Sequence record: OK254197.1
Strand: one strand, 5' to 3'
Origin: Escherichia phage PNJ1902
Length of the DNA: 64,000 nt
The notes beneath the pieces are model-generated. The model searched no databases, had not been told where the DNA came from, and saw nothing but the letters and a program-made list of their open reading frames with translations. The translations under genes were made by a program, and so were the position numbers. Shown piece by piece: positions 1-64,000 of this stretch; within the stretch, counting starts at the first letter, position 1, and every line of letters starts with the position of its first letter.

Positions 1-197
1 TTGACCCAACTAATTGAGACAACATTGATATTCTACCTCTAATAGGATAGAGCTTGTATGGTAATTCTTTCCGTTTCTCAAATAGAATAAGTCTACGTTG
101 AGAAAACGTGCCAGGCAACTTCCTGTTATCTAGCACATATTTATTATACCTTGTTGTAATTACGGAATAATCACCTTCTTGCTCAATTGATACAAAC

Positions 198-218
198 GCC
201 CGTAAAGCATATACGGGC
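198..218 (-). terminator. Hairpin downstream of DNA polymerase gene (possible intrinsic terminator)
   Basis: GCCCGTA...TACGGGC 7-bp stem immediately 3' of the minus-strand pol stop; weak T-run. Confidence 0.3.
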
Positions 219-227
219 AATTTGAAA

Positions 228-2795
228 TCAAGCACCGAGAATCCTTCTCACGTTATCCAAATCTTTACATACAGCAATAAACTTATCATCCTTGTATTTG
301 CTATGATCTGGATGCTCTTTATCCATTGCAGCTAGTTTCTTATACTCGAACTCTGCATCAAGTAATACACCCTTGACATAACGAGTATATTCATCATCAT
401 CAATACAAGCGATTGATGGGTGCTGTTTCTTCATCTTACCACAAGAGTAGTCACGAGAACCTCCAGCTTCAGAATCTGAATCAATACCAATCGGACAGCC
501 AGGAATACTGATACCACGGTCTTTCTGAATATTACGAATCAGGATTTCATTGTATTGATCAATCAAGTCTTCACGAACAATAGCAACCACGGAGTCGTGA
601 ACCAGCATAACAATCTTCATCTCTTGTTCTAGGCCAAGAGAAATGATCTCATTATCTGCGTCTACAGCACCTAAAAGGAGACTATCAGAAGAAGCAGACT
701 GAATGATTGCGTTAAATCCAGAACGAATTTCTTCACCCTGAACACCACGGTCTTCGGAATGAATATTATGCAGACGACGCTTACGACCAAAGTGGCTATA
801 GATAAATCCATGATTCTTGATCTGATCGTGGCACTTATCAATCCAACGCTTAAGCTGTGGGAACTGACCGAAGTAAGTTTCAATGTACTCTTTAGCATCT
901 GCAACAGTACACTCTACAAACGGTTCGCCTGTCTTAGCAGCCTGCTCCAGAAGAGCTTCGTTAACAGAATGAGCTACTTTAGCTGGGCCAGAACCATATA
1001 GAATACCAAAGGTGATTGCTTTAGCTGCTTGACGCAGAGCTGGGAATAACTTTTTAACATCACGAGGCTCGCATTGGAGTTTAAATACCATGTGTGCGAT
1101 GTTAGAGTGGAAGTCAGGGTATTTATCAGGTTCATTTCTCATGTTGATAAATACTTGTTGCATATTTCTATCACCAGATAGAACAGCAGCATAATAAACT
1201 TCCGCAGTTGTTAAGTCCCATGCGATTACACGATACCCAGGAGGAGCTACTACACAACCCTTGATAATAGATTCATCACGAGGTAACTGTTGCAGGTTCA
1301 GTTTACCAGAAGAACTCAGACGACCAGAAGTAGTCATATGTTCGTGGAAACCAGTACGAATGCAACCATCAGCATCAATACTCAGAAGAATTTTCTCAAC
1401 GTAAGTAGAGATCAGCTTAGTCAGCTTACGAATCTCTAGTAGAGTCTTAGCAATTGGATGCTGCGTAGACAATTCGTTCAGAGCTTCTGCATCTGTAGAG
1501 TCTGCTCCAGTATCCGTCAATTTACCTGTTGGAGTTAAGCCAACATAGTCAAACAGAAGAACACGGAGTTGTTTAACAGAGTTTGGGTTAAACGCTTCGT
1601 TCTGATCCTTCTCTAGCTGAACGACTTCTGGATAAGTATACAGCTTCTCACGAGCTTTATTCAGATTATGGGTTAACTGGTACTGAGCTTCTTTTAAACG
1701 ATCAATAGAAATAGGTACACCACGATCCTCAACACGCTGGAGAAATACGCAACCAGGCATTAGAACATCATAATACAGACTGCAAAGTTTTTCATTCTTC
1801 TCAATTTTTGGTAAGAAGAAGTTGTGCAAACGTATAGTGGCATCGGTATCTTTTGCAGCGTAAGGCCACATAATATCAAACGGAATTAAATCATAGGTGA
1901 AATCTTCTTTCTTGATTTTATGTGTTTTGCAGTAATCATCCTTGAACTTATCTAGTTCAAAGTCATAGTCACCCATATCGGTATACTTCATTGCTAAAGA
2001 TTTCAAGCCATGAGTACCACGACGCTCATCTAGAACATAATGCTGCAACATGGTATCATGGAGCCTACGTTCTTTATGTGCTTTATCAAAAGTAAGTCCC
2101 AGATGGTACTTATAAAAGTGCATATCAAACTTCAAGTTGTGAAAAACAATAATGTGGTTTTCACTATCCAGAATTTTCTGGAGATAATATACTGCAACCT
2201 CTGTGAGACAATCAGAATCGATATATACACCCTGATACTCTTGGTGAGACATAGAAACACCAAGCAGATAACCATCTCGACAGTATAGTGCTGAGGTTTC
2301 GGAGTCGAATGCGACAGGTCCGATAACCATATTATACACCATCTTGATATATTCTTCCGCCTCATCGGGGTCAGTAATAGGACGGTAATCACCAGCTTTT
2401 GCAATCTTCTCACGACCATTGATAATATCGTGGATACTCTCTACTGTTGCATCAAAAACTGGTTTCATTTCAGGCTTAAAGTGTAACTGGGCTGGGCTGA
2501 TACTCGCAATCCAGTTAGCATATCCATTATACTCTACACGTTTACCAGTATAGTCACCGATACCTTTCTTACCTGCAAAATATAGGAAAGGTTCAGCACC
2601 TACTAGTATAACAAAATCATAATCATTCGGATCAAATGGGTTTTCTGGTGTTCCAATAGTAATATGTTTTTTAAGCAAACGACCAGATAACTTCTCGTTA
2701 CACATATGGAATACATCAACTTCCTCGCCATATAGCTGGAAATGTTTATCGTAACGAGTGTTATTTAGAGCTTTATCAACTACTGCGATTTTCAA
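228..2795 (-). CDS. DNA polymerase, family A (Pol I-like) with 3'-5' exonuclease domain
   Basis: 855 aa; position after primase/helicase as in T5; C-terminal palm region with conserved Pol A-type residues (…RRxAKxxxFGxxYG…, HDS/E motif). Confidence 0.85.
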   Translation of the reverse strand: MKIAVVDKALNNTRYDKHFQLYGEEVDVFHMCNEKLSGRLLKKHITIGTPENPFDPNDYDFVILVGAEPFLYFAGKKGIGDYTGKRVEYNGYANWIASISPAQLHFKPEMKPVFDATVESIHDIINGREKIAKAGDYRPITDPDEAEEYIKMVYNMVIGPVAFDSETSALYCRDGYLLGVSMSHQEYQGVYIDSDCLTEVAVYYLQKILDSENHIIVFHNLKFDMHFYKYHLGLTFDKAHKERRLHDTMLQHYVLDERRGTHGLKSLAMKYTDMGDYDFELDKFKDDYCKTHKIKKEDFTYDLIPFDIMWPYAAKDTDATIRLHNFFLPKIEKNEKLCSLYYDVLMPGCVFLQRVEDRGVPISIDRLKEAQYQLTHNLNKAREKLYTYPEVVQLEKDQNEAFNPNSVKQLRVLLFDYVGLTPTGKLTDTGADSTDAEALNELSTQHPIAKTLLEIRKLTKLISTYVEKILLSIDADGCIRTGFHEHMTTSGRLSSSGKLNLQQLPRDESIIKGCVVAPPGYRVIAWDLTTAEVYYAAVLSGDRNMQQVFINMRNEPDKYPDFHSNIAHMVFKLQCEPRDVKKLFPALRQAAKAITFGILYGSGPAKVAHSVNEALLEQAAKTGEPFVECTVADAKEYIETYFGQFPQLKRWIDKCHDQIKNHGFIYSHFGRKRRLHNIHSEDRGVQGEEIRSGFNAIIQSASSDSLLLGAVDADNEIISLGLEQEMKIVMLVHDSVVAIVREDLIDQYNEILIRNIQKDRGISIPGCPIGIDSDSEAGGSRDYSCGKMKKQHPSIACIDDDEYTRYVKGVLLDAEFEYKKLAAMDKEHPDHSKYKDDKFIAVCKDLDNVRRILGA

Positions 2796-2855
2796 ATTTA
2801 ATCTCCTCTTGGTAAGTAAGTATAACTTCAGTGTTTCTTCTCTAACTTACCAATA

Positions 2856-2886
2856 TATTATACCAAATCTTTAAGCGATTCAGCAA
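2856..2886 (-). promoter_or_regulatory. Putative sigma70 promoter for the polymerase gene
   Basis: RC gives TTGCTG-19 nt-TATAAT; lies in 3' end of primase ORF. Confidence 0.35.
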
Positions 2887-3748
2887 CTAAAATTTCAATA
2901 CGTTTTGCTAACATATCAATTTCATCTTTGTTTAAATCACCTGGATCTTTGCCTTCAGGCAGGAGAAAGTTAGCAACTACAGGTGTTAAACGCGTTTTTG
3001 TACGAATTAGCTTGGCCAACGCTTGTGCAGCTTTATTACCAGAAGCATCATTATCTAGTAAGATAACAACAACTTTTACACCAGCAATAATATAAGGACT
3101 GAACTTATCTGCAATGTTATCTGAAGTGAACTGATGTGTACCAAAGCAGCAAGAAGCATAGTCTATACCATTATCCTCTAGGTTCAGCATATCAAAGATA
3201 CCTTCAACTAGAATAAGAACTGGAGTATTATATCGTACAGGGAAAATCGGTGGTGAAACTTGTTTTGGTTTTACTAAGTATTTAGGAGGGGCAGAACTGT
3301 TTATAGAACGACCCAAAAATAGGATATTGCGTCCAACAGCATCTGTGATTGGGAATACAATTCTGCCTTCCCAGTCTGCTTGGTGTTGGAAAGCAAAATA
3401 TTTCTTCAAGGTCTTAGAACTTATACCTCGGAAATCACCTTCGAAAAGGTAAGCAGATTCAGGAATTGCAAGATTTGTAGATCCATTCCTAATCTCTGAA
3501 ATCTTTTTACGTACCTGCGATAGTCTTGGGGACTGTCGGTACTGAGTCTCATTAAAATAATGGTAAATGCTCGGTATACCTTTACCGAAGCCACAACTCA
3601 AGCAGTGCATAATACCTGTTTCAGGATCAATACGCAAACTTGGGTGTTTATCGTCATGATCTGGATTGAGACAACAGATGAGGATGTCCCCACCTGTGTC
3701 TTTATATTCAATGCCTTTCAGATCAAGTAGTTCTGTTATTCTACTCAT
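2858..3748 (-). CDS. DNA primase (zinc-finger + Toprim)
   Basis: 296 aa; CHC2-type Zn motif (HCLSCGFGKG), Toprim E...DxD (EGIFD ... DNDASG). Confidence 0.7.
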   Translation of the reverse strand: MSRITELLDLKGIEYKDTGGDILICCLNPDHDDKHPSLRIDPETGIMHCLSCGFGKGIPSIYHYFNETQYRQSPRLSQVRKKISEIRNGSTNLAIPESAYLFEGDFRGISSKTLKKYFAFQHQADWEGRIVFPITDAVGRNILFLGRSINSSAPPKYLVKPKQVSPPIFPVRYNTPVLILVEGIFDMLNLEDNGIDYASCCFGTHQFTSDNIADKFSPYIIAGVKVVVILLDNDASGNKAAQALAKLIRTKTRLTPVVANFLLPEGKDPGDLNKDEIDMLAKRIEILVAESLKDLV

Positions 3749-5268
3749 ATATCGCTGGCCTGTTCACCTGTTGAATTTTCAGTTTTGTCTTTCTTAGCAC
3801 GTTTAGGTTGAGCTGGCTTATCCTTCTCAATAGGGATAACGAACTCAGCTTCCATTTGAGATATATCTTCCATTGCTAGGTTGGTAGTGTTATCCATTCG
3901 CAGAGTTTCCCAGTTCATTTTAGGCATAAACTTCACGCTATCAGAAGAACGAGTCTTAACGAAGTCAAACATAATAGCACCTTGACCATTATCAGCTTTT
4001 GCAGCATTAAGATTAGCAGCCATGTCAGCGGAATCAAGAATCCCCTTTGACATACGTGTTCTACCGTCTTGATCGATCTGGTAAGGAGCTACACCAGCCA
4101 CGTTATGTTTCTGGCAGATAGATTTGAAAGACGAGCTAACAACCATCTGTTCTTTCCAGTCATACATATCAATGGTTTTAGAGTCTGGAAGTCGGGTTTG
4201 GTTAATATAGTCCAGTAAAGCTACTGTAACTTTATCTCCATATCTAGCAACTAATTTATTTAGTTCTACGTCAACTGTTGTAATAGACAGCTCAGGGTCA
4301 TAAACAATAATCATAGGAGTATGTAGTTCATATCCCTCTATTAGCTTACTCTCCATATCGTAGAAATCGCTCATCTTAGCCATTGTGTACTGTTTAACGA
4401 AGCTATCGAAAAGCTCTTCACCTCCATTAAACATTCTAGCTCTAGTTCTGGCCAATCTCAACAGAGCTGCACCTTCTAGAGTATTATTACGCATTGCTAA
4501 TGCTGATACACCAGCTAACATGGCTAGATTACGTCTAAATACTTCATGTTCTTTCATCTCAATTGAGAAGTATGGAGCAATATCTCCATTCAAATATTGC
4601 TGAACCTGTATGTTTGAACAGATAATGGATTTACCAGTACCACGCCAACCACCAAGCAGTAACGTTTCTGTGCGAGCTAAACCAATTTGAGCGTCGAACT
4701 CATTACAAATACCAAGAGCGATTAAGTTCAGTTTGGTATCTTCTTCTCTCTGGAAAATACGCATGTTATCTGCGTTGAATACTTTTCCAGTATTCGTTAC
4801 TTTCTCTTCTAATTTTAAGTGAAGGGAGGCAACTCGGTTGAGAATTTCTCCCTGATCCAGCATTGTTAAATCTTGAAGCACGTCTGTTTCTAGAAGCTTC
4901 AGGAATAAATCCTGCGTATATTCGGCTTCTAGGACTTCAAGTGCCTGTTCCATGCTCACTTCTGGAATTTGAGTGTTAGCTAAGACGACTAGAGCTTGAG
5001 AAAGGCGGGCGTTCCTATTAGCTTCAAGCATAAGTGCGTCAATGGACGGCATTGTGTTATATTTTTTATAATAATTCTGGACGGCTTGGTAAATTGAGGA
5101 GAAAGCGTCATTAAAATGATCTTTATGCAGTTTTGAGAATGTTTCCAATGCTATTTGCTTCTGTTCGGAAGCTAGAAGCATCTTCAACACTACAGCTTGC
5201 ACGTTAAACAAGGTCATTCTCCTTTGCACGCTTTCGTGCCTTCTAAATGCAAAAAGGGGAAGGAGCAT
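3745..5268 (-). CDS. DnaB-like replicative helicase
   Basis: 507 aa; Walker A GGWRGTGKS; overlaps primase by 4 nt; RBS GGAGG upstream. Confidence 0.65.
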   Translation of the reverse strand: MLLPLFAFRRHESVQRRMTLFNVQAVVLKMLLASEQKQIALETFSKLHKDHFNDAFSSIYQAVQNYYKKYNTMPSIDALMLEANRNARLSQALVVLANTQIPEVSMEQALEVLEAEYTQDLFLKLLETDVLQDLTMLDQGEILNRVASLHLKLEEKVTNTGKVFNADNMRIFQREEDTKLNLIALGICNEFDAQIGLARTETLLLGGWRGTGKSIICSNIQVQQYLNGDIAPYFSIEMKEHEVFRRNLAMLAGVSALAMRNNTLEGAALLRLARTRARMFNGGEELFDSFVKQYTMAKMSDFYDMESKLIEGYELHTPMIIVYDPELSITTVDVELNKLVARYGDKVTVALLDYINQTRLPDSKTIDMYDWKEQMVVSSSFKSICQKHNVAGVAPYQIDQDGRTRMSKGILDSADMAANLNAAKADNGQGAIMFDFVKTRSSDSVKFMPKMNWETLRMDNTTNLAMEDISQMEAEFVIPIEKDKPAQPKRAKKDKTENSTGEQASDI

Positions 5269-5299
5269 AGCCCCCTCCCCTTAGGTTTAATTTACCAGA

Positions 5300-6067
5300 T
5301 TATTCAGCAGCCGCAGCTTTTGCATCCAGTTTAGCACGCTTAGCGGCACCATCATAGTCCTTAGCAACCAGACCACGACGAGACAGCATAGATTTAACAC
5401 CGCGCTCAGACTTACCAGTTTTCTCAGCGATCTCAGCAACAGTCATGTTAACCAGATCCAGACCTTCTAACAGATCTTCACGAGTTTTAGCACTTGAAGT
5501 TTCCTGTACCGGCATAGCAGCGATACGACCTTCACGAAGCAGGCTCAGAGCTTTACCACGGATCTGCTTGATATTACGACCGAAGTGAGCAGCGATAGCT
5601 TCAATAGTAGCACCAGCAACAACCTGATTAACAAAATCAGTTTCTTCATCCGGAGTAAAGGAACGAACAGCGGCAGCTTTTTCGGTTGGCTTAACAGAAG
5701 CGGTCATTTCCAGACTCAGGATCTTACCCTGTACCTGTTTAGCACCGAACTGACCACCAGCTACAGCAGCAGCGATTTCAGCATAGGTATACTGACCAGC
5801 ATGAGCGTTCAGGAAATCAACCAGTTCAGCTTCCTGCTCAGGAGTCCACGGGGATTTCTGTACTTCGTTAGCTTTTTGTACTTCAAAACCTTCTTTACGC
5901 AGTTTAGAGCCAACAGAGCGAGCAGTAACATCTTTGCCAGTTTCAGCAGCCAGTTCAGCAGCGATAGCAGCTACTTGTTCTTGAGAGATTACAGCAACAC
6001 CCAGAGCAGTGGCTTTTGCTTTCAGAGACTCAGTTACACCTTCTACGTTCCAGTTCAGTTTAGACAT
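5300..6067 (-). CDS. Ala/Lys-rich DNA-binding protein (T5 D5-like)
   Basis: 255 aa, repetitive Ala-rich composition; position between ligase and helicase as in T5. Confidence 0.4.
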   Translation of the reverse strand: MSKLNWNVEGVTESLKAKATALGVAVISQEQVAAIAAELAAETGKDVTARSVGSKLRKEGFEVQKANEVQKSPWTPEQEAELVDFLNAHAGQYTYAEIAAAVAGGQFGAKQVQGKILSLEMTASVKPTEKAAAVRSFTPDEETDFVNQVVAGATIEAIAAHFGRNIKQIRGKALSLLREGRIAAMPVQETSSAKTREDLLEGLDLVNMTVAEIAEKTGKSERGVKSMLSRRGLVAKDYDGAAKRAKLDAKAAAAE

Positions 6068-6842
6068 TATTATTTTTCTCCAATAGTTCTTTAATCGACA
6101 GGATTTCTATCCCATTCGTTTCGGCTTTCTTATAAGATGAGGAAGAACGTTTTGATTCATCCTCACAGATTAGGTATTTGACGTCTTTAGTAACGGATTT
6201 CTTAACCGTATACCCTAGACTTTCTAAATAGTTTGTTGCATCCGTTCTATTTGCAAAATCTTGCAAAGATCCGGTAATACATACCGCGATTCCTTTTGGC
6301 TGGGCAACTAATTCATCTGTAATGATGATATTAGCTTTTGCACCTCTGATACCTGTTGAGAATTTCCACGGTAGTTCGATAACATCCTTGCCTTGTGGGG
6401 AATTTAGCCAGGCTTTATAGTTTTCTCCAGCCTTACCGTCAGCCTTCACATCGTGGAAGCTAGTGCAATTTTGGGATAATTTCTTTGCTGCAACCTCTCC
6501 AATTAGAGGGATTCCTAAAGAACCGAGAACTGAACCAAAGTCAATGTCTCCGCGAACTTTAGTATTTAATTCGCTAATTAACTTAGCGGCAACCTTGCTA
6601 CCCACGGCTCTAACCAAATCTTCTTCGGTTAGGTAAAATAGTTCTGAAATCTTCGTCAGCTCCAGCTTCTCAATAGTTTTTGGGCCAAAGCCCTTTAACT
6701 TCATTTTTGAACAGAAGTTCTCAATTAACTTACTTGATTGCGCTGGACAGTTGGACTTATTCCGACAGAATAATTGTCCGTTGACAAGATCTAGCTTAGA
6801 ACCACAAGAGGGACATTGTGTTGGAATTTCGATTTTCATCAA
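6060..6842 (-). CDS. NAD-dependent DNA ligase, C-terminal part (Zn finger, HhH, BRCT-like)
   Basis: 260 aa; CPSCGSKL...C Zn ribbon, HhH-like GFGPKTIEKL. Confidence 0.8.
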   Translation of the reverse strand: MMKIEIPTQCPSCGSKLDLVNGQLFCRNKSNCPAQSSKLIENFCSKMKLKGFGPKTIEKLELTKISELFYLTEEDLVRAVGSKVAAKLISELNTKVRGDIDFGSVLGSLGIPLIGEVAAKKLSQNCTSFHDVKADGKAGENYKAWLNSPQGKDVIELPWKFSTGIRGAKANIIITDELVAQPKGIAVCITGSLQDFANRTDATNYLESLGYTVKKSVTKDVKYLICEDESKRSSSSYKKAETNGIEILSIKELLEKNNNV

Positions 6843-6869
6843 ATTTCTTCCTTATCAATTTATATAAAT

Positions 6870-6898
6870 ATTATAGCAAGTATTTAAGCATTTAGCAA
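6870..6898 (-). promoter_or_regulatory. sigma70 promoter (T5 early type) for ligase C-part gene
   Basis: RC: TTGCTA-17-TATAAT followed by ATAAATTGA leader. Confidence 0.7.
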
Positions 6899-7041
6899 CT
6901 ACAATTTTAACTAACTTTGCTTACCCTCGCCATAACTTTCTATCCCTCAACTGAATGATAATAGTATATACCTAAGCGGCGAAAATGTCAATAACCACTT
7001 TATAATTCCGATATGGTAGATGGGTAGCAAAGGGTTATGTA

Positions 7042-8013
7042 TTAATCGTATACTCGCTCTACGATGCACGGGATTACACCACCAGCACGAATTACTCGAA
7101 TCTGGCAACCGATCTCTAGATCGAGAGAGTTAATATAATCAACGTTATTAAGAGTCGCTTTAACAATTGTAGCATCATCAATAATTACCGGTTCGAAATA
7201 ACCAACTGGAGTTACTTTACCAGAAGCCCCTACCTGCCATTCAACTTTAGTAAGAGTTGTAATCTCGCCTTCTTCATCCTCTTTAATAGCGAATGCTCCA
7301 CGAGGAAATTTATTAGTCCAGCCTTCACGGAAGAATTTGTTGTTGTCATTAATACGAACAACTTTACCATCCGTCGGAATCCATTTAAAGAAGGAACGCA
7401 CATTAACAACTGTTAAGAAGTCCTCATTCTCTAGCCAGAGCATATCTTTTAAATACGATTCTGTAATACCTACAGATTCAGCAGAACACTGGATACCGTA
7501 TGCAACGAAGATTAGACCACCTTCTCCGATACGTTGTACGAAATCATCACTATCTTTGAGGTTAATAGCACCAGAGGCAAAGTTACGTTTATTTTCTACT
7601 TCTTTTGTAATTAGAACTTCACCAGTGATTTGAGTAGGTACTTTTTGGGAAATCTTTTTAGGGATGTTCAGCAATCTTACGTTGCTTGTGACATCATTCC
7701 CTAGAATGCCATTACCACGAGTTAGTGCTTGAACAAATTCGCCATTAATATATAACAGAGAAATCGCACAACCATCTAACTTATCAGTTTCTACCTGACC
7801 TAATGGATTAAACGGAGGTTTATCTCCACGATTATAATAAACTTTCTGTAAAGAATACATACGATACAGATGTGGAATATCTCCCTTAGGCCCAATCTCT
7901 TCTTCTAACGGAAATCTTTTAATCAGACGATCATATTCTTCGTCAGAGATTAAAGACATGCCTTGATAATATGCTTCTTGACAGCGTTTAATAAATTCTT
8001 TTACATTAGTCAT
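7042..8013 (-). CDS. NAD-dependent DNA ligase, N-terminal part (adenylation + OB fold)
   Basis: 323 aa; adenylation motif KLDG (…TDKLDGCAISLLY…). Confidence 0.8.
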   Translation of the reverse strand: MTNVKEFIKRCQEAYYQGMSLISDEEYDRLIKRFPLEEEIGPKGDIPHLYRMYSLQKVYYNRGDKPPFNPLGQVETDKLDGCAISLLYINGEFVQALTRGNGILGNDVTSNVRLLNIPKKISQKVPTQITGEVLITKEVENKRNFASGAINLKDSDDFVQRIGEGGLIFVAYGIQCSAESVGITESYLKDMLWLENEDFLTVVNVRSFFKWIPTDGKVVRINDNNKFFREGWTNKFPRGAFAIKEDEEGEITTLTKVEWQVGASGKVTPVGYFEPVIIDDATIVKATLNNVDYINSLDLEIGCQIRVIRAGGVIPCIVERVYD

Positions 8014-8044
8014 TTATTTATATCTCTCATCAATTTATATAAAT

Positions 8045-8073
8045 ATTATATAATAAAACTGAGTTGAAAGCAA
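8045..8073 (-). promoter_or_regulatory. sigma70 promoter for ligase N-part gene
   Basis: RC: TTGCTT-17-TATAAT, conserved leader ATAAATTGATGAGAG. Confidence 0.7.
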
Positions 8074-8083
8074 ATACATTTAT

Positions 8084-8116
8084 AAAGAAAAAGCCAAGAA
8101 CTAGGCATTCTTGGCT
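8084..8116 (-). terminator. Intrinsic terminator (minus strand)
   Basis: GCCAAGAA...TTCTTGGC hairpin followed on minus strand by T-run. Confidence 0.55.
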
Positions 8117-8409
8117 TTGAGTTCTTCAGCTCGTTTCTGTACTTCATGTAAAACCTCAGATTCACTAAGAATCTGTGTAAACGCATAGAAAAGCTGTGAT
8201 GTTGTTTCTAGGGTGTAAGGAAAAGAGAAGCCAGATTTCGTTGGAAACCATTCATCATTAATATCAAGAAGCCAGTAACGAATACCCATGTATAGATTCC
8301 CACGAAATTCAGATACTGTTAATCTTACTTGTTCTCCCTCCTTCTCCCAGAGTATGATGGACTGGTCATCAACGTGTCCTTCATAGTTTTGATTTACCTG
8401 TTCGCTCAT
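8101..8409 (-). CDS. Hypothetical protein
   Basis: 102 aa ORF in minus-strand operon. Confidence 0.5.
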   Translation of the reverse strand: MSEQVNQNYEGHVDDQSIILWEKEGEQVRLTVSEFRGNLYMGIRYWLLDINDEWFPTKSGFSFPYTLETTSQLFYAFTQILSESEVLHEVQKRAEELKAKNA

Positions 8410-8459
8410 TTACATATCCCAAATACACAAAAAGCCCCATATAGGGGCTAATTGGTTTC

Positions 8460-8756
8460 TTATCGGCCTACTGGAGAAGCACGATCTAACTCTGATTGGA
8501 GGCTAGTCACACGACGGACTTTCTCGACAGGAATAAAACGGAAGCTATCATTAGTACGAGAGAAGACAAGGATCTCATCATCTTTCGCTTTACGAATACG
8601 TTCACGTTTAATACGCTCAGCCAGATATTTATCTTGGGCTGGATCAAATTCCATCGTACCCTGAAGGTACGTGGTTCCTTTCTGACGAAGTTTCTCGTAA
8701 TGAAGATAAAACTCACCAAATTTTTCACATTGTGCGATAATTTCAGCTTTGGTCAT
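8460..8756 (-). CDS. Hypothetical protein
   Basis: 98 aa ORF. Confidence 0.5.
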   Translation of the reverse strand: MTKAEIIAQCEKFGEFYLHYEKLRQKGTTYLQGTMEFDPAQDKYLAERIKRERIRKAKDDEILVFSRTNDSFRFIPVEKVRRVTSLQSELDRASPVGR

Positions 8757-8792
8757 AACTGTGTTCCTTTTGTTGGTGGATTTATCTAAAAA

Positions 8793-9203
8793 TTACTTAG
8801 TGATAGCTCGGATTGCTTCTGCCAGATGAGCGGCTGCTTTACCGGTCAGTTTGTCGATAATTGCATCATCCAGAAAATCTGGTGCTAGGCCAGCATCAGA
8901 GAATGCTGAACGAAGATCGGCATGAGCTTGGGCTTTGGAAGTACGAGAACCACCAGAAGCTTTTTCTCCAGTAGATGCGCTAGATTTAGAAGCAGAGCCA
9001 GCAGCTTTCTTGATATACAAACCTGCTTTAGTCAGCTTCATACGAAAACCGTTCGGAGTTACACCATTTTCCTGGGCAATTTCGCTAACAATTTCCATGC
9101 TAACACCCGGACGTTCATCCTCTGGGAATTGCTCCATACGAGCAACGTATTCGGAAGACATTTTTTCGAACAGTTCATCAGTCCACTGAGTTGGAGTAGT
9201 CAT
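8793..9203 (-). CDS. Hypothetical protein
   Basis: 136 aa ORF preceded by promoter at 9261-9289. Confidence 0.55.
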   Translation of the reverse strand: MTTPTQWTDELFEKMSSEYVARMEQFPEDERPGVSMEIVSEIAQENGVTPNGFRMKLTKAGLYIKKAAGSASKSSASTGEKASGGSRTSKAQAHADLRSAFSDAGLAPDFLDDAIIDKLTGKAAAHLAEAIRAITK

Positions 9204-9260
9204 ATTTTATATTTCCTTAATTAAGAATTAAACAGAATAGTTCTTTCAAACTATGAGAAT

Positions 9261-9289
9261 ATTATATCAAGAATTATAGGATTAAGCAA
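9261..9289 (-). promoter_or_regulatory. sigma70 promoter
   Basis: RC: TTGCTT-17-TATAAT. Confidence 0.65.
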
Positions 9290-9309
9290 CTGAAATTTTT
9301 CGGTAACTG

Positions 9310-9564
9310 CTACACATCTAGCTCAACAATCTCCCAATCATCCGCTAGAGCTTCTTCTAGAGTAAGGTTTACTTGACGGATAAGTGGGGATTCCATACCG
9401 TTCTCCCACACATGTTCAGTCACTGTACCCTGCTCTACGTTAAATTCTAAAACCACTGTAAAGTGTTTATTATTTTCCCAGCAATCTCGCTGGAGATATT
9501 TTACGTCCCCAGCTTTCAGCAAATCTGTTAGCTTACTCACGGCGTTTTCCTTTTTCTTTATCAA
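9310..9564 (-). CDS. Hypothetical protein
   Basis: 84 aa ORF. Confidence 0.45.
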   Translation of the reverse strand: MIKKKENAVSKLTDLLKAGDVKYLQRDCWENNKHFTVVLEFNVEQGTVTEHVWENGMESPLIRQVNLTLEEALADDWEIVELDV

Positions 9565-10237
9565 ATTTCAAGGCAGCCTTAACAGCTTCATTAATTAATG
9601 AAATTACTTCTTCACGAGTCCACTTGTACCCTAGAGATTTTACGTCAACCCCTAATTTTTCCAGATGTTTAACAGAAGCCAGCTCGTAATTCATATAATG
9701 GACGTTCTGTTGTTTGCCTTCTGATAGAAGCCATACACGATAGCAACCAACAGGATTATCCATTGCTTTTTTGATTTCACCAATACACTGGTATCCAGGA
9801 ACCCAAACAAGCTCACCAACTGCAAATTCTTCTGCTACAGCATCATCAGGAATAATTGGAGGATTCAATGGATCTACAATATCGTTCAAACGAAGTAGAG
9901 CACCATATCGTTCCAGAACAGATTTAACCATTGCTACAGAGCGGTAATTACGATCGGCAATTTCTTCGAAAGAATCACCAGATAAATACTGCTCAATAAC
10001 GTTAGCTAACTCAATGCCTTCAATGAGTGTGCCACGTTTCTTTTTCTTCATTTCGGCAACTTGAATCTGGCGGTCTTGCCATTCTTCAATCATCCTTTCC
10101 ATAGTTGGATTGGATGATACGCCGAGCATTTCACATGCTGCTTTCTTAGTACCACCGTTCTCCAGATGCTCTATAACCTTTTTAAAGACTTCATCCGGGA
10201 TTTCATGGATATGTTTCTTTCTACGAGAACCAGCCAT
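9533..10237 (-). CDS. HTH-containing hypothetical protein
   Basis: 234 aa; N-terminal helix-turn-helix-like segment; first gene after PN25-type promoter. Confidence 0.55.
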   Translation of the reverse strand: MAGSRRKKHIHEIPDEVFKKVIEHLENGGTKKAACEMLGVSSNPTMERMIEEWQDRQIQVAEMKKKKRGTLIEGIELANVIEQYLSGDSFEEIADRNYRSVAMVKSVLERYGALLRLNDIVDPLNPPIIPDDAVAEEFAVGELVWVPGYQCIGEIKKAMDNPVGCYRVWLLSEGKQQNVHYMNYELASVKHLEKLGVDVKSLGYKWTREEVISLINEAVKAALKFDKEKGKRRE

Positions 10238-10268
10238 ATTTAAACTCCTCTCTCAAATTTATGAATCT

Positions 10269-10297
10269 ATTATACAGAAAAATTTTCCTGAAAGCAA
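10269..10297 (-). promoter_or_regulatory. T5 PN25-type early promoter
   Basis: RC of 10243-10305 reads AAAATTTATTTGCTTTCAGGAAAATTTTTCTGTATAATAGATTCATAAATTTGAGAGAGGAG, matching the published T5 PN25 promoter/leader as I recall it. Confidence 0.85.
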
Positions 10298-10305
10298 ATA
10301 AATTT

Positions 10306-10548
10306 TTACGATTCCTTGAGCAAAGAAGCAAGTTCAGCATAGACTTTATCTAACTCAAAGCCGATGCGAAGAGACACGTTTGTTTTCCGTTGTTTAAGTA
10401 ACCACTCGGATATGTTAGGGATGCCAGCTAATCTATGTGGTACCACCCTACATAGCTTCTCCGAAGTGTCGTAAACAGGAACTTTACGCTCTTTTACTGG
10501 GAACTTCCTTGTTTCCCATTTTTTATTCTTCACTGTCATTTCTAGCAC
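10306..10548 (-). CDS. Hypothetical protein
   Basis: 80 aa ORF between PN25 region and helicase gene. Confidence 0.35.
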   Translation of the reverse strand: MLEMTVKNKKWETRKFPVKERKVPVYDTSEKLCRVVPHRLAGIPNISEWLLKQRKTNVSLRIGFELDKVYAELASLLKES

Positions 10549-13312
10549 CTAGCTCTGCCATTGCTTCATCATGCATATGTTTCTCCTCATCAGTCATAAA
10601 CTTATATGGGATTGGCATACACTCGATTTTACAATAGGTTCTGTACCAGTCTACAATATTCTCCGTGTTCATATCCTTACCAATACCCATCATACCAAGA
10701 TACATTCTCGCATATTTTGGGTTAGCACTCTGACCTGTTTTAAGGAAGAAATCTTTCTTCTTACCTTTCAGAGCTTCTATGAATGGTTTGATAGTGACAT
10801 TTGAACACTTCTTAATATCTTCCCAGAACATCTCGTGCATTTTATGGAAGAATGCCGCTCGATCATTCGGTTTATCTTTGATATATTGTTCAACGTGCTC
10901 AACTGTTACATCTTTAATAGACTCAAGATGATAGTAGCGAACAAGAAGTAGTTTAGCCTCATACGCATCTGCATGGCGTGGAGCACAATAATCAGGAGTT
11001 GAATACAAAATGGCTTTGATTCGCTCTTCCGTATACTCTTTTCCTGCACCTTCGATAGTTCCCCAGCTTTCACTGAAAATATCAATAGTTGCACCCTGAT
11101 CAAGCAAGTAATAACGTAAGGTACTAGTATAGTTTCTAGATTCCAGCTCTCTACGACGTGCGTATAATTGCTGTGCTAACTCCAGCCAACCTTCATCAAT
11201 GTTATATTGTTCAGAACCTGCGGAGAATCCACTCGTAGATTTATCAATAAAATAATAAATGTTCTGAGCGCCACGGTCGCGCCTGATTGCTTGGAAACGC
11301 ATGTTTGGCGCTTGGTTACTGGTTCTAGTAATAACGAATACGTTATCAAAGTAGTTGAAGTCAACGCCACTCGTTACGGATGGACTACATAATAAGCAAT
11401 CAATTTGTTGATCAATTAGCTCATTAGTTGTGTAATCCAGAATACGTCGAATATCTACATCAGACGTAGAATTTGAGTGGATTTCCTTAACTAGGGCACC
11501 TGTATTACGACGTAATGCCATACCCTTCTCATTCAGTTCATCCGGCCCACAGTCAGATACTAGGATAGATTTCTCACCCATCTCTAGAGAAGTCTGAAGT
11601 GCAACCCAAATACTGGATTCATCCGGGAACTCATAAGCATGAGCTTTTGACAGCATCTTACGGTGATGGTTGTAAAATGCAACCGGTTTATCAAAATCAA
11701 TTAGAGAACCGTAGGCTTCAATCGTCTCAGCACTAATATCACCATCAGATAAGATTACAGTTTTAGCTGTCATGAGGATGTCACGTAGAACTTGAATACA
11801 TTCGCGACGTTGTTTAACAACGGGGGCGAATAATAGATCATTCATTACAGCGTCACATTCATCAATAAAAATGGTGTCTATTTGACCAATAAAACTCTTG
11901 AACTTATGCAAAGAGTGAATAGTTGTGGACATACGGTCAATAGCGCCACGCTTAAAATTAAGCATATCTACAGACTTATCATATTGTCCTGCACTAAATT
12001 TCTTAGCATTTGAAGATACCAGCGCTCTAGTATTTGTAACTGCTAAAAAGTTGCCAGGAAGAACACCTGCGTCCAGCCATTTAGTTACTGCCGTAGTTTT
12101 ACCAGTACCAAGACTTGCCTTAACAAATGTTATATGGCCTTTTGGGGGCACAATGTTAATCTTCAGGTATGGAACTTCTGGTGGAGAATCCACTTCTAAT
12201 TTCTTGAGTGGAACACCTTTCAGATTTAATGGAATCTCACGTTTAGAATTATTAACAAACGCTTTGAGAGCCTGCTTGCGACCGTTATTAAAGTAATCTT
12301 GAATATTACGACTATTATCTTTAGTTGCAATATATTCAGATAAAGCGGGTTTAATCTCACGTTCTAGCCATGCGAAATCAACACCATCCTCTAATGCTCT
12401 ATGGTATAGTTTGGGGATAATACGCAAGTACACCCCATCCTCAGCTTCTTCCAATTCGCTGATGGTTTCTTCTACTTTATCAGACGCGATCTTTTTGCCT
12501 TTAATTTGGTCAAGTAAGGAATAGAATTCCTCTTTAAACTCTCCTCTAGTTGTTTCATAATCAACCAGATTATTGGGCAAATTTACCTTCGAACCTTTAA
12601 CATACACCAGACGTGGCTTACTCTCCGCTTTAAACGGATCTACAATACCATCGCTAAATAAAGGGTCGGCAAAATAGTGAAGCTGGACAGATGAATAATA
12701 AGCTAAGTCGGCAATGTCAAAACCGAATTTTTGCTTACTACTATCGTTGATGGATGTAAATAAGAACTTTAGCTGACCCTGAGTTACCTTGACGTTAGAT
12801 TCTAGCATTAAGTGCATTCGGATACCTGGTTTTAGGCCAGCCGAAGATGATGCATGAGCAATAAACCCTGCATCAAGAGGAAACATGTCCTCACTAATAC
12901 TATTCAACATCTTAATAATGTGGCGGGCCATGCCTACAAGATTAAACTTGTCGTACCCACCGGTATCTAGGATACCATCCACGTCCATAGCAATAATATT
13001 GCTGGGGTTGGATACATTAAAGTTACCTTTCTTACGCCGCACGTTATTTTTAGGTGCAAGACATCGACCTCGTACCGCAACGATATGAGGATCAGACGTT
13101 AAACGTCTCATAAGTGGTAACATTTCGGCAAGGCTTTGCGGGTCATGCTCTTCTATTACATCAAATTTGAAGGGCATAGAGGCTGGTTTACCTTCTGGAT
13201 GCTCTTTCGAGAATCGCTTGGCAAAGGTATAATCCTCCGCTTTGATTTCTCGCCAAATACCTGTTGCTAAATCACGAGAAAATCCGGCGTGACCTTGAAG
13301 AATAGAAAACAC
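10523..13312 (-). CDS. Large SF2-type helicase / putative replication-origin-binding protein
   Basis: 929 aa; Walker A GTGKTT, Walker B-like IFIDECD. Confidence 0.6.
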   Translation of the reverse strand: MFSILQGHAGFSRDLATGIWREIKAEDYTFAKRFSKEHPEGKPASMPFKFDVIEEHDPQSLAEMLPLMRRLTSDPHIVAVRGRCLAPKNNVRRKKGNFNVSNPSNIIAMDVDGILDTGGYDKFNLVGMARHIIKMLNSISEDMFPLDAGFIAHASSSAGLKPGIRMHLMLESNVKVTQGQLKFLFTSINDSSKQKFGFDIADLAYYSSVQLHYFADPLFSDGIVDPFKAESKPRLVYVKGSKVNLPNNLVDYETTRGEFKEEFYSLLDQIKGKKIASDKVEETISELEEAEDGVYLRIIPKLYHRALEDGVDFAWLEREIKPALSEYIATKDNSRNIQDYFNNGRKQALKAFVNNSKREIPLNLKGVPLKKLEVDSPPEVPYLKINIVPPKGHITFVKASLGTGKTTAVTKWLDAGVLPGNFLAVTNTRALVSSNAKKFSAGQYDKSVDMLNFKRGAIDRMSTTIHSLHKFKSFIGQIDTIFIDECDAVMNDLLFAPVVKQRRECIQVLRDILMTAKTVILSDGDISAETIEAYGSLIDFDKPVAFYNHHRKMLSKAHAYEFPDESSIWVALQTSLEMGEKSILVSDCGPDELNEKGMALRRNTGALVKEIHSNSTSDVDIRRILDYTTNELIDQQIDCLLCSPSVTSGVDFNYFDNVFVITRTSNQAPNMRFQAIRRDRGAQNIYYFIDKSTSGFSAGSEQYNIDEGWLELAQQLYARRRELESRNYTSTLRYYLLDQGATIDIFSESWGTIEGAGKEYTEERIKAILYSTPDYCAPRHADAYEAKLLLVRYYHLESIKDVTVEHVEQYIKDKPNDRAAFFHKMHEMFWEDIKKCSNVTIKPFIEALKGKKKDFFLKTGQSANPKYARMYLGMMGIGKDMNTENIVDWYRTYCKIECMPIPYKFMTDEEKHMHDEAMAELGARNDSEE

Positions 13313-13810
13313 AACAATACTCCTGTGTTGGTTAATCGAAAATCTTTTCTTTAGGACTATTCAGAAAGAATAGAACAACTATTACTACTGTTTACGTAAA
13401 CATCAATTATCATCAAGCAATATGAATAAGTTATCATATCTCAGTGCTGTGCTCTCTTCGCTCATATACAGAATAGAACCTAGGTCATTGGCCGCTAAGC
13501 CGATTCTATTTGTCCTCACTATCCTATTGGTAGGTGACTACTGTACGTGCCGCCATTCGCTGCTCTTTTCGTTCGCACCCCCATATAAAGCTCTGCCTAT
13601 ATAACGAGCTAAATATGCACGGTTTGGATTTACCTTTCCGAATTCAGGGTACACAGATCACTTAATTGAAGATTAACTAATGCAATATAAACACTAGTAA
13701 TAGTTAAAACAACCCTTAATGGGGCAGCCTAACTGTTCCGTATCGCGGATTGTAAACAAGAAAAATTAGCAAAATCAATTTTTACTAATGTCTCTCAATT
13801 CAATATAAAT

Positions 13811-13839
13811 ATTATATCAAGATTTTGGGCATCCGGCAA
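13811..13839 (-). promoter_or_regulatory. sigma70 promoter
   Basis: RC: TTGCCG-17-TATAAT; fires toward helicase gene across ~480 nt ORF-poor leader. Confidence 0.55.
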
Positions 13840-13933
13840 GTAAAATTTTCCGGATGGTGCTATCAGTGTCTTTGAGCATAGAGAAAACCGAGCCAAAATG
13901 ACTCGGTAATCAGAGTTCAGCTAATAAAAATCA

Positions 13934-14323
13934 TTAGTCATTTAATCCCGGAACATAGATCCCAACACGGCTTAACTGTTCTTTAGCTTCTGCGAGAATA
14001 TCTGGAGTGTACTCCCAAATATCATCTTCCACCTGTAAAAGATGGGGCGAACAACCGTCACCAGGCACACGACATATGGCCAAACCACGTGGATGGAATA
14101 TAGAGAAGTTTAGGGCAACAATTAAACCCATAGCGGACAATTCATTCCAGTCCATCTCCCACTCCCTGGCATATCCAGATAGGAAAACGCCAATGCATGG
14201 ATCATCTATTTGCTGCTCAGGAAAAGTGAAGGAGGCTTGTCTTACCCCCAACCAACGTTGTAGCAGCTTCTCCGCACGTTTCACCAAACTAGGGTCAATC
14301 TGACGCCAATATACTTGTTCCAT
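13934..14323 (-). CDS. Hypothetical protein (paralog of 14333-14761)
   Basis: 129 aa; shares PCIG ... MGLxxALN(F/Y) ... (Y/M)(V/I)PGL motifs with neighbour. Confidence 0.55.
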   Translation of the reverse strand: MEQVYWRQIDPSLVKRAEKLLQRWLGVRQASFTFPEQQIDDPCIGVFLSGYAREWEMDWNELSAMGLIVALNFSIFHPRGLAICRVPGDGCSPHLLQVEDDIWEYTPDILAEAKEQLSRVGIYVPGLND

Positions 14324-14332
14324 TCTGCCTCC

Positions 14333-14761
14333 TTAAGCAGTTAAACCTGGGATCATATACCCGAAACGGCGAAGTTTCTGAATCCCCTCATTTACTTCTT
14401 CCGGTGAGTAAGACCAACCATAACGTTCATTAACCTGAAAACCAGGAGATTCACTAGTTTTATAGTTAACAACGAGGCGATGCTTAACAGGCATAAACAG
14501 CTTATAATTTAACGCAAAAACTAAGCCCATTTCGTCTAACTCTTTCCAGCCGACAATCTCTTCAAGACCCTCCTCTACCTGAACAATTAAACCAATACAG
14601 GGAGCCTCATCAATATCATCTTTAAAAGCAAAGGAGATTTCGTTATTCTCACACCATATTTTCAAGGAATTAATAGCCTCATTATACAGGCTAGAGGGGA
14701 GAGTACGCCAAAAGTTAACTAAAATTGGGTTAACTTCTTTAGAGAAGACATTATTGAACAT
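14333..14761 (-). CDS. Hypothetical protein (paralog of 13934-14323)
   Basis: 142 aa; same motif set as neighbour. Confidence 0.55.
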   Translation of the reverse strand: MFNNVFSKEVNPILVNFWRTLPSSLYNEAINSLKIWCENNEISFAFKDDIDEAPCIGLIVQVEEGLEEIVGWKELDEMGLVFALNYKLFMPVKHRLVVNYKTSESPGFQVNERYGWSYSPEEVNEGIQKLRRFGYMIPGLTA

Positions 14762-14763
14762 AT

Positions 14764-15270
14764 TTACACCTTAAATTGTTGTAAGGATTTACACATTTCA
14801 AGATCTGGGCTAAATTCTAGCATATAGCTAACAGCTTTTAAATCTTGAAGATTTATCCCAGTCCTACCGTTGACTATAACCGTTGGATACTGATACATCA
14901 TAGCACCCGCATCATCAAGCACACACCAATGTTTGAGCTTATGATTTTCAACAAAGCGAAGAACAGAATTACCCCTAGATAATCCACCCCCAGTAAAATC
15001 CGTTGTACCAAGAAAACGATCGATAAGACCTAATCTGGTCATAATCTGAACGTTCTCCATTTCATTTCTGACAGAAAACCAAGATGATACTCCAACAATC
15101 ATTATCGGAGAAGGACGAATAAAGTCCTGAAAAGCCTTGAGAAGCGGTTTGAAAACCCAATCACTTCCAAAGAAAATCTTTTCATCATCAGGTGCATGAT
15201 GGTGGGAGATGCTCGAATTGAGCACCCCATCAATATCTAGAAAAATAATTGGAGTATTACTTATTTCCAT
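14764..15270 (-). CDS. HAD-superfamily phosphatase-like protein
   Basis: 168 aa; N-terminal FLDIDGVL (DxDG motif I) and VLDDAG (motif IV-like). Confidence 0.5.
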   Translation of the reverse strand: MEISNTPIIFLDIDGVLNSSISHHHAPDDEKIFFGSDWVFKPLLKAFQDFIRPSPIMIVGVSSWFSVRNEMENVQIMTRLGLIDRFLGTTDFTGGGLSRGNSVLRFVENHKLKHWCVLDDAGAMMYQYPTVIVNGRTGINLQDLKAVSYMLEFSPDLEMCKSLQQFKV

Positions 15271-15466
15271 TTTTGTTCCTTTCTAAGAACGTATCATACT
15301 CAACCGTATCAACATATATAACACCATAGTCATCGGATTTATAGTCCATTTCCCACAGCTCACAGCGATAGCACCAACTACCATCCGCCCACACAAATAT
15401 ATCATCGGGATGTGTATACACAGGTTTAACTATGGACATATCTGTTTCCCTTGCTTCTCGACACAT
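15257..15466 (-). CDS. Hypothetical protein
   Basis: 69 aa ORF. Confidence 0.4.
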   Translation of the reverse strand: MCREARETDMSIVKPVYTHPDDIFVWADGSWCYRCELWEMDYKSDDYGVIYVDTVEYDTFLERNKNGNK

Positions 15467-16262
15467 AAGGTCTACCCTCTAAATGAGCTTCTACACGAGC
15501 AATAAAATTAGGGTCACTAAAAGCATCTACCGCACCTTTACTCCAGTAGGGGATACCACGTTCTTCTAGCTGGTACATCTCACTACGAGTCATACCTTGA
15601 TAGCCCGGTTCCGCCGCTAGGGCACTATCATAGTAGTTAACAACCATAAGTTTCGCAGCAGTCAAATTAAGAACAGGAAATAATTCCCAGTAGAAGTTAA
15701 TTACTTGGTTAGAGCAACCAACCACAATGATCATATCTTGACTGGTAATACCATCAAAAACATTATACATTTCTGCGTATGCAGGAGCATGCTCCCCAAA
15801 GAAGATTACATTAGGTTTAACCCATTTATAATCATCTGGGTCAATAGAATTGTATCCTACATCAATAATCCGTTTATTGCTACTATTGTAGCTATCAGCT
15901 ACAACAACCTCTTTTAAATATCCGTGAATGTGCAGAATGTCACTATGTGGAACGCCAGCACGCTCAATAAGGTCATCAACGTTGGTAGTCAAGTTTACTA
16001 CTTGACCTGGATATTGTTTATACCATTCACCAATACGCAAATGCGCAAGATTGGGTTCAACAGTTTTTAGCTCTTCACGACGCTTGTTGTAAAACATATG
16101 GGTTTTATGGTAAAAATTACCACGAAAGGCATGAATATTACATACTTCTTCTAGGTCATAATCATCCCACAGTGCTTTACCACTAGCAGTATCAGTACGA
16201 AAAGCTCGTACACCACTTTCAACACTCAAACCTGCACCGCTAATAATAATTAATCTACGCAT
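15426..16262 (-). CDS. Sir2 (sirtuin)-family protein, apparently lacking Zn-binding cysteines
   Basis: 278 aa; GAGLSVESGVRAFR (sirtuin GAGISxxSGIPxFR), TNVDDL, catalytic-type HG; no CxxC pairs. Confidence 0.6.
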   Translation of the reverse strand: MRRLIIISGAGLSVESGVRAFRTDTASGKALWDDYDLEEVCNIHAFRGNFYHKTHMFYNKRREELKTVEPNLAHLRIGEWYKQYPGQVVNLTTNVDDLIERAGVPHSDILHIHGYLKEVVVADSYNSSNKRIIDVGYNSIDPDDYKWVKPNVIFFGEHAPAYAEMYNVFDGITSQDMIIVVGCSNQVINFYWELFPVLNLTAAKLMVVNYYDSALAAEPGYQGMTRSEMYQLEERGIPYWSKGAVDAFSDPNFIARVEAHLEGRPYVSRSKGNRYVHS

Positions 16263-16476
16263 TTTTCACCTGTTCTCTGAAGTTTTGCCCAATACTGTCT
16301 AATAGCTCAGCTAATTCTTTATTGCCTTTCTCCATGAAGGTATTGGCAATAACTTCTAGCATAGTAGCGCAGGATTCAACACCATCCTTATAGCCAGTCT
16401 CCCAGTGCTGCATTAATGCGTTTTCCAAAGCGGAGTTTAAACCCTTATCTGGCAGCATCAGCTTCGAGAATGCCAT
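16255..16476 (-). CDS. Hypothetical protein
   Basis: 73 aa ORF. Confidence 0.4.
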   Translation of the reverse strand: MAFSKLMLPDKGLNSALENALMQHWETGYKDGVESCATMLEVIANTFMEKGNKELAELLDSIGQNFREQVKNA

Positions 16477-16648
16477 AAAGTTTCTCCTCTAGTTCCATAA
16501 CACGATTTTCATAAGAGGCACGCAACTTTTCAATTGCCAGCGCACGCACTGTAACCTCATTAGAATTAATAGCTAACTGGGCCAGGTCTTCTGTTTCCAT
16601 ACGTCCGTTGTAAATTAAGCGATATTTAAGATGTTTTACGTTTTTCAT
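16445..16648 (-). CDS. Hypothetical protein
   Basis: 67 aa ORF. Confidence 0.4.
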   Translation of the reverse strand: MKNVKHLKYRLIYNGRMETEDLAQLAINSNEVTVRALAIEKLRASYENRVMELEEKLYGILEADAAR

Positions 16649-16657
16649 TCTTGTTCC

Positions 16658-16939
16658 TTAGTTCTGTACTGTAAACTCATTCTTATCACAGTGAGCATAA
16701 TAATACCCATACATACGATAAATTTTCACAGCCTTAGTAGACCCCTTCGATTCTTCATAATCAATCCAGAGCCACTTGTCTTTACCTACATAATGTACCC
16801 GAAACTTCTTAACTTTCTTATCATTCCATGTTGCAACAACACGACGATAATCAAATCCTCCCAACCAATCTAGAGCCTTACGTTCTTCGCTAGGCTCTCC
16901 AAAATGGGAGACATCTACTTTAGGAAGCAACTCACTCAT
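16658..16939 (-). CDS. Hypothetical protein
   Basis: 93 aa ORF, first gene after promoter 16968-16996. Confidence 0.5.
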   Translation of the reverse strand: MSELLPKVDVSHFGEPSEERKALDWLGGFDYRRVVATWNDKKVKKFRVHYVGKDKWLWIDYEESKGSTKAVKIYRMYGYYYAHCDKNEFTVQN

Positions 16940-16967
16940 AGCTTTCTCCTCTCAAATTTATAAATCT

Positions 16968-16996
16968 ATTATATATAAATTTTTGGCTGAAAGCAA
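16968..16996 (-). promoter_or_regulatory. sigma70 promoter (T5 early type)
   Basis: RC: TTGCTT-17-TATAAT + ATAAATTTGAGAGGAG leader. Confidence 0.7.
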
Positions 16997-17038
16997 ATAA
17001 AATAAAAGCCAGGTCGACTAGCAACCCGGCTGATTAGC

Positions 17039-18913
17039 TTATTTAGCTCGAATATCCTGATGTTTCACCCTGCCCATCACCTCGTGCTGTTTGCCGGGGT
17101 TAAATGGACGAGCACCCGGATTTCCAAGATACCCACAAACTCGACGAGTTACTTCAAGAGTTTCGGGGTCATGATTACCACAGATAGGGCACTTAAATCC
17201 ATCTTCGGATGCTATTGTTTCACCTAAGAATCCACATTTACCACAAGAATCCACTGGGGTATTAATACCGAAATAATGAACCTTACTAGCAGCATAATTA
17301 ATAACCCATTCCAGTGCATCTGGGAATCGTTTCATATCCGGTAGTTCTACATAGGAAATGCACCCACCAGAAGCAATAGGAGTAAAGTTAGATTCATAAT
17401 CAAATTTCACATTGGGAGCAACTTTACGTTCTACATCAAGGTGGTGCGAGTTAGTGTAGTATCCTTTGGACAGAATATCTTCATGCTCTGGGAAATATTC
17501 ACGGTCTAGACGACAAAAACGGTCACATAGGGATTCTGATGGTGTAGCATACAGGCTATAACCTAATTTAGTTTCTTCCTTCTTCTGATCGACTCTATCC
17601 CGCATGTATTGCAATACACGCTGAACAAACTTGATGCAGGTCTCGGACATTGTGTCTACCTCTTTGCCAAACATGAACTGTAGCATTTCATGGCAACCAA
17701 TATACCCTAGAGATACAGAAGCACGGTTATAGAAATGATCGAATACATATTCATCAGGCCCCAAGCGTAACCCAAAGGCTCCTGACATATAGAGGATAGG
17801 TGCAGCTTTAGCTTGAATGTATTTTAAGCGATCAACTCTCCATTCCAACGCTTTTAATGCTGTATCCACACGTAGCTCAAGCAAATCAAAGAATAGATCA
17901 ATATTTCCTTCAGCTTCGATAGCAATTCTAGGCAAGTTTACAGAAACAACACCTAAGTTATTACGACCGGCAGTTTCACCATCTTCTGTAGCAGCTAGGA
18001 ATGAACGGCAGCCCATAGAAACTTTGTAGTCTCCAGTAACCTCTACAACCTTGTCATAGCTGATATAATCTGGATACATACGTTCAGCAGTACATTTCAT
18101 AGCTAACTTCTTGATGTCATAATTAACATCTCCTGGTTTCATATTTACTCCATCACGAAGTACAAATACCAGTTTCGGGAAGATAGCTGTACGTTTATTG
18201 ATACCTAAACCATCCATGCGTACTTTCAGTATTGCTTTCTGTACTAGACGTGCTTCCCAAGAAGTTCCTAGACCAAAACCAAAGGTAATAAATGGACTCT
18301 GACCATTAGAGTTGAACATGGTATTGATTTCATATTCTAAACCCTGACAAGCGTCATAGACTTCTTTTTCAGTCATCTCCGTAGCCATTACGGATGCTTT
18401 GGCTTCATCCTTAGTCCAACGTTTTGCAAACGCATGATTTTTATCATAGGATTTACGTACATAAGGGGCTAATACTTCATCAAGGCGATCTACAGAAGTA
18501 CCACCATACTGATGGGAGCTAACCTGAGTGATAATCTGAGCAGTAATAGCCGCCGCAGTAGTGATAGAGTTTGGAGTGCTAATTTCAGCATTACCAACCT
18601 TCATACCATTCTTCAACATATCTTCCAGAGCTACCAGACAACAGTTAGTCATACCTAATGCAGCATAATCAGCATCATGGAAATGAATATCCCCAATCAT
18701 ATGAGCATTTCGAATCTGAATTGGCATTTCTTCTAGAATCAGATACTTACTCAATTCACCTGCAAGCATATCCCTTTGTGTAGGGAAACGTTCTGAGGGT
18801 TTATTAGCATTATTAAACAGCAGCTCTTCATCTGCTGACCCTTCGATAATCTCTTTGCAGTTTCTAATTAACGCCTGCATTTCTTTATACTTTAATTCTT
18901 CATTGCGATTCAT
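17039..18913 (-). CDS. nrdD: Anaerobic ribonucleoside-triphosphate reductase (class III)
   Basis: 624 aa; C-terminal glycyl-radical motif RVCGYLG and Zn-ribbon CGKCGF...CPICG. Confidence 0.8.
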   Translation of the reverse strand: MNRNEELKYKEMQALIRNCKEIIEGSADEELLFNNANKPSERFPTQRDMLAGELSKYLILEEMPIQIRNAHMIGDIHFHDADYAALGMTNCCLVALEDMLKNGMKVGNAEISTPNSITTAAAITAQIITQVSSHQYGGTSVDRLDEVLAPYVRKSYDKNHAFAKRWTKDEAKASVMATEMTEKEVYDACQGLEYEINTMFNSNGQSPFITFGFGLGTSWEARLVQKAILKVRMDGLGINKRTAIFPKLVFVLRDGVNMKPGDVNYDIKKLAMKCTAERMYPDYISYDKVVEVTGDYKVSMGCRSFLAATEDGETAGRNNLGVVSVNLPRIAIEAEGNIDLFFDLLELRVDTALKALEWRVDRLKYIQAKAAPILYMSGAFGLRLGPDEYVFDHFYNRASVSLGYIGCHEMLQFMFGKEVDTMSETCIKFVQRVLQYMRDRVDQKKEETKLGYSLYATPSESLCDRFCRLDREYFPEHEDILSKGYYTNSHHLDVERKVAPNVKFDYESNFTPIASGGCISYVELPDMKRFPDALEWVINYAASKVHYFGINTPVDSCGKCGFLGETIASEDGFKCPICGNHDPETLEVTRRVCGYLGNPGARPFNPGKQHEVMGRVKHQDIRAK

Positions 18914-18942
18914 TATACTCTCCTTCTCTAACTAAGACTACT

Positions 18943-18971
18943 ATTATAACTCATTCGAGGGCGGATGTCAA
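18943..18971 (-). promoter_or_regulatory. Consensus sigma70 promoter for nrdD
   Basis: RC: TTGACA-17-TATAAT. Confidence 0.7.
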
Positions 18972-19022
18972 CAATATTTTACTATAAAGTTCTGTAACAT
19001 GATCTGAGTCAAAAAATTTTAT

Positions 19023-19051
19023 TTGCCAATCTCTATTAAAAATTGTATAAT
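19023..19051 (+). promoter_or_regulatory. sigma70 promoter
   Basis: TTGCCA-17-TATAAT. Confidence 0.55.
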
Positions 19052-19163
19052 CACGCACTCGTGCACGCGATATAAAATGATTATCTAGTATCACACATCT
19101 CACGTTAAAAGCAAGCAAATTTTTTATTTAAATGCAATATCATAGGCTTATTTAAAATTGTAG

Positions 19164-19192
19164 TTGCTTTTTACTGTATATATTGGTATAAT
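19164..19192 (+). promoter_or_regulatory. sigma70 promoter for phoH operon
   Basis: TTGCTT-17-TATAAT. Confidence 0.65.
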
Positions 19193-19256
19193 ATATTTGT
19201 AAGTTGATAAACAAGATCTTTTTGTTGATCCTCTGTTAGCGAAGTACACTATAGGA

Positions 19257-20018
19257 GTGTTATTTATGGGAAAAGCACGTCAAAAAAGAGAGAACCGCAA
19301 TGGTTCAAGAAAGCGTGGCAACAAATATGAGAACAACGTAATTCAGGCTGATTTTTCTAATGATTACGCTAATCCAGTTGCTAAATCCCTAGTAGGTAAA
19401 AACCGCGAGCAAAAATCATATATCAATATGATCAAGAACAACACAGTGACTGTGGGTATCGGTGAGCCGGGTACTGGTAAAACCTTTATTCCGTCCGTTC
19501 TTGCAGCTCAGGAACTCGTAGACATTCACTCAGATATTGAGCAAGTGATCCTCGTACGTCCTAATGAACCTCTAGGTAAGTCTCTTGGTATGCTTCCTGG
19601 TGATCTAGCGGAAAAGCTAGAGCCTTGGTTGGAACCAATAGCTGATGGTATGAAATGGGCCATCGGCGATCATGCATATAAGGGATATGTCGAACGTCAG
19701 AAAATTAAATTTTTGGCTATCGAACATGCTCGTGGCAGAACTTTCAACAACTCCTATGTAATTGTCGATGAAGCTCAGAATATTTCCGTTGAGGCAATGA
19801 TTTGTCTCCTAACTCGTGTAGGACAAGACTGCCGTTTAATTATCTGCGGAGATATAGCTCAGAAAGACATTAAAGGTGACTCAGGTCTAGCACTCCTTAT
19901 GGAAGTCTATGAAAAATACGAAAATGCCCCATTCTCAATGATCGAATTGATTGATAACGTTCGTTCTGCTGAGTCTAAAGCATTCTATGACATTTTTAAA
20001 GACATGGGGAAGGTGTAA
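19257..20018 (+). CDS. phoH: PhoH-like ATPase
   Basis: 253 aa; Walker A GEPGTGKT; Walker B VIVDEAQN. Confidence 0.8.
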   Translation: MLFMGKARQKRENRNGSRKRGNKYENNVIQADFSNDYANPVAKSLVGKNREQKSYINMIKNNTVTVGIGEPGTGKTFIPSVLAAQELVDIHSDIEQVILVRPNEPLGKSLGMLPGDLAEKLEPWLEPIADGMKWAIGDHAYKGYVERQKIKFLAIEHARGRTFNNSYVIVDEAQNISVEAMICLLTRVGQDCRLIICGDIAQKDIKGDSGLALLMEVYEKYENAPFSMIELIDNVRSAESKAFYDIFKDMGKV

Positions 20019-20019
20019 T

Positions 20020-20262
20020 ATGGGAAACGTCGTTCATCTGAGCCGTAAAACTAAAATACATCGTACTTCACTGAGTGCTGCTAATATGATTACACGTAAG
20101 GAAGGGGAAGAAAGTCCTAAGACAACCCTAGCGTGGAAAATTGTAACCTCAAATCCAAATAAACCATTCAATTATAACGAGCTGAGCACCTCCATAGATA
20201 TTCTATTAAAAGAGGCAGCTAGAGCTAAAGTAATTGAACAAGCTAAAAAGCTAGACTGGTAA
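20020..20262 (+). CDS. Hypothetical protein
   Basis: ~80 aa; ATG overlapping phoH stop; table ORF 19951 has a longer, probably spurious N-terminus. Confidence 0.45.
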   Translation: MGNVVHLSRKTKIHRTSLSAANMITRKEGEESPKTTLAWKIVTSNPNKPFNYNELSTSIDILLKEAARAKVIEQAKKLDW

Positions 20263-20268
20263 TATACA

Positions 20269-20301
20269 GGGCCTGGGTATGAAAATACCCGGGCCTTTTC
20301 T
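20269..20301 (+). terminator. Intrinsic terminator
   Basis: GGGCCTGGGTAT...ATACCCGGGCC hairpin + TTTTCT. Confidence 0.65.
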
Positions 20302-20383
20302 ATCAGAAAATTTTATTTGCCTAATGACCGATAATAAAGTAGAATATTCCTTAAATCCTGATAACTATAAAAAGGAAAGCCAA

Positions 20384-22714
20384 ATGAGCCATCGCATTGA
20401 AAAAGTAATTAAACGTGACGGTACTGTAGAAGACTTTGCTCCCGAAAAAATCAATGGTTGGGCAGAGTATGGTTGCAAAACAGTTGATGTAAGTTGGTCA
20501 GCCATTACTATGGCTGCTCAAAAAACTCTGCCTAAAGGGGTTGTAGATTCCGACACTCTGATGGATGCATTAATTAAAGCTGCTGAAAGTCTTATTAAAG
20601 ATAATCCAGCATATGATGTGCCAGCAAAGGAATTACGTCTTGCGCAAATGCGTAAACGCCTTTATGATTCTTTCGAACCACCTTCTCTACGCTTCTTCCA
20701 TGATCACATGGTTAGCGTAGGTGCATGGGAAGACATGAGTGCATGGATTACCGATGAGCAATTTGAAGCTCTGAATCAAGTTATCGACCATGATCGTGAT
20801 CGTCTTTTTACTAGTGGTGGACTGAAACAGTTCTTTGATAAGTATTCCCGTCGTAACATAGCCACTGGTGAAATTTATGAAACTCCGCAGTTTGCCTACA
20901 TGGGTATGGCAATGGCGATGTTATCTCAACCTAACTGGACAATTCTAGATGCAATCGACCTCTACAACGCAATGTCACTCCACAAAATCAACGTTCCTAC
21001 GCCGCCACTGGTTGGTCTGCGCTCTAGTGACCGTGGATTTGCTAGTTGCTGTCTCGTGGATTCCACTGACACGTTGGATTCAATCGACACCGCCGAGCAC
21101 ATCGTCTTCAAAATGGTCGCAGCCAGAGCGGGAATCGGGTATCATCTTGAAAGCCGATCAATTGCTGATCCGGTGCGAAATGGGGCATTCCCGCATTCCG
21201 GAAAACTGCCATATTATCGACACATTGACCGCTCAGTAAAGGCCAATACTCAGCAAACTCGTGGTGGTTCTGCCACAGTGTCTTATCCGTACTTCGACCC
21301 TGAAATCATTCAATTGATGCAGGTTAAGCAACAACGTGCTACAGATGAGAATAAAATCGATAAGATGGATTATTCTCTGAGCTTTAACAATCTTTTGTTA
21401 AAACGTTATCTTAAAAACGAAGATATTACGCTAATGTCATACTTCTATGCTCCAGAAGTTCATGAAGCGTTTTATAGTGATGACGAGGCTAAATTTGAAG
21501 AAATCTACGTGGCAGCGGAGAAACGTGTGGCATCTCTTACAAAGATCGACCACGAAGGAAAAACAGTTCCTGCAGCTCCTAAAGTCTCTGCAAAAGAAAT
21601 CCTAGATACTTGGCTACGTATCCGAATGGAAACAGGACGTATGTATGCTCACCACATTGGGGAATCTAATCGTCACGGTAACTTCCTTGATCCGATCCGT
21701 ATGACAAACCTTTGTGTTGAAATTACTCAGCCTACACGCCCGTTCCATCACATTACAGAGCTGTACAAGACAAAAGAGCAGCTTGATCAAATGAAGCCGG
21801 AGGATATTGGTGAAGTATCTCTGTGTAACTTAGGTGGTGTTGTACTTGGACGCATGGAATCTCTGGCTGAGTGGGAAAAAACTTGCTACATCCTTCTGAA
21901 ATTCGTTGATACAATTATTGAAATTCAGGATTATCCGTTCCCAACTATGGAATATACGGCTAAGAAACGTCGTAATGTTGGTATTGGCCTGATGAACGCA
22001 GCAGGTGCAATGGCAGCAGAAGGTCTGGCTTACGAAGGTATTGAAGCTCGTAACTGGATTCACCGTGAGGCTGAAAAACTGTCTTACTTCCTGCATAAAG
22101 CCTCTGTACGCCTAGCTAAAGAACAGGGTGCATGTGAGTGGTTTGATCGTACTAAACCATCTAAAGGAATCCTGGTAATCGACACGTACAAGAAAACTGT
22201 TGATGAACTGGTATCCGTAGGTCTAGAAATGGATTGGGAGTCTCTGCGTGCAGATATTCTGAAATATGGTATGCGTAACTCTGTTCTGACTGCTCAGATG
22301 CCAGGAGAAAGTTCTTCTGTTCTGTTAGGTGTTACTAACTCTATCGAACCACCTCGTAAGATTGTATCTATCAAGGGTAGTGCAGTAAATAAAGTAATTG
22401 CAATTGCTCCAGGTGCAACCGATTGGGAAACGTTAATGAGCTATAAACTGGCTTATGATGTAGATCGTATCGAGTGGATCAAGTGGGTAGCAACTATGCA
22501 GAAATTCTTCAGTCAGTCTATCAGTACGAATATGTACTATGACTACACCAAGTTTGAGAATGAAATCATTCCTGGCCCAGTAGTAGTTCGTGATTTCATG
22601 ACTGCTGTTAAGTATGGATGGAAAACTTGGTATTATGCTAACTTCAATACCGCAAATGGTGGAGGTGCTGGAGAAGAAGCAGCCGGTTGTGCATCCGGTG
22701 GTTGTACTATTTAA
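20384..22714 (+). CDS. nrdA: Ribonucleoside-diphosphate reductase large subunit (class Ia)
   Basis: ~776 aa from ATG at 20384 (MSHRIEKVIKRDGT ATP-cone start) with RBS AAAGGAAAG; catalytic-site cysteines present. Confidence 0.85.
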   Translation: MSHRIEKVIKRDGTVEDFAPEKINGWAEYGCKTVDVSWSAITMAAQKTLPKGVVDSDTLMDALIKAAESLIKDNPAYDVPAKELRLAQMRKRLYDSFEPPSLRFFHDHMVSVGAWEDMSAWITDEQFEALNQVIDHDRDRLFTSGGLKQFFDKYSRRNIATGEIYETPQFAYMGMAMAMLSQPNWTILDAIDLYNAMSLHKINVPTPPLVGLRSSDRGFASCCLVDSTDTLDSIDTAEHIVFKMVAARAGIGYHLESRSIADPVRNGAFPHSGKLPYYRHIDRSVKANTQQTRGGSATVSYPYFDPEIIQLMQVKQQRATDENKIDKMDYSLSFNNLLLKRYLKNEDITLMSYFYAPEVHEAFYSDDEAKFEEIYVAAEKRVASLTKIDHEGKTVPAAPKVSAKEILDTWLRIRMETGRMYAHHIGESNRHGNFLDPIRMTNLCVEITQPTRPFHHITELYKTKEQLDQMKPEDIGEVSLCNLGGVVLGRMESLAEWEKTCYILLKFVDTIIEIQDYPFPTMEYTAKKRRNVGIGLMNAAGAMAAEGLAYEGIEARNWIHREAEKLSYFLHKASVRLAKEQGACEWFDRTKPSKGILVIDTYKKTVDELVSVGLEMDWESLRADILKYGMRNSVLTAQMPGESSSVLLGVTNSIEPPRKIVSIKGSAVNKVIAIAPGATDWETLMSYKLAYDVDRIEWIKWVATMQKFFSQSISTNMYYDYTKFENEIIPGPVVVRDFMTAVKYGWKTWYYANFNTANGGGAGEEAAGCASGGCTI

Positions 22715-22723
22715 TAAAAACAA

Positions 22724-22750
22724 GGAGATCTTCGGGTCTCCTTTTTCTTT
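22724..22750 (+). terminator. Intrinsic terminator
   Basis: GGAGATCTTCGGGTCTCC hairpin + TTTTTCTTT. Confidence 0.65.
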
Positions 22751-22820
22751 GAAATTTTACTTGCTAATCGCTACCAGATTTGCTATAATATTCCTGAAAT
22801 AGTGAGAAAGAGGAAAATCA

Positions 22821-23966
22821 ATGACTACTTTACTAAACCTGAATTGGGATCATACTAACGCTGACCTTTTCCTGGGAGATTCTCTCGGTATCGCAGATTA
22901 TGTACGTGTAGCACACCCAGAACTAGAACGTCTAGCACTTTTGCAACGCTCTCAATTTTGGACTGAAACTGAAATCAGTCTAGAAGCAGATAAGAAACAA
23001 TGGCCTAATCTCCCACGTGAAATTCAGGAAATTACACTCCTGAACTTAGCATGGCAGACTCAAACTGATTCCTTTATCAGTCGTGCTCCTGAAGCAGCTA
23101 TTATGCCGCTTGTAAGTCGTCCAGAATTGGAAGGTATGCTCAAACAGTGGAGCTATTTTGAAGACCTGCATAGTCGTGCTTATAGCAATATTATTCGTAA
23201 TGTGCTAACTGATCCAGCAGAATTTATTGATTCTGTAACCAAAAACCAAGAAGCATTCGCACGCATCGCTGATTCTGTTGAACTATTCGATGAACTGTAC
23301 CAGTTAGGTCAGTATTTCATCGCAGTACGCGATCATCGTGGTGACAATACATATCCAGAAACTGAGTTCCCTGAAGTTAAACGTGAAACTCAGGCTAAAC
23401 TATTAGACGCTTACTTTGCGATCTACGGTCTGGAAGCAATGCAGTTTTACGCATCCTTTGCATGTACCTTTGCATTAGCAGAAAACGATATTCTGCAAGG
23501 TATTGCTAAAAATCTGCAATTAATCGCTAAAGATGAAGCTCTGCACACTCAGATGTCCAAAGCAATCATCCAGATTATGTTTCAACAATTTGACAAAGAT
23601 CTGGTAGAGGAAGCAGTGGCTAAAGCACCAGCACAGCTCCTGAAAACTCTGAAAACTGAAATTGAATGGGGTCATTTCATTTTCAAAGGTCGTAGTCTGA
23701 TTGGCTTGAATGCAGAACTTCTAGAAGAATATCTGTACTTTGTGGGGCGTAATGCATTTATGCACATCGGTGTAGAATGGCCAAGTAACCTGCCGGTAAT
23801 CACCAAGAACCCTATTCCATGGATCATGAACTGGTTGGATACCACTTCTTTACAGCCTGCTCCACAAGAAATCCAGATTGGTGCAGCATATCGTGTAGGT
23901 CAGGTAACTGAGACCTCTACTGATACTCTGAAAGATCTGGGCAATGAATTTGGAGATTTCTTATGA
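22821..23966 (+). CDS. nrdB: Ribonucleoside-diphosphate reductase small subunit
   Basis: 381 aa; di-iron ligand pattern and position after nrdA. Confidence 0.8.
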   Translation: MTTLLNLNWDHTNADLFLGDSLGIADYVRVAHPELERLALLQRSQFWTETEISLEADKKQWPNLPREIQEITLLNLAWQTQTDSFISRAPEAAIMPLVSRPELEGMLKQWSYFEDLHSRAYSNIIRNVLTDPAEFIDSVTKNQEAFARIADSVELFDELYQLGQYFIAVRDHRGDNTYPETEFPEVKRETQAKLLDAYFAIYGLEAMQFYASFACTFALAENDILQGIAKNLQLIAKDEALHTQMSKAIIQIMFQQFDKDLVEEAVAKAPAQLLKTLKTEIEWGHFIFKGRSLIGLNAELLEEYLYFVGRNAFMHIGVEWPSNLPVITKNPIPWIMNWLDTTSLQPAPQEIQIGAAYRVGQVTETSTDTLKDLGNEFGDFL

Positions 23967-24496
23967 TAACGGCATTATATGCAGTTGGGCCGAATGGGGA
24001 GTTCGGCCTCCGAGGTAAACTCCCCTGGGGTTCCTTCAAAGAAGAACTAGATGCTTTCTACTCTCAACTGGACGTGTTGAACCCAGATAACATCATCATT
24101 GGTGCGGGCACTTATTTAGCACTTCCAGAAGTTGTTCGGCAACGTATGATTGGAGAATCTGACCTCTTTATTCGTGCGGATCGTCCTCTGCCTGATGATA
24201 TTAAACATGGTATTTACACTCCAATTTCTAAGATTGGGGATACATTACCTACATTCTTAAAAGATCAACAGACAGTGGTTTTAGGTGGCGCAACATTATT
24301 GTACGAAATGTATATTCATGGACATATTGAAAGTGCTTTTGTATCCACAATCTTTAGTAATCAAAAACTAGAGGCAGATGTACATCTGGATAATACGATT
24401 CTAGATTACAACTATGAATCTACTCGTTTAGTTTACGCAACTGGCGCAAACAGTGATAACAGCCTGCGATTTGTACAGGAATTGGTTACTTATTAA
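23963..24496 (+). CDS. Dihydrofolate reductase
   Basis: 177 aa; overlaps nrdB stop; sits between nrdB and thymidylate synthase. Confidence 0.65.
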
Positions 24497-25350
24497 TGGA
24501 TCAGTATATCGAAGTTGGAAAACGTATTCTATCAGAGGGTCAGTGGGTAACGAATCCTAGAACAGGGGTTCGTTGCCTAACTATTATTGACGCAGATTTT
24601 ACTTTTAACGTAGGTGCAGGTGAATTCCCCCTTATTACTACCCGTAAGGCGTTTGCAAAACAAGCAATAATGGAAATGATTGGGTATCTACGTGGATATG
24701 ACTCAGCAGCACAATTCCGCGCTATTGGTGTTAACACATGGAATGCTAATGCAAATGAAAACTTAGCTTGGCTAGACAATCCATACCGTAAAGGTGAGGA
24801 TGATATGGGGCGAGTCTATGGTGTTCAAGGACGTCAGTGGACTAATTCCGATGGTCTTATGTTTGACCAACTAGCCAAGATTTATCATAATCTGAAGAAG
24901 GGCATTGATGATCGTGGGGAAATTCTAACATTCTGGAATCCGGGAGAGTTCTCAAAGGGTTGCTTACGTCCATGTATGCACACTCATCAGTTCTCTATTT
25001 TGGGAGATACATTATACCTGAACTCTTTCCAGAGATCTAATGACTTCCTGTTAGGCCAAGTATTTAACATGGTTCAGTGCTATACGCTTCTAGCATTAAT
25101 GGCACAGATTACAGGCCTTAAACCAGGAATTGCACGCCAGAAGATTATCAATCTTCATATCTATGAGGATCAGTATAATGTTTTGATGGAGCATAAGCAA
25201 TTCGATCGTGAACCTTTTGCACATCCTACTCTAGAAATCAATCCAAATATCCGAACTCTGGAGGATGTATTGACCTGGGTAAGTAAGGATGATTTTACTG
25301 TCCGTGGTTACGAACACCACCCTGCTATTGCATATCCATTCACTGTGTAA
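24496..25350 (+). CDS. Thymidylate synthase
   Basis: 284 aa; active-site region CLRPCMHT... Confidence 0.75.
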
Positions 25351-25356
25351 TTTAAA

Positions 25357-25380
25357 TAGCCCTTCGGGGCTATTATATTT
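25357..25380 (+). terminator. Intrinsic terminator
   Basis: TAGCCCTTCGGGGCTA hairpin + T-rich tail. Confidence 0.55.
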
Positions 25381-25443
25381 AAATTTCATTTGCTTATTTA
25401 GTGAAATTTAAATATAATATATTTTATAAATTGGAGGCATATA

Positions 25444-25725
25444 ATGATCTCAGCCAAAGAAGCTCAAGAACTTGCAGGATTAACAGAAGTACCTGCATTT
25501 CTAAAGTTTATAGAAGAAAAGATCGTAGAAGCTGCTAAGTCTGGAAATACAGAAGTAATTATTCGAGATAATCCTTACGCTAGGTGGCTATATAATCCTA
25601 GAGAAATGCCAGGAGCAGCTAAATCGGTACTAAAAACCTTATCGGATAAGGGGTATCATATCTCTCAATACTACCGAGAAGCTGCCTTTGTAGACATGGG
25701 TCTTAAAATTAGTTGGGAGGTATAA
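25444..25725 (+). CDS. Hypothetical protein
   Basis: 93 aa ORF. Confidence 0.5.
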   Translation: MISAKEAQELAGLTEVPAFLKFIEEKIVEAAKSGNTEVIIRDNPYARWLYNPREMPGAAKSVLKTLSDKGYHISQYYREAAFVDMGLKISWEV

Positions 25726-26201
25726 TGTCGGTTTTCCACATTTACACAGATGGTGCTTGTAAGTCTAACCCAGGTCCAGGTGCTTGGGGTTTTATTGTCT
25801 ATAATGATAACGACGATCGTTTAGGTTCTAAATCTGGTTATAATCCTAAAACTACAAATAATGAGATGGAACTCACAGCTATTGTAGAGGCTTTACGTTG
25901 GTCTGTTAAAAAAGATAATAGACCAATTGCTATCTATACTGACTCTGCTTATTGCAAAAATGGCATGGAAAGTTGGATGTTTTCTTGGCAAAGGAAAGGC
26001 TGGAAGAAAGCAGATGGTGAAGCTCCTCTTAATCTAGAACTTTGGCAGGAAGCATTTAAATTAACACAGCAGTATATCAACTTTCATAATACTAACCCTA
26101 CCTTTATTAAGGTTAAAGGACACTCTGGTATTAGTGGTAATGAAGCTGTAGATGCATTGTGTAATACAGTTATTACTGAAGCTGAAATGGCTGAGATGTA
26201 A
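25725..26201 (+). CDS. Ribonuclease H
   Basis: ~158 aa from ATG 25725 (RBS GGGAGG); MSVFHIYTDGACKSNPGPGAWG... RNase HI N-terminus. Confidence 0.75.
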   Translation: MSVFHIYTDGACKSNPGPGAWGFIVYNDNDDRLGSKSGYNPKTTNNEMELTAIVEALRWSVKKDNRPIAIYTDSAYCKNGMESWMFSWQRKGWKKADGEAPLNLELWQEAFKLTQQYINFHNTNPTFIKVKGHSGISGNEAVDALCNTVITEAEMAEM

Positions 26202-26221
26202 TAAATAAATTAAAAATTCAC

Positions 26222-26250
26222 TTGCTTAAAGCCCTCTAATTTAGTATAAT
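26222..26250 (+). promoter_or_regulatory. sigma70 promoter (T5 early type)
   Basis: TTGCTT-17-TATAAT preceded by AAAAATTCA. Confidence 0.65.
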
Positions 26251-26277
26251 ATTCGTATTGAAAGTGAGGAGGGCTTT

Positions 26278-26562
26278 ATGCGGATTTATAACTCAAATTC
26301 ATTAGGATTTAAGCCATTGAGAAAACGTGCACAATCACCTCGTCAAATAAGAAAGGCTAATATTGGTGAGCCAGAAACACGTCTTCCACCTCCTCCAGAG
26401 CAACGTTTAGTTTATCTGGACGAAGAGTTAGCTGAACGCGAAAGAAAAGCTCAAGAAGAGATTGAGCGTAAGAAAATGTGTACTGCTCCAGCCTACTCCA
26501 AAGGAGCTTATCAGTATATCTATACAGCCGAGGAGGCTAAAGATGCGGGGCGTAAAAAATGA
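26278..26562 (+). CDS. Hypothetical protein
   Basis: 94 aa ORF. Confidence 0.5.
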   Translation: MRIYNSNSLGFKPLRKRAQSPRQIRKANIGEPETRLPPPPEQRLVYLDEELAERERKAQEEIERKKMCTAPAYSKGAYQYIYTAEEAKDAGRKK

Positions 26563-27008
26563 AGATTACCGAATTTAAAGGTACTTATAGTTTCTTATCT
26601 AACTTTTATTTATCACCAATTACTTTCGAATACCTAAACGAGATATGGCATGCTGATACTGTAGAACATGCTTTTCAGGCTATGAAATCCGACCAAAAAG
26701 ATGATGTAGCTCATGTACTGCGCTCCCTAAATGCAGGAGTTGCCAAACGTAGAGGACGTAAATTAACTCTACGCTCTGACTGGGATAAGGTAAAAGATGA
26801 TGTAATGCTAGAGCTTTTACGGTTAAAGTTTGCAATCCCTGATTTGAGAGACAAACTGTTAGCAACAAAAAATGCAACTTTGATCGAAGGAAATACCTGG
26901 GGAGATACATATTGGGGTGTTTGCCGAGGCATCGGGGATAATACTCTAGGTGTTCTTTTGATGCAGGTAAGGTCTGAAATTAAAAGAAGCTTACAGTTAA
27001 TAAATTAA
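26559..27008 (+). CDS. NADAR/YbiA-like domain protein
   Basis: 149 aa; LSNFY...HAFQAMK motifs typical of the YbiA/NADAR family. Confidence 0.5.
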   Translation: MKITEFKGTYSFLSNFYLSPITFEYLNEIWHADTVEHAFQAMKSDQKDDVAHVLRSLNAGVAKRRGRKLTLRSDWDKVKDDVMLELLRLKFAIPDLRDKLLATKNATLIEGNTWGDTYWGVCRGIGDNTLGVLLMQVRSEIKRSLQLIN

Positions 27009-27016
27009 AAATTCAT

Positions 27017-27045
27017 TTGCTAAATGCTTCAAATTCTCGTATAAT
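27017..27045 (+). promoter_or_regulatory. sigma70 promoter (T5 early type)
   Basis: TTGCTA-17-TATAAT. Confidence 0.7.
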
Positions 27046-27083
27046 ATACTTCATAAATTGATAAACAAAAAGGAAAACAAATA

Positions 27084-27599
27084 ATGGCTAAGCAGAAAAA
27101 CGCAAAAACTCAAGCAGCTCCGGCAGTTAAAACTTTCCCGCAGACCGAGGCTAATCGCAAAGCTCGCCTGGAACGTCACCTGCGTAAGCATCCTACCGAT
27201 ACCCAGGCTGCGCAAGCACTGAATAATCCGGCTCCGATTCGTCAGAAGCCTAAAGCTAAAAATGCCACCCGTAAATCCTACAAAATGGTTATGTATGTAG
27301 AAAATTACGGCCACAAATCTGTCCCAGTTTCCCTGAGCTTTAACGCTGGGGCTGAATTGTTCTCTCGTAATGGTATGTCTATGAAAGACTATGAGAAGGC
27401 AGTTAACCAGAAGCGTAAACCAACAGCAGATGTATTGCGCGATACTCGTGGACAGTTTGGTTCTGTTAAGCCAAATATCTTTGGCGTAGAGTATAGTAAA
27501 GATAATGTTCGTGCTCTGTGTTACGGTGTAGGCATTAAGTTCACGGGTGATTCTGCTTGTAAATCTGCTAAACCAGCTCGTAAGCGTAAAGCGAAGTAA
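27084..27599 (+). CDS. Basic hypothetical protein
   Basis: 171 aa, Lys/Arg-rich termini. Confidence 0.55.
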   Translation: MAKQKNAKTQAAPAVKTFPQTEANRKARLERHLRKHPTDTQAAQALNNPAPIRQKPKAKNATRKSYKMVMYVENYGHKSVPVSLSFNAGAELFSRNGMSMKDYEKAVNQKRKPTADVLRDTRGQFGSVKPNIFGVEYSKDNVRALCYGVGIKFTGDSACKSAKPARKRKAK

Positions 27600-27609
27600 T
27601 AGATAAATA

Positions 27610-27623
27610 GGGGCGAAAGCCCC
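27610..27623 (+). terminator. GC hairpin (weak terminator candidate)
   Basis: GGGGCGAAAGCCCC, no clear T-run. Confidence 0.3.
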
Positions 27624-27663
27624 TACAATCGATTAATTCTCTAACTAATCAAGGATATTTTTT

Positions 27664-27879
27664 ATGTTCTCTAAGAAACCACGTTCTGTTACTGAAATTG
27701 TTGCTTCCTTTACCACTATCACTGATGAGCTTCAAGCTCGTATTGAGGCTGATCAAAAAATCGCAGCTGATATTCAGAAACAGCAGGAAGAACTCGCTTT
27801 AAAGTTGGCTGAAACTAACAAGAGTGAAAAATCTGCCCAAACTATTATGGAAAATATCCTTAAACTGCTGGGCAAGTGA
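27664..27879 (+). CDS. Hypothetical protein
   Basis: 71 aa ORF. Confidence 0.45.
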   Translation: MFSKKPRSVTEIVASFTTITDELQARIEADQKIAADIQKQQEELALKLAETNKSEKSAQTIMENILKLLGK

Positions 27880-27887
27880 TTTAAATC

Positions 27888-27908
27888 AGGGGGCAAAAGC
27901 CCCTCTTA
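27888..27908 (+). terminator. Hairpin terminator candidate
   Basis: AGGGGGCAAAAGCCCCT + CTTATTT. Confidence 0.4.
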
Positions 27909-27920
27909 TTTGGAGAAACT

Positions 27921-28142
27921 ATGCGTAATTTTGTAGCAAAGAATGATTTTAACCGTGCTAGCACCCATAAGTCAGCTAGGGATTATACACGACTTTCTAG
28001 TCATGAGGTAATGGATTTAGCAGTGGATGAGTTAGACTTAGATGACCCCTATATGGAAGAGAACTGGGATGTCAGTGAGGATATGCTTCCTGGTTTTAAA
28101 GACCCCAAGAAGTGGGAGTCTATTAAAGAGACAGCTCTTTAA
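27921..28142 (+). CDS. Hypothetical protein
   Basis: 73 aa ORF. Confidence 0.45.
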   Translation: MRNFVAKNDFNRASTHKSARDYTRLSSHEVMDLAVDELDLDDPYMEENWDVSEDMLPGFKDPKKWESIKETAL

Positions 28143-28170
28143 TAGTTTTCTACACAATAAAGGATAAGTT

Positions 28171-28872
28171 ATGAAAGTAAAACCATTTGGTATGCTAGAT
28201 ATTGAATCTCTAGGAACTCCAGGAGATTGTGGTACTACTCATATCGCAATGCCTTCTTTCGCTTTTGTGGCTATGCATGGAATTGATAAAGACCCTGATC
28301 TAGTATTTGTTACTTTGGATGTGCAAGATCAACTTAATTCTGGTGCCAAAGTTACAGCATCTACTCTAGCATTCTGGATGGATCAAGCTAAAAATAGTCC
28401 GTCTGCTATCCACATTATGGAAGCTATGAAGGAACGTAATCCAAAACTGATTGCCTTCCAAAATGGTAAACATCATTGCACTAATAAATTAGGCTCAAAC
28501 TATGCTGCCTTCTCTATGGCTCAAAATATTATGGAGTTGGCTCTAGGCGAAAATGCTTTGTATTATGGCAATGGCCCAGAGTTTGATATGACTATCTACT
28601 CTGCAAATACGTTCCATGCTGGAACCAATGAAGAGGTAGTTCCGTGGAAATTCTGGAATTTGGGCAATGTTCGATCTCTTCGTAATCTCTGGATGCAAGC
28701 TGGATACAGTTATAAAGCTCTAGAGACCGAAGGTATTAGCTGGGCAATAGCTAAAATGGAGAAGATGGACACTATTCGTTATGGGATCTATCCGGTTAAG
28801 CACGACCCAGCATTCGATGCCTTAGTTGAGAGCTATTGTGTTGCAGCTATGATCGAAAAAATGAAAATTTGA
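28171..28872 (+). CDS. Putative DEDDh-type 3'-5' exonuclease
   Basis: 233 aa; Exo I-like LDIES and Exo III-like HDPAFDAL motifs. Confidence 0.45.
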   Translation: MKVKPFGMLDIESLGTPGDCGTTHIAMPSFAFVAMHGIDKDPDLVFVTLDVQDQLNSGAKVTASTLAFWMDQAKNSPSAIHIMEAMKERNPKLIAFQNGKHHCTNKLGSNYAAFSMAQNIMELALGENALYYGNGPEFDMTIYSANTFHAGTNEEVVPWKFWNLGNVRSLRNLWMQAGYSYKALETEGISWAIAKMEKMDTIRYGIYPVKHDPAFDALVESYCVAAMIEKMKI

Positions 28873-28873
28873 T

Positions 28874-28902
28874 TTGCTTCCGGCTCCAAAATTCTGTATA
28901 AT
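28874..28902 (+). promoter_or_regulatory. sigma70 promoter (T5 early type)
   Basis: TTGCTT-17-TATAAT. Confidence 0.65.
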
Positions 28903-28942
28903 ATATTCATAAATTTGAGAAAACAATAAAAGGAAAACAAAT

Positions 28943-29125
28943 ATGCCAGTATCTAAAAATGTTCGTAAAAATGGTAAGAAAGCTACTCGTGATCTGGGTA
29001 TCCGTCGTATGGCTGAACGTCAATCAGGTATCCAGAAAATCTTTAATCTACTAAATCGTGCTAATCCTAAAATTGATAACAGTAACGATACTGTTCTGCG
29101 CACTCTGCTGGCAATTGGTCTGTAA
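28943..29125 (+). CDS. Hypothetical protein
   Basis: 60 aa ORF. Confidence 0.4.
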   Translation: MPVSKNVRKNGKKATRDLGIRRMAERQSGIQKIFNLLNRANPKIDNSNDTVLRTLLAIGL

Positions 29126-29178
29126 TAGACCAAATTTAAACAAATTCAAATCTCAAACTTCATATAAGGAAGCAAATA

Positions 29179-29817
29179 ATGACTACTCGTATTTCTAAAA
29201 CTCGTGCTCTGGCAACTATCAAATCTCTGGAAGCTAAAATCCGTAAAGCTACTGAACAGCAGCTTCTGATCGCTGTTGGTGAAGGTAAGGATAAAAACCA
29301 GGTTGTAGTTGGCGCTGCAATCGAAGTAGCCGATCTGTCTACTCGTATTAAGACTGATTTCCAGTCTCTGCTGGATATGATGTCTAAGCGTGATAGTATC
29401 AAATCTGCTCTGATTAAGAGCAATGCAGAAACAATCGTTGAGATTGGTTCTCGTAAGATGACTGTTGCGGAAGCAATTGAAGCTAAGCGTTCTATGGAGC
29501 TTAAAGCTCAGCTGCTGGCTAACATGCGTAAGCAGTTCCATGCCGCTACGGTTAAGTTTAATACGCAGAAAGCACAGTTTGACGCTAAATATGAGCGTTT
29601 GCAGGATAGCATGGCTACCCGCGATAAGAAAACTTCCGAAGATGAAGTTAAAATGCAGCTCAACCTGCTGGAACTCAAGAATACTCCATTCTTGATTGAT
29701 CCGCTGGAACTGGAGAAGCTGATTAAGCAGCATGACGAGGAATACCAGGACTTTGCAACAAATGTTGACTTTGTTCTGTCCGAGTCTAACGCCTCTACCT
29801 TCATTGAAGTAGAGTAA
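29179..29817 (+). CDS. Coiled-coil hypothetical protein
   Basis: 212 aa; overlapping reverse-strand ORFs judged spurious. Confidence 0.55.
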   Translation: MTTRISKTRALATIKSLEAKIRKATEQQLLIAVGEGKDKNQVVVGAAIEVADLSTRIKTDFQSLLDMMSKRDSIKSALIKSNAETIVEIGSRKMTVAEAIEAKRSMELKAQLLANMRKQFHAATVKFNTQKAQFDAKYERLQDSMATRDKKTSEDEVKMQLNLLELKNTPFLIDPLELEKLIKQHDEEYQDFATNVDFVLSESNASTFIEVE

Positions 29818-30200
29818 TAATTTAAAAGCTAGTAAATCGGTAGACGAAAGCCTAAGCATCTTACCTCGCAGCAGCGGTTGAAATACGAGGTTAAATAAGA
29901 CCGCTGACCATACTATAAAGTATAATCTATTGGAGATTATGTTTATTACACCAGCCTTTTAAGCTGACACGTAAGAACAAAGCGTCGTTGATATTACCGA
30001 CACAACTTCAAAGATCAACATTTAAGTATGAAAGCTGAAAAGTTTAAAGAACTCAAACTTCTAAACTTCTAAAGCTAAAAGATGCAAAGTATTCGTTGAT
30101 GATTCAAACCCTAGATCAAAGGTACATGGCTCATAAGATATGGCCTGTGGCGCCTCTAGGCTGTTTATCGGTTTACTAGTTTCACAATTTAAAAATGTAT

Positions 30201-30229
30201 TTGCTAATCTACTAAATTATATGTATAAT
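30201..30229 (+). promoter_or_regulatory. sigma70 promoter (T5 early type)
   Basis: TTGCTA-17-TATAAT. Confidence 0.65.
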
Positions 30230-30259
30230 ATATTTTTAAATTGATGAAACGAGGCTATT

Positions 30260-30577
30260 ATGACTTTTCATATTTTGATTGATGATGTGCGTAATCTTCA
30301 CGGAATGGACATTATCATTCGAACCCCAGAAGCCGCTGTAGAGTTTCTGAATAAAACTGATACCACAGGCCATTTTGTTTATATGGATAATGACTTGGCT
30401 GTAGATGGTATGGAAGGTTATCAAATTCTTCGTTTACTCTTAGAATTTGGGCAGAGACCAAAGAAAGTGGTACTAGTAACCTCGAACCCAGTAGCTAAGC
30501 AAAATATGCGTAATGATTTGCTTGACTTAGGGTATAAAGAAAATCCCAATCGTGTTGAATATGATTGGCAGGAGTAA
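30260..30577 (+). CDS. Stand-alone receiver (CheY-like) domain protein
   Basis: 105 aa; DD near N-terminus, central Asp, VVLVTS and downstream Lys consistent with receiver fold. Confidence 0.4.
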   Translation: MTFHILIDDVRNLHGMDIIIRTPEAAVEFLNKTDTTGHFVYMDNDLAVDGMEGYQILRLLLEFGQRPKKVVLVTSNPVAKQNMRNDLLDLGYKENPNRVEYDWQE

Positions 30578-30582
30578 AAAGA

Positions 30583-31032
30583 ATGAAGGCAGCTTTGCTT
30601 TTAGTAGCTGCCCTTACCTTCAGCTTTAGTAGTCAGGCATCGCACGATGCAAAAGAAATAGATTGCATTGCTAAAAATATCTATTTCGAGAGTCGTGGTG
30701 AGGGCATAAAGGGAATGACGGCGATTGCACATGTTACTAAAAACCGTGTAAACTCCGGTAAATTCCCAGATTCCTACTGTAAAGTAGTATATCAGTCTAA
30801 CCAGTTCTCTTGGGTATCTAAGAGACCAAAAGTTGATAAAACCGATGAGGCTTGGCAAACAGCCAAGAATTTAGCTAGAGTGATATACTACGTTGATTTA
30901 CCACAAGATCCTACACATGGAGCACTATACTTCCATAGTGGTAAAGATAAACCTTATTGGACAAAGAAGTTTAAGAAAACAACTAAGATTAAGGGACATA
31001 CGTTTTATAAACCTGTTGTCACTAAAACTTAA
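30583..31032 (+). CDS. Secreted SleB-like cell-wall hydrolase
   Basis: ~149 aa from ATG 30583; signal peptide then NIYFESRGEG...AHV..NR motif. Confidence 0.6.
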   Translation: MKAALLLVAALTFSFSSQASHDAKEIDCIAKNIYFESRGEGIKGMTAIAHVTKNRVNSGKFPDSYCKVVYQSNQFSWVSKRPKVDKTDEAWQTAKNLARVIYYVDLPQDPTHGALYFHSGKDKPYWTKKFKKTTKIKGHTFYKPVVTKT

Positions 31033-31040
31033 AAATTTAC

Positions 31041-31069
31041 TTGCTTAAATACTTAAATTTCTGTATAAT
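31041..31069 (+). promoter_or_regulatory. sigma70 promoter (T5 early type)
   Basis: TTGCTT-17-TATAAT. Confidence 0.65.
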
Positions 31070-31100
31070 ACTTCCATAAACTAATGAGAGGAAGCGAAAT

Positions 31101-31271
31101 ATGAAATCAGTTGTAATTATTGGTGTTAACACTCGCGGTATTCGTACTACGAAAACTGTTAAAACATCTAACGTGGCTGAAATTACTACTAACCCTAAAA
31201 AGTTTGATTTCGCCAAAGTCTCGGCAGTTATGACAGAACAATCTTTTAACCAAGCGTTAGGAATGAAATAA
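31101..31271 (+). CDS. Small hypothetical protein
   Basis: 56 aa ORF with RBS GAGGAAG, below 60-aa table cutoff. Confidence 0.4.
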   Translation: MKSVVIIGVNTRGIRTTKTVKTSNVAEITTNPKKFDFAKVSAVMTEQSFNQALGMK

Positions 31272-31714
31272 TGGAAGAGAATATTTTAGATGTTTTGCGT
31301 AGAGCTTTGCAGGATTCTAAGTTTAATGGTTCTGATAAAGAAGTCGCTAAAAGCTACCAGACCATAATCGGGGATCTTCAGCGTATTGATAAAGATTTCA
31401 TCACTTCTGAACAATTTGTGTCTTATCTCAAAGCTCAACTAAAAAGCATTAACCAGATGAAAGCTAAACTTCATGGTCAAGATCTTGATAGTTATAGCTT
31501 GCAGTCTGCTCAGTATGAGTACATTCTAAATAAATGGTTGCAGGAGTATCTGCCTCCTCAGTTATCTGATACTGAGATTCGTAAATACTTTGCAGAATTA
31601 GTTAAGCTAAACCCTGGAATTACAAAGGGTATGCTGATGAAAGCGATTAAGGAAGAATTTCCTGGGCGTTATGATGGCGGTACTGCTGCTCAGATTGCTG
31701 GCGAATTTAATTAA
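31271..31714 (+). CDS. GatB/YqeY-domain protein
   Basis: 147 aa; C-terminal ...MLMKAIKEEFPGRYDGGTAAQIAGEF typical of YqeY family. Confidence 0.5.
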   Translation: MEENILDVLRRALQDSKFNGSDKEVAKSYQTIIGDLQRIDKDFITSEQFVSYLKAQLKSINQMKAKLHGQDLDSYSLQSAQYEYILNKWLQEYLPPQLSDTEIRKYFAELVKLNPGITKGMLMKAIKEEFPGRYDGGTAAQIAGEFN

Positions 31715-31722
31715 AAATTTAT

Positions 31723-31751
31723 TTGCTAAATGCCTTTAAATTCTGTATAAT
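31723..31751 (+). promoter_or_regulatory. sigma70 promoter (T5 early type)
   Basis: TTGCTA-17-TATAAT; fires into ~800-bp ORF-free segment. Confidence 0.7.
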
Positions 31752-31973
31752 ATATTCATAAATTAGGGAACAGCGAGCCGATTACGCTGAGTGCAGAATC
31801 CCAACCGGAGCGCATTGAATAGAGTCGGTGGGTTAGTTGTAAAACTAGTACACAGGGGGCGGCAATCCCGGTTAGTGGCTAGAACGTGTAAAATGAGGCG
31901 TCTGAAACCTCTCCCCTAAACTCTTCTCTAATTTATAAATAGTGGGGTGTGGAAATCACTTATGTAGTAACAC

Positions 31974-32047
31974 TGCCGTCCTAGTATAATTGGTATTATC
32001 AAGCCGTAACTGGTGGAAGATGTAGGTTCGAATCCTACGGTCGGTAA
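31974..32047 (+). ncRNA. tRNA-like element (degenerate)
   Basis: GTAGGTTCGAATCCTAC T-arm and 6/7 bp acceptor pairing, tRNA-sized, but no clean D or anticodon arm. Confidence 0.25.
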
Positions 32048-32548
32048 GAACTGGATAACTGGTGCTTTTAATGTAAAAGCTTCCGAGGTTAGTTGCGCAC
32101 TGCCTAAACCACGCGGTAGTTGGTTCCAGACTAGCCAACCAGTCTGCTGAATAGTTTTATTACGATTTAACTATGTCCAGACTAAAGAAGAACTTTAGAA
32201 GGTATTCTAGGATAGTGAAGTTCTTTCTCCATATCGGAGTAGTTTTTCAAGCTATCCACAAAGTGGGAAATGCTGACATGAGAGATGTCACTAATGGTGC
32301 ACAATAGCACAGGTAATTCGCGATAATTCCTGTTGAGTAGCAGCAAAAGGCGGGAAGTCATGACCCCAAGCCTAACCGAGTCCTCAATATACCGCAGGAC
32401 ATAACCACTAAGTCACCCTGACTTAAACTGGAAAATAATAGACGTTACCGTATTTTGTCTTGAAATACTTAATGAGTGAGACTTATGACTCTCCCGGTAT
32501 CGTCTGTATTTTTAAGAGTTTTTACGAGAGTTCTTAAAAATACTTAAA

Positions 32549-32623
32549 CGGGGTGTAGTCTAAGGGAGAGGCAGGAGTCTTCTAAATTCCTTTATGCAGG
32601 TTCGAATCCTGTCACCTCGGCCA
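32549..32623 (+). tRNA. tRNA-Arg (anticodon UCU), tentative
   Basis: Hand fold: acceptor CGGGGTG/CACCTCG, anticodon stem GGAGT/ATTCC loop CTTCTAA, T-arm GCAGG-TTCGAAT-CCTGT, encoded CCA. Confidence 0.45.
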
Positions 32624-32657
32624 ATTTTATTAACTGTAACTAAAACAAAGGAAATAT

Positions 32658-33605
32658 ATGTTTGCTACTAAAAACACTAAAGAACTGACTTATGAGCAAA
32701 AATTAATGCGTAATATCAAACGTTGGGGTATTGGGGCTGCAGTTGGTTTGGTAGGTTTAGTTCTGGCTCTTAACTCTTACACTGTTGTTCAAGACGGTAC
32801 TGTTAAAACCCAGACTTTCCTGGGTAAAGTTGACCCTAGCCCAGTATTACCCGGCTTTCATATTGTAAATCCTTTTGCTTCTTTCGATACTTTTAGTACT
32901 AAAGATATTGCTCTAAAATTAGATAAACTTCAGGTTCCTAGTCAGGATAAGTTTAAATCCACTGTTGACCTGACTGTTATGTTGCAGTTTGATGGTTCTA
33001 AGGCACCGATTAACCGTATTAATGCAGGTACTCAGGATCAAGCATTAGACAAATATGTAACTGAAAAATTACTGTCTACTATTCGTGAGTTTGGTAAGTC
33101 TGTACCTAAAGCACAAGATTTATTTGATGCTAAAATTCAGGCTCAATTGCAAACCGCAATTCAACAGGAAGTTGAAGAGTATGCACGCCCATATGGTTAC
33201 ACAGTTAAGCAGGTGTTTCTTCAGGATATTACTTTGCCACCGGTAATCATGGAACAGGTACAGAATACCAAAGTTCGTGAAGAGCAAGTTAACGCTGCGA
33301 AAGCTGAACTTGCCCGCGTTGAACAGGAAGCACAGCAAAAAGTTAAACAAGCAGAAGCAGATCGTGAAGCTCGCAACAACCAAGCTATTGCTAATGAACG
33401 TGACGCAGATGCTAAACTGTACGCAGCTAAGAAAGAAGCTGAAGCTAACGCCGCACTGCAACGTACCATTACTCCTGAGATGATTCGTTGGAAACAACTG
33501 GAAGTTGAAATGATTCGTGCTCAGAAGTATCAAGGTGGTGTACCTCAGACTGTAGTTGGCACTGGCTATGATGGTCAAATGATTATGGATATGCGTAACA
33601 AGTAA
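32658..33605 (+). CDS. SPFH/band-7 (prohibitin-like) membrane protein
   Basis: 315 aa; N-terminal TM helix, SPFH-like core, C-terminal Ala/Gln/Glu coiled coil. Confidence 0.55.
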   Translation: MFATKNTKELTYEQKLMRNIKRWGIGAAVGLVGLVLALNSYTVVQDGTVKTQTFLGKVDPSPVLPGFHIVNPFASFDTFSTKDIALKLDKLQVPSQDKFKSTVDLTVMLQFDGSKAPINRINAGTQDQALDKYVTEKLLSTIREFGKSVPKAQDLFDAKIQAQLQTAIQQEVEEYARPYGYTVKQVFLQDITLPPVIMEQVQNTKVREEQVNAAKAELARVEQEAQQKVKQAEADREARNNQAIANERDADAKLYAAKKEAEANAALQRTITPEMIRWKQLEVEMIRAQKYQGGVPQTVVGTGYDGQMIMDMRNK

Positions 33606-33630
33606 TAGTTACACGTAATCTTCGAACTAA

Positions 33631-33662
33631 GCCCGCGTTTTCTCCGAGAGCGCGGGCTTTTC
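33631..33662 (+). terminator. Intrinsic terminator
   Basis: GCCCGCG...CGCGGGC hairpin + TTTT. Confidence 0.7.
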
Positions 33663-33683
33663 TGTATTTAAGGCAAAAGAAAA

Positions 33684-33712
33684 AGCCCCTAAGTCTTTCG
33701 ACTAGGGGCTTT
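33684..33712. terminator. Bidirectional hairpin terminator candidate
   Basis: AGCCCCTAAG...CTAGGGGCT flanked by A-run upstream and T downstream; lies between convergent genes. Confidence 0.5.
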
Positions 33713-33929
33713 ACTGTTTGGTTCTTTAGAACCATATACTCTTGTTACAGCAACCACCCATACGGGAGGCCAATCTTGACTGAAAATCTACTCTAGGGGG
33801 CAGGATAAGAGTAGGCTTAAAGGCAAACGGATTGAACGCCGGTATTTGCGTAAACATTGCTGGAGAGCAACAACGTGCTACAGGCATTGGGCAGCACGAA
33901 ACAGATTTTCTGCAACACATAATTCCTCC

Positions 33930-34346
33930 TTAGGAGTTATTACCACCATTTTGAGCTTTTGCAACTTGGCTTTGGCAGAAGCTATTAAACTTACCCATAA
34001 GTGATACAAGCTGCTTCCCATCCTCTGTCTTTGCGAAGTCTTCGAAAAGGGCTAGTACTGCCTGTCCTTCCGCAGAAACCTGCGGTTGTTGGGTTTGTTG
34101 CTGAACTTGCTGCTGCGGCATCTGTTGCTGCATTTGTTGGGGCATTTGCGACTGCCCGCTCATTTGCTGCATCATTTGCATAGGACTCACACTTCCAGGG
34201 TTTTGCTGGAGTTGTTGCTGCATCTGTTGCGCTTCTGCTAAACGCTGTTGCAATTGTTGTAAGTAGGGGTTATCCAGACCCGGAATGGGCTGCTGGGAGC
34301 CCATACTTTGATTAAGTCCGTTATTTACAAAACCATATTTACTCAT
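33930..34346 (-). CDS. Gln-rich low-complexity protein
   Basis: 138 aa; long Q/M-rich repeats. Confidence 0.45.
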   Translation of the reverse strand: MSKYGFVNNGLNQSMGSQQPIPGLDNPYLQQLQQRLAEAQQMQQQLQQNPGSVSPMQMMQQMSGQSQMPQQMQQQMPQQQVQQQTQQPQVSAEGQAVLALFEDFAKTEDGKQLVSLMGKFNSFCQSQVAKAQNGGNNS

Positions 34347-34367
34347 AATGGGCTCCTCCCCTTAATA

Positions 34368-35354
34368 TTAAGCCGGCAGTTTAGCCTGCAGACCAGCCAG
34401 AGTCTGAGTGATAGCACCAAGACTTAAAGCGATTTGATTAATTACCTGACCGTTAGCACCACTACCCGCAGCGATTGCTTCACGTAGGCGACATGCGTCT
34501 AACTCGTCCTGGATACGTGCAGTAGTTACACCAGCGATCGCAGTCTGAAGTTCACAGCAACATTCAGCGATCTGACGTTCCAGAGAGTTCTGGTTAGCAC
34601 ACATCTGAGCCTGAACAGCGGCAAACTGGTTATTAGTTTGTAAAGTCTGCTGGAAAGCGATCTGTGCAGAATCAAACTTATCTTGTGCACGAGCTATCTG
34701 GTTAGCTGCGAAAGATTGATCAATCTGGCGAGAAAGATCGAACTGACCCTGAATAACGTTGCGAGTTTCCTGGCAGATCTGATTAGACAGATTAGCACCT
34801 GTACCATAGATCGTAGTTAGTACAGACTGAGTATCACGGCTCTGGTTTTGGGATGTCTGGCTAAAACCATTGTTAACTGCGCTTAAAACAGCCCCAGTAC
34901 CCTGGTTAGCTTCTGTACGAGTAGTGTTAATAGCTGCTAGAATACTAGCGGTATCTTGATTCTGAAGTACTGCATCAACTGCGCTACCATCACCAACTAC
35001 ACCACGTCCACCGAATCCACCGAAACCACCGAATCCGCCTGTTAATAGAGCACCGATTAGGATAGCTCCGAATAGTCCCATACCTTCACCACCGAAAGCA
35101 CCTGCGTTTGCTGGGTAACCACCTAGTAGGCCAGGGAAGCCACTAGTGAATACGTTTACTGGTTCTTGCATTTTATGTTTTCCATGTTTATGACAATGTT
35201 CATCATCGTCATCTTCTTCATCATCATGTTCACGATGTTTTTCTTCGTAGGCTCTGACCTTCTCCCACTTTTTCTTATCTGATTCCTCGTGACGGTGCAG
35301 TTCTGCTGCAACGCTAGCGACGGTCTCAGGACTCTTAGCTACTTCTTCTGTCAT
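34368..35354 (-). CDS. Gly-rich membrane-associated hypothetical protein
   Basis: 328 aa; acidic/His-rich N-terminus, GGFGGFGGFGG glycine-zipper segment, Q/A-rich coiled region. Confidence 0.5.
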   Translation of the reverse strand: MTEEVAKSPETVASVAAELHRHEESDKKKWEKVRAYEEKHREHDDEEDDDDEHCHKHGKHKMQEPVNVFTSGFPGLLGGYPANAGAFGGEGMGLFGAILIGALLTGGFGGFGGFGGRGVVGDGSAVDAVLQNQDTASILAAINTTRTEANQGTGAVLSAVNNGFSQTSQNQSRDTQSVLTTIYGTGANLSNQICQETRNVIQGQFDLSRQIDQSFAANQIARAQDKFDSAQIAFQQTLQTNNQFAAVQAQMCANQNSLERQIAECCCELQTAIAGVTTARIQDELDACRLREAIAAGSGANGQVINQIALSLGAITQTLAGLQAKLPA

Positions 35355-35419
35355 TTTTTAACACCTCCTAGTATATAGAAAATGTGTGTCTCTTTGATCA
35401 CTCATCCATAACATATACT

Positions 35420-35447
35420 TTACACTACCCCAACAAAAATGTCAAGG
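35420..35447 (-). promoter_or_regulatory. Putative sigma70 promoter
   Basis: RC: TTGACA-17-TAAAGT. Confidence 0.35.
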
Positions 35448-35561
35448 GGTCTTTAAAAATTGCCCCCGGATTTTTAGTGGGGTCACAAATTTTGGTCCTC
35501 ACCACTTATCTGCTACCCTTAAGTGCCCTATGATTTTCCTCTAAAAAGTTAAAAATTTTGA

Positions 35562-35590
35562 TTGCTTGAATGCTAAATTCTCTGTATAAT
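35562..35590 (+). promoter_or_regulatory. sigma70 promoter (T5 early type)
   Basis: TTGCTT-17-TATAAT + ATAAATTTGAGAGAGG leader. Confidence 0.7.
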
Positions 35591-35620
35591 ATATCTATAA
35601 ATTTGAGAGAGGAATAAGAT

Positions 35621-36139
35621 ATGAATGTTGATGAGCTAACACAGCACCTCTTATCTAGAGGATTTGATACAGATAAATATCATTGCTGGTTAAGCCCGGA
35701 AGGGTGGCTAACAGTCCCATTGTATGACTTCTCTGGGATGTTGCGGGGCTATCAGACGTATAATCCTTCTGCTCCAAAAGGGCATGGTAAGTGCCCCTTT
35801 GAGGCTAAATATTTTACCTACTCCACTACACAGTGTGTATGGGGACTAGAAACTCTCAATGGAGATGAAAAAGTAGTATTGATTGCTGAATCTGTATTTA
35901 AGGCAGTTGCATTACATAATGCTGGTTATCCAGCCCTAGCAATGTTGGGTTCTACCCCAGGAAAAGCGTTATTAAAGCAACTGAAATTACTACCTTTTAA
36001 ATTGGTAGCTGTCGGGGATAATGATCCTGCGGGTGAAAAATTTGCTAGAAAATTGAACGGCTTTGTTTCTCCTGTAGATGTGGATGAGATGTCTACCGAA
36101 AACTTGAAAAATTTTCTTGCTATGAAGCTAAATTTCTAA
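35621..36139 (+). CDS. Toprim-domain protein
   Basis: 172 aa; conserved Glu (LIAES) and DxD (GDNDPAG). Confidence 0.5.
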   Translation: MNVDELTQHLLSRGFDTDKYHCWLSPEGWLTVPLYDFSGMLRGYQTYNPSAPKGHGKCPFEAKYFTYSTTQCVWGLETLNGDEKVVLIAESVFKAVALHNAGYPALAMLGSTPGKALLKQLKLLPFKLVAVGDNDPAGEKFARKLNGFVSPVDVDEMSTENLKNFLAMKLNF

Positions 36140-36160
36140 TATAATATATCTTATAAATTC

Positions 36161-36249
36161 GGAAGAATAGCATAACGGTATTGCAGCAGATTGCTAATCT
36201 GTCGGTTTGAAATATAGCCTTGTGGGTTCGATTCCCACTTCTTCCGCCA
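36161..36249 (+). tRNA. tRNA-Ser (anticodon GCU), class II
   Basis: Hand fold: acceptor GGAAGAA/TTCTTCC, loop TTGCTAA, long variable arm, T-arm GTGGG-TTCGATT-CCCAC, CCA encoded. Confidence 0.55.
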
Positions 36250-36255
36250 GATTTT

Positions 36256-36333
36256 GGTTCTCAAGCTCATATGGTATGAGCACCCGGCTCATAACCGGAA
36301 GGTACGTAGGTTCGAATCCTCGGGGAGCCACCA
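36256..36333 (+). tRNA. tRNA with CAU anticodon (Met/Ile2), tentative
   Basis: Acceptor GGTTCTC/GGGAGCC (2 GU), loop CTCATAA, TTCGAAT T-loop with weak 3-bp T-stem. Confidence 0.45.
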
Positions 36334-36351
36334 ATTAAATAGAGGTCACAA

Positions 36352-36540
36352 ATGGATCTATATATAGTTTATGTTGTGTTTATTCAAGATAGAGAATACC
36401 CGGATGAATATAAAAAAGGATATAGGCTAGCCAGAGCTACCTCTGAAGCCCAAGCTATGGATAAAGTGGCAGATTATATGATTACGGTAGAAAACGTACA
36501 CTATATAGACTACCTCGAAGCCTCAAAAGTAATTGACTAA
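36352..36540 (+). CDS. Hypothetical protein
   Basis: 62 aa ORF. Confidence 0.45.
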   Translation: MDLYIVYVVFIQDREYPDEYKKGYRLARATSEAQAMDKVADYMITVENVHYIDYLEASKVID

Positions 36541-36549
36541 GGAGACTAT

Positions 36550-36735
36550 ATGTCCAAGTTTCAAGAACTCAAGCAAGAGCTAGAAGAATGTGCCTGCCCT
36601 GAGTGTAGGGGAATTGGTGAAAGTTCTGATGCAGAAGCAGGAGATACTTTTTGCAATATCTGGGTTTGCCCAAATTGCAGTGGTACAGGTATTAATCCTA
36701 ACTGTGGTATTTCCCTAGATATTGAACGAGGATAA
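36550..36735 (+). CDS. Cys-rich small protein
   Basis: 61 aa; CxxC...CxxC pattern. Confidence 0.45.
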   Translation: MSKFQELKQELEECACPECRGIGESSDAEAGDTFCNIWVCPNCSGTGINPNCGISLDIERG

Positions 36736-36836
36736 TACCTATGAAACTAAAAGATTATTATATTGGTTGGTTTGTGGGACTAGTAGTAGGATTTTCACTA
36801 GGCTATAATATGTATCAACTAATAAACTGATTACAC

Positions 36837-36913
36837 GGGGGTGTAATCGAATTGGCATAGGTACTGGACTTAAAATTCAGGTTTTGTGGGTTCGAATCCC
36901 ACCACCCCTACCA
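36837..36913 (+). tRNA. tRNA with apparent UAA anticodon but class I (short variable arm) architecture
   Basis: Acceptor GGGGGTG/CACCCCT, anticodon stem CTGGA/TTCAG loop CTTAAAA, 5-nt variable loop, T-arm GTGGG-TTCGAAT-CCCAC, CCA encoded. Confidence 0.45.
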
Positions 36914-37088
36914 AATTAAGGAAATAAGATGTATAGACATCCACCTCCGCCAACACGTCGTTCTAGGGAAGTTATCCTCATGGAATTGACTAAAAACTTC
37001 AAGGCAACTCTTGAAGACAGAGATCTAGGCACGGATGAAGACATTGATTTTATTTGTAGACTATTAAAGATGAAACTGGAGAAAAAAC

Positions 37089-37295
37089 ATGGCTAATCCT
37101 GAAATTACAGCACAACGTTTCATGCTTAAAGGCATGATTGCTGAGGCAGGTATAACTCAAGAGGTTGCAGATTTTCATAAGCAATTTCTTGACATTATAA
37201 CTCTAGCTAAAGAGACTGGAGAAAAAGAGCATGGAGCGGCAATTATGGCTATATCTCTTATTAGTCTAGACTTGGCTGAAGAATCTGGAATTTAG
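37089..37295 (+). CDS. Hypothetical protein
   Basis: 68 aa ORF. Confidence 0.45.
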   Translation: MANPEITAQRFMLKGMIAEAGITQEVADFHKQFLDIITLAKETGEKEHGAAIMAISLISLDLAEESGI

Positions 37296-37325
37296 CTCCT
37301 CCAAACAGAATTTTTAAAAATGTAC

Positions 37326-37355
37326 TTGCCTTTTGCTTTAAATTTCTGATATAAT
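37326..37355 (+). promoter_or_regulatory. sigma70 promoter
   Basis: TTGCCT-18-TATAAT. Confidence 0.6.
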
Positions 37356-37385
37356 AGTTATATAAATTGATGAAGGAGTTAATGA

Positions 37386-37661
37386 ATGCAAAATCGTGTT
37401 ATAGCAGCTGGTATTGAAAGTGCAATCTGTAAATCCTGGGAAGGCTGGGAAGGTGAGATTGAATGGCTTTATTTCTACGATGTAGAACTTCTGCCGGAAA
37501 TTAAAGCTAAATGTATTGAAGCTGGCATGGCTCCAGATGCAAAAGCTGATATTGATATTTCAATGTCTGAACTTAAAGGTCGTGTAATTACTGTTAGTGA
37601 TGAGGGCGAAGAAGTTTTCGAACTTCCGTTCTCCTTAACTGTCGCTCCTAAGTTCGACTAA
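37386..37661 (+). CDS. Hypothetical protein
   Basis: 91 aa ORF with RBS AAGGAG. Confidence 0.5.
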   Translation: MQNRVIAAGIESAICKSWEGWEGEIEWLYFYDVELLPEIKAKCIEAGMAPDAKADIDISMSELKGRVITVSDEGEEVFELPFSLTVAPKFD

Positions 37662-37692
37662 CTAATACAGCACTGAGCAAGTTCTTTAAAAT

Positions 37693-37726
37693 TTGACTTG
37701 CTCAGTGCCTTAAAACTTGGTATAAT
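37693..37726 (+). promoter_or_regulatory. sigma70 promoter driving tRNA cluster
   Basis: TTGACT/TTGCTC-17-TATAAT. Confidence 0.65.
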
Positions 37727-37793
37727 AGTTATCTAATTTGGAAACATATTTAAAAGTGTTTAAATTAGAATTTTTTTGAATACTTCTAAATAT

Positions 37794-37881
37794 GGGGAAA
37801 TATTCTGTAAGTGGTAGCAGAGCTGACTGTAAATCAGTTGTCATTGCGACTCGGGTGGTTCGACTCCATCTTTCCCCACCA
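37794..37881 (+). tRNA. tRNA-Tyr (anticodon GUA), class II
   Basis: Acceptor GGGGAAA/TTTCCCC, loop CTGTAAA, ~15-nt variable arm, T-loop TTCGACT, CCA. Confidence 0.6.
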
Positions 37882-37887
37882 ATTTAA

Positions 37888-37964
37888 GTCCTGTTAGACA
37901 AACTGGTAAAGTCACTACCCTTTCAAGGTAGGATTTGCGGGTTCGATCCCCGCACAGGACGCCA
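37888..37964 (+). tRNA. tRNA-Glu (anticodon UUC)
   Basis: Acceptor GTCCTGT/ACAGGAC, anticodon stem CTACC/GGTAG loop CTTTCAA, T-arm GCGGG-TTCGATC-CCCGC, CCA. Confidence 0.65.
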
Positions 37965-37972
37965 ATTCCTGC

Positions 37973-38049
37973 ATTCCTAGAGTGTTACTGGACAGCATGT
38001 CGGTCTCCAAAACCGTACGGTCTAGGTTCGAGTCCTAGTAGGTTTGCCA
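37973..38049 (+). tRNA. tRNA-Trp (anticodon CCA), acceptor stem with two U-U mismatches
   Basis: Anticodon arm CGGTCTCCAAAACCG as in E. coli tRNA-Trp; T-arm CTAGG-TTCGAGT-CCTAG; acceptor ATTCCTA/TAGGTTT. Confidence 0.5.
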
Positions 38050-38055
38050 AAATTT

Positions 38056-38130
38056 GCACCTTTAGCTGAGATGGATTAGCGCTTGCCTGAAGAGCTTGAG
38101 AGGTTCGTTCGATACGAACAGGGTGCACCA
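38056..38130 (+). tRNA. tRNA-Phe (anticodon GAA), tentative
   Basis: Acceptor GCACCTT/AGGGTGC, loop CTGAAGA at canonical position, anticodon stem with two U-U mismatches, T-arm GTTCG-TTCGATA-CGAAC. Confidence 0.45.
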
Positions 38131-38147
38131 ATTTGAAGGAGCTGCTT

Positions 38148-38420
38148 ATGCATCCTGAAAACTTCTTTATTTACTGCGCGGATAAGTCGCTGAAACGTAG
38201 AATTAACAAAGTCTATCATTATCGTGCTAGTCAACAGCCTTATGTATACGCTTTTGACGGTGATCACATTCCATTAGAACAATTATCTTGTGATTACATG
38301 ATATTGAAGAACTTTGACGAGACAAAGATCTCAAGCGTTCACAATCGACAGAATCCATTAACGTGGAAATATAAGAAGAAAAAGAAAGGCATCAAATTCT
38401 TAAAAAATGTAGTTGCTTAG
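38148..38420 (+). CDS. Hypothetical protein
   Basis: ~90 aa from ATG 38148 with RBS AAGGAG (table start 38133 is TTG). Confidence 0.5.
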   Translation: MHPENFFIYCADKSLKRRINKVYHYRASQQPYVYAFDGDHIPLEQLSCDYMILKNFDETKISSVHNRQNPLTWKYKKKKKGIKFLKNVVA

Positions 38421-38441
38421 TTTCCAAAAGTTCTGTATAAT
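38413..38441 (+). promoter_or_regulatory. sigma70 promoter
   Basis: TTGCTT-17-TATAAT. Confidence 0.65.
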
Positions 38442-38489
38442 AATTACATAAATTGAACTGGAGAAGCAACATGATAGAATAAGATAAAT

Positions 38490-38565
38490 CGACCGTTGGC
38501 TGAATGGCTTAGGCGAAGGATTGCAAATCCTTTTTATGTGAGTTCAAATCTCATGCGGTCGTCCA
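38490..38565 (+). tRNA. tRNA-Cys (anticodon GCA)
   Basis: Acceptor CGACCGT/GCGGTCG, anticodon stem AAGGA/TCCTT loop TTGCAAA, T-loop TTCAAAT, CCA. Confidence 0.6.
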
Positions 38566-38717
38566 ATTTGCTGAAAGAATTGTTTTAACAATTCAGGCAC
38601 GCGTAGGAACACTGTCTCCGTAATTGAAAGATGAGGCACGGTTTGGAGAGGTATGCCGCTACACGCTACGGTGCTAACTCCGTCTAGGTGAAAATCCTAG
38701 TCAGCAATATAAATTTA

Positions 38718-38800
38718 GGGTCGTTAGCCAAGCGGTTTGGCGGTGGACTGTTAATCCATGTCGAAAGACAACGTAGGTTCGAATCCTACACGGCCCGCCA
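38718..38800 (+). tRNA. tRNA with class II architecture (13-nt variable arm, G73) but apparent GUU anticodon
   Basis: Acceptor GGGTCGT/ACGGCCC, 3-bp D stem, anticodon stem GTGGA/TCCAT loop CTGTTAA, variable hairpin GTC-GAAA-GAC, T-arm GTAGG-TTCGAAT-CCTAC. Confidence 0.4.
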
Positions 38801-38902
38801 AATTCTGTGTAGAGTTAAGTAAACCGGTAGCCAACCAGCTATCATTGCTGACATCGAATTCAGCCACAGATACCATTTTCATTAATAACTGAGGAAACAA
38901 GC

Positions 38903-39088
38903 ATGTCCAAGAATGTAATTGCGCAGCTAGAAGTTCATCGTGATAGCACTATCAACAATATTGAAGTTGAGAAGAAATACATCGAAGAACTTAAACATGA
39001 TATACTAGTAAGTCTTAATCGTCTTAATGTACGAAAAGAGTTTCTTAAGGAACTTAATGCAGCTATTGAAAAACTCAAAGCTGAGTAA
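38903..39088 (+). CDS. Hypothetical protein
   Basis: 61 aa ORF with RBS GAGGAAACAAGC. Confidence 0.45.
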   Translation: MSKNVIAQLEVHRDSTINNIEVEKKYIEELKHDILVSLNRLNVRKEFLKELNAAIEKLKAE

Positions 39089-39097
39089 ATGAATTAT

Positions 39098-39174
39098 GCG
39101 ACAGGGGCTGGCTTGGTAATGGTACTCCCCTGTCACGGGAGAGAATGTGGGTTCGAATCCCATCGGTCGCGCCA
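39098..39174 (+). tRNA. tRNA-Asp (anticodon GUC)
   Basis: Anticodon stem CTCCC/GGGAG loop CTGTCAC, T-arm GTGGG-TTCGAAT-CCCAT, CCA. Confidence 0.6.
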
Positions 39175-39200
39175 AATTAAACTAGCACGAGAAATATGCT

Positions 39201-39548
39201 ATGATTAATGCTAAAGAAGAGTTGTTACTTGCCCTAAAGAATACTAATTCTGAAGTTAAGTGTATTAAGATAGAATTCGGTTATTATGGAGACAAAGAAG
39301 TTTGGGTATTGCCCGTAGGTTATACAGAAAAAGATATTGAAGATTTTCTAAATAATCTAGACTTTAAATATGACTCGGGTTTCGGTGGACAATTGCTTTA
39401 TGGTAACGTATGGTTTACTGATGGAACTTGGTTAGAACGTGGTGAATATGATGGTTCTGAATGGTGGGAGTATAAGACTACACCAGCAATCCCTGAGGAA
39501 TGCCGAACAATTAATGGTGAAGTAGATAATACTTTACGGTTAAACTAA
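39201..39548 (+). CDS. Hypothetical protein
   Basis: 115 aa ORF. Confidence 0.55.
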   Translation: MINAKEELLLALKNTNSEVKCIKIEFGYYGDKEVWVLPVGYTEKDIEDFLNNLDFKYDSGFGGQLLYGNVWFTDGTWLERGEYDGSEWWEYKTTPAIPEECRTINGEVDNTLRLN

Positions 39549-39553
39549 TAAAA

Positions 39554-39660
39554 TTTCAGTGCAGAACACGGAGCTAGCAATTCGGAAGTGCTGACTCATG
39601 ATAAGCTGCCTATGTACTTGCGAAGCGGTCGTGTCCAAGACTCGGACTCTTGCACTGAAA
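39554..39660 (+). ncRNA. Hairpin-closed structured element (candidate small RNA)
   Basis: 10-bp terminal inverted repeat TTTCAGTGCA/TGCACTGAAA enclosing ~87 nt, no ORF. Confidence 0.3.
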
Positions 39661-39670
39661 ACAATCAAAC

Positions 39671-39791
39671 ATTCTAGCGTGGTTGATGGGGAAACCAGCT
39701 TGGCTAGGGCAGAAGCTCGTTCGATTCGAGTGAAAGAATGGTTCTCGTAAGTCCGCACAAGTGATAACAGGTTCGAGTCCTGTCTAGAATG
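39671..39791 (+). ncRNA. tRNA-like cloverleaf with ~48-nt insertion in the anticodon loop
   Basis: Perfect 7-bp acceptor ATTCTAG/CTAGAAT, D stem TGGT/ACCA, anticodon stem GCTTG/CAAGT enclosing 55 nt, T-arm ACAGG-TTCGAGT-CCTGT. Confidence 0.4.
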
Positions 39792-39806
39792 ACACTATAA
39801 AGTTTA

Positions 39807-39920
39807 CTTATTATGTAGGTTCCGATAGATCGGCGGGTCTATTCTGGCATTTAAGAGAGGTCTCGCAAACTTCTTTGTCAGCCGTGGGGTTGGTAGCCTC
39901 CAGGTGGCCTACACAATAAG
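39807..39920 (+). ncRNA. Hairpin-closed structured element (candidate small RNA)
   Basis: 13-bp inverted repeat CTTATTATGTAGG/CCTACACAATAAG (12/13 match) enclosing ~88 nt with internal CCGATAGATCGG hairpin. Confidence 0.3.
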
Positions 39921-39940
39921 TAAATTTATTAAAAATTCAT

Positions 39941-39969
39941 TTGCTATTCTGCTTAATTCTCTGTATAAT
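39941..39969 (+). promoter_or_regulatory. sigma70 promoter (T5 early type)
   Basis: TTGCTA-17-TATAAT. Confidence 0.7.
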
Positions 39970-40001
39970 ATATTTTATAAAGTGAAGAGAAGGAAAGCAA
40001 A

Positions 40002-40160
40002 ATGAAACACAAGATAGCTCAAGTTTTTATGGCATTATGGTGTATGCCAGTAGCTATAACAGCATTTAATCTAGATACTTTTACTATAGAAGAAAAATGT
40101 ATCGGGTTAGTTAGCGGCTTTAGTATGCTGGGCTTATCCTTGTTGTGGTTGAAGAAATAA
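40002..40160 (+). CDS. Small hydrophobic protein
   Basis: 52 aa ORF with RBS AGGAAAG, hydrophobic core; below table cutoff. Confidence 0.4.
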   Translation: MKHKIAQVFMALWCMPVAITAFNLDTFTIEEKCIGLVSGFSMLGLSLLWLKK

Positions 40161-40164
40161 TATT

Positions 40165-40242
40165 CTCCGTGTAGCTCAGTTTGGCCAGAGCGTTTCGTTT
40201 GGGGCGATAGGGTCGGGGGTTCAAATCCTCCCACGGAGACCA
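40165..40242 (+). tRNA. tRNA-Pro (anticodon UGG)
   Basis: Acceptor CTCCGTG/CACGGAG, D arm GCTC...GAGC, loop TTTGGGG, T-loop TTCAAAT, CCA. Confidence 0.55.
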
Positions 40243-40248
40243 AACAAT

Positions 40249-40326
40249 TGCGGGTTAGATCTCTGGTAGAGATCGCTAGTCTCATAAGCTAGAAAGAGGT
40301 AGGTTCGATTCCTGCACCCGCTTCCA
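40249..40326 (+). tRNA. tRNA with CAU anticodon and unpaired 1:72 (initiator-like), tentative
   Basis: Acceptor TGCGGGT/ACCCGCT with U1-U72 mismatch, D stem GATC/GATC, anticodon stem CTAGT/GCTAG loop CTCATAA, CCA. Confidence 0.5.
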
Positions 40327-40346
40327 TTTTAATAGAGGATTTCGAA

Positions 40347-40514
40347 ATGAAAGTATTTCGATTAGTAGTAAGTGACAAACGTTTAGGTAAGAATACATCA
40401 AAATCCTTAATCGCTCATTACGGTAAAAATTGGGATGAAGTAATGGCAGAGTTTAATACTAATCACCCTTACTTGAAAGTTCACTCTATTAAAGAAGTAT
40501 ACAATGGTTACTAA
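40347..40514 (+). CDS. Small hypothetical protein
   Basis: 55 aa ORF with RBS GAGGA; below table cutoff. Confidence 0.35.
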   Translation: MKVFRLVVSDKRLGKNTSKSLIAHYGKNWDEVMAEFNTNHPYLKVHSIKEVYNGY

Positions 40515-40515
40515 T

Positions 40516-40594
40516 AGATCGCTAGCTCAATAGGTTTAGTAGCATCCGACTTTTAATCGGAAGGTTCTGGGTTCGAGTCCCAGGCGATCTACCA
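40516..40594 (+). tRNA. tRNA-Lys (anticodon UUU)
   Basis: Acceptor AGATCGC/GCGATCT, anticodon stem TCCGA/TCGGA loop CTTTTAA, T-arm CTGGG-TTCGAGT-CCCAG, CCA. Confidence 0.6.
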
Positions 40595-40612
40595 ATTTCA
40601 AGAAAAACGCAG

Positions 40613-40641
40613 TTGCTTGATGCTTAATTTCTTGTTATAAT
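40613..40641 (+). promoter_or_regulatory. sigma70 promoter
   Basis: TTGCTT-17-TATAAT; followed by ~230 nt ORF-free transcribed spacer. Confidence 0.65.
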
Positions 40642-40879
40642 ATTTATATAAATTGATGAGGAGAGATCCTCATCATAGTTCACTAAGGTATTAGCTCGAC
40701 CTAGGACTGGCTGCCAAAAAGCACGATCCCTTCTACTTGGGAGAAGTTCTAGATTAGTCCACTAGATTCAGCGGCAACTGAATAGTGTATCGGGTTTGCG
40801 AGATGACGCAGTTCCTTCCGCTCGAAGCGAAGGTGCTGTAGTTACGCCGAGCTAATAGCCTTAGTAAACTAAAGATTTT

Positions 40880-40954
40880 GGGCGGTTAGTTTATCTGGGA
40901 AAATACCTGACTTGCACTCAGGAGTGAGGAGTTCGACTCTCCTACTGTCCACCA
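40880..40954 (+). tRNA. tRNA-Ala (anticodon UGC)
   Basis: Anticodon stem CCTGA/TCAGG loop CTTGCAC, T-arm AGGAG-TTCGACT-CTCCT, CCA. Confidence 0.6.
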
Positions 40955-40972
40955 AATTAAAGGGTATGTAGT

Positions 40973-41473
40973 ATGAAGGTAGCTAAAAATGGGAGAAAAG
41001 ATAACTTAAATGAGTTAGAAATATTCCTCCACAATAACAAACTAGACGTAACCGCTAGTAATTACATGCAAATAGCTCTATGGTATAATGGGTATATAGT
41101 TAGGAAGGCCAATCCTAGTAAGGATAAGAAGTCAAATACATACCAAAAGAGACTAGAGCATAGCTATCAAAGATCCCTAAGAGTAGTACAGCTTTATTGT
41201 TATATCAATAATATAAATAATAAGCTGGGATATATTTATATAATATCTAATCCAGCTTTTCCAGGCTGGTTTAAAGTAGGAGCAGCCAAAGATGCTGAGA
41301 CTAGATTAAATACCTATCAAACATACTCCCCTTTTCGGGACTATGTATTAGAGTATTATAAACTAGTAGATAATTATGAACTCAAAGAAAAAGAAATCCT
41401 AAGTTCTTTTTCATCTAGAAATAATGAGTGGGTTCATGCTCCACTTGAAGAAATAATTGCTTGCGTGGCGTAA
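40973..41473 (+). CDS. T5orf172-domain (GIY-YIG-like) protein
   Basis: 166 aa; GYIYIISNP...KVGAA...RLNTYQT motif; 3' end overlaps tRNA-Leu start by ~15 nt. Confidence 0.55.
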   Translation: MKVAKNGRKDNLNELEIFLHNNKLDVTASNYMQIALWYNGYIVRKANPSKDKKSNTYQKRLEHSYQRSLRVVQLYCYINNINNKLGYIYIISNPAFPGWFKVGAAKDAETRLNTYQTYSPFRDYVLEYYKLVDNYELKEKEILSSFSSRNNEWVHAPLEEIIACVA

Positions 41474-41541
41474 TTGGTAGACGCGCGATCCTTAGGAGTT
41501 CGTGTTAATTCGTGTGGGTTCGAGTCCCTCCGCAAGCACCA
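41459..41541 (+). tRNA. tRNA-Leu (anticodon UAG), class II
   Basis: Perfect acceptor GCTTGCG/CGCAAGC, Leu-type D arm, loop CTTAGGA, long variable arm, A73, CCA. Confidence 0.55.
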
Positions 41542-41653
41542 AATTTGATGGTCAGAGTAAATTAAACCTACTATCTCGGTTGAGCTGTTTTAATGGGTTC
41601 GAATCCCAGCGAGGCGTAACTGCCTGGTGTGATAGGGGCATCATCTTATTATT

Positions 41654-41744
41654 GGAAGAGCAAATCGAATTGGCGACGAAAACCGCTTGGAAAGTGGCTG
41701 ACTGGTAAAACGGCTTGAGAGTTCAAATCTCTCCTCTTCCGCCA
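41654..41744 (+). tRNA. tRNA-Ser (anticodon GGA), class II
   Basis: Acceptor GGAAGAG/CTCTTCC, loop TTGGAAA, ~18-nt variable arm, T-arm GAGAG-TTCAAAT-CTCTC, G73, CCA. Confidence 0.5.
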
Positions 41745-41757
41745 AACAATTTATATG

Positions 41758-41851
41758 GTAGGTCAATCCAACGGCTGGCGCTGGACTCCGACTTGAAATC
41801 GGTTGATCGTAGTGATACGGTGTAAGGGTTCGATCCCCTTACCTACCTCCA
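41758..41851 (+). tRNA. tRNA-Ser (anticodon UGA), class II
   Basis: Perfect acceptor GGTAGGT/ACCTACC, loop CTTGAAA, long variable arm, T-loop TTCGATC, CCA. Confidence 0.5.
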
Positions 41852-41856
41852 AATCT

Positions 41857-41988
41857 TGAAGTATGCCGGAATTGGTAGACGGGGCTGCCTAAAAGGTTTA
41901 TAGAGAACATCCACTCTCTACAACATACCTCATAAAGCGGCTGAGATAAATGGTCTATCTCGTGAAGGTTCAAGTCCTTCTGCTTCTT
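41857..41988 (+). ncRNA. Class II tRNA-like cloverleaf with ~41-nt insertion in the anticodon loop
   Basis: Acceptor TGAAGTA/TGCTTCT (6/7, U1-U72), U8-G9, Leu-type D arm, anticodon stem GCTGC/GCGGC enclosing 48 nt, variable hairpin GAGATA...TATCTC, T-arm GAAGG-TTCAAGT-CCTTC; no encoded CCA. Confidence 0.4.
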
Positions 41989-42102
41989 GATACATCTATG
42001 GCTCAAAGTGTAACGGTGCTATTTGATGCTCTTAGTAAGACTTCCCCGACATGCGTTCGGGAGTAAGCTGCTAAGGCTAGGGTAGAAGAGTTTCGGAGAG
42101 CC

Positions 42103-42222
42103 GCCACAATTGAAAATTCGTACTCGTCTTGAGCTGCGTGCAATAGGAGATAACTTGATTAGTATTCTAGAACATGCTAATTGAGGAAGGTTTCGCTAAC
42201 CCTGCGAGTTTTCAATTGTGGC
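42103..42222 (+). ncRNA. Hairpin-closed structured element abutting tRNA-His
   Basis: 14-bp perfect inverted repeat GCCACAATTGAAAA/TTTTCAATTGTGGC enclosing ~92 nt; right arm overlaps tRNA-His 5' end. Confidence 0.3.
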
Positions 42223-42294
42223 TATATCATAATTGGTTAATGATCCTGATTGTGAATCAGGCCTATGTGGATTCGAATTCCACTAGCCACCCCA
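42218..42294 (+). tRNA. tRNA-His (anticodon GUG)
   Basis: Perfect acceptor GTGGCTA/TAGCCAC, anticodon stem CCTGA/TCAGG loop TTGTGAA, T-arm GTGGA-TTCGAAT-TCCAC, C73, CCA. Confidence 0.6.
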
Positions 42295-42319
42295 AATTAA
42301 CTTAAATAGGAAATAAAAT

Positions 42320-42514
42320 ATGGCTGATTTCTGCAAACAATGCTCCATTGATATGTGGGGCAGAGATACTGGTGATCTTTCTGGTTTGATTACAGAAGCT
42401 GAAGTTAAAGAAGGCTACGGTGCTGTTGTGATTTGCGAGGGATGCGGAGTTATTCGAGTAGATCATGAAGGCAAACGTTTGGAAGAATCTGAGCCAACAA
42501 CAATTTTTCCGTAG
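42320..42514 (+). CDS. Cys-rich small protein
   Basis: 64 aa; CxxC...CxxC; RBS GGAAATAAAATATG. Confidence 0.5.
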   Translation: MADFCKQCSIDMWGRDTGDLSGLITEAEVKEGYGAVVICEGCGVIRVDHEGKRLEESEPTTIFP

Positions 42515-42526
42515 AATAAAAATTAT

Positions 42527-42602
42527 TGGGATGTAGATCAATTGGCAGATCGTCGGCCTCTGACTCCGAAGGTTCCACGTTCGATCCGTGGCATCCCAGC
42601 CA
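42527..42602 (+). tRNA. tRNA-Gln (anticodon CUG)
   Basis: Perfect acceptor TGGGATG/CATCCCA, D stem GATC/GATC, loop CTCTGAC, T-arm CCACG-TTCGATC-CGTGG, CCA. Confidence 0.6.
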
Positions 42603-42608
42603 AATAAT

Positions 42609-42684
42609 TGGAGAGTAGTGTAACGGTTAGCACAACGGCCTTTGACTCCGTTAATGGTAGGTTCGATTCCTCCTTCTCCAGCCA
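42609..42684 (+). tRNA. tRNA-Gln (anticodon UUG)
   Basis: Acceptor TGGAGAG/TTCTCCA, anticodon stem ACGGC/TCCGT loop CTTTGAC, T-loop TTCGATT, CCA. Confidence 0.55.
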
Positions 42685-42692
42685 AACAATAA

Positions 42693-42768
42693 GCGGTTAA
42701 GCACACGGGTTGTGCCGCAGGCCTTCCAAGCCTCGCTGAGTAGGGTTCGATTCCCTCTAGCCGCTCCA
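42693..42768 (+). tRNA. tRNA-Gly (anticodon UCC)
   Basis: Anticodon arm GGCCTTCCAAGCC as in E. coli tRNA-Gly(UCC), 3' end GCTCCA. Confidence 0.6.
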
Positions 42769-42784
42769 ACTTTAAGGAAACGTT

Positions 42785-43039
42785 ATGCACGTTTTTGAAT
42801 TTCGTAATAAAAGTACCGATAAACGAGTTATTGTTATTGGGGAAACATACCGAGCATACGAACAAACTGACGGCTCTGTTATCCTGAATGATGAGAAAGG
42901 AGGTTTTAGCTTTTATCCAGAAGAACCTTATGAAGAGTTTCGAAAACAATTTAACCTAGACTGGAGAAAGCATTTAAACACTGTTGCTTCATCTGTAATA
43001 CTGCCAACTACCAGTACTGAGTCCTCTAATGGCCGATAA
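42785..43039 (+). CDS. Hypothetical protein
   Basis: 84 aa ORF with RBS AAGGAAACG. Confidence 0.5.
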   Translation: MHVFEFRNKSTDKRVIVIGETYRAYEQTDGSVILNDEKGGFSFYPEEPYEEFRKQFNLDWRKHLNTVASSVILPTTSTESSNGR

Positions 43040-43193
43040 CCTAAAAGTAAAGATCGATAAACAAAAGAAACGTGTAGAAGTAGAGATTGGTGAAGAACGT
43101 GTAGCCTTCACCTTTGAATTTCTACAACAAATGGCAATGACAGTTATGACTGACAAGTCTCCTATTATTGAAAAAGAAATCCCGTTGGAATAA
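43029..43193 (+). CDS. Small hypothetical protein
   Basis: 54 aa ORF overlapping previous stop; below table cutoff. Confidence 0.35.
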   Translation: MADNLKVKIDKQKKRVEVEIGEERVAFTFEFLQQMAMTVMTDKSPIIEKEIPLE

Positions 43194-43201
43194 CGGGTTC
43201 T

Positions 43202-43288
43202 GCTGGGTTGGCAGAATGGTTGAATGCACCTGATTTGTAATCAGGAGGAGTAATCCCGTTGCAGGTTCGAATCCTGTGCCCAGCACCA
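43202..43288 (+). tRNA. tRNA with class II architecture (15-nt variable arm, A73) but apparent UGU anticodon
   Basis: Acceptor GCTGGGT/GCCCAGC, 3-bp D stem with 11-nt loop, anticodon stem CCTGA/TCAGG loop TTTGTAA, T-arm GCAGG-TTCGAAT-CCTGT, CCA. Confidence 0.4.
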
Positions 43289-43302
43289 ATTTAAGGATTA
43301 GT

Positions 43303-43470
43303 ATGTTTAAACTCCTAGTAGTTATCTGGTATAGCCAATCAAACAGAGCTAATACCTCTCACGTTATAGACTTTAATACTAAAAATGAAGCTGAAGAAGC
43401 ATATGCTAATTTAATACAACGTAATAAAGAATCTCGTAGTATAGTTTATGAAGTGACTAAACTTTATTAA
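43303..43470 (+). CDS. Hypothetical protein
   Basis: 55 aa from ATG 43303 with RBS AAGGA. Confidence 0.4.
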   Translation: MFKLLVVIWYSQSNRANTSHVIDFNTKNEAEEAYANLIQRNKESRSIVYEVTKLY

Positions 43471-43478
43471 AAATTCAT

Positions 43479-43507
43479 TTGCCTTCTCTCTTATTTCTTG
43501 TTATAAT
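43479..43507 (+). promoter_or_regulatory. sigma70 promoter (T5 early type)
   Basis: TTGCCT-17-TATAAT + ATAAATTAATGAGAGG leader. Confidence 0.65.
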
Positions 43508-43537
43508 ATTTATATAAATTAATGAGAGGGAAACCAA

Positions 43538-43831
43538 ATGAAACGTTATCTTTCTGTTATGTTCCAAACTGGTGGTCAACGCTATACTTATGAATTTCCT
43601 AGCTCTTGGAAGATCAAAGAAGGTGATCAAGTAGTAGTGTTAACACCGCGCGAGGGTTTCAAGGTAGTAACGGTTAAGCAAGTATTTCCAAAAGATCGTG
43701 AACCAGCTAAAGGCATTCGCTATAAGATGATTCATGGTGTAGTTCGTCAAGTACCACGAGCGGAAGTCGAAATCAAAGTAGATAAAGATGGTAAACTTAA
43801 ATATACCTCTTGCTTAGACGAGTTGCTATAA
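43538..43831 (+). CDS. Hypothetical protein
   Basis: 97 aa ORF. Confidence 0.55.
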   Translation: MKRYLSVMFQTGGQRYTYEFPSSWKIKEGDQVVVLTPREGFKVVTVKQVFPKDREPAKGIRYKMIHGVVRQVPRAEVEIKVDKDGKLKYTSCLDELL

Positions 43832-44037
43832 TGAGAATTACTTTCACAGAAAAGATTATGGGTAATGGTGTTATGATCATTACCGCATGGGATGGTAATC
43901 AGTGGTGTAGTGTTTCAGGTATTAAGCCTGAAGAACAAACACTAGAAAATATCTCAAAGATTAAGCGAAGAATGGCAGAACGTGCACGACTTCCAGGTGC
44001 GCCTAGAAATGGTAAACGTTCTGCAATTAAATATTAA
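43831..44037 (+). CDS. Hypothetical protein
   Basis: 68 aa from ATG 43831 (TAATG overlap). Confidence 0.45.
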   Translation: MRITFTEKIMGNGVMIITAWDGNQWCSVSGIKPEEQTLENISKIKRRMAERARLPGAPRNGKRSAIKY

Positions 44038-44038
44038 T

Positions 44039-44115
44039 GCTTCGGTAGCTTAGCGATCTAAAGCACTCGGCTGATAACCGAGAGATCGGGGGTTTAAATC
44101 CCTCCCGGAGTACCA
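44039..44115 (+). tRNA. tRNA-Ile (anticodon GAU)
   Basis: Acceptor GCTTCGG/CCGGAGT, anticodon stem CTCGG/CCGAG loop CTGATAA, unusual T-loop TTTAAAT, CCA. Confidence 0.55.
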
Positions 44116-44211
44116 AATTTAGGAATTAAGACTATGCGTCCAGGAAAGTTTAAAAAAGCTAATTGGTCTAAAGAGTATAAAGAATACTTACTTAGTCTAG
44201 TAAAACATAAC

Positions 44212-44287
44212 AGTTAGTTGGCAGAGTGGTTATGCACCTCCTTCATACGGAGCGACTACAGTGGTTCAAATCCACTACTAACTACCA
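44212..44287 (+). tRNA. tRNA with CAU anticodon (Met or Ile2)
   Basis: Perfect acceptor AGTTAGT/ACTAACT, loop TTCATAC, T-arm AGTGG-TTCAAAT-CCACT, CCA. Confidence 0.55.
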
Positions 44288-44324
44288 TTAAAATAGCTAG
44301 AGATAGCTAAATTTAGGAGCAGCT

Positions 44325-44519
44325 ATGTTAACAATTAAAATAATGTCAGCCAAGAATGGTGAACATATCCATACGGGCAAAAGCGTAAGCTTTAATCCTA
44401 GAAATAAGAGATTGGCTATAGTTGGAGTAGATCAAGCCATCTTTTTAAAAGAAGATGAAGTAGCATACGTCATGAACCAAACTGGTAAGACAGTTTCCGT
44501 ATACTATGGAAAAGTATAA
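44325..44519 (+). CDS. Hypothetical protein
   Basis: 64 aa ORF with RBS AGGAGC. Confidence 0.5.
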   Translation: MLTIKIMSAKNGEHIHTGKSVSFNPRNKRLAIVGVDQAIFLKEDEVAYVMNQTGKTVSVYYGKV

Positions 44520-44561
44520 AGAATAAAGAGCTGAGCCAAATTCTAACATCGGGGAGATCTA

Positions 44562-44930
44562 ATGAAAGCATATCAAAATCTTAAATCTGGCGTAATTAAC
44601 CTTGTTCATGAAAATCAGATTATTCAGCTATACTCCGACAATGGTGAACTTAAACAGAAAGTTCTAGTTGAAGATCTAGAAGGTATCACACCACAATTCG
44701 ATCCCGAAGCCTTCCGTGAAGTCAAAGTGGAAGTCGCCCCTCAAATCGAAGGTGGTCAGCACCTAAATGTCAATGTGTTAAGCCGTGATCAGCTTTTGGA
44801 TGCGCAGAAACATCCTGAAAAATATCCTCAGTTGACCATCCGTGTTTCCGGGTACGCTGTACGTTTTAATGCACTGACTCGTGAACAGCAGAACGACGTT
44901 ATTAGTCGTACATTTACTCAGGCGATGTAA
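44562..44930 (+). CDS. Hypothetical protein
   Basis: 122 aa ORF with RBS GGGGAG. Confidence 0.55.
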
Positions 44931-45011
44931 TGGGGTTTGGATACGATTTCTACCAGCTACGCAAGGTAGTCGAGCAAACTCCATTTATCTCCCAAGTTTT
45001 AGGAGAAATGT

Positions 45012-45317
45012 GTGGATCGAGCATTAAGACGCCATCACCGGCAACGTGTGAAGAACAACCGCAAGAAGTATTGGACAGTCTTTCCACATGAAGAAAGCCC
45101 TAAGCGGTTAGGTATTGTCACTACTACTCCTTGCATCTGTTCTTGTTGGATGTGTGGGAACCCTCGCAAATACTATAAGAATAGTAAAGCAGGCATGAAA
45201 ACCTCGGAGATCCGGAAAATGGAAGCGATGATTGCTGACATCACCTATACTGGTGGTATTTCAAATGATGAATTTGATGGCTTCGTGGCGTTCGAAGATG
45301 AACGCCCCGATCTGTAA
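45012..45317 (+). CDS. Cys-containing hypothetical protein
   Basis: 101 aa; probable GTG start 6 nt after AGGAG. Confidence 0.5.
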   Translation: MDRALRRHHRQRVKNNRKKYWTVFPHEESPKRLGIVTTTPCICSCWMCGNPRKYYKNSKAGMKTSEIRKMEAMIADITYTGGISNDEFDGFVAFEDERPDL

Positions 45318-45326
45318 TTAATAACA

Positions 45327-45362
45327 AACCCCAGCTATTGAATAAGTAGTCTGGGGTTTTTC
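45327..45362 (+). terminator. Intrinsic terminator
   Basis: AACCCCAG...CTGGGGTT hairpin + TTTTCT. Confidence 0.65.
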
Positions 45363-45438
45363 TGTATAAAGGTACATAATATATGTATAATAAAATTCAT
45401 CCACATTAGGTTAATTTAAAAGACTTAATGGAGGTAAT

Positions 45439-45786
45439 ATGAGCCGTACTTACCGTAAACAATCTGGTGATCAGTGGTGGAAGTCTAAAGAACAATTCTC
45501 TCAAGAATATTCTTTCCTCAAAGAAAATGGCTACTGGATTCGTGTTATTTATGCCAAATCTTGGGATGACATCAAGAAAGAAATGAAGGAAGCAACCATT
45601 CGTAATGAGAAAAAGGATGGTTATAACTGGAATTCTATTAGTAAGAATGTTAAGTGGCATTCTAATAAAATGGTTCGTCAAGGGAATCGTCAAGAACTCC
45701 ACCGCGTGATGAAAGATCCAGAAAATTATGACTATAATCGCGATCATGACATGCGTAAGCGTGGATTATGGTGGTGCTATGACTAA
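45439..45786 (+). CDS. Hypothetical protein
   Basis: 115 aa ORF with RBS GGAGGT. Confidence 0.55.
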   Translation: MSRTYRKQSGDQWWKSKEQFSQEYSFLKENGYWIRVIYAKSWDDIKKEMKEATIRNEKKDGYNWNSISKNVKWHSNKMVRQGNRQELHRVMKDPENYDYNRDHDMRKRGLWWCYD

Positions 45787-45803
45787 ATTCTGAAATAATT
45801 CAT

Positions 45804-45832
45804 TTGCTAAACCTCTCTTTTCTTGCTATAAT
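45804..45832 (+). promoter_or_regulatory. sigma70 promoter (T5 early type)
   Basis: TTGCTA-17-TATAAT. Confidence 0.7.
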
Positions 45833-45862
45833 ATGTTTATAAATTGATGAGAGAGGTTTGAA

Positions 45863-46144
45863 ATGAAAACTCGTCTAGACTGTGCTGTTCATGTTCTTGA
45901 ACATGATGTTGCAGGAACCTGTATGTCTTACCACGAAGCAGGTCGTTTAATTAAAGAACGTGTGGCAGATGTGTGCGGATTGAAGATTACTGCTGAGGAA
46001 GCTGATGATCTTTTAGGCCAAGCACTGGAGAAAACCGAAATGTTTCTCTGCGATTCTTGTTCTTGGTGGTGTGAAGCTCACGAACGTTCTTTCAACGATT
46101 ATGATGTATGTCGTGACTGTAGTGGGGAGGATGAAGATGAATAA
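45863..46144 (+). CDS. Cys-rich (Zn-binding-like) small protein
   Basis: 93 aa; CDSCSWWC ... CRDC. Confidence 0.5.
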   Translation: MKTRLDCAVHVLEHDVAGTCMSYHEAGRLIKERVADVCGLKITAEEADDLLGQALEKTEMFLCDSCSWWCEAHERSFNDYDVCRDCSGEDEDE

Positions 46145-46436
46145 GTTTATTATTGCACTGGTGATCTCCGCAGTTAGTTTAGGTTCTCTAGCGTCTACCA
46201 AAGTTTCTATGAAAAATGGCAGTGTTAAAGTCCAACAGAACGGCATTATTACCGAGTATGGTAAAGTTCGTGATGTTAAGGAACGTAATGGTAAAGTAGA
46301 AATCTATACTAATAAAAACTTCTCTACTCCAGCCGTTACTATTAGCAAACGCGGTGAAATAACCACTCAACGTACTAATAGCTCCAGTTCTTTTACTTGT
46401 CGTTATGATTGCGACTTTGAAGGTGAAGATGAATAA
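46137..46436 (+). CDS. Secreted/lipoprotein-like small protein
   Basis: ~99 aa from ATG 46137; N-terminal signal peptide. Confidence 0.5.
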   Translation: MNKFIIALVISAVSLGSLASTKVSMKNGSVKVQQNGIITEYGKVRDVKERNGKVEIYTNKNFSTPAVTISKRGEITTQRTNSSSSFTCRYDCDFEGEDE

Positions 46437-46824
46437 TTTAGACCCTAGAATTAAATTTGCAATTACAGAAATCCAAGATCAAATTGATGAGGATTTCACT
46501 GTTTGGTCAAGGTCTGGTAATGGAGAATATTGCCAGCTTTATAGTATGAAAATGGGTATCTCAATTGAGCTTAATATCAACTCTGAAGGTAGAGTAGAAG
46601 CCCGACCCATGTTCAGTGTTCCAGGCTTCTCTGGATTTGTTGCAGGTATAAAATTGTGTCTACCAAATAACCATCTTCATCGAGTTATTTGTCAGCTAGA
46701 GACTATTAAGCATTTCTTACCAGAAGGTAACATTAATGACTACTACCATGAAGTTGTAGCAGCTCATATGATGAAAGAAACTAAACGTAGGAGAGAAGAA
46801 CGTGAAAAGACTAAACATCAATAG
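46429..46824 (+). CDS. Hypothetical protein
   Basis: 131 aa from ATG 46429 overlapping previous stop. Confidence 0.5.
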   Translation: MNNLDPRIKFAITEIQDQIDEDFTVWSRSGNGEYCQLYSMKMGISIELNINSEGRVEARPMFSVPGFSGFVAGIKLCLPNNHLHRVICQLETIKHFLPEGNINDYYHEVVAAHMMKETKRRREEREKTKHQ

Positions 46825-47098
46825 CACGGTGCAGATTCCAGCAACTAAGGATGTTTTAACATTCCTACGTAGTGAGAATACCCAGTTTTGGCATGACTAT
46901 ATTCAGGAAAATAAAAATAATCCAGATGTAGTTGCCTTTGCCAAAAAACGTATCGAAGAATATAAAGATCCAGAGATTAAAGATGGGATGATTACTATGC
47001 AATTGTGGGTAGCCATGAATACGTTTGGACCCACTATGAGTCTAGGAGTTACTCCACTGTTTACTAATATTCTAATTAATGAAAAGGATCTGAAATGA
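46802..47098 (+). CDS. Hypothetical protein
   Basis: 98 aa ORF (possible GTG start). Confidence 0.45.
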   Translation: MKRLNINSTVQIPATKDVLTFLRSENTQFWHDYIQENKNNPDVVAFAKKRIEEYKDPEIKDGMITMQLWVAMNTFGPTMSLGVTPLFTNILINEKDLK

Positions 47099-47379
47099 TT
47101 ATCTCTCCATTTGCTCTTTGGTTCGTCATTGGATCTATAGTAGCTATTTACAGCTTGGTTGATGATCTGTATATTTCTAAGAATAAAGATGTAATATTAT
47201 ACGTTATACATAAAACTCGACCGTTAGATCTGTCTCCTCTTGATGATAAAACATTACTCAGATGTGCTAGATCTATGATATTTATTGTGGATATTCTTCT
47301 AGGCCCAACATCTGTGTTTTTCTTTTATAGAAAAACTCGTAATATGAAAAAATTTAAAGCTGAAATGCAGAATACCTAA
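47095..47379 (+). CDS. Small membrane protein
   Basis: 94 aa with two hydrophobic segments. Confidence 0.5.
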   Translation: MIISPFALWFVIGSIVAIYSLVDDLYISKNKDVILYVIHKTRPLDLSPLDDKTLLRCARSMIFIVDILLGPTSVFFFYRKTRNMKKFKAEMQNT

Positions 47380-47489
47380 AGAACTCGCGTAGGACCGAGT
47401 TGCGTCACCTGCAACTGTTACGGATAAGGGAGTCGTGCCCCTTAGTGCGGTAAGTGGTGAGGTGGCTGCTAGCCCTAACTGGAGATAAT

Positions 47490-47834
47490 ATGACTATATT
47501 ACTAATTCTTGTTACAACCTGGTTTTTAATCAGTGCTGGATATGCGATAGCTATTATTAGACATTTGGATGAATATTCTGCTGAATGGTTTGTTAAGTAT
47601 CTACGTATTGATGATCAAGAACAGAAGTTTAAAGATGAAAAGCAGAAAAAAGCAGTAAATAATATGACAGCCAAAGAATACTTGTTCTACATGCGTATTG
47701 TAGGGTTCTTTGGACTATTAGTTGCTGGCCCAATTGGTTCCACCATTGCTCCATATAAGGAAACAGTTGCTGACATCAAATTGTGGAGAAATGCAGGGGT
47801 ACTGCACAAAGCTAGAAAAACTAATATTACATAA
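47490..47834 (+). CDS. Membrane protein
   Basis: ~114 aa from ATG 47490 (RBS GGAGATAAT); hydrophobic helices. Confidence 0.5.
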   Translation: MTILLILVTTWFLISAGYAIAIIRHLDEYSAEWFVKYLRIDDQEQKFKDEKQKKAVNNMTAKEYLFYMRIVGFFGLLVAGPIGSTIAPYKETVADIKLWRNAGVLHKARKTNIT

Positions 47835-47877
47835 GATTGACACTAAGTCAACTTACTAGCAAAAGCAAATAATGACA

Positions 47878-47915
47878 AAGCCCAGCCTGCACTTTTGCGA
47901 CTGGGCTATTTTTAT
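47878..47915 (+). terminator. Intrinsic terminator
   Basis: AGCCCAGC...GACTGGGCT hairpin + ATTTTTAT. Confidence 0.65.
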
Positions 47916-47928
47916 AATAAAATTTTAG

Positions 47929-47957
47929 TTGCTTAGATGCCCAAACTTTTGTATAAT
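47929..47957 (+). promoter_or_regulatory. sigma70 promoter (T5 early type)
   Basis: TTGCTT-17-TATAAT. Confidence 0.7.
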
Positions 47958-47988
47958 ATGTTTATAGATTGAGGCAAGAGGATTAAAT

Positions 47989-48687
47989 ATGAGGATTATT
48001 TCTAAGTTCGCCGATGTGTATGATTTGCAGAACAGTTTGTTCGACCCAGATCGTGTGTGGGAACGTAAAACTGAGGAGTTACTGGTTAAAGTAACTGATG
48101 ATGCAGAAAAGAACATTGTGCATACTCGCCAGGTATTTCGTGATGGTTCGCTATCTTTCCATGGTGATTTCGAATATTTTGTAAACCCACTATTTGTTGC
48201 AGGTGAAGTTTACTGGTTACACGAGCTGTACTGCTGGCATCCAGCATTTAGCTTCAAAACGTTTAATCTCGACACTATGTTCGATAAAATGGAAGAGATG
48301 GGATTGCATGCTCGCTCTTACTTAATGGATAAGAGTCGTGGAGATGTTCGTGAAACAATGCGTGATTTGCTCGCTGAAGCAAAACCTAAAGCAGAACGTA
48401 TCTTATCCGAACTGCGTGTACCGATTGCATATGTGAAAGGTATTAAAAAGAACGATAACGATGATGTTCGTAACTTCGTGATTCAGACTAACATTCGTTT
48501 CCATCAGTCAGGTATTCCGTGGCAGGAAATTGAAAGTAACTTATACCGTTTACACCAAGTTCTCGAACAGTATATCTTCGGTGTACTAGGAACTGGTGAG
48601 CCTGATATGATTAAAGTATCAGATAAAGACAGGTTAGCAGCGCATGGATTTGATACAAAAACTTCTTTCAGGAATATGGCACGGTAA
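47989..48687 (+). CDS. Hypothetical protein
   Basis: 232 aa ORF with RBS AAGAGGA. Confidence 0.6.
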   Translation: MRIISKFADVYDLQNSLFDPDRVWERKTEELLVKVTDDAEKNIVHTRQVFRDGSLSFHGDFEYFVNPLFVAGEVYWLHELYCWHPAFSFKTFNLDTMFDKMEEMGLHARSYLMDKSRGDVRETMRDLLAEAKPKAERILSELRVPIAYVKGIKKNDNDDVRNFVIQTNIRFHQSGIPWQEIESNLYRLHQVLEQYIFGVLGTGEPDMIKVSDKDRLAAHGFDTKTSFRNMAR

Positions 48688-49093
48688 GTGGTATATCCTG
48701 GGAGCAGGTCTAGCGATAGGCATCGGGTTCGGTGCTTATCACTTAGTAGATAGAGTGGAGACTTTAGCGGGAGATCTTGCAGTAGCTACTAAAAAGATCT
48801 CTTCTCTAGAGACTTCCCTTAATAAGGTGAAAGCTGAAAGCGAACTTCGTGAGACTAGAATGAATCAGTATTTCACAATGAATAATATTTCGCAAGCAGA
48901 TCTAGACAAAAAGATTAAGCAGCTAGATAAAGCTCTTAGTCGTCAAGATGTTATCGCTGCAAAGCCTGGATTGGTAACATTAATTGCTAAAAAGCAGAAT
49001 AAAGAGTTCGAGGAAAGATTAGCATGTTTAACTGGAAACTTGGAGTACTGCTCGCAGCCACAATCACAATCACAGGCTGTGCAGAAGAAATAA
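48644..49093 (+). CDS. Membrane-anchored coiled-coil protein
   Basis: 149 aa; N-terminal TM helix. Confidence 0.45.
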   Translation: MDLIQKLLSGIWHGKWYILGAGLAIGIGFGAYHLVDRVETLAGDLAVATKKISSLETSLNKVKAESELRETRMNQYFTMNNISQADLDKKIKQLDKALSRQDVIAAKPGLVTLIAKKQNKEFEERLACLTGNLEYCSQPQSQSQAVQKK

Positions 49094-49377
49094 AACCAGA
49101 GCCATCTCATGAGTTAAAGCAAGCTCATGTAGACTGGCCTAAAGGACTTCAACCTTGTAGCTTTGACTTTAAGTTTGAAAAGAAATTAGCTACAAATGGA
49201 GAAGATGGCGTAGTAGTTGTTATACCATACAAAGATTGGAATGCAAAAGCAAAATGTGAGGAAGCAGTTTACTCTTACATTTCACGACTGACTGGTATGG
49301 TCTGCTTCTATCGTCAAGATTTACAAGAAAAACGTTGCTTAGTTTACTATCCACCCATTACAAATAGGAAAGATTAA
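49024..49377 (+). CDS. Putative lipoprotein
   Basis: 117 aa; signal peptide with lipobox ITGC. Confidence 0.5.
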   Translation: MFNWKLGVLLAATITITGCAEEIKPEPSHELKQAHVDWPKGLQPCSFDFKFEKKLATNGEDGVVVVIPYKDWNAKAKCEEAVYSYISRLTGMVCFYRQDLQEKRCLVYYPPITNRKD

Positions 49378-50129
49378 TGTCAGTATTAGTCGGTTTACAT
49401 GGTGAAGCTGGTTCGGGAAAAGATACCGTTGCAAAATTAATTATCGATTGGTGTAATGACACATATCCAACGTGTTTATCACGTCGTTACAGTTTTGCTA
49501 AGCCCGTTTATGAACTTGCATCTGTAATCCTCGGTGTAACTCCAGAGTTTCTAGGAGAGCGCAAGGGAAAAGAGATTGACCAATGGTTTACGGTCACACA
49601 ATCTCAATTGGAGCGAGCCAGAGATGTGTGGTTTAAGTACGGTATCGATAAGTTTGAAGATTTCTCGTACGTTTGGCCTATTTTTGAGGAAAAATATCTT
49701 AATCCTCAACAACTTATCTCAGAGAGTAAAGAAGACGGACTTTATAGTTTATTTATTTCTCCGAGAAAAATGTTACAGCTCGTAGGGACAGAGCTAGGAA
49801 GGCAGCTGGTGCATGAACGCATTTGGCTCATAATTCTGGAGCAATCCATCGCTAAAGACGACCCAGATGTCGCCGTAATAACAGATGTTAGATTCCCCAA
49901 TGAAGGAGAGTTACTCAGAGAAACAAACCATTTAGATATGGATTCTTTGATAGTAAATGTAGTGCCCGCTGAGCAGAAGTTCACTATTAAATCAGATCAT
50001 CCATCTGAAAGTGGTATTCCTGCAAAATATATTACTCACGAATTAGTTAATAAATTCGATGGTATCAATAACCTTAAACTAGAAGTTTATAACTTCTGTG
50101 ACTTAGAGCTAGAACCACTAGTTGGATAA
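49377..50129 (+). CDS. Deoxynucleoside monophosphate kinase-like P-loop protein
   Basis: 250 aa; Walker A GEAGSGKDT at N-terminus. Confidence 0.55.
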   Translation: MSVLVGLHGEAGSGKDTVAKLIIDWCNDTYPTCLSRRYSFAKPVYELASVILGVTPEFLGERKGKEIDQWFTVTQSQLERARDVWFKYGIDKFEDFSYVWPIFEEKYLNPQQLISESKEDGLYSLFISPRKMLQLVGTELGRQLVHERIWLIILEQSIAKDDPDVAVITDVRFPNEGELLRETNHLDMDSLIVNVVPAEQKFTIKSDHPSESGIPAKYITHELVNKFDGINNLKLEVYNFCDLELEPLVG

Positions 50130-50141
50130 TCAAGGATCGCT

Positions 50142-50741
50142 ATGACTAATAAAAAAGAAGAAAAGACTAACCTGTTTCACTCCATTCGCCAATCTAATGA
50201 GTATACCTTTTTCTTTGATGAAGAATTAGGCCCGCCGGATGAATACCGTGATTTATCAATGGTACTTATGCAGGCACATGAGGACGACGAAATTAATCTG
50301 ATGATTAATGGCCCGGGTGGTTATGTTGATACTGCTGCACAGTTATCTAACTTAATTGCTAATTGCCGTGGAACAGTTATAGGACATCTGGTTGGTCCTA
50401 GTGCTTCTGCTTACTGCACAATTTTCCTATCCTGTCATGGATGGGTAGTACATCCACATGCTACGCTAATGGGACACACGTTCTCTGGCGGATTCTGTGA
50501 GAAGGGTCAAGAAATCAAGAAAGCCTATGAATCTTACAACAAGTTCGTAGAAGATATGATGTTAGATGTCTACTATCCGTTCTTCTCAATAGACGAAATC
50601 GACGAGATGGTAAAAGACAACAAAAATATCTATCTAGATAGCAAAGAAATCCATAAGCGTATTGAAATCTTGGCAAAATATCGATCTGAGCAATATAATA
50701 AAGCCCAGTTACCTCAACCAGAAGAGCATAACGAAGGGTAA
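50142..50741 (+). CDS. ClpP-like serine protease
   Basis: 199 aa; INGPGGYV (ClpP INSPGG-like), downstream Ser and His. Confidence 0.55.
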   Translation: MTNKKEEKTNLFHSIRQSNEYTFFFDEELGPPDEYRDLSMVLMQAHEDDEINLMINGPGGYVDTAAQLSNLIANCRGTVIGHLVGPSASAYCTIFLSCHGWVVHPHATLMGHTFSGGFCEKGQEIKKAYESYNKFVEDMMLDVYYPFFSIDEIDEMVKDNKNIYLDSKEIHKRIEILAKYRSEQYNKAQLPQPEEHNEG

Positions 50742-50750
50742 GTAATTTTA

Positions 50751-50784
50751 AGCCAGGGTTTAACGACCCTGGCTTTTCTTTTAT
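50751..50784 (+). terminator. Intrinsic terminator
   Basis: AGCCAGGG...CCCTGGCT hairpin + TTTTCTTTT. Confidence 0.7.
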
Positions 50785-50897
50785 CTAAAATTCTTCTTGA
50801 CAACGACAAAATTTTATGCTCCAGAAGTGATCTTTAAAAACACATTGTAATTTTCCTCCAAAATTAGTATAATGGTACTGGTTAGAGGAGGTTACAA

Positions 50898-51554
50898 TTG
50901 GAAAAGTTCTTACAATTATTAACGGTACTGCTCCAAGAAGCGAAAGATCCAGCATCGCTTCTTAAACGTCTGCTAACTATCTTAGTTGCTGTCATTATTT
51001 TCTTATTTGTTAGTAATACTAGTGAGGTGATGTCATTCTTAAAGACTTTCTCCACGTCTGCGGTTCTACAGGATGTTCAAACTCAAAGGATAGATAACTT
51101 TCCTAATGTAGCTAGAGAAAAGAGCATGGTACTCTTTTCTCAAACGGGTGCGGATGCTGTTTTTGTCGTCAAGTATAAACCCGATGCCATTAATGATTAT
51201 TCTAACATTATTGCATGGGAAAGCAATGCGCAATTAGATAGGGCTGACTTGGCCGATAAAGCGGTAAATAAAACGTCTGAGCTATATAGACGTCACTTGG
51301 AAGGCTTTAACTACGCATCGGATTTAAGTGTAAAAGTAAATAAATACATGGGGTTAAATATACCTGCGTTTAAGAACGTTACTTTTAATTACATATACAC
51401 TTGTCCGTATTTCAATCTAAACAATATCTATGCTGGATATATTGGTATTGCTTGGAAAGATAATCCTGTAGATGCAGCCGATTCTGAGAAATTTAACGAG
51501 TATTTAACAAAGCTCTGTTCCCCACAACAGAGATCTTTAGGTAGATCAATATGA
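50898..51554 (+). CDS. Putative holin
   Basis: 218 aa; N-terminal TM segment; immediately upstream of and overlapping endolysin gene. Confidence 0.55.
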   Translation: MEKFLQLLTVLLQEAKDPASLLKRLLTILVAVIIFLFVSNTSEVMSFLKTFSTSAVLQDVQTQRIDNFPNVAREKSMVLFSQTGADAVFVVKYKPDAINDYSNIIAWESNAQLDRADLADKAVNKTSELYRRHLEGFNYASDLSVKVNKYMGLNIPAFKNVTFNYIYTCPYFNLNNIYAGYIGIAWKDNPVDAADSEKFNEYLTKLCSPQQRSLGRSI

Positions 51555-51964
51555 GTTTTAAATTTGGTAAAAATAGCGAAAAACAATTAGCTACCGTTAA
51601 GCCAGAGCTACAAAAAGTAGCTCGTAGAGCTTTAGAATTATCTCCGTATGATTTCACGATCGTACAGGGTATTCGTACAGTAGCACAAAGTGCCCAGAAT
51701 ATCGCTAATGGTACTTCATTTTTAAAAGATCCTAGTAAAAGCAAGCATATTACTGGGGATGCACTTGATTTTGCTCCATACATTAATGGCAAAATTGATT
51801 GGAATGATTTAGAAGCATTTTGGGCAGTTAAAAAGGCTTTTGAACAAGCTGGTAAAGAACTAGGCATTAAACTTCGCTTTGGTGCTGATTGGAATGCTTC
51901 GGGAGATTATCATGATGAAATAAAACGTGGTACCTATGATGGCGGTCATGTCGAACTAGTTTAA
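51551..51964 (+). CDS. Endolysin, L-alanyl-D-glutamate peptidase (M15 family)
   Basis: 137 aa; Zn-ligand pattern H-x6-D (HITGDALD) and C-terminal GGH. Confidence 0.75.
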   Translation: MSFKFGKNSEKQLATVKPELQKVARRALELSPYDFTIVQGIRTVAQSAQNIANGTSFLKDPSKSKHITGDALDFAPYINGKIDWNDLEAFWAVKKAFEQAGKELGIKLRFGADWNASGDYHDEIKRGTYDGGHVELV

Positions 51965-51975
51965 TTAATAACTTA

Positions 51976-51998
51976 GGCGGGAATATTCCCGCCTTTTT
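51976..51998 (+). terminator. Intrinsic terminator
   Basis: GGCGGGAATATTCCCGCC + TTTTT. Confidence 0.75.
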
Positions 51999-52041
51999 AG
52001 GCAAAGGGGGCTTTAATAATTTTTGAAGATAGGAGAAAGCC

Positions 52042-52458
52042 ATGTTTGCAGAACTATTCACTATGATGCTGCTAGGTATCTGGAAAATAAGTCTAGTAGT
52101 ATTCGTTTTAATGATAGTCTTTACTATCCTTGCATTAACTACCCGAAATAGCTTATTAATAAAGGTTATTCACGGACTAGAGTATATAATTATGGGTTCA
52201 TTCGGCGTTTGTAAATGCAATTGCCATAGAGATACGAAATATTGTTGGTTATGGATGGAACTAGAGAATCCTATATCCATAGCTTTGGCTGTTTCATTCG
52301 GCATGATTCTTATGGCCCTTACTCTAGCATTAATACCTTTGATGTTAGCTGGGGGAGTTACAGCGTATTTCACCCTTTTCTCCCCGATACTTATGTACTC
52401 AATTTACCCAATAACTATGTATCTAGTTAGGAAAAGATTTATACATACAGTAGATTAA
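52042..52458 (+). CDS. Multi-pass membrane protein
   Basis: 138 aa; several hydrophobic helices. Confidence 0.5.
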   Translation: MFAELFTMMLLGIWKISLVVFVLMIVFTILALTTRNSLLIKVIHGLEYIIMGSFGVCKCNCHRDTKYCWLWMELENPISIALAVSFGMILMALTLALIPLMLAGGVTAYFTLFSPILMYSIYPITMYLVRKRFIHTVD

Positions 52459-52471
52459 GATAAAAAAGTAG

Positions 52472-52500
52472 TTGACTTTTAGCCCTAGTTATTATATAAT
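52472..52500 (+). promoter_or_regulatory. sigma70 promoter
   Basis: TTGACT-17-TATAAT. Confidence 0.7.
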
Positions 52501-52533
52501 ATATACATAAATTAGTTAAGAGAGGTATATATT

Positions 52534-52965
52534 ATGTCTGATCGTTTCTATACTCAAATGGCGGAACATTTTCGTATACCACATTACGAGCTAAACATTG
52601 CACTCCGTGATCATGACTCTCCTGAGTACAAAAAGCTCGAAAAGAAAGCGGAAAAATCTATTGATACAAAGGTAGGTGCATCTATGTCTAAGGGCAAAAA
52701 GTTAACTCGTCTTGATCTTAATAAAATTTTAACTGAACTTTTGGGTACTGATATTGAAGGTGCTAAATTACCGCTTCTTGTACTAGAGACTATGATTAAA
52801 AAGGTCAAAAATAAAGAGTATAAAAAGGTAGAAGTCCCAGAAGGCAGATTGAAGGCTCCTTATCAGGAAGCATTAACCGAGTGTTTGGGTGTAAATCTTG
52901 ATCTAAGCACCGCAACCGTAAAAACTATGAAAAACTTCTTAGAGGCCATTAATAACTATGAGTAA
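52534..52965 (+). CDS. Hypothetical protein
   Basis: 143 aa ORF with RBS AGAGAGG. Confidence 0.55.
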   Translation: MSDRFYTQMAEHFRIPHYELNIALRDHDSPEYKKLEKKAEKSIDTKVGASMSKGKKLTRLDLNKILTELLGTDIEGAKLPLLVLETMIKKVKNKEYKKVEVPEGRLKAPYQEALTECLGVNLDLSTATVKTMKNFLEAINNYE

Positions 52966-53248
52966 ATTAGTATATCTATTGAAAGGTTCCACTTGCAATC
53001 CTTGCAAAATGTTTGAGCCAGTATTTGATAAAGTAGTCAATGACTATAATTTGGAAATCCATAAAGAGACTGATAATACAGAATTAATGCAGAAATTTGG
53101 TGTGCGCCAAGTTCCTGTAGTAGTTCTGGCAGATCGCTTACCTAATGGTCGAGTAGAAGCTAATCATATTCTGATTGGACGTCAGCTTCGTAAAGAAACT
53201 ATGCACGAAGCTATTAAAAATTTCCTGGATGATAATCCAGAGGACTAA
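52958..53248 (+). CDS. Thioredoxin/glutaredoxin-like protein
   Basis: 96 aa; CNPC redox motif near N-terminus. Confidence 0.5.
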   Translation: MSKLVYLLKGSTCNPCKMFEPVFDKVVNDYNLEIHKETDNTELMQKFGVRQVPVVVLADRLPNGRVEANHILIGRQLRKETMHEAIKNFLDDNPED

Positions 53249-53255
53249 TAAACAA

Positions 53256-53286
53256 AGCCTGATCTTAGCTGATCAGGCTTTTATTT
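53256..53286 (+). terminator. Intrinsic terminator
   Basis: AGCCTGATC...GATCAGGCT hairpin + TTTATTTT. Confidence 0.65.
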
Positions 53287-53289
53287 TAC

Positions 53290-53318
53290 TTGCTTTTTGC
53301 TAAAAATTTTGGTATAAT
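53290..53318 (+). promoter_or_regulatory. sigma70 promoter
   Basis: TTGCTT-17-TATAAT. Confidence 0.6.
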
Positions 53319-53345
53319 AATTATATAAATTGATTGGAGGATTAA

Positions 53346-53591
53346 ATGTTAGCGGAACAAGCAAAACGTTTAGCCAGGATAAATAGAGCTACACTCCTTA
53401 AGAGCAGAAAGAAACCATATAAATACGTTAAAAAGAGAATAGTTTCTTCTGTGGAGATTGGGGGTTCTTTTGTACAGTTTAATCGTGATGAAATTAGTTA
53501 TGAAGCTATAAAAGCCCTATATAAAGAGGGTTATAATCTCCAACTATCTAATGATTATGGCACAACTATTTTAACTGTTATTTGGGAATAA
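53346..53591 (+). CDS. Hypothetical protein
   Basis: 81 aa ORF with RBS GGAGGA. Confidence 0.5.
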   Translation: MLAEQAKRLARINRATLLKSRKKPYKYVKKRIVSSVEIGGSFVQFNRDEISYEAIKALYKEGYNLQLSNDYGTTILTVIWE

Positions 53592-54457
53592 TTATGAAAA
53601 AAGAATTTAATGTACATAAAACTCTAGTAGTGCCGGATGACGCCAACTTGTTTTTCGTTGGTGATATTCATGGATGCAACGATTTACTAGAAGATGCGTT
53701 GAAATTAGCTGGGTATAATAGCAAAAAAGATTATGTAGTATGTGTTGGTGACTTAATTGACCGAGGCACACAAAACTTACAAGTTTTAGCCAAATTCCTG
53801 TATAATCCACGTTTTATTAGTGTCCGTGGTAATCATGACCAATTTATGATTGTAGGAGATTGGGCTAATTGGATGTATAATGGTGGTATGTGGGCCATGA
53901 ATGAACTAGATGCAGACACCATTAAAAATATTGCCGAAGATATGGCTGAAAAAATGCCAGTATTCCTAACTGTTAGACATCGTGGTAAGAAATTTGGTGT
54001 TGTTCACGGTGGTGTACCTTTTACATACAAAGAATGTGGTAATGAAGTAGAAACCCCAGTATGGGATAATCTTATTGCACAAGTAGAAGCAGCTAAGGAA
54101 GACCCACATGACCATCCTGGATACCATATTGAACCATATTTATGGGATCGAGATGTAATCCAAGAAATAGGCTTCTACTTGTCCAAAAATAGTGAGGAAC
54201 ACCCGTATTTCCAGCGTTATGCAGGATTTAAAGAAAAATACATGGTAGAAGTGCCAGAAGTTAAAGGTGTAGATTTCGTGTTTCACGGACATACTGGAGT
54301 TCCTTACCCACTTCTTTATAAGAACCGTGTTTATCTTGATACTGGCGGTGTTTTCAACGGGCAGTTGACGGTTGCGCAAGTTAACGATGAAACTGGCAAA
54401 ATCACCACATTTACCACACTCCGGGAAGATAGCTGTGGTGTACAGAGGGTTCTTTAA
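53582..54457 (+). CDS. Ser/Thr protein phosphatase (calcineurin-like metallophosphoesterase)
   Basis: 291 aa; GDIHG, GDLIDRG, GNHD motifs. Confidence 0.75.
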   Translation: MGIIMKKEFNVHKTLVVPDDANLFFVGDIHGCNDLLEDALKLAGYNSKKDYVVCVGDLIDRGTQNLQVLAKFLYNPRFISVRGNHDQFMIVGDWANWMYNGGMWAMNELDADTIKNIAEDMAEKMPVFLTVRHRGKKFGVVHGGVPFTYKECGNEVETPVWDNLIAQVEAAKEDPHDHPGYHIEPYLWDRDVIQEIGFYLSKNSEEHPYFQRYAGFKEKYMVEVPEVKGVDFVFHGHTGVPYPLLYKNRVYLDTGGVFNGQLTVAQVNDETGKITTFTTLREDSCGVQRVL

Positions 54458-54978
54458 TGAAAGTTTGTTTTTGGAGTGATCTCCACTTGGGGCATGCAAA
54501 TATTACTAAATTCAGACCAATCTTCTCTACTATGGAAGAGCATGACGAATTTATTATGGATACTATTACATCCGTGAAAGATAAGCGTACAGTATTCTAT
54601 ATTTTAGGAGACGCATTTGTATCTAGAAATGGTTTGGAAAAGTTCGAAAAACTCTTTGGCAATGTTAGAACTACGTTAGTTTTGGGAAACCACGACTTAG
54701 AACGAGAAGGATTATCTTTCAAAGACTTAATAGGGGTTGTAGATAACGTACAATCACTAGTTAAGTATAAAAACTTCTGGCTTTCCCATGCTCCAATACA
54801 CCATGGGGAGCTGAGGGGTAAGAAGAACTTACATGGGCATACTCACTTTGAGCTAATGGGGGATCCTCGTTATATTAACGTTTGTGTCGAGTATGCAAAA
54901 TCACCAGTACGTCTGGAAGACATCATGAGTGGTAAGTATACCTCACATGATAAAACTAGCTGGATGTTAAATGTCTAA
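54457..54978 (+). CDS. Calcineurin-like metallophosphoesterase
   Basis: 173 aa; GDAFVSRNG, GNHD, HGHTH motifs. Confidence 0.6.
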   Translation: MKVCFWSDLHLGHANITKFRPIFSTMEEHDEFIMDTITSVKDKRTVFYILGDAFVSRNGLEKFEKLFGNVRTTLVLGNHDLEREGLSFKDLIGVVDNVQSLVKYKNFWLSHAPIHHGELRGKKNLHGHTHFELMGDPRYINVCVEYAKSPVRLEDIMSGKYTSHDKTSWMLNV

Positions 54979-55086
54979 GTATATAGCTGAGGCTATTATT
55001 AAACGAATCATACAAGCGATAGCAATACTTATAATCATTTGTATTGCTATTGGTACAGGATTAGGCATTTTAATTAAAAGTTTTAT

Positions 55087-55115
55087 TTGCTAAAATGCTT
55101 AAGTTTCTGTATAAT
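55087..55115 (+). promoter_or_regulatory. sigma70 promoter (T5 early type)
   Basis: TTGCTA-17-TATAAT. Confidence 0.7.
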
Positions 55116-55145
55116 TACTTTATAAATTGATGAGAAGGAATCAAA

Positions 55146-55577
55146 ATGAACAAAGTTGATAAAGCTCTAGTTTTCGCAGCAGCAGATAAGTTTGAACAAG
55201 TTAAGGCAACTTTCCGAACCTTGTTCCAGTCTTACGTTCAGGATAAGTCTAATCCTATCTCTGAACGTTTGATGGTCTGGGAATGTCATGCTTGCAATGC
55301 CCTATTAATTGCGGATTATCGTAGCGATATAGATAAAGATCTGTGCGAAATTCTTATCGCTGAGGAGGCAGAACGTTATCAGTTAATCTCTTTCCAAGAT
55401 TTGGCGGAGCATATCATTCCTGATGATCTTTGGGATAAATACTATGGGGATCCTGAAGATGAAGGAATGACTCCAGAAGCCTGTATTGAGCTAATCTGCA
55501 AAAATCATCCTGAAATTGCAGAGAAATTTGAAAAAGTTTTTGCTTCTGAGTTCTCCGGCGTTGTTAACGATTGGTAA
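55146..55577 (+). CDS. Hypothetical protein
   Basis: 143 aa ORF with RBS GAAGGAA. Confidence 0.55.
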   Translation: MNKVDKALVFAAADKFEQVKATFRTLFQSYVQDKSNPISERLMVWECHACNALLIADYRSDIDKDLCEILIAEEAERYQLISFQDLAEHIIPDDLWDKYYGDPEDEGMTPEACIELICKNHPEIAEKFEKVFASEFSGVVNDW

Positions 55578-55594
55578 GTAATTAAAAAATTCAG

Positions 55595-55623
55595 TTGCTT
55601 TAAGCCTTAAAATTCTGTATAAT
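55595..55623 (+). promoter_or_regulatory. sigma70 promoter (T5 early type)
   Basis: TTGCTT-17-TATAAT. Confidence 0.7.
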
Positions 55624-55655
55624 AAGTTCATAAATTAATGAGAGAGGAAATTCTA

Positions 55656-55907
55656 ATGGAAAACATGACTAAAAACGAAATGGCTAACGTTCTGGCAATT
55701 CTCCTCGACATGCAGGGTTTTGAGGGTCAGCTCATGAAGATGTCTATTCCGGCAATGAAAAAGATGTATGATTCTCTAAATAAGAATGCTATGGCATTCA
55801 ACCTCGCAAAACAGGAAGCACGTTTTGCGAAAGAACATCAGGCTACTGCTGAACGCCGTGCAGCATCTTTTGAGCGTGAAGTTAAGCAACTGAAAGGTAA
55901 GAAATAA
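55656..55907 (+). CDS. Hypothetical protein
   Basis: 83 aa from ATG 55656. Confidence 0.5.
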   Translation: MENMTKNEMANVLAILLDMQGFEGQLMKMSIPAMKKMYDSLNKNAMAFNLAKQEARFAKEHQATAERRAASFEREVKQLKGKK

Positions 55908-56070
55908 TGGAAAGAGTATCAATCTCAATACTGTCATTCCTTATAGGAATACTAATATATAATATAGTTGCTCTTAATGTACACTTAACTGAGGTAGACA
56001 AATCTCTCCATGAGTTAAATGTAGAAATGTGTAAATTAGTCCCGGATAACGAAAAATGTAGGGGTACTTA

Positions 56071-56352
56071 ATGTTAATTGAAATTCTTATTGGATTGCTA
56101 GTGCTTATGACACTAGTAGCTATAGGTGGGATTATTGGTATTGTAAGCATACGAAAAAATATGGAGAGTATGCTTATTACTAATAGTGGACTTCATTGCC
56201 GCTTAATAGAACAAGAACAAGATATTGAACTAGCGCAAAGACGCTCAGATATTCTAAAAGAAAAACTAAACAATATTGAAGCAATAGCTGGGAATACAAA
56301 ATTACCTAATAAAGTAATGCGTGCACAGATAATTACGGAGATTAAAAAATGA
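56071..56352 (+). CDS. Small membrane protein
   Basis: 93 aa; N-terminal TM helix. Confidence 0.45.
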   Translation: MLIEILIGLLVLMTLVAIGGIIGIVSIRKNMESMLITNSGLHCRLIEQEQDIELAQRRSDILKEKLNNIEAIAGNTKLPNKVMRAQIITEIKK

Positions 56353-56594
56353 TGATGTTTATTCTAGCGTTTTATCTAATTGTGGTTGGTGTACTGGTTA
56401 CTAAGTATCACACATGGGCACCAAAGAATGTTGTTAAGGTAGCTTTATTTGTTATTCCAGTTCCACTTATTATCTTTTCTATGCTACTGGTAATGTTAGT
56501 TGGTAAAGTAACAAAAACCGATATTAAACGAATTGCGGATGAATTGCAACAGTCTTGTGATATGGTAGAGGACATTCTTAAAGATGAAGCTTAA
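56349..56594 (+). CDS. Small membrane protein
   Basis: 81 aa; two hydrophobic segments. Confidence 0.45.
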   Translation: MMMFILAFYLIVVGVLVTKYHTWAPKNVVKVALFVIPVPLIIFSMLLVMLVGKVTKTDIKRIADELQQSCDMVEDILKDEA

Positions 56595-56910
56595 TTTTAA
56601 TGAATTAAATACCTTACATGAGATATTACAGTTTGTGAATAATAATATTAGTATTCCAGATAATACATTAGAAGTTCTCATGTTAATCGAGAAAAAGGTA
56701 GGGATTGAAATTGAGGACTCTTGGAAACCACTTTCTGTATTAACACCTCTTAATATGAAAGTGATAGTTAAAAATATCGATACTGGTGAAGAATGTAAGA
56801 TGATTCGTAAAGAGCTAGCTGATAGTTATTCACCAAAGTCTGTAGTAATGTATCATGATGACACACCTAAGGTTCTACAGACAGCTAATTACGTATGGCG
56901 TCTCCCATGA
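56584..56910 (+). CDS. Hypothetical protein
   Basis: 108 aa ORF. Confidence 0.5.
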   Translation: MKLNFNELNTLHEILQFVNNNISIPDNTLEVLMLIEKKVGIEIEDSWKPLSVLTPLNMKVIVKNIDTGEECKMIRKELADSYSPKSVVMYHDDTPKVLQTANYVWRLP

Positions 56911-57009
56911 TTGATTTAGTACCAATTACTGCGGGGCTATTAGCACTATTAGTGCTTGCAGTTTTTATTATAGTGGAGCAGGCCAAAGTAATAAGGAGAC
57001 TTAAAAACA

Positions 57010-57210
57010 ATGATAAAACGTCTTGTTTATCAGGCACCAAAGATTGTAACTGAGTATTTTGTATTACTGCCTCAGATTGTATTTCTAACAGCATTATTTA
57101 ATATACTTTTTCGACATCTAGGAATAACAGAAAATATCTTCTACACTTCTGGACTACTTCCTTTTATGTACGAAGGCATCATCGTGGCAATTAACGGAGT
57201 TCGTAAATGA
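57010..57210 (+). CDS. Small membrane protein
   Basis: 66 aa ORF. Confidence 0.4.
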   Translation: MIKRLVYQAPKIVTEYFVLLPQIVFLTALFNILFRHLGITENIFYTSGLLPFMYEGIIVAINGVRK

Positions 57211-57668
57211 CAGCACTACAACAACTACAGAATTACTGGTTTGATAACCAATTTAACGATCTCTTCATCCAGTTGTTTGTCGAAACGAACGGACGCTTCA
57301 ACTACCGATTCTTTAATAAGTTTCACGAAACAAAATTCTCGCATACAGAAATTAATACAGCGATCCAAGACCTAACTGGTTCTAAAGTAGTTCAATATCG
57401 TGAAGTAGACTTTACACCAGATTGTTTTGGGTTTGAATTGTTTAAGAAAGCATATAAATTTGGTAAGTTTGAGGATGCTCGTCAATGGGTTCATGATTTC
57501 TGGTACAACACTGATATTGTTCCTAGTCGTGTACTGATTCTTAACTGGATTGCTAAACAACATCCGCCTAAAGCTCAATCGTCCTTCTTACCAACTGACA
57601 CAGGAAACCTCTACCATGACAGAAAAGAAAAATCCATTGCTGGAGCAGATGAAGGAATGGGAGAGTAA
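57207..57668 (+). CDS. Hypothetical protein
   Basis: 153 aa ORF. Confidence 0.55.
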   Translation: MTALQQLQNYWFDNQFNDLFIQLFVETNGRFNYRFFNKFHETKFSHTEINTAIQDLTGSKVVQYREVDFTPDCFGFELFKKAYKFGKFEDARQWVHDFWYNTDIVPSRVLILNWIAKQHPPKAQSSFLPTDTGNLYHDRKEKSIAGADEGMGE

Positions 57669-57987
57669 TATTGAATCTGGTCTAGTAGACGGAGAAGATA
57701 TTGTTAACTCCATGTTAGAAGTAACAATAGATAATATTGATCCTATTTTGGCCAGTGAAACTTCAGATCTTATAGGACTTTCTATTGCATTTGATTCTTT
57801 GGGTCGGTTAGCCTTAGATGACGAAGAGATAACTAAAGAAGATCTTGCGAAGGCCATGGATATGGCTATTGTAGCTTACATTAGTAAACGCACTGATGAA
57901 CTCGGCAAACAGATCAAAAAGCGTGATACAACATTAAATCTTATGGAAACGGCCACTATTTTAAGAAGTGGTAAACAACTTCATTAA
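57616..57987 (+). CDS. Hypothetical protein
   Basis: ~123 aa from ATG 57616. Confidence 0.45.
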   Translation: MTEKKNPLLEQMKEWESNIESGLVDGEDIVNSMLEVTIDNIDPILASETSDLIGLSIAFDSLGRLALDDEEITKEDLAKAMDMAIVAYISKRTDELGKQIKKRDTTLNLMETATILRSGKQLH

Positions 57988-57994
57988 TTCTAGA

Positions 57995-58026
57995 GGCCAG
58001 GACTTAATTGTTCTGGCCTTTTGTGT
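57995..58026 (+). terminator. Intrinsic terminator
   Basis: GGCCAG...CTGGCC hairpin + TTTTGTGTTT. Confidence 0.6.
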
Positions 58027-58041
58027 TTCAAGGAACTTCAG

Positions 58042-58245
58042 ATGCAAGTATATGTACTTACTAGAGATATAAATGAGTATAATCAGGATGGTGAATATTT
58101 TGTAAAGGTATTCGCTGAAAAGCCAAGTAAACAACAATTATTAGATGCTGGAGTACCAGAAGACCAGGCTAAGTGTATACTACAAGATAAAGAATTTACT
58201 GGTGATGCTTACGAATGTTTCTACCTTAGCTGTGAGAATATCTAA
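58042..58245 (+). CDS. Hypothetical protein
   Basis: 67 aa from ATG 58042. Confidence 0.45.
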   Translation: MQVYVLTRDINEYNQDGEYFVKVFAEKPSKQQLLDAGVPEDQAKCILQDKEFTGDAYECFYLSCENI

Positions 58246-58246
58246 T

Positions 58247-58693
58247 ATGAGAGAAAAAGTAAATGAATTACTAATCGAGGAAGCTAACAACTTTCCAATA
58301 AACAGGTTTATCAAATCGGATGGATCTATTAATAGAACTAAGATTAAGCAGCTACATCCTGACTTTCAACAAGAAGCACTAAACCTTATATTTATCAAGA
58401 AAGCTATTGCAGTTCATGGAGCTTTCTTTGGATATGAGCGTGTAAATTACAAAACAATGCAACAGCAAGTCGAGATCTATTGTCCAGATCATGATGGTTA
58501 TTACTGGCAAACTGCTAGATCTCATTTAGAAGGGCATGGTTGTCGACTGTGTGCACACAAGGTTGTGCAGCGTGTCACAGATTATGGAACCTATACCGTA
58601 CCAGCATGTTATCATAAATTTGTAGTTGACGATAATCATATAGTTTGGTATAATAAGTTTTCAAAGTTAAGAATGGAGATAAATAGTGAGTAG
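58247..58693 (+). CDS. Hypothetical protein, paralog of N-terminal half of 60714-61442
   Basis: ~148 aa; shared stretch KQLHPDFQQEALNLIFI...GYERVNYKT...QTARSHLEGHGC. Confidence 0.55.
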   Translation: MREKVNELLIEEANNFPINRFIKSDGSINRTKIKQLHPDFQQEALNLIFIKKAIAVHGAFFGYERVNYKTMQQQVEIYCPDHDGYYWQTARSHLEGHGCRLCAHKVVQRVTDYGTYTVPACYHKFVVDDNHIVWYNKFSKLRMEINSE

Positions 58694-58976
58694 CTATATT
58701 ATATGGTCAAATCCATTAGCAGCACTTAGTAACAAACTATTTAAAACAACATGGGGCTATAATGAAATAGACTTAAGCAGTCGCCCCATACCAAATACAT
58801 GCTCTCTAGTCCCAGATCTGTATAAAGTAGTAATAAATAACGTAGAATATTTGGTTGACGAATTTGACAGAAGGTATATACTAGAGTGCATTTATGATAA
58901 CAATACATCAATGAATGAACTAATAGATCATGCCCAAATGTGTGATAAAAGCTGGATGTTAATATGGAAATCATAG
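58686..58976 (+). CDS. Hypothetical protein
   Basis: 96 aa ORF. Confidence 0.45.
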   Translation: MSSYIIWSNPLAALSNKLFKTTWGYNEIDLSSRPIPNTCSLVPDLYKVVINNVEYLVDEFDRRYILECIYDNNTSMNELIDHAQMCDKSWMLIWKS

Positions 58977-59197
58977 CAATTATTTTAGTAGTTATGTTAT
59001 TCATCGTAGTACTTGTATCTTTTGCTATTATGCGTAGAGCTAGAGAACTAGCAGAAGATCTAATAAAATTACGTGGTGAGGTAGCGGGTCTAAAACTACA
59101 ACGTGAAGCTCTCAAGCTATTCGTAGCTCAAGGTAGTGTAGAGCATACAGCAGAAGACTTCATCATATATCTCAAACGTTACATGGGAGTTAAATAA
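58964..59197 (+). CDS. Small membrane protein
   Basis: 77 aa; N-terminal TM helix. Confidence 0.45.
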   Translation: MEIIAIILVVMLFIVVLVSFAIMRRARELAEDLIKLRGEVAGLKLQREALKLFVAQGSVEHTAEDFIIYLKRYMGVK

Positions 59198-59382
59198 TGG
59201 AAACTCTTTTTCTTTTAATGCTCGTAGGTTCTCTGTTACTAATACTAGCACTTCTACTAATCTGCAACATTCTTAACAACAAGAATCTAGAATTAAAGTG
59301 TGAGAACCAAATCCTTAATCGTGAACTTAAACAATATAACATCGCAGCCCATAAACTATTAGACAAACTGGAGAATAAATAA
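59197..59382 (+). CDS. Small membrane protein
   Basis: 61 aa; hydrophobic N-terminus. Confidence 0.4.
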   Translation: METLFLLMLVGSLLLILALLLICNILNNKNLELKCENQILNRELKQYNIAAHKLLDKLENK

Positions 59383-59996
59383 TGTTTACACAACAACCTA
59401 TTCAAGTAGTACCAGACCATGAACTGAACACATGGGATTATAGCTTTAAAGATTTAATTGCTACTGTACAATTCAAATCTATGAAGCTAACATTTGCACA
59501 CAATGACCTTAGAGCCTGTAAAGATCTTGAAAGTAAGCTCGAAGATGCTCGTAAGATTTTTGGCAAGGCTCGCATCCCAGCTGATAATCTAATTAACGCA
59601 TTAATCGATGCAGGGTACAAACTTGTGAAGACTGAGGTGAACCGCCCTAGTACTCCAGTGACTATTAGAGATCCGTGGCAGTCAGGGACAATCTCAATGC
59701 TGAATAACTCCGATAAAAGATTAATGTCGGATTTGCACAATGTTCCTTGTGGGGGTGTGGTAAGTAGTACGCAGTCATATAAGTTTGCGGAAGATTACGG
59801 CCCTTCTGTACAGTTGAAACATACTCAAGAAGCTTTTGAATCTGATATGCAAAGCGTAGCACCTGCGGATGCTGGAGTTTCTAGGAGTTCTGTTTGTACT
59901 ATTCATTTTAATAATCCTAGTAAACATGGAAGTTTAGAGGATGCTATTATGGAGGCGTTGGGAGCTGCTCTTAATGAAGATAAGAGAGGTAATTAA
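59382..59996 (+). CDS. Hypothetical protein
   Basis: 204 aa ORF. Confidence 0.55.
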   Translation: MFTQQPIQVVPDHELNTWDYSFKDLIATVQFKSMKLTFAHNDLRACKDLESKLEDARKIFGKARIPADNLINALIDAGYKLVKTEVNRPSTPVTIRDPWQSGTISMLNNSDKRLMSDLHNVPCGGVVSSTQSYKFAEDYGPSVQLKHTQEAFESDMQSVAPADAGVSRSSVCTIHFNNPSKHGSLEDAIMEALGAALNEDKRGN

Positions 59997-60721
59997 TGAG
60001 TATAAAAAAGAATTTAGCAGAGATTATTAAGTTAGCTAGAGCTTGTAATGGGAAATATGTTTCTCAGCTTAATGAACTAGAGGCACATGCAGTAGCATTT
60101 TGTGCAGAGTTTTATCCTGCATACCTTAATGCTAGTGGACAGCCCAAATATAATAAAGATGCAGGAGAAGTTACGTTAGCTCCTTCATATATTAGCTTGC
60201 GTCGTCTAATCCAAACTGTTGATCCTACTATTAAAGGATTCTCAGCAGATTCATTCCACGTCTTTGCAGATAAAGAACTCCCGTATTTTAAAGAAGGAAA
60301 TGCAAAGTCATGTTTAGAATGTTATCCAAATATTCTGATGATTCCTCAAAAGCAATGTAAATACGATCATCTTCCTAGACTTACAAAGAAAGTAGAACCA
60401 CCTTATTCTTCTCTATCTGAATTAAAGCTAGGAATTGTATCTACACTTGCGCAGGTTCATCTAAGTATAGTTGACGACTCAACAACATCTAATCCTATTC
60501 TAGATGCTGCACACTTTGAAATTTTACGTGATCCTGAACAAGCTAGAAAAGTTGCAAAGTCTGTTAAGTTTGATATATCAACAATTCTTGACACTAAACA
60601 AGAAACTAGACCTAGAGGAAGTGTAGATTATTCTGCACTAAATTCCGAGTCATCTTATTTAGCAACATTCCTTTTCATGGCGTCAAAAGGGGTTATTCTA
60701 AAGGTTAATAAAGATGGATGA
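59996..60721 (+). CDS. Hypothetical protein
   Basis: 241 aa ORF. Confidence 0.55.
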   Translation: MSIKKNLAEIIKLARACNGKYVSQLNELEAHAVAFCAEFYPAYLNASGQPKYNKDAGEVTLAPSYISLRRLIQTVDPTIKGFSADSFHVFADKELPYFKEGNAKSCLECYPNILMIPQKQCKYDHLPRLTKKVEPPYSSLSELKLGIVSTLAQVHLSIVDDSTTSNPILDAAHFEILRDPEQARKVAKSVKFDISTILDTKQETRPRGSVDYSALNSESSYLATFLFMASKGVILKVNKDG

Positions 60722-61442
60722 TTTACGTGCTGAAATTAATAAAAAGCTACGCGAGGAAGCCAGGAGGTTTCCTCTTAAAAACTTTTTGAAGTCAAATGGC
60801 TCTACTAATATAACGAAGATTAGGCAACTTCACCCTGACTTCCAACAAGAGGCCTTAAACCTTATCTTTATTAGGAAAGCTTTAAAAGTCCAGAAAGAAG
60901 AGTATGGGTATGAAAGAGTTAATTATAAGACAGCCAATCAGTTAGTAGAGATATGGTGCTATAAACACAAAGGATACTTTATGCAAACTGCTAGATCTCA
61001 CCTAGATGGGCACGGTTGTTTACAATGTGCTAGAGAAAGCAACCTCAATACACCTATCGAGAAACCGGAAGTAGAAGAAGATGTTCAGTTCCCCACATAT
61101 CTCTATATCTTCTCTAATAAAGATCAGTCTAGGAAGAAATTAAAGACAAAGATTGGGGTTTCTAGAGAGCCACATCAAAGGTTTAAGAATCTAGAGTATG
61201 ATAAATTACGTGTGCCGGGTTTTGAAGATATGGAAGTATTTGGTATCTACCAATATAAGAAAGGATCGAAAGAACTCGCTTACAAAATAGAACACCAAGC
61301 ACATAAATTTTTCGAGAATAAATTTGCTAATCATTATAAATTCGATGGAGCAAAAGAGATATTCAACATTAAAGCTGTAGAGGCAGAAGAATATCTATTA
61401 AGTCAAGGTTGCATAAAAATTTACCCAACTCCAAACTCATGA
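60714..61442 (+). CDS. Two-domain protein: N-terminal domain paralogous to 58247-58693 plus C-terminal T5orf172 (GIY-YIG-like) domain
   Basis: 242 aa; C-terminal YLYIFSN...KIGVSREP...RFKNL motif. Confidence 0.55.
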   Translation: MDDLRAEINKKLREEARRFPLKNFLKSNGSTNITKIRQLHPDFQQEALNLIFIRKALKVQKEEYGYERVNYKTANQLVEIWCYKHKGYFMQTARSHLDGHGCLQCARESNLNTPIEKPEVEEDVQFPTYLYIFSNKDQSRKKLKTKIGVSREPHQRFKNLEYDKLRVPGFEDMEVFGIYQYKKGSKELAYKIEHQAHKFFENKFANHYKFDGAKEIFNIKAVEAEEYLLSQGCIKIYPTPNS

Positions 61443-61469
61443 CAAAAATTTAAAAGTAACGAAATTTGC

Positions 61470-61499
61470 TTGACATTCGTGAGAATAATGTGTTATAAT
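61470..61499 (+). promoter_or_regulatory. Consensus sigma70 promoter firing into the repeat locus
   Basis: TTGACA-18-TATAAT, no ORF downstream. Confidence 0.55.
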
Positions 61500-61851
61500 A
61501 ATCTCATAGATTAAAAACATCAACTTGTTTTTACCTCTAGGCCGTAGATTTACATCATTCCTCGTAGGAAAACACTTGATGACGGTTCTGCTCGCAGGTT
61601 CTCGTCAATTGTTCTTCCACACCGAGACTTAGGAGGATGTATCAAATCGCACGCGCCTAGAGGGGCTAACTCTCATGAAATGGGGGTATATTTACTTTTA
61701 AATAACTAAAAATATTTAAAGGCAATATCTGTGTTCAAGATGATACACCGGTTGCCTCTCATCTGCTAGGATGGCACAACACTTTCTCCTAGACTCCTAA
61801 GTTTCTAGGAATAGTTGAACACTACCTCTAGCGTTTACACTAAACTTTAAA

Positions 61852-62587
61852 TCGGATTTGCACATGTTCTAGGGCAGTTTTTCACCTACTATAAATATCC
61901 TAGGCCGGTTTTCCTATACAGGGCGGTTATGGGGAGGGCGGTTATTTCTAGACAACATTTTTTGAAAACACATTTCTGGATTTTACTGTCGGATTTGCAC
62001 ATTGTGTTTCTAGAAATTTATGGTCGGATTTGCACAATTGCCTAAGTTTTTAGGAACATATAATCTCCTGAAAATGGCAGCATTATTTCGGGCCGAAGGC
62101 CCATGTTTGCCTGAGTTTTTGGAGCCACAGAAATTTTCACTTGTCAAACTATTTTGCCCCATTTTGCTAATAAAATTTTACTTTATCTCCTCTAATCTCA
62201 AATTAACCTAAATCTTCTCAACTCTTCCCCAAAATCCCCGCAAATCGGGTGCCCCGCACCAAACATGCGCCCCTCCAGTTTCTCCTCTTATTTTCTCTCG
62301 CTCTCTCATCTTCTCCCCAAACCCACACAATCACACACCCTCCAATCGAAGTCACAAAAATCTTGTCGGATTCGCACATCTTAATCCTAGAAAAACCATG
62401 TCGGATTTGCACATACCCCACAGGATTCGAACGCAGTTCGTGATTGCTGGAGTTTTTGGGAAAATTCATTGTCGGATTTGCACACTATAAAAATTTTTCG
62501 GGTCGGATTTGCACACTACCAAAAATTGTCGGATTCGCACATACACGCCCGCACGTAACACCCGTGGAGCAATGTCGGATTTGCACA
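61852..62587 (+). repeat. Array of 9 direct repeats GTCGGATT(T/C)GCACA
   Basis: Copies at 61852, 61988, 62023, 62365, 62400, 62471, 62502, 62528, 62574, all same orientation. Confidence 0.8.
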
Positions 62588-62616
62588 AAAGCGCAGGGCA
62601 ATTGCCCTGCGCTAAA

Positions 62617-62830
62617 ATACGAATGATAATAAGAATCATTCTCATTTAAAAAGCGGAATGAGAATGATAATAATTCGCATTTAGAAAGTGAAATGATAAT
62701 CATTATCATTTAAAAAGCGGAATGATTCTCATTTAAGAAGTGAAACGATTCTCATTTAAGAAGTGAAACGATTCTCATTTAGAAAGTGAAATGCAAATGA
62801 TAATGATTCTCATTTAAGAATGGAAGTGAG
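62617..62830 (+). repeat. Tandem ~22-bp repeats (GATTCTCATTTAAGAAGTGAAAC-like)
   Basis: At least 8 imperfect copies; two identical adjacent units around 62727-62772. Confidence 0.7.
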
Positions 62831-62847
62831 AAACACTATTATTTAAG

Positions 62848-62929
62848 TTATCCACAGACTTATCAACAGCACGATTTGACTTGACAAAATTCTAGCCGTT
62901 TTGAAGCGTTATCAACAGACTTATCCACA
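62848..62929 (+). promoter_or_regulatory. Cluster of four DnaA-box-like 9-mers
   Basis: TTATCCACA at 62848 and 62921; TTATCAACA at 62860 and 62909; same orientation. Confidence 0.55.
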
Positions 62930-63150
62930 GCTTATCCTACTGTATAAATATACAGTATTCCTACGCAGCGAATAATTCTAATATACCGCTAAAACGCTCT
63001 CAAACGCATTCTAACGCGTTTAATTTTGTTGGGGATACTAAAACAAGGGCAAAATTGGAGGAGGCTTGAAAATTAGTTAGCCCGCTAACGATCACACAAG
63101 GCGACACGTAACACCCTAACCATTAGCAGGCTAACCATCGCGGGCGCGGT

Positions 63151-63173
63151 CAAATGAGAATGATTCTCATTTG
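63151..63173. repeat. Perfect 23-bp palindrome
   Basis: CAAATGAGAAT-G-ATTCTCATTTG. Confidence 0.7.
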
Positions 63174-63213
63174 AGAATTGGGGGCACTTCCAGATAGTTG
63201 CGCCCCGTGATTA

Positions 63214-63408
63214 TTAGTCGGGTAGTCGATGCGTGATTTTTTCCTCCTCCCCATAGGAATCTACCAAATACTGATAATAACCATCGTGATCATAAATCAC
63301 TTTATCATAATCGCCACGCTCGACCGCTTGTCGGTTTTCCGGCGTATCGGGCACGTAAAAAATATCAACCATTGTACTAGTTTTGGTTACAACAATTTTA
63401 TTGCTCAT
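63214..63408 (-). CDS. Hypothetical protein
   Basis: 64 aa ORF beyond the repeat locus. Confidence 0.4.
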   Translation of the reverse strand: MSNKIVVTKTSTMVDIFYVPDTPENRQAVERGDYDKVIYDHDGYYQYLVDSYGEEEKITHRLPD

Positions 63409-63681
63409 AATAACGCCCTAGTAAATATATTTTTGCCAATAGTGGCGAACGTTATCGCCACCAGCGGAATCATTAGCGGCCTTACTATTACCAACGAAAG
63501 TATATAATCTCATTAGTATTATTTTCCTTGCATTAATTTATATATAACGAACATCCCGCAAAACTGCCCTAATATAGTGCAGACAACAAGGGATAACACA
63601 ATATTGCCGATCATGTTATAAGTAACCATACCAGTAATAAGGGATAGCGCATACCCTAGCAAAGCAATATAAACAGCCATA

Positions 63682-63978
63682 TTATTTACCTATTTTTCGA
63701 AACGCTGTTTCAATACTATCAGCCGTGGATTGAATATATGCGCCTTTCATTATCAGGCGCTCAGTGCATACTTTACGGAAAATATTAATAAAATCATCTT
63801 CATTTTCTGCGATTAATGCCTCACCCATAACCTGAACGTCGCAAGATGCAAAGGTCAAAAATTGAAACGCTAGTTCACGGGCAACGACCGCATTGATTTT
63901 ATAATGCGCCTTTCCCTCGTAAATATTAATAACGCCCTTATATGCTGGCGAAAGCTGGTTTAAATAGTTTGCTAACAA
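63682..63978 (-). CDS. Hypothetical protein
   Basis: 98 aa ORF. Confidence 0.45.
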   Translation of the reverse strand: MLANYLNQLSPAYKGVINIYEGKAHYKINAVVARELAFQFLTFASCDVQVMGEALIAENEDDFINIFRKVCTERLIMKGAYIQSTADSIETAFRKIGK

Positions 63979-64000
63979 TGCCGGGCGGCAGTTAGCAACA

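What the first reader, a model, noticed from the sequence alone, without database searches (positions are those of the whole stretch)
41545..41650. Orphan T-arm-like motif without a pairing acceptor stem
ATGGG-TTCGAAT-CCCAG sits ~55 nt downstream of tRNA-Leu, but no 5' partner for the following seven nucleotides is found, and an internal AGGC-GTAACT-GCCT hairpin follows. This may be a decayed tRNA gene or another tRNA-like element.
Basis: seen in the sequence. Interest (0 to 1): 0.35.

Follow-up and report, generated by a model that had tools for sequence, protein, structure and literature searches.

The report
Conserved tRNA-mimic RNA in phage tRNA cluster
The "orphan T-arm" is not a decaying tRNA gene but the core of an unannotated, evolutionarily maintained ~100-nt structured RNA that imitates the upper half of a tRNA and sits inside the tRNA gene arrays of T5-like and a few other phages; what it does is still unknown.

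Summary
A perfect T-arm (41594-41608) lies 52 nt after tRNA-Leu(UAG). Its following 7 nt pair with downstream sequence, not upstream. No tRNA, tmRNA or other Rfam family is detected there.

The "decayed tRNA" reading is not supported. The whole 112-nt spacer between tRNA-Leu and an ARAGORN-missed tRNA-Ser(GGA) is one folded unit (about 41546-41643). It consists of a terminal stem P1, a second stem P2 with an invariant bulged A, a 3-bp pseudoknot, an invariant GG, the T-arm, and a closed acceptor-like hairpin.

It occurs in 251 phage records (Tequintavirus/Epseptimavirus, BF23, Sugarlandvirus, Pectobacterium and Erwinia T5-likes). It also occurs in T4-like Erwinia phages, a jumbo-phage contig and several metagenome contigs, always inside tRNA arrays on the tRNA strand.

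On a hand-made alignment, 94-99% of cells pair against 30-48% for slid controls, and 14-22 pairs show compensatory double changes.

T5 itself lacks the element and has the HNH gene hegC in that slot. The expert BF23 annotation leaves it blank. The helix order matches the tRNA-like module of bacterial YrlA Y RNAs, but there is no D-arm, no Ro60 gene and no Rfam hit.

Best reading: a new family of phage tRNA-mimic RNA released by tRNA processing. Its function as a decoy or adaptor is inferred only.

The parts
41546..41643 (+). Whole structured RNA element, from the P1 5' strand to the P1 3' strand. It fills the spacer between tRNA-Leu(UAG) and tRNA-Ser(GGA).
   Evidence: Covariance model R1 matches 41539-41650 at 110.8 bits, E 9e-30, and this is the only copy in the window. 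The helices are supported by covariation.
41546..41550 (+). P1 5' strand TGATG. It pairs with CATCA at 41639-41643.
   Evidence: All 5 pairs are kept in 19/19 sequences, and every one shows a double change in some lineage. P1 is 10-12 bp in metagenome members L046, L050/55/61 and L059.
41551..41566 (+). 5'-side internal loop GTCAGAGTAAATTAAA. C41553-A41554-G41555 form the 5' strand of the pseudoknot. The 3' part of the loop is A-rich, and the last A (41566) is invariant.
   Evidence: Pseudoknot core pairs are kept in 19/19, 19/19 and 18/19 sequences. Changes seen: CG to AU (3 sequences), AU to GC (1), GC to CG (3).
41567..41575 (+). P2 5' strand: CCT, then the invariant bulged A at 41570, then CTATC.
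   Evidence: All 8 pairs show double changes in some lineage and 98.7% of cells are paired. The bulged A is invariant in 19 sequences.
41576..41583 (+). Junction TCGGTTGA. It carries a GG (41578-41579) that is present in every member and is a candidate mimic of D-loop G18-G19.
   Evidence: GG is present in all aligned lineages. Its interaction with the T loop is inferred, not shown.
41585..41587 (+). Pseudoknot 3' strand CTG. It pairs with CAG at 41553-41555.
   Evidence: The competing local hairpin CGG/CTG has no double changes and fails in the L050 group and in IT22.
41588..41593 (+). Linker TTTTAA immediately 5' of the T stem. Its last five bases, TTTAA (41589-41593), are invariant.
   Evidence: Invariant columns in A3.
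41594..41608 (+). T-arm: stem TGGG/CCCA and loop TTCGAAT.
   Evidence: Two stem pairs covary (UA/CG and GC/AU, in 8 and 7 of 19 sequences). G53-C61 and the loop are nearly invariant.
41609..41628 (+). Closed acceptor-like ('AS') hairpin: GCGAGGC, loop GTAACT, GCCTGGT. It contains the G41611/G41626 mismatch, which is conserved in all 19 aligned members (a G-C pair in the distant L067).
   Evidence: 6 pairs are 100% paired and 2 show double changes. Tip length varies from 4 to 19 nt between lineages.
41631..41638 (+). P2 3' strand GATAG+GGG. It is preceded by the linker GT at 41629-41630.
41639..41643 (+). P1 3' strand CATCA. The conserved block ends at 41644; everything after it differs between phages.
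41459..41541 (+). Upstream neighbour tRNA-Leu(UAG) with encoded CCA. Its 3' processing would define the 5' end of the element.
41654..41744 (+). Downstream neighbour: a tRNA-Ser(GGA) gene missed by default ARAGORN. RNase P cleavage at its 5' end would release the element.
   Evidence: Rfam tRNA-Sec model scores 19.7 bits. ARAGORN finds it at -ps80. The T5 and BF23 records annotate the homologue as tRNA-Ser2(GGA).

Best explanation
The 112-nt spacer encodes a self-contained structured non-coding RNA of about 100 nt. It belongs to a previously undescribed family found in phage tRNA gene arrays.

Proposed fold:
- The 5' and 3' ends pair (P1) and continue into a second stem (P2) that has an invariant bulged A.
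- From the junction emerge a canonical T-arm and, directly after it, a hairpin that takes the place of the acceptor stem but is closed by a loop.
- A 3-bp pseudoknot ties the 5' internal loop to the segment just before the T-arm. This leaves an invariant GG free, which is the likely partner of the T loop, as G18-G19 is in tRNA.

The result is a circularly permuted imitation of the upper half of a tRNA (T-arm plus acceptor-like helix plus elbow). It has no anticodon arm, no D-arm and no free CCA end.

Proposed mechanism:
- The element is co-transcribed with the tRNAs.
- It is most likely cut out by the normal tRNA-processing enzymes: RNase P at the 5' end of the next tRNA, and 3' maturation of the preceding tRNA.
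- It most likely acts in trans by occupying a protein that recognises the tRNA elbow or minihelix, as a decoy or adaptor in the manner proposed for the tRNA-like module of YrlA Y RNAs.

What is shown and what is inferred:
- Shown: sequence conservation, the helices and their covariation, genomic context, and absence from T5 and from cellular genomes.
- Inferred: excision, stability, the T-loop/GG contact, and the trans-acting function.
For: 1. Distribution. 251 phage records hold the 112-nt element, 197 of them over at least 80% of its length. It has the same synteny in Sugarlandvirus. It is also in Pectobacterium DU_PP_V and Erwinia phage KEY, where it follows tRNA-Ala instead of tRNA-Leu. 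T4-like Erwinia phages IT22 and L010 carry it at 38 bits, full length. So do jumbo-phage contig L067 and metagenome contigs L046, L050/55/61 and L059.

2. Context. Every member lies in a tRNA array on the tRNA strand.

3. Covariation.
- A2: 26 pairs, 98.6% of cells paired against 31-48% when partners are slid; 14 pairs with double changes; 0/500 shuffles reach the observed value.
- A3, with the pseudoknot and IT22 added: 28 pairs, 94% paired, 22 pairs with double changes.
- RNAalifold on A3 predicts P1, P2, T and AS on its own, and 18 of 24 pairs are compensatory.
- Single-sequence MFE folds recover most of these helices in Sugarlandvirus, DU_PP_V, L059, L061 and IT22.

4. The element is nearly invariant while the adjacent tRNA-Leu occurs as three unrelated alleles.

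5. The conserved block ends exactly at the P1 3' strand.

6. Transcription context. No ORF, promoter or terminator separates it from the flanking tRNAs. In the L050 group a TGnTATAAT-like promoter sits about 11 nt upstream of P1.

7. The helix order stem/V/T/AS/stem is that of the YrlA tRNA-like domain (PMC4201824).
Against: - No expression, end-mapping or structure-probing data exist for it. The biochemically characterised phage T5 lacks it.
- It is dispensable in some phages. T5 has hegC instead. SelmaRatti has lost its 5' half by a T-loop to T-loop deletion. TrudiRoth carries a G-to-A change that breaks the G53-C61 pair.
- The alignment used for the pair counts was built by hand with the fold in mind, so the counts lean towards the fold.
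- For the window's own sequence type, the proposed nested fold (-20.6 kcal/mol) is less stable than the computed MFE (-25.1), and the MFE z-score is unremarkable at -0.42.
- P1 is only 5 bp in T5-like phages.
- The pseudoknot rests on 3 pairs.
- No binding partner is known, and no conserved partner gene was identified.
Confidence: 0.6

Rival explanations
1. It is a cis-acting processing or stability element of the tRNA operon. In this reading a tRNA-like fold recruits RNase P, RNase E or exonuclease-blocking factors so that the neighbouring tRNAs or downstream ORFs are matured or protected. The excised piece has no function of its own.
For: - It is always embedded in tRNA arrays on the same strand and is usually within 0-12 nt of a tRNA on one or both sides.
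- In T5-likes and IT22 the T stem plus the closed helix add up to about 12 bp. This is the length RNase P measures, and M. smegmatis YrlA with a 7-bp acceptor-like stem is cut by RNase P (PMC4201824).
- In DU_PP_V, Eos, TrudiRoth and KEY it precedes an ORF.
Against: - The neighbours are not conserved. Upstream it has tRNA-Leu, Ala or Arg, or a promoter. Downstream it has tRNA-Ser, Asn, Met or Leu, or an ORF.
- Real tRNAs on both sides already supply processing sites.
- The length of the closed helix varies from 7 to more than 11 bp, so a fixed RNase P cut is not a family feature.
- The long terminal stem, the bulged A and the pseudoknot are more than a processing signal would need.
Confidence: 0.2
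2. It is a decayed tRNA gene: a pseudogene drifting neutrally.
For: - It has a perfect T-arm followed by a 7-nt acceptor-like 3' strand but no cloverleaf.
- It sits in a tRNA array where genes are gained and lost.
- It is absent from T5 and partly deleted in SelmaRatti.
Against: - Compensatory double changes maintain five helices across at least 8 lineages.
- Non-tRNA features are invariant: the bulged A, TTTAA, the GG, and the G/G mismatch (a G-C pair only in the distant L067).
- It is conserved between T5-like, T4-like and jumbo-phage contexts.
- It is more conserved than the functional tRNA-Leu beside it.
Confidence: 0.04
3. It is a Y RNA of the YrlA type that binds the host Ro60 orthologue Rsr (present in Salmonella) and tethers it to an effector.
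For: - It has the same order of elements as YrlA: terminal stem, region upstream of T, T-arm, closed acceptor-like hairpin, terminal stem.
- Y RNA-like genes are known in phages.
- Many carriers of the element infect Salmonella.
Against: - There is no Rfam YrlA (RF02553) match, even at E<=10.
- The D stem-loop, one of the two most conserved YrlA features, is absent.
- There is no GNCGAAN0-1G motif (sequence).
- No ORF of 216 aa or more lies within 5 kb, and none of the window's ORFs of 400 aa or more is a TROVE protein.
- Carriers also infect E. coli K-12, Klebsiella, Erwinia and Pectobacterium.
Confidence: 0.06
4. The conservation acts on DNA, not RNA. The stretch would be the recognition or cleavage site of a homing endonuclease such as the T5 hegC product, or a recombination hotspot.
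For: - T5 carries hegC in exactly this slot.
- A T5orf172 (GIY-YIG-like) ORF abuts tRNA-Leu in the window.
- SelmaRatti shows recombination between the two T-loop sequences.
- Nuclease genes mark mosaic boundaries in T5-like phages (PMC10644984).
Against: - A DNA target would be conserved in sequence, not by compensatory changes that preserve pairing of distant segments.
- The element exists in phage groups and contigs with no hegC relationship shown.
Confidence: 0.04
5. It is a circularly permuted or split tRNA gene that is processed into a working tRNA.
For: The 3' part of a tRNA (T-arm plus acceptor 3' strand) lies upstream of an acceptor 5' strand, as in permuted tRNA genes (PMC3978253, listed).
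Against: - There is no D-arm, no anticodon stem-loop and no conserved loop at the P1 end.
- The closed helix is much longer than 7 bp in several lineages.
- There is no CCA or discriminator context.
- No such pathway is known in bacteria or phages (established knowledge).
Confidence: 0.02

Closest known systems
tRNA-like module of bacterial and mycobacteriophage YrlA Y RNAs (Rfam RF02553; Chen et al. 2014, PMC4201824)
   Same: - The 5' and 3' ends form the terminal stem.
- A variable region lies upstream of the T-arm.
- A canonical T-arm is followed directly by a closed hairpin in the position of the acceptor stem.
- Overall it is a circularly permuted imitation of a tRNA with no anticodon or free CCA end.
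   Different: - It has no D stem-loop; only a GG in a junction held by a pseudoknot.
- It has no GNCGAAN0-1G motif.
- It is not next to a Ro60/TROVE gene.
- It has no covariance-model match.
- It sits in tRNA arrays of virulent phages.
- It has an invariant bulged A, and a G/G mismatch conserved in all but the most distant member.
Stable tRNA-like RNAs of T5/BF23 (RNA1, RNA2, RNA3) and of T4 (species 1/rnaC, species 2/rnaD)
   Same: - They are small RNAs of unknown function encoded among phage tRNA genes and co-transcribed with them.
- They contain a T-arm-like hairpin.
- They are dispensable in the laboratory.
   Different: - Those RNAs have the normal order, with the T-arm near the 3' end and the 5' and 3' ends forming the acceptor-like stem (sequences).
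- Model R1 finds nothing in the T5 tRNA region, and in T4 rnaC it matches only the T-arm region, at 16 bits.
- This element is absent from T5 and is not annotated in BF23.
tRNA-like domain of tmRNA
   Same: A T-arm works with a GG-containing D-loop analogue that has no D stem. It is a partial tRNA mimic.
   Different: - tmRNA has an open, aminoacylatable acceptor stem made by its termini, and an mRNA-like reading frame.
- Neither ARAGORN nor Rfam tmRNA models match this element.
Circularly permuted tRNA genes (Cyanidioschyzon and others; PMC3978253)
   Same: The acceptor 3' strand precedes the acceptor 5' strand on the DNA.
   Different: Those genes encode complete tRNAs that are matured through a circular intermediate. 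Here the D-arm and anticodon arm are missing.
Viral and cellular tRNA-like structures used as processing or mimicry signals (plant-virus TLS, MALAT1 mascRNA)
   Same: They are non-tRNA transcripts that imitate the tRNA elbow or minihelix so as to be recognised by tRNA-binding enzymes.
   Different: Those elements have a free 3' end or are cut by RNase P/Z at a defined acceptor end. They are unrelated in sequence and context.

Membership tests
Canonical tRNA gene | Cloverleaf in which the 5' end pairs with the 7 nt that follow the T-arm; detected by tRNA finders | tested here: not met
   ARAGORN at default settings finds none. Rfam RF00005 gives no hit at E<=10 on a 121-nt slice. Relaxed ARAGORN gives only artefactual calls. 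The 7 nt pair with downstream sequence.
Canonical tRNA gene | T-arm with G53, T54 T55 C56 R57 A58, C61 | tested here: met
   TGGG-TTCGAAT-CCCA at 41594-41608. The loop is nearly invariant in 19 sequences.
Canonical tRNA gene | D-arm and anticodon arm | tested here: not met
   Neither is present. A D-arm-like local fold (TGAT/ATCA around AGAGGC) is not conserved in Sugarlandvirus or DU_PP_V, where the same bases covary with P2 and P1 instead.
tRNA pseudogene (neutral decay) | Substitutions accumulate without regard to pairing, and there are no conserved non-tRNA features | tested here: not met
   14-22 pairs show compensatory double changes. 94-99% of cells are paired against 30-48% for slid partners. 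The bulged A, TTTAA and GG are invariant.
YrlA / bacterial Y RNA (RF02553) | Match to the family covariance model | tested here: not met
   No YrlA hit on the element at E<=10.
YrlA / bacterial Y RNA (RF02553) | Nearly invariant T and D stem-loops flanking an acceptor-like hairpin | tested here: not met
   T and the acceptor-like hairpin are present. The D stem-loop is absent: only 1-3 nt separate the hairpin from the P2 3' strand. The definition is from PMC4201824.
YrlA / bacterial Y RNA (RF02553) | Encoded within about 4 kb of a Ro60 (TROVE) gene on the same strand | tested here: not met
   No ORF of 216 aa or more lies within 5 kb. None of the five window ORFs of 400 aa or more has a TROVE domain.
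YrlA / bacterial Y RNA (RF02553) | GNCGAAN0-1G motif near the 5' end | tested here: not met
   Not present in 41542-41570, nor in the 5' parts of the other lineages.
YrlA / bacterial Y RNA (RF02553) | Binding to Rsr/Ro60 | not testable with these tools
   This needs immunoprecipitation.
tmRNA | Open acceptor stem, T-arm and tag reading frame; detected by ARAGORN or Rfam | tested here: not met
   No tmRNA. A 'tmRNAp' call at 80% threshold spans three genes and is an artefact.
T5/BF23 stable RNAs (RNAI, III, IV, 1, 2, 2H, 3, X) | Homology to one of the annotated stable RNA genes | tested here: not met
   Model R1 finds only bare T loops (E>1) in the T5 tRNA region L002. The BF23 record annotates nothing in the 112-nt spacer 3769-3880.
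T4 rnaC / rnaD | Homology or the same architecture | tested here: not met
   R1 matches only the T-arm region of rnaC (16 bits, E 0.065), and the T-arm lies at the 3' end of rnaC.
The new family proposed here (phage tRNA-array tRNA-mimic RNA) | P1; P2 with bulged A; GG junction; TTTAA; T-arm; closed GCG...GGY hairpin; location in a tRNA array | tested here: met
   Window copy scores 110.8 bits. All helices and invariant positions are present. It is flanked by tRNA genes.

The most novel reading that the evidence does not exclude
This is the founding member of a new class of phage-encoded tRNA-elbow mimics. It would be made as a by-product of tRNA operon processing. It would work as an anti-defence or takeover RNA by titrating a host protein that recognises the T-arm/acceptor half of tRNA. 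Candidate targets are a tRNA-targeting immune nuclease or its sensor, a tRNA repair or modification enzyme, or RNase P. In that case it would complement the known role of phage tRNA arrays in resisting tRNA-cleaving defences.
Probability: 0.25. Interest if true: 0.8.

Novelty: new variant of a known kind. Interest (0 to 1): 0.55.

Why it matters
T5-like phages are model systems (BF23, the BASEL collection) and common therapy or biocontrol candidates. Their tRNA arrays are currently explained as codon supply and as replacements for tRNAs destroyed by host defences.

A conserved, unannotated tRNA-mimic RNA inside those arrays adds a component that nobody has tested. It was probably missed because the reference phage T5 lacks it and tRNA finders reject it.

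It is directly testable because natural controls exist:
- T5 has hegC in its place.
- SelmaRatti (Bas34) is a half-deletion.
- TrudiRoth (Bas30) is a T-stem mutant.
- BF23 and many BASEL phages carry the intact element.

It also extends the YrlA-style permuted tRNA mimic beyond Ro60 systems. This suggests the design has arisen, or been reused, more than once.

Tried and rejected
1. Upstream partners for the 7 nt after the T-arm. CTCG/CGAG around the T-arm is not kept in Sugarlandvirus.
2. A 5' hairpin, GGT...ACC or GATGGT/ACTATC (part of the MFE). It conflicts with P2, which covaries.
3. A D-arm-like fold TGAT-AGAGGC-ATCA at 41630-41643. It is not conserved.
4. A local 'V' hairpin CGG/CTG. It has no double changes and fails in the L050 group and IT22. 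It was replaced by the pseudoknot, which uses the same CTG.
5. Plain MAFFT alignment (A1). It misplaced the loop deletion of Sugarlandvirus and the P1 strands, so a segment-wise hand alignment with N padding was used.
6. Rfam at permissive thresholds found nothing.
7. A scan of 185,579 species' genomes with TTTAANNGGTTCRANNCCNNGCGNGG gave two hits, both in GC-rich MAG contigs with no tRNA genes. The one inspected (L063) reads as protein-coding sequence; L064 was not inspected further.
8. Looser IMG/VR patterns mostly returned ordinary tRNAs whose acceptor happens to read GCGAGGC. One further pattern added only L067.
9. L053 has a partial T plus hairpin resemblance next to a tRNA-Gln (18 bits) and was left unresolved.
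10. T4 rnaC/rnaD and the T5 stable RNAs are not related.
11. Literature searches for a description of this element in T5/BF23 or phage tRNA clusters found none. The library is incomplete, and the Russian-language T5 papers of the 1980s to 2004 are not in it.
12. L002 was not available to the script, so the planned BLAST against T5 stable RNAs was replaced by the covariance-model search.

Full report
**What is there.** The window is the early-gene and tRNA region of a T5-like phage (Demerecviridae). ARAGORN finds 21 tRNA genes on the + strand between 32.5 and 44.3 kb, and the region is 98.8% identical to Salmonella phage STP-SP2 and relatives. A-TGGG-TTCGAAT-CCCA-G lies at 41593-41609, 52 nt after the encoded CCA of tRNA-Leu(UAG) (41459-41541). 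It is followed by AGGC-GTAACT-GCCT at 41612-41625. The stem-closing G-C and the loop TTCGAAT fit the tRNA T-loop consensus. The 22-mer that includes the following acceptor-like strand is unique in the window and absent from 100 shuffles. The finding spans the whole spacer up to 41653. At 41654 a tRNA-Ser(GGA) gene begins that default ARAGORN missed.

**It is not a standard tRNA.** ARAGORN at default settings reports nothing on this strand. Rfam at E<=10 also reports nothing, first on 901 nt and then on a 121-nt slice, which loosens the filters. That covers tRNA, tRNA-Sec, tmRNA and YrlA. Lowering ARAGORN's thresholds recovers the two neighbouring tRNA-Ser genes. For the element itself it gives only artefacts. 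One is a 'tRNA-Pro' that borrows the T-arm region of tRNA-Leu as its 5' part. The other is a mitochondrial-mode, D-armless call that reads the T loop as an anticodon loop.

**Comparison with T5 and BF23.** In T5 (NC_005859) the slot between tRNA-Leu1(UAG) and tRNA-Ser2(GGA) is filled by the HNH endonuclease gene hegC. Its 3' end overlaps tRNA-Ser2, and nothing of the element remains. A covariance model of the element finds no copy in the T5 tRNA region. BF23 does carry it, as the 112-nt spacer 3769-3880 of AJ604530. That expert annotation lists every tRNA, promoter and stable RNA of the region but marks nothing there. This is probably why the element has gone unnoticed. The stable RNAs of this phage group were defined biochemically in T5, as far as I recall, and tRNA finders reject the sequence.

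**Distribution.**
- The 112 nt are found in 251 phage records.
- Most are Salmonella/Escherichia Tequintavirus and Epseptimavirus at 95% identity or more.
- Klebsiella Sugarlandvirus carries it at 72-80% identity with the same tRNA-Leu / element / tRNA-Ser synteny.
- Pectobacterium phage DU_PP_V has it.
- In Erwinia phage KEY it follows tRNA-Ala rather than tRNA-Leu.
- T4-like Erwinia phages IT22 and L010 have it just upstream of a tRNA-Met.
- Pattern scans added metagenome contigs L046, L050/L055/L061 and L059 and a 373-kb jumbo-phage contig L067.
- A scan of one genome from each of 185,579 bacterial and archaeal species gave two hits, both in GC-rich MAG contigs with no tRNA genes; the one inspected (L063) reads as protein-coding sequence, and the other (L064) was not inspected further.
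- In every case the element lies in an array of tRNA genes, on their strand.
- Among T5-like phages the adjacent tRNA-Leu(UAG) exists in three very different alleles, while the element beside it is almost unchanged.
- The conserved block stops exactly at ...GGCATCAT.

**The fold.** Comparing lineages by eye, and then on a segment-wise alignment, gives the following in window coordinates.
- P1: TGATG 41546-50 with CATCA 41639-43.
- A 16-nt 5'-side internal loop, 41551-66.
- P2: CCT 41567-69, an unpaired A at 41570, then CTATC 41571-75. These pair with GATAG 41631-35 and GGG 41636-38.
- A junction, TCGGTTGA, with GG at 41578-79.
- TTTTAA.
- The T-arm, 41594-608.
- A hairpin, GCGAGGC / GTAACT / GCCTGGT, at 41609-28, containing a G/G mismatch.
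- A GT linker.

In the metagenome members P1 is a perfect 10-12 bp helix that abuts the flanking tRNAs. In L059 it starts at the base after the CCA of tRNA-Arg and ends 3 nt before tRNA-Asn.

A 3-bp pseudoknot joins CAG 41553-55 in the internal loop to CTG 41585-87. It covaries to AACC/GGTT in the L050 group, CCG/CGG in IT22 and GCAG/CTGC in L059. The competing local hairpin CGG/CTG fails in two lineages.

**Statistics.**
- A2 (16 distinct sequences): 26 pairs are standard pairs in 98.6% of cells. Column shuffles give 83.6% (sd 1.0) and partners slid by 1-3 columns give 31-48%. Fourteen pairs show changes on both sides, and 0 of 500 shuffles reach the observed values.
- A3 (19 sequences, with IT22 and the pseudoknot): 94.0% paired, 22 pairs with double changes, covariation score 0.536 against 0.03-0.15 for slid partners.
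- RNAalifold, given only the alignment, predicts P1, P2, T and the hairpin. Eighteen of its 24 pairs are compensatory.
- Single-sequence MFE folds recover most of these helices for Sugarlandvirus, DU_PP_V, L059, L061 and IT22. For the window's own sequence type the MFE is a different fold (-25.1 against -20.6 kcal/mol for the proposed nested fold).
- Erwinia phage KEY, found afterwards, adds further compensatory changes in P2: CCC-A-CTACT with AGTAG-GGG.

Caveats: the alignment was made by hand with the fold in view. The sequences fall into about 8 lineages, so counts of cells overstate independent events. The pseudoknot rests on three pairs.

**Interpretation.** The element is not a decaying tRNA. 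It is a selected RNA structure whose order of parts is terminal stem, region with GG, T-arm, closed hairpin in the acceptor position, terminal stem. That order is a circular permutation of the upper half of a tRNA. The tRNA-like module of YrlA Y RNAs is described the same way: stem, V, T, 'AS' stem-loop, D, stem (PMC4201824).

Membership in YrlA fails on every testable criterion:
- no covariance-model hit;
- no D stem-loop;
- no GNCGAAN0-1G motif;
- no Ro60/TROVE gene nearby or among the large ORFs of the window.

It is also unrelated to the T5/BF23 stable RNAs and to T4 rnaC/rnaD. Those keep the ordinary tRNA order.

**How it probably works (inference).**
- No ORF, promoter or terminator separates it from its neighbours, so it is transcribed with the tRNAs.
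- RNase P cutting at the next tRNA, and 3' maturation of the previous one, would release an RNA of about 100 nt whose ends are protected by P1.
- In the L050 group it is the first gene after a TGnTATAAT-like promoter.
- The T-arm stacked on the closed hairpin gives about 12 bp in T5-likes and IT22. Together with a T-loop/GG elbow, this would present the surface that RNase P, TruB/TrmA, the CCA-adding enzyme and other tRNA-binding proteins recognise. There is no end that could be aminoacylated.
- I therefore favour a trans-acting mimic (decoy or adaptor) over a cis processing signal, because the neighbours vary freely and because the fold is more elaborate than a cleavage signal needs. This is a preference, not a demonstration.
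- The element is dispensable in some phages: T5; the SelmaRatti deletion, which fuses the tRNA-Leu T loop to the element's T loop; and the TrudiRoth G53 mutation.

**Novelty.** I found no description of it in Rfam 15, in the T5 and BF23 records, or in the searchable literature. That literature lacks the older T5 papers. I rate it a new variant of a known kind: tRNA-mimic non-coding RNAs, closest in design to YrlA.

The structural claim is strong and the functional claim is open. The discovery is modest in scope, but it is readily testable in model phages.

Noticed in passing
window 41654-41744 and 41757-41851: Two tRNA-Ser genes, anticodons GGA and UGA, both with long variable arms, are missed by ARAGORN at default settings. 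In Rfam they match only the tRNA-Sec model, below its gathering threshold (19.7 and 38.3 bits). They correspond to T5/BF23 tRNA-Ser2 and tRNA-Ser1. ARAGORN finds them at -ps80 and -ps.
   Followed up: partly
window ~41861-42217: The stretch after tRNA-Ser(UGA) begins GTATGCCGGAATTGGTAGACGG..., which is homologous to T5 'RNA1' (a tRNA-like stable RNA). In T5, RNAI and RNAIII follow before tRNA-His; whether their homologues are present in the window was not checked. All of these are stable RNAs of unknown function.
   Followed up: no
window 40973-41473 (+): A 166-aa ORF with a T5orf172 / GIY-YIG-like domain (Pfam PF10544, E 1.5e-10) overlaps the first 15 nt of tRNA-Leu(UAG). T5 has tRNA-Ala directly followed by tRNA-Leu here. 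It is probably a mobile endonuclease linked to the window's particular tRNA-Leu allele.
   Followed up: partly
L007, L014, L025 etc. (upstream of the element): tRNA-Leu(UAG) occurs in at least three strongly divergent alleles among T5-like phages (GCTTGCGTGG..., GCGTGATTGATGG..., GGGGCTATGCTGG...). The junction ...CCAAATTTGATGG and the element stay the same. This mosaic boundary lies exactly at the tRNA 3' end.
   Followed up: no
L042 (Escherichia phage SelmaRatti, Bas34) 349-455: The T loop of tRNA-Leu is fused in register to the T loop of the element (...GAGGGTTCGAATCCC-ATCGAGGCGTAAC...). This deletes the tRNA-Leu 3' end and the 5' half of the element. It looks like recombination between the two 13-nt GGGTTCGAATCCC repeats. 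A 'hypothetical protein' is annotated over the remnant.
   Followed up: partly
L053 2586-2730 (-), 188-kb metagenome contig: Next to a tRNA-Gln lies a partial look-alike (TTTAA, a poor T stem, and a GCGGGG...CCTGGCG hairpin; 18 bits). It is flanked by a direct repeat of the tRNA 3' end (TCCATTGCCCCCAGC), which is reminiscent of an integration-site duplication.
   Followed up: no
L059 5137-6408: This AT-rich 44-kb metagenome contig has an array with seven tRNA-Asn(GUU), two tRNA-Ser(GCU) and two tRNA-Arg(ACG) genes around the element. Neighbouring ORFs include Dps-like and MsrA-like proteins. Whether the contig is phage or cellular is unclear.
   Followed up: no
L005 281-560 (Erwinia phage IT22) and L065 ~4880-4905 (T4): About 290 nt of non-coding sequence lie between tRNA-Met and the element in IT22. 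This stretch contains a segment, ACACTTGCCTAGCAGGTGGAAAC, resembling the T4 sequence just downstream of rnaC. It may be another conserved RNA.
   Followed up: no
L072 385-648 (Erwinia phage KEY) and several other records: 'Hypothetical protein' CDSs are annotated across the element in several GenBank records (for example key_099 and bas34_0094). They are probably over-predictions.
   Followed up: no

What the first reader, a model, noticed from the sequence alone, without database searches (positions are those of the whole stretch)
41857..41988. Second tRNA-like cloverleaf (class II, Leu-type D arm) with a ~41-nt anticodon-loop insertion and no encoded CCA
The acceptor pairs 6/7 with an unpaired 1:72, followed by U8-G9 and a Leu-like D arm (CCG-GAATTGGTAGA-CGG). 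The anticodon stem (GCTGC/GCGGC) encloses 48 nt. A long variable-arm hairpin (GAGATA...TATCTC) and a T-arm (GAAGG-TTCAAGT-CCTTC) follow. Unlike nearly all neighbouring tRNA genes, it lacks an encoded 3' CCA. The 3' edge of the insert reads CTCATAAA, reminiscent of a CAU anticodon loop. Two such elements in one cluster argue against chance.
Basis: seen in the sequence. Interest (0 to 1): 0.8.

Follow-up and report, generated by a model that had tools for sequence, protein, structure and literature searches.

The report
Known phage T5 tRNA-like RNA1
This is the counterpart, in a T5-like phage, of the already annotated T5/BF23 "RNA1": a leucine-tRNA-shaped small RNA whose anticodon loop is replaced by a conserved rod-like hairpin, so it cannot decode codons, and its job is still unknown.

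Summary
The cloverleaf at 41857-41988 is real. Across 23 distinct homologues, 97% of predicted pairs hold and 14 of 35 pairs show compensatory changes.

The window is a T5-like phage. The element aligns with the misc_RNA "rna1" of T5 (NC_005859) and BF23 (NC_042564), annotated "tRNA-like (stable) RNA with unknown functions". The entity is therefore already known.

The 48 nt enclosed by the anticodon stem are neither an intron nor a loose loop insertion. They form two further covarying helices capped by a nearly invariant 8-nt loop, ACAUCC(A/G)C. No anticodon is conserved: the "CAU" motif is absent from the other lineages, and ARAGORN in intron mode calls Phe(aaa), Leu(taa) or Val(aac) depending on the phage.

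All 21 ARAGORN-called tRNA genes in the window encode CCA. This element does not.

My best reading is a tRNA-Leu-derived, non-decoding tRNA mimic. I infer that the tRNA body supplies processing and stability, while the extended arm and the invariant variable loop are the working surfaces. The partner is unknown; a decoy for tRNA-binding host factors is an untested possibility.

It is found only in enterobacterial T5-like phages. T5 mutants lacking the region are viable.

The parts
41855..41991 (+). Whole RNA1 orthologue as matched by the family covariance model. The cloverleaf proper is 41857-41988. By alignment, the T5 annotation would run from 41855 to 41999.
   Evidence: cmsearch 168 bits, E 1e-50. 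Alignment to T5 rna1 30501-30644.
41857..41863 (+). Acceptor stem, 5' strand. 41857 is an unpaired U (tRNA position 1); 41858-41863 are paired.
   Evidence: All 12 acceptor columns vary and 97% of cells stay paired; 4 of 6 pairs show compensatory changes.
41864..41883 (+). U8-G9, D arm (stem CCG/CGG, loop GAAUUGGUAGA with G18 G19) and G26. The D loop matches that of the phage's own tRNA-Leu(UAG).
   Evidence: Invariant or nearly so in 23 homologues. Compared by eye with the tRNA-Leu(UAG) at 41459-41541 as printed.
41884..41888 (+). Anticodon-type stem, 5' strand (GCUGC); pairs with 41937-41941.
   Evidence: 3 of 5 pairs show compensatory changes (G-C to A-U, G-C to U-A, C-G to G-C).
41889..41900 (+). 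5' side of the arm extension: internal loop 1 (41889-41893), helix 2 (41894-41897, pairs with 41927-41930), internal loop 2 (41898-41900).
   Evidence: Helix 2 has 2 of 4 pairs with compensatory changes. The A residues of the internal loops are conserved.
41901..41920 (+). Apical hairpin: helix 3 (41901-41906 with 41915-41920) and the 8-nt loop ACAUCCAC (41907-41914).
   Evidence: Helix 3 has 4 of 6 pairs with compensatory changes. In the loop only 1 of 8 columns varies (A to G in T5) across 23 homologues, including those retrieved with a pattern that left the loop free.
41921..41941 (+). 3' side of the extension (internal loop 2 at 41921-41926, helix 2 at 41927-41930, internal loop 1 at 41931-41936) and the 3' strand of the anticodon-type stem (41937-41941).
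   Evidence: The motif is not conserved between lineages.
41943..41961 (+). Long variable arm (class II): 6-bp stem and 7-nt loop AAUGGUC within the invariant block UAAAUGGUCUA.
   Evidence: 100% paired; the central pair covaries (A-U, U-A, C-G). In the loop 1 of 7 columns varies.
41964..41980 (+). T arm: GAAGG / UUCAAGU / CCUUC.
   Evidence: 100% paired. The T loop varies only at 3 of its 7 columns (3 variable columns; which ones read off the alignment).
41981..41988 (+). Acceptor stem 3' strand (41981-41986), the mismatch partner U41987, and discriminator U41988. No CCA follows.
41989..41999 (+). 3' trailer running up to the 5' end of the RNAI orthologue. The T5 annotation includes it in RNA1.

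Best explanation
The element is the orthologue of the T5/BF23 gene rna1 (RNA1). It is a small non-coding RNA of about 130-145 nt that descends from a class II tRNA-Leu but no longer decodes.

Shown here:
- It keeps the acceptor stem, D arm, long variable arm and T arm, with the elbow nucleotides G18 G19 and U54 U55 C56.
- The 7-nt anticodon loop is replaced by a rod of two extra helices and purine-rich internal loops, capped by a nearly invariant loop, ACAUCC(A/G)C.
- No anticodon and no CCA are encoded.
- It sits 6 nt after tRNA-Ser(UGA) and 11 nt before RNAI, in a run of closely spaced RNA genes.

Inferred:
- It is co-transcribed with the tRNA cluster.
- It is cut out by the host tRNA-processing enzymes (RNase P at the 5' end, exonucleases or RNase BN at the 3' end), and it is stable because it folds like a tRNA. 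In other words, it is a natural 'tRNA scaffold'.
- Its function resides in the sequence-constrained surfaces that ordinary tRNAs lack: the apical loop, the conserved internal-loop adenines and the invariant variable-arm loop. These bind a partner in trans.
- The most plausible partner class is a host or phage factor that recognises tRNA shape rather than an anticodon. That would make RNA1 a decoy or sponge in host takeover or counter-defence. The partner itself is not identified.
For: Identity:
- The window is 98% identical to T5-like phages.
- The element aligns with T5 rna1, followed by RNAI, RNAIII and tRNA-His in the same order.
- BF23 carries the same annotation.

Structure:
- 97-99% of pair cells are paired, against 40-51% for slid controls. 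Fourteen of 35 pairs have compensatory changes, distributed over the acceptor stem, the anticodon-type stem, both extension helices and the variable arm.
- RNAalifold and the single-sequence MFE fold give the same architecture.

Selection pattern:
- Stems vary: acceptor 12 of 12 columns, helix 3 8 of 12.
- The apical loop (1 of 8 variable) and the variable loop (1 of 7) are fixed down to 72% overall identity in Klebsiella Sugarlandvirus.

Non-decoding:
- There is no hit to the Rfam tRNA model or to any other Rfam family.
- Intron-mode ARAGORN gives inconsistent pseudo-anticodons among orthologues.
- There is no CCA, against 21 of 21 for the ARAGORN-called tRNAs of the window.
- The discriminator is U in all but the four Sugarlandvirus copies. 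From established knowledge, E. coli LeuRS requires A73.

Leu origin: the best non-self hit of the family model is the phage tRNA-Leu(UAG), at 36.7 bits.

Autonomy: in Sugarlandvirus the element is kept without the tRNA-Ser, RNAI and RNAIII neighbours, and the sequence upstream of it differs between phages.

Precedent: T4 species 1 RNA (rnaC) folds into a comparable tRNA-like shape, with a long anticodon-side arm, a long variable-type hairpin and a canonical T arm.
Against: - No partner or phenotype is known. The annotation says 'unknown functions'.
- T5 mutants lacking the region (T5-123, deletion 29191-32442) are viable. The only cloned piece of that deletion reported to restore growth on PARIS+ cells carries tRNA-Pro, -fMet, -Lys and -Val, not RNA1 (PMC11464382). 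So RNA1 is dispensable in the laboratory and is not the PARIS suppressor.
- Maturation, the true ends, stability and the absence of aminoacylation are inferred, not measured here. From established knowledge, CCA-less T4 tRNAs receive CCA post-transcriptionally, so a mature CCA end cannot be excluded.
- The folding energy of the single sequence is unremarkable (z = -1.5).
- The complementarities I found for the loops are short enough to be chance: 7 nt to 23S rRNA nt 24-30, and 3 nt between the two invariant loops.
Confidence: 0.75

Rival explanations
1. It is a functional tRNA gene (Leu, Phe or Met/Ile) interrupted by a ~41-nt intron in the anticodon loop. The intron is spliced out to give a decoding tRNA.
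For: ARAGORN in intron mode calls it a tRNA with a 41-nt intron at exactly 41857-41988. One GenBank record annotates the orthologue as tRNA-Leu(taa), 134 nt.
Against: - The called anticodon differs among orthologues (AAA, UAA, AAC), and the intron is placed after loop positions 33, 35, 36, 37 or 39.
- The 'intron' is a covarying extension of the anticodon stem, not a separate domain.
- At 41 nt it is far too short for a group I core, and no Rfam intron family matches.
- The helix-loop pattern is not a bulge-helix-bulge: both strands are unpaired at both junctions.
- From established knowledge, E. coli has no tRNA splicing endonuclease.
- The curated T5 and BF23 records list it as a 144-nt RNA.
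Confidence: 0.03
2. It is a decaying tRNA-Leu pseudogene that picked up junk sequence in its anticodon loop and has no function.
For: It lacks an anticodon and a CCA, it has a 1:72 mismatch, and it is dispensable in laboratory T5 deletion mutants.
Against: It is retained in about 490 records across Tequintavirus-like phages and Sugarlandvirus. Compensatory changes occur in every helix, including the 'junk'. Loops are nearly invariant while stems drift. That pattern indicates purifying selection on an RNA structure and on specific loop sequences.
Confidence: 0.03
3. It works only in cis, as a processing module of the polycistronic tRNA/stable-RNA transcript. A tRNA-shaped spacer recruits RNase P or other nucleases so that the neighbours (tRNA-Ser, RNAI, RNAIII, tRNA-His) mature properly. 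The excised RNA itself has no role.
For: It is tightly packed between other processed RNAs, with 6-nt and 11-nt spacers. It has no CCA. From my own knowledge, tRNA-like punctuation and nuclease entry sites are known for the maturation of the T4 tRNA cluster.
Against: A spacer would not need an invariant 8-nt apical loop, an invariant variable loop or a covarying 10-bp arm extension. In Sugarlandvirus the element persists between ORFs without the Tequintavirus neighbours. The T5 record calls it a stable RNA.
Confidence: 0.12
4. Conservation is at the DNA level, for example a homing-endonuclease target, a nick site or a promoter/terminator, rather than in an RNA.
For: The T5 tRNA region carries HNH homing endonucleases, and the sequence upstream of the element differs between phages. 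The terminator-like pattern reported at 41964-41980 is simply the T arm.
Against: Base-pair covariation with changing sequence is the signature of RNA structure, not of a DNA site. No ORF of significance overlaps the element. The number of promoter-like sites in the region is at or below the shuffled expectation.
Confidence: 0.02

Closest known systems
Bacteriophage T5 / BF23 'RNA1' (gene rna1; T5s03 in NC_005859, FIU71_gs06 in NC_042564)
   Same: It is orthologous. It is 84% identical to T5 over 137 aligned positions. It has the same neighbours downstream (RNAI, RNAIII, tRNA-His) and tRNA-Ser(UGA) upstream, and the same cloverleaf with an extended arm.
   Different: There are only lineage-level differences. 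These are compensatory changes in the acceptor stem, the anticodon-type stem and helix 3, and an apical loop of ACAUCCAC here versus ACAUCCGC in T5. The small ORF that T5 has between tRNA-Ser1 and RNA1 is absent here.
Bacteriophage T4 species 1 RNA (rnaC) and species 2 RNA (rnaD)
   Same: These are small RNAs of unknown function encoded next to a phage tRNA cluster. rnaC folds into a tRNA-like shape with a greatly elongated anticodon-side arm, a long variable-type hairpin and a canonical T arm (function unknown per PMC3014915 and PMC9697503).
   Different: There is no detectable homology: the RNA1 covariance model finds nothing in the T4 tRNA region. In the fold, rnaC shows no recognisable Leu-type D arm. 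This is an analogue, not a family member.
Class II tRNA-Leu (bacterial and phage)
   Same: It shares the acceptor, D arm (3-bp stem, loop with GG), long variable arm and T arm. The family model's best non-self hit is the phage tRNA-Leu(UAG).
   Different: RNA1 has no 7-nt anticodon loop and no anticodon. It has no encoded CCA, it has U73 instead of A73 in most members, and it has a 1:72 mismatch.
Engineered 'tRNA scaffold' RNAs, in which a payload is inserted in place of the anticodon loop for stable expression in E. coli (from my own knowledge: Ponchon and Dardel 2007)
   Same: The design principle is the same: an intact tRNA body for processing and nuclease resistance, with a foreign structured hairpin grafted onto the anticodon stem.
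   Different: This is a natural, evolved molecule. That processing works in the same way here is inferred, not tested.
Intron-containing tRNA genes (group I introns in bacterial/phage tRNAs; bulge-helix-bulge introns in archaea)
   Same: There is extra sequence between the two strands of the anticodon stem, and gene finders in intron mode report it as such.
   Different: There is no catalytic core, no BHB geometry and no conserved anticodon after removal. The extra sequence is itself the conserved, covarying part.

Membership tests
T5/BF23 RNA1 (rna1) tRNA-like stable RNA | Sequence homology to the annotated T5 and BF23 rna1 genes | tested here: met
   Pairwise alignment with T5 30501-30644. 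84% identity over 137 columns. The family covariance model scores the window copy at 168 bits and the T5 copy at 161 bits.
T5/BF23 RNA1 (rna1) tRNA-like stable RNA | Position in the tRNA cluster: after tRNA-Ser(UGA), immediately before RNAI, RNAIII and tRNA-His | tested here: met
   Same order and near-identical downstream sequence.
T5/BF23 RNA1 (rna1) tRNA-like stable RNA | Accumulates as a discrete stable RNA in infected cells | not testable with these tools
   This rests only on the wording of the T5 record ('tRNA-like stable RNA'). The primary papers are not in the library.
Canonical decoding tRNA | Cloverleaf with acceptor, D, anticodon and T arms and elbow nucleotides | tested here: met
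Canonical decoding tRNA | 7-nt anticodon loop with U33 and a conserved anticodon | tested here: not met
   48 nt are enclosed by the stem. No anticodon is conserved among orthologues.
Canonical decoding tRNA | Reaches the Rfam tRNA (RF00005) gathering score or is called by ARAGORN in default mode | tested here: not met
   No match even at E <= 10. ARAGORN default finds 0 of 23 homologues.
Canonical decoding tRNA | 3' CCA (encoded, as in all other tRNA genes of this phage) and aminoacylation | tested here: inconclusive
   CCA is not encoded, against 21 of 21 ARAGORN-called tRNAs. Post-transcriptional CCA addition and charging cannot be tested here.
tRNA gene with a group I intron | Intron of roughly 200 nt or more with a group I catalytic core | tested here: not met
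   The extra segment is 41-48 nt. No Rfam intron family matches at E <= 10.
tRNA gene with a bulge-helix-bulge intron | Two 3-nt bulges on opposite strands flanking a 4-bp helix, and exon ligation restoring a conserved anticodon loop | tested here: not met
   Both junctions of the 4-bp helix 2 are two-sided internal loops (5/6 nt and 3/6 nt). The predicted splice positions and anticodons differ among orthologues.
T4 species 1 RNA (rnaC) | Homology to T4 rnaC | tested here: not met
   The RNA1 model gives no hit in the T4 tRNA region at E <= 10. Only the overall shape is alike.
tmRNA / bacterial Y-RNA-like tRNA mimics | Match to the tmRNA or Y RNA-like models; a tag reading frame, or a 5'/3' terminal Ro-binding stem | tested here: not met
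   ARAGORN reports no tmRNA. No Rfam hit covers the element. The 5' and 3' ends form the acceptor stem, not a Ro-type stem.

The most novel reading that the evidence does not exclude
RNA1 is an evolved anti-defence or takeover decoy. It is a class II tRNA mimic that cannot be cleaved in an anticodon loop. It would use its tRNA body, invariant variable loop and apical loop to titrate a host factor that recognises tRNA shape. One candidate is the PtuAB/Septu/retron-Eco7 type nucleases, which cut the variable region of class II tRNA-Tyr (PMC13096335). Alternatively, it could base-pair through CAUCCAC with the conserved 5' end of 23S rRNA (nt 24-30). Either would give the first function for the phage 'tRNA-like stable RNAs' that have been unexplained since the 1970s.
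Probability: 0.12. Interest if true: 0.75.

Novelty: already known. Interest (0 to 1): 0.3.

Why it matters
The element itself is not a discovery. The curated T5 and BF23 records already list it as RNA1.

What this analysis adds is a covariation-backed structural model. The model shows that the 'insert' is the selected part of the molecule. It shows that no anticodon exists, so the tRNA-Leu(taa) annotation in a public record and ARAGORN's intron-mode Phe/Leu/Val calls are artefacts. It also shows that two loops are sequence-constrained across genera.

Phage tRNA clusters are now recognised as counter-defence hubs: the T5 tRNA-Lys works against PARIS and the T5 tRNA-Tyr against retron-Eco7. The non-decoding tRNA look-alikes in the same clusters (T5 RNA1-3, T4 RNA C/D) are therefore obvious untested candidates. 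The model says exactly which nucleotides to mutate.

Tried and rejected
**RNA family searches**
- Rfam at gathering and at E <= 10: no family covers the element.

**Intron-bearing tRNA**
- Rejected on inconsistent anticodons and splice positions among 23 orthologues, and on covariation inside the 'intron'.

**Coding**
- Only short, unsupported ORFs overlap the element. The 'hypothetical proteins' annotated over it in Klebsiella phages are spurious.

**Conserved protein neighbour**
- The ORFs upstream of RNA1 in T5, JLBYU40, HildyBeyeler and Sugarland are unrelated to one another.

**Targets of the apical loop**
- The exact complement GTGGATGT occurs three times in the window, one of them being the locus itself; 1.45 are expected.
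- In E. coli rRNA the only 7-nt Watson-Crick site for the loop is 23S nt 24-30. About 0.5 such sites are expected by chance, by my own estimate.
- Complementarity between the two invariant loops is only 3 nt (by eye).
- I treat all three as leads only.

**Wider distribution**
- The covariance model finds no copy in the tRNA region of a Vibrio T5-like phage or in the T4 tRNA region.
- A motif scan of 100,044 prokaryotic species genomes gave 14 matches, none confirmed by the model.

**Literature**
- Nine full-text searches found no paper in the held library on T5 RNA1. The original Russian-school papers and Glukhov 2018 are not held.

Full report
**What is there**

- a 6-bp acceptor stem with a U.U mismatch at tRNA position 1:72;
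- U8-G9;
- a Leu-type D arm (CCG / GAAUUGGUAGA / CGG);
- a 5-bp anticodon-type stem (GCUGC/GCGGC) enclosing 48 nt;
- a 6-bp variable-arm hairpin;
- a canonical T arm (GAAGG / UUCAAGU / CCUUC);
- no CCA after the discriminator.

ARAGORN in default mode and the Rfam tRNA model skip it, and no other Rfam family matches even at E <= 10. ARAGORN in intron mode calls exactly these coordinates as 'tRNA-Phe(aaa) with a 41-nt intron'. All 21 ARAGORN-called tRNA genes of the window end in an encoded CCA. This element and the other tRNA-like element at about 39671-39791 do not.

**Where it comes from**

The window is a T5-like phage (Demerecviridae, Tequintavirus group), 98% identical over the local kilobase to phages such as NBEco002 and STP-SP2. 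The RefSeq record of T5 annotates three misc_RNAs between tRNA-Ser1(UGA) and tRNA-His:
- rna1, 'RNA1, tRNA-like stable RNA with unknown functions' (30501-30644);
- RNAI;
- RNAIII.

Alignment shows that the finding is the orthologue of rna1. It is followed here by the orthologues of RNAI (42000-42106), RNAIII (42111-42216) and tRNA-His. The curated BF23 tRNA-region record carries the same annotation. Other public records either leave the locus blank, lay a hypothetical ORF over it, or call it tRNA-Leu(taa).

**Structure and selection**

blastn finds a homologue in 492 phage records (Salmonella, Escherichia, Klebsiella, Shigella, Citrobacter and other hosts), with identity falling to about 80% in Klebsiella Sugarlandvirus. 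I collected 23 distinct sequences from three sources:
- IMG/VR motif scans whose patterns left different parts of the molecule unconstrained;
- T5, BF23-like phages, HildyBeyeler and JLBYU40;
- four Sugarlandvirus phages.

I tested a structure with seven helices: acceptor (6 bp), D (3), anticodon-type stem (5), extension helix 2 (4), extension helix 3 (6), variable arm (6) and T (5). The results were as follows.
- 97.4% of 805 pair cells are standard pairs, against 40-51% when the 3' partners are slid by 1-3 columns.
- Fourteen of 35 pairs change on both sides, against 1-2 pairs in the slid controls; no shuffle reaches 14 (shuffled mean 9.6).
- No shuffle reaches the observed covariation score.
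- RNAalifold, run without my structure, returns the same architecture. So does the MFE fold of the single sequence, although its energy alone is unremarkable (z = -1.5).

Variation is concentrated in the stems: acceptor 12 of 12 columns, helix 3 8 of 12, helix 2 6 of 8. The apical loop ACAUCC(A/G)C (1 of 8 columns variable) and the variable-arm loop (1 of 7) are essentially fixed, and several internal-loop adenines are conserved. This is the signature of an RNA whose helices are structural and whose loops are read in a sequence-specific way.

**What it is not**

It is not a tRNA with an intron.
- The putative anticodon and splice position that ARAGORN assigns change from lineage to lineage: Phe-aaa after positions 35, 36 or 37; Leu-taa after 33; Val-aac after 39.
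- The segment is far too short for a group I core, and its junctions are two-sided internal loops rather than a bulge-helix-bulge.
- The curated records give the RNA as 144 nt, which includes the extra segment.

It is not a decaying pseudogene, given the compensatory changes and the fixed loops. It is not coding. It is not a DNA-level site.

**Origin and range**

Apart from the element itself, the family covariance model (R1) scores highest in the window on the phage tRNA-Leu(UAG), at 36.7 bits. The D loop matches that tRNA's, so RNA1 is a tRNA-Leu derivative. In all but the four Sugarlandvirus copies the discriminator is U, whereas E. coli LeuRS needs A73 (established knowledge). Together with the missing CCA, this argues against charging.

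The model finds no copy in three places:
- the 24-kb tRNA region of a Vibrio T5-like phage;
- the T4 tRNA region;
- the 14 prokaryotic genome contigs that matched a loop-motif scan of 100,044 species.

The family therefore appears confined to enterobacterial T5-like phages. In Sugarlandvirus it persists between ORFs, without the Tequintavirus RNA neighbours. The ORFs upstream of it differ among phages. It therefore behaves as an autonomous unit.

**How it most likely works**

Shown: a conserved L-shape-competent tRNA body, a covarying rod in place of the anticodon loop, fixed apical and variable loops, no anticodon, no encoded CCA, and tight packing among processed RNAs.

Inferred: the RNA is co-transcribed with the cluster, released by RNase P and 3' trimming, and stabilised by its tRNA fold. 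It then acts in trans through the constrained surfaces. This is the natural equivalent of the engineered tRNA scaffold. T4 species 1 RNA (rnaC) has a similar overall shape and an equally unknown role (PMC3014915, PMC9697503).

The nature of the partner is open. Because host defences attack tRNAs, a tRNA-shape decoy is the most attractive idea. PARIS cuts tRNA-Lys. Retron-Eco7 and Septu cut the variable region of class II tRNA-Tyr, and T5 counters them with its own tRNAs (PMC11464382, PMC13096335). The decoy idea is nevertheless untested.

Two facts limit it. The T5-123 mutant (deletion 29191-32442), which lacks RNA1, is viable. And the only cloned piece of that deletion reported to rescue growth on PARIS+ cells carries tRNA-Pro, -fMet, -Lys and -Val, not RNA1.

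The apical loop is complementary over 7 nt to 23S rRNA nt 24-30. A match of that length is expected about 0.5 times by chance in the rRNAs, so I treat it only as a lead. A purely cis-acting processing role is the main rival (about 0.12).

**Verdict**

The element is already known as T5/BF23 RNA1. Interest is low to moderate. The value lies in the structural model, in correcting mis-annotations, and in pointing to specific nucleotides to test for a function that has been missing for decades.

Noticed in passing
window 42000-42106 and 42111-42216: These are the orthologues of T5 RNAI (107 nt) and RNAIII (106 nt), annotated 'stable RNA with unknown functions'. RNAI has a 5-bp terminal stem GGCUC/GAGCC followed by GCCA, like a minimal RNase P substrate. 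RNAIII folds into a closed multi-hairpin structure with z = -3.2. Neither matches any Rfam family.
   Followed up: partly
By its position in the cluster it appears to be the counterpart of T5/BF23 RNA2 ('tRNA-like stable RNA with unknown functions'); I did not align it to T5 rna2. It has a class I-type body with a different extended anticodon arm, no CCA, and no sequence similarity to RNA1's extension.
   Followed up: partly
window 41654-41745 and 41757-41850: ARAGORN and the Rfam tRNA model (at the gathering score) miss the two tRNA-Ser genes that T5 annotates as Ser2(GGA) and Ser1(UGA). The second scores only on the tRNA-Sec model (38.3 bits, below the cut-off of 47). Both end in CCA. T5-like phage tRNA counts from automatic tools are therefore underestimates.
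   Followed up: partly
window 42693-42769; L036 12001-12116: A tRNA-Gly(UCC)-like gene (anticodon loop CUUCCAA, ends in CCA, unusual D arm) directly follows tRNA-Gln(UUG). Neither ARAGORN nor Rfam calls it. It corresponds in position to T5 tRNA-Gly1. It is 76% identical to an unannotated stretch in Vibrio T5-like phages (D11 and relatives).
   Followed up: partly
window 36837-36913: ARAGORN calls a 77-nt tRNA 'Leu(taa)', but it has a short 5-nt variable loop (class I shape). That is atypical for a bacterial-type tRNA-Leu, so its amino-acid identity is uncertain. T5 has the homing endonuclease hegA at the corresponding place.
   Followed up: no
L003 532-660 (Klebsiella phage Sugarland); similar in the K7_rec phages: A 'hypothetical protein' CDS is annotated across the 5' half of the RNA1 orthologue. 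It is most likely a spurious ORF call over a non-coding RNA gene.
   Followed up: partly
L039 (Klebsiella phage vB_Kpn_3) 52-188: This RNA1 copy is a mosaic. It has a Sugarlandvirus-type acceptor stem but the anticodon-type stem and 5' extension of the window-type lineage. That suggests recombination within the gene between phage genera.
   Followed up: no

Follow-up and report, generated by a model that had tools for sequence, protein, structure and literature searches.

A class II-like tRNA-Thr(UGU) in the tRNA cluster of a T5-like phage belongs to a covarying RNA family found in phages and bacteria

According to textbooks, long variable arms in bacteria are confined to tRNA-Leu, tRNA-Ser, tRNA-Tyr and tRNA-Sec. 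Known molecules that combine a long variable arm with an anticodon outside the Leu, Ser and Tyr sets, namely allo-tRNAs, nematode nev-tRNAs and Candida tRNA-Ser(CAG), have retained charging with serine or leucine and either cause or allow recoding. Allo-tRNAs, moreover, have an 8/4 or 9/3 acceptor/T geometry. The 87-nt tRNA considered here is unlike allo-tRNAs in that its geometry is 7/5 and its acceptor stem is re-specified to agree with its anticodon.

The other closely related systems are phage tRNAs that counteract host defence nucleases. In T5, tRNA-Lys, tRNA-Thr and tRNA-Asn jointly neutralise AriB of PARIS, which cleaves at the motif U36AAUC|A41 and for which the tRNA contacts that matter also lie beyond the anticodon stem, among them D-loop positions 16-17 (PMC12409363). 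The first target of P2 OLD is tRNA-ThrU, which it cleaves after C28 and C40 within a paired CNG motif; phage tRNA-Thr(UGU) molecules, which resist through changes in this motif and a shorter stem, rescue cells from this nuclease (PMC12445682). The 87-nt tRNA resembles the anti-AriB T5 tRNA-Lys and the anti-OLD phage tRNA-Thr in the targeted isoacceptor class, the phage family and the presumed selective pressure. However, the known nuclease-evading tRNAs escape through substitutions in the anticodon stem-loop or the D loop, whereas the 87-nt tRNA keeps a host-like stem and differs in architecture.

The 87-nt tRNA and its amino-acid identity

The window, that is, the whole stretch of 64,000 nucleotides of Escherichia phage PNJ1902 (OK254197.1) that was analysed, comes from a T5-like phage (Tequintavirus, Demerecviridae) and contains 21 tRNAs between 32.5 and 44.3 kb, as called by ARAGORN. 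One of these calls is a plus-strand tRNA-Thr(tgt) of 87 nt, encoded CCA included (Table 1). Rfam RF00005 recognises the same interval as a cloverleaf with acceptor, D, anticodon and T arms well above the gathering threshold (E about 1e-12; threshold 29 bits), and its alignment contains an 11-nt insertion placed in the variable region. An earlier note, made from the letters alone, had described an 87-nt tRNA with a 15-nt variable arm, a 3-bp D stem, A73 and the loop UUUGUAA on a perfect 5-bp anticodon stem (CCTGA/TCAGG), and direct reading of the sequence bears out every one of these elements. The note had also named a software shift of the anticodon towards Leu or Tyr as the outcome that would overturn its Thr assignment. 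Neither program makes such a shift. Both independently keep UGU, with the G35 and U36 expected of a bacterial tRNA-Thr (NGU); with the insertion confined to the variable region, a displaced anticodon or an intron is ruled out.

Table 1. Elements of the tRNA-Thr(UGU) gene and its flanks (positions in the window; dot, no strand assigned)
Feature	Position	Strand	Evidence
Whole tRNA-Thr(UGU) gene	43202..43288	+	ARAGORN; Rfam, 58.9 bits; family covariance model R1, 106.9 bits
Acceptor stem, 5' strand GCUGGGU; partner GCCCAGC at 43278-43284	43202..43208	+	sequence
Acceptor pairs G1-C72, C2-G71, G4-C69, G5-C68; U7-G66 wobble			sequence
U8 and G9, between acceptor and D stem			sequence
Serine-type D arm, 3-bp stem GCA/UGC, loop AAUGGUUGA	43211..43227	+	motif distribution; serT comparison
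D stem G10-C25, C11-G24, A12-U23; G13/A22 unpaired			sequence
Tertiary pair A15-U48	43216, 43260	+	15-48 covaries in 55/55 sequences
Anticodon arm CCUGA UUUGUAA UCAGG, 5 perfect pairs; anticodon UGU at 43236-43238	43229..43245	+	sequence; ARAGORN; Rfam
Variable region, 15 nt, A GGA GUAA UCC CGUU	43246..43260	+	sequence; family covariation
Variable-arm pieces: A44; stem GGA/UCC; GUAA tetraloop; tail CGUU ending in U48	stem 43247-43249/43254-43256; loop 43250-43253		
T arm GCAGG UUCGAAU CCUGU, G49-U65 wobble	43261..43277	+	sequence; Rfam; family alignment
Discriminator A73 and encoded CCA	43285..43288	+	sequence
55-aa ORF, phrog_15108; accompanies the 87-nt allele, absent from reference T5	43304..43470	+	locus comparison; PHROG
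6-bp hairpin CCCGUU-GGAAU-AACGGG	43181..43197	.	terminator-like call on the minus strand; conserved in reference T5

With 15 nt of variable region, a 3-bp hairpin within it and a D stem of 3 bp, the molecule belongs with class II tRNAs (a variable region of at least 10 nt folded as a stem-loop together with a 3-bp D stem) and lies outside the class I body type with its variable loop of 4-5 nt. The single-sequence minimum-free-energy fold does not give a cloverleaf but keeps the anticodon and variable hairpins (z = -2.25); the cloverleaf therefore rests on covariation.

The threonine determinants of bacterial tRNAs are G1-C72, C2-G71, G4-C69, G5-C68, G34, G35 and U36 (PMC9976931, Table 1). All four acceptor pairs are present in the 87-nt tRNA, as are G35 and U36, and position 34 is U, as it is in UGU isoacceptors such as E. 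coli thrU. From these identity rules we infer that the tRNA is charged with threonine. Consequently, the mismatch between architecture and anticodon to which the earlier note had drawn attention survives as an architectural one but not as one of decoding: with the full bacterial Thr identity set in the acceptor and anticodon, this would be a structurally unusual tRNA-Thr and not a mis-assigned or recoding tRNA. Nor is A73, although present as claimed, a sign of Leu or Tyr identity, since it is equally the discriminator of E. coli thrU and thrT. The two further mismatches in the cluster to which the note alluded, the 83-nt Asn(GUU) at 38718-38800 and the 77-nt Leu(UAA) at 36837-36913, are real.

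Could the tRNA nevertheless be charged with another amino acid and ACA thus be read as serine or leucine? SerRS and LeuRS ignore the anticodon (PMC9976931); the former might be attracted by the class II body, with its serine-type D arm and variable-arm hairpin, and the latter by A73 and A15-U48, both found in the T5-like members of the family. Serine tRNAs of bacteria carry G2-C71 and G73, and for E. coli SerRS the pair C2-G71 is listed among the antideterminants (PMC9976931). The 87-nt tRNA does contain the SerRS-relevant C11-G24 and G30-C40, but it has C2-G71, A73 and a variable stem of 3 bp instead of a large variable arm. As for leucine, A73, A15-U48 and G18G19 of the LeuRS set are present, but position 20a is U and not the essential A, and G18 is preceded by 3 nt, not 4. 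Moreover, most relatives have G15-C48 (48/55) and many have U73. Tyrosine identity (A73 and U35, anticodon GUA) does not apply either, position 35 being G. On these rules leucine is the sole partial identity overlap (A73, A15-U48, G18G19). In addition, the ThrRS determinants are conserved throughout the family, and a whole bacterial phylum carries a member as the chromosomal equivalent of thrU. We therefore consider mistranslation by SerRS or LeuRS very improbable and, judged by its identity elements, the tRNA presents no decoding anomaly. ThrRS is a class II synthetase that approaches the tRNA from the variable-loop side, and for this reason the E. coli enzyme might charge a tRNA with an extra arm less readily.

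A direct comparison with class I tRNA-Thr, exemplified by E. coli thrU, makes the mixed nature of the molecule apparent. Both have UGU, the same four acceptor pairs (G1-C72, C2-G71, G4-C69, G5-C68), A73 and the 7/5 acceptor/T geometry, and they are identical in four of the five anticodon-stem pairs and at positions 33-42. Unlike thrU, the 87-nt tRNA has a variable region of 15 nt instead of 5 nt, A15-U48 instead of G15-C48, and a D arm of the serine type, which has a 3-bp stem, G13/A22 and a larger loop. That D arm is nearly identical to the one of phage tRNA-Ser (GGCAGARUGGUUGAAUGC) and to that of E. coli serT (GGCCGAGCGGUUGAAGGC). The likeness to tRNA-Ser(UGA) extends to the variable-arm hairpin, often capped by a GNRA loop, and to an anticodon that is one base off. 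On the other hand, phage tRNA-Ser with the same D arm have variable stems of 5-7 bp followed by about one unpaired 3' nucleotide, compared with 3 bp and a 4-nt 3' tail here, and the G2-C71 and G73 of tRNA-Ser stand against C2-G71 and A73.

Covariation, distribution and origin of the family

Searching IMG/VR by the D-arm motif and by a pattern that combines D loop and anticodon, and bacteria at one genome per species, brought up dozens of distinct relatives. Of these, 17 served to build a covariance model, by which 55 distinct sequences were aligned. In this alignment, which favours the modelled structure (a MAFFT alternative misaligned the variable arm), 99% of cells pair in the standard fashion and 19 of the 23 pairs show double changes, affecting both sides. 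The covariation score of 0.699 compares with 0.183 for shuffles, none of 500 reaching it, and with at most 0.107 for slid partners. Covariation is strong in all five helices, the variable arm included: its three pairs all covary, with four or five pair types each, and are 99.3% paired. A hairpin parse by regular expression, independent of the model, finds the same variable stems, namely GGA/UCC, GAC/GUC, GGC/GCC, GAG/CUC, UGA/UCA, AUC/GAU, UAG/CUA, CC/GG and GGGG/CCCC, and CCC/GGG also occurs in the family; the stem ranges from 2 to 4 bp, and in most members a GNRA loop caps it. At the tertiary pair 15-48, 48 sequences have G-C, seven have A-U and none has a broken pair, and therefore the core of the L-shape is under selection, as expected of a working tRNA. 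G1-C72 and C2-G71 are invariant (55/55). The class II-like tRNA-Thr(UGU) is a real, covarying and constrained RNA family.

The same data bear on the idea that the gene is a software artefact or a pseudogene left by the decay of a serine tRNA, its anticodon having changed from UGA to UGU. The single-base distance between the two anticodons and the serine-type D arm would agree with such a history, but dozens of phages share the gene at 100% identity, compensatory changes occur in every helix of the family, whose pairs are not broken, and the acceptor stem is systematically specified for threonine. We find this explanation hardly credible.

The existence of the gene is not new, as it is annotated in many genomes. 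About 100 records of T5-like phages carry it at an identity of at least 90%, mostly annotated as tRNA-Thr, and the 700 bases surrounding it share 95-97% identity with many T5-like phages of Salmonella and Escherichia. An 85-nt version is present in the Aeromonas T4-like phages PX29 and Ah1, and further class II-like tRNA-Thr(UGU) genes lie on numerous contigs of uncultivated phages, some of them genomes of 170-410 kb, so that the carriers comprise unrelated phages with jumbo phages among them. As a source of the gene, the host finds no support in blastn searches, which gave no match in 5,426 E. coli genomes. A paralogue among class II tRNAs of the same cluster can likewise be dismissed, since global alignment within the window gives weak best matches, none of them a Leu, Ser or Tyr tRNA.

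The family is not restricted to phages. Among the bacterial genomes, sampled as one per species, all 64 pattern matches turned out to be class II-like tRNA-Thr(UGU). Most come from Eremiobacterota (Vulcanimicrobiota), on contigs of up to several Mb, and a second group from Acetobacteraceae and Roseomonas. The Eremiobacterota copies lie close to a Tyr(GUA)-Gly(UCC)-Thr(GGU) cluster, which mirrors thrU-tyrU-glyT-thrT of E. coli; the synteny consists of the Tyr-Gly-Thr(GGU) cluster only, no EF-Tu gene being found within the 8-kb loci around these copies. In Eremiobacterota and Acetobacteraceae, the family member looks like the housekeeping tRNA-Thr(UGU), and the architecture would therefore serve as an ordinary tRNA-Thr in cells. 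The chromosomal copies are the strongest evidence that it is compatible with normal threonine decoding.

Where does the unusual body come from? Among viral tRNAs, the 19-nt D-arm motif is found in 112, of which 101 are Ser (95 of them UGA), six Thr(UGU), four Cys(GCA) and one Arg. Some Eremiobacterota members have a 21-nt stretch across the D arm in common with E. coli serT. Taken together with the identity elements, this makes the molecule a mosaic, in which acceptor and anticodon arms following threonine rules are joined to a D arm of the serine type and a variable arm. The serine-type D arm and the short variable hairpin make it resemble a class II tRNA, but the variable arm of the family is shorter than that of the Ser type and ends in a 3' tail of 3-4 nt. 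With UGA (Ser) and UGU (Thr) only one base apart, the molecule could plausibly derive from an ancestor resembling tRNA-Ser(UGA) whose acceptor stem was later re-specified, and the variable arm may be a neutral inheritance from this ancestor.

Related designs are found in other tRNAs. A hairpin composed in the same way (one nucleotide, 3 bp, a GNRA loop and a tail of 3-4 nt) is also found on class I-type D arms of 4 bp, in the Asn tRNA of the window and in a Thr(CGU) tRNA of another phage locus (L156). It recurs, in other words, on two D-arm scaffolds and in Thr(UGU), Thr(CGU), Asn and Lys(CUU) tRNAs; the hairpin arm is present in Trp, Cys and Glu tRNAs and in bacterial chromosomes as well. In each case checked among the class II-like Cys, Trp and Asn tRNAs, the determinants match the anticodon. 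The 'Cys' tRNAs have U73, the Trp tRNA of Erwinia phage pEp_SNUABM_01 has A1-U72, G2-C71, G3-C70 and G73, and the Asn tRNA of the window has G73. Long variable regions occur in 15 of 121 ANN-decoding tRNAs of class I identities and in nine of 249 others (Fisher p = 0.003, in a biased sample of 216 viral loci and with relatedness ignored). The ANN-decoding tRNAs overlap the target set of AriB.

Two alleles at the T5 locus and host defence nucleases

In reference T5 (NC_005859), the same slot is occupied by T5t03, a 75-nt class I tRNA-Thr(UGU). Like the 87-nt gene, it lies downstream of the same two small ORFs and has the same anticodon, G1-C72, C2-G71 and A73, but its body sequence is unrelated and its variable loop is 5 nt long. 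The 75-nt allele is present in about 349 phage records, compared with about 100 for the 87-nt allele. Relative to T5, the window has gained the 87-nt gene in this exchange, along with the 55-aa ORF and a promoter-like site. PHROG searches with the small flanking ORFs gave matches only to families without an assigned function. The hairpin that precedes the tRNA by 4 nt overlaps the stop codon of the upstream 54-aa ORF and may be a precursor-processing or terminator element. We also considered a 10-nt direct repeat, AATCCCGTTG (43178-43187 and 43252-43261), as an element of the locus; since it is not conserved in two other loci examined (L004 and L040), it is probably due to chance.

The two alleles also differ where the nucleases act. 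In T5t03 the anticodon stem has a U28/U42 mismatch and U39G (U36AAGC|A41), so that the nuclease site is mutated, whereas the 87-nt allele keeps a host-like stem: C28UG/C40AG and U36-A-A-U-C|A41 are both identical to E. coli thrU. The 75-nt allele fits the published descriptions of escape and the 87-nt allele, which lacks any substitution in the two motifs, does not. According to published sequence rules, it should be sensitive to both AriB and OLD. The published experiments on T5 tRNA-Thr cannot be taken to concern the 87-nt gene, given that reference T5 carries the other allele; they almost certainly used the 75-nt allele, because their authors describe cleavage-site substitutions and the 87-nt allele has none. 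The same dichotomy is seen for asparagine. The tRNA-Asn of T5 comes from a class I gene of 78 nt whose stem is altered (U36AAGUU41); that of the window, encoded in 83 nt, has the hairpin GUC-GAAA-GAC and retains the host-like U36AAUC|C41. Thus, for both Thr and Asn, the class I allele of T5 has a mutated cleavage site and the hairpin-bearing allele of the window has the host sequence.

How a tRNA with a host-like cleavage site might fare during nuclease attack can be gauged indirectly from Bas33 (HildyBeyeler, locus tags bas33_). This phage carries the identical 87-nt gene and the class II-like Asn, while for lysine it has only Lys(CUU) and is devoid of tRNA-Lys(UUU). Bas33 is rescued from PARIS by the tRNA-Lys(UUU) of T5 alone (PMC12409363). 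Its rescue by this single tRNA suggests, in an indirect way, that the 87-nt tRNA sustains ACA decoding while AriB is active, and it is from this behaviour that we infer resistance to cleavage. Along with the chromosomal homologues, it also lends indirect support to charging with threonine. Against the argument from Bas33, T5Mos has its own tRNA-Thr(UGU), yet overexpressed tRNAs were still needed. As for a possible cause of resistance, the 40|41 cut site is followed, three nucleotides on, by the start of the hairpin. Placed directly 3' of this site, it could, together with the remodelled D loop, block docking of the nuclease and leave the anticodon stem-loop and the synthetase identity intact. 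Such shielding would allow the 87-nt allele to keep its host-like stem, whereas the 75-nt allele escapes by stem mutation. We regard this as a speculative and rather unlikely mechanism. Somewhat more doubtful still is its extension, namely that the GNRA-capped variable hairpin is a transferable shield grafted by phages and some bacteria onto tRNAs targeted by OLD/Toprim nucleases (Thr UGU/CGU, Asn GUU and Lys). Its position next to the cut site, its recurrence on two scaffolds and in several isoacceptors and the ANN enrichment speak for a shield; its presence on Trp, Cys and Glu tRNAs and in bacterial chromosomes speaks against it.

A different relation to the nucleases is conceivable. The tRNA might be a decoy, whose host-like anticodon stem titrates AriB/OLD-type nucleases or is cut sacrificially, with little contribution to translation. 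Its cleavage-site sequence is indeed identical to that of thrU, and non-productive complexes were raised as a possibility by the authors of PMC12409363. However, a decoy would scarcely account for the conservation of the ThrRS determinants, CCA, the canonical T loop, the 15-48 pair and U33/A37, or for the cellular homologues in bacteria. In addition, rescue from OLD depended both on the anticodon UGU and on decoding, and for the tRNAs that it tested the OLD study excluded competition (PMC12445682). We judge a decoy role highly unlikely.

Probable function and meaning

The reading that we prefer, and hold to be probable on the features of the gene and its relatives, is that the 87-nt tRNA is a functional threonine tRNA that reads ACA and supplements or replaces the tRNA-Thr(UGU) of the host. 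Its expression is presumed. The tRNA would be transcribed early from the phage tRNA cluster, undergo processing of the t6A37 type and be charged with threonine by the host ThrRS. It would then read ACA and, by wobble, other ACN codons, supplementing the single host tRNA-Thr(UGU) and taking its place once defence nucleases had removed it, this host tRNA being the one that PARIS AriB and P2 OLD destroy first. In the ORFs of the window, ACA accounts for 25% of Thr codons (12.9 per 1000), and together with ACU for 74%. ACA usage in E. coli is about 7 per 1000, so that the phage uses this codon about twice as often as its host.

The same codon usage would also suit a simpler account, in which the molecule is an ordinary supply tRNA that boosts ACA and ACU decoding in an AT-rich phage, and its extra arm is a neutral relic kept because the serine-type core needs it. 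In favour of this account, the family serves as what looks like the housekeeping tRNA-Thr(UGU) of Eremiobacterota, where no phage logic is required, and the anticodon stem retains the nuclease recognition motifs. Nevertheless, the same hairpin sits on the class I-type 4-bp D arms of the window Asn and the Thr(CGU) tRNAs and is therefore not tied to a serine-type core. The enrichment in ANN-decoding tRNAs, biased though the sample is, overlaps the AriB targets, some phages (loci L130 and L159) hold class I and class II-like Thr(UGU) together, and Bas33 behaves under PARIS as described above. A mere supply tRNA with a relic arm is thus a possible explanation, if not the one that we consider likely. 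Supplementing or replacing the host tRNA remains our preferred function.

In the literature searched, to which older subscription-journal papers on T5 tRNAs did not belong, we found no description of a long arm in a phage tRNA-Thr, and the word 'variable' is absent from the main text of PMC12409363, PMC10264068, PMC12445682 and PMC11464382. Within that literature, three aspects appear to be undescribed: that the gene belongs to a conserved family of class II-like tRNA-Thr whose D arm is of the serine type, that this family ranges over phages and at least two bacterial lineages, and that in T5-like phages the gene alternates with a class I allele that escapes nucleases differently.

Overall, a conserved threonine tRNA family built on a serine-type class II body, alongside hairpin-bearing Asn, Lys, Trp and Cys tRNAs, departs from the textbook restriction of long variable arms. 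The two interchangeable tRNA-Thr(UGU) alleles of T5-like phages represent a natural experiment on how AriB and OLD recognise their substrates outside the anticodon stem, one that could guide the design of nuclease-proof or orthogonal tRNAs. If the hairpin does act as a shield, it would constitute a second, architecture-based route of escape beside the known mutations of the anticodon stem, and it would account for the repeated appearance of class II-like forms of class I tRNAs in the tRNA clusters of phages.

Architecture and identity of other tRNAs in the window

The tRNA-Asn(GUU) gene of the window encodes a hairpin-bearing tRNA that retains the host-like form of the cleavage-site sequence, U36AAUC/C41 (the slash marks positions 40/41, between which the PARIS nuclease AriB cuts host tRNA), whereas its counterpart in reference T5 is a class I tRNA of 78 nt with an altered stem. 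Yet another, third version is found in Bas33, a phage carrying the identical 87-nt tRNA-Thr gene; it is 86 nt long and combines the hairpin UCC-GCAA-GGA with a serine-type D arm. The opposite mismatch is represented by tRNA-Leu(UAA), in which leucine identity resides on a class I-like body. The other viral loci, too, often carry short tRNAs of the Leu(UAG) and Leu(CAA) types. In tRNA-Lys(UUU), the cleavage-site sequence coincides neither with U36AAUCA41 of E. coli nor with U36AAACC41 of the AriB-resistant T5 tRNA-Lys. Three further tRNA-like genes, detected with Rfam, are absent from the ARAGORN calls.

Features of the window and of the scanned loci (L numbers; position in the locus after the colon)
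Feature	Location	Strand	Remarks
tRNA, CAU anticodon	36256-36330	+	Rfam; at T5 tRNA-Ile2 position
tRNA-Leu(UAA)	36837-36913	+	only 77 nt; 5-nt variable loop, A73
tRNA-Asn(GUU)	38718-38800	+	83 nt; variable-arm hairpin GUC-GAAA-GAC, G73, normal 4-bp D stem
tRNA-Lys(UUU)	40516-40594	+	U36AAUCG41 (A41G); enlarged D loop
Ser(UGA)-like tRNA	41757-41847	+	Rfam; 91 nt, odd D arm, Sec-like score 38 bits
tRNA-Gly(UCC)	42692-42765	+	Rfam
Conserved 6-bp hairpin	43181-43197		4 nt upstream of tRNA-Thr; overlaps stop codon of upstream ORF
55-aa ORF	43304-43470	+	phrog_15108
Strong promoter-like site	43479-43507		TTGCCT-17-TATAAT with TG
Hairpin-bearing class I-identity phage tRNAs	L002:292-378; L034:830-915; L067:741-825; L159:9570-9652; L133:2069-2155		also L033, L109, L153, L156
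Paired tRNA-Thr(UGU)	L130:746-819 and 2062-2145		
Paired tRNA-Thr(UGU)	L159:8209-8293 and 8839-8912		
Paired tRNA-Thr(UGU)	L131:3221-3310 and 3320-3402		
CUA-anticodon tRNA	L141:9365-9440		ARAGORN call 'Pyl', amber-reading

Surroundings of the 87-nt tRNA-Thr allele

The hairpin preceding tRNA-Thr(UGU) resembles a terminator when read on the minus strand. One copy of a 10-nt direct repeat, AATCCCGTTG (43178-43187), takes in the 5' arm of this hairpin, and the other copy (43252-43261) takes in the tail of the tRNA-Thr variable arm. Since this repeat is not conserved in the related phages compared, it probably arose by chance. The 87-nt allele is accompanied by the 55-aa ORF and the promoter-like site, both of which are lacking in reference T5.

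Related architectures in phages and bacteria

Among phage tRNAs of other class I identities, variable-arm hairpins are also present on Trp(CCA), Cys(GCA), Lys(CUU), Glu(UUC) and Ile(UAU) tRNAs; those for Trp carry A1-U72 and G73, those for Cys carry U73, and those for Ile measure 90-95 nt. In bacterial genomes (L219-L282), chromosomal class II-like tRNA-Thr(UGU) genes with acceptor GCCGACG and U73 occur in Eremiobacterota/Vulcanimicrobiota (e.g. L276:7236-7320 and L235:1398-1479), close to Tyr-Gly-Thr(GGU), and a second clade is found in Acetobacteraceae and Roseomonas. Some of the bacterial genes contain a stretch of 21 nt, running across the D arm, that exactly matches E. coli tRNA-Ser(UGA).

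The phage contig with the CUA-anticodon tRNA also encodes class II-like Thr and Trp tRNAs. In some large phages tRNA-Thr(UGU) is encoded twice, by a class I gene together with a class II-like one or by two long genes. Such coexistence within one phage hints that the class I and class II-like architectures of tRNA-Thr(UGU) are not redundant.
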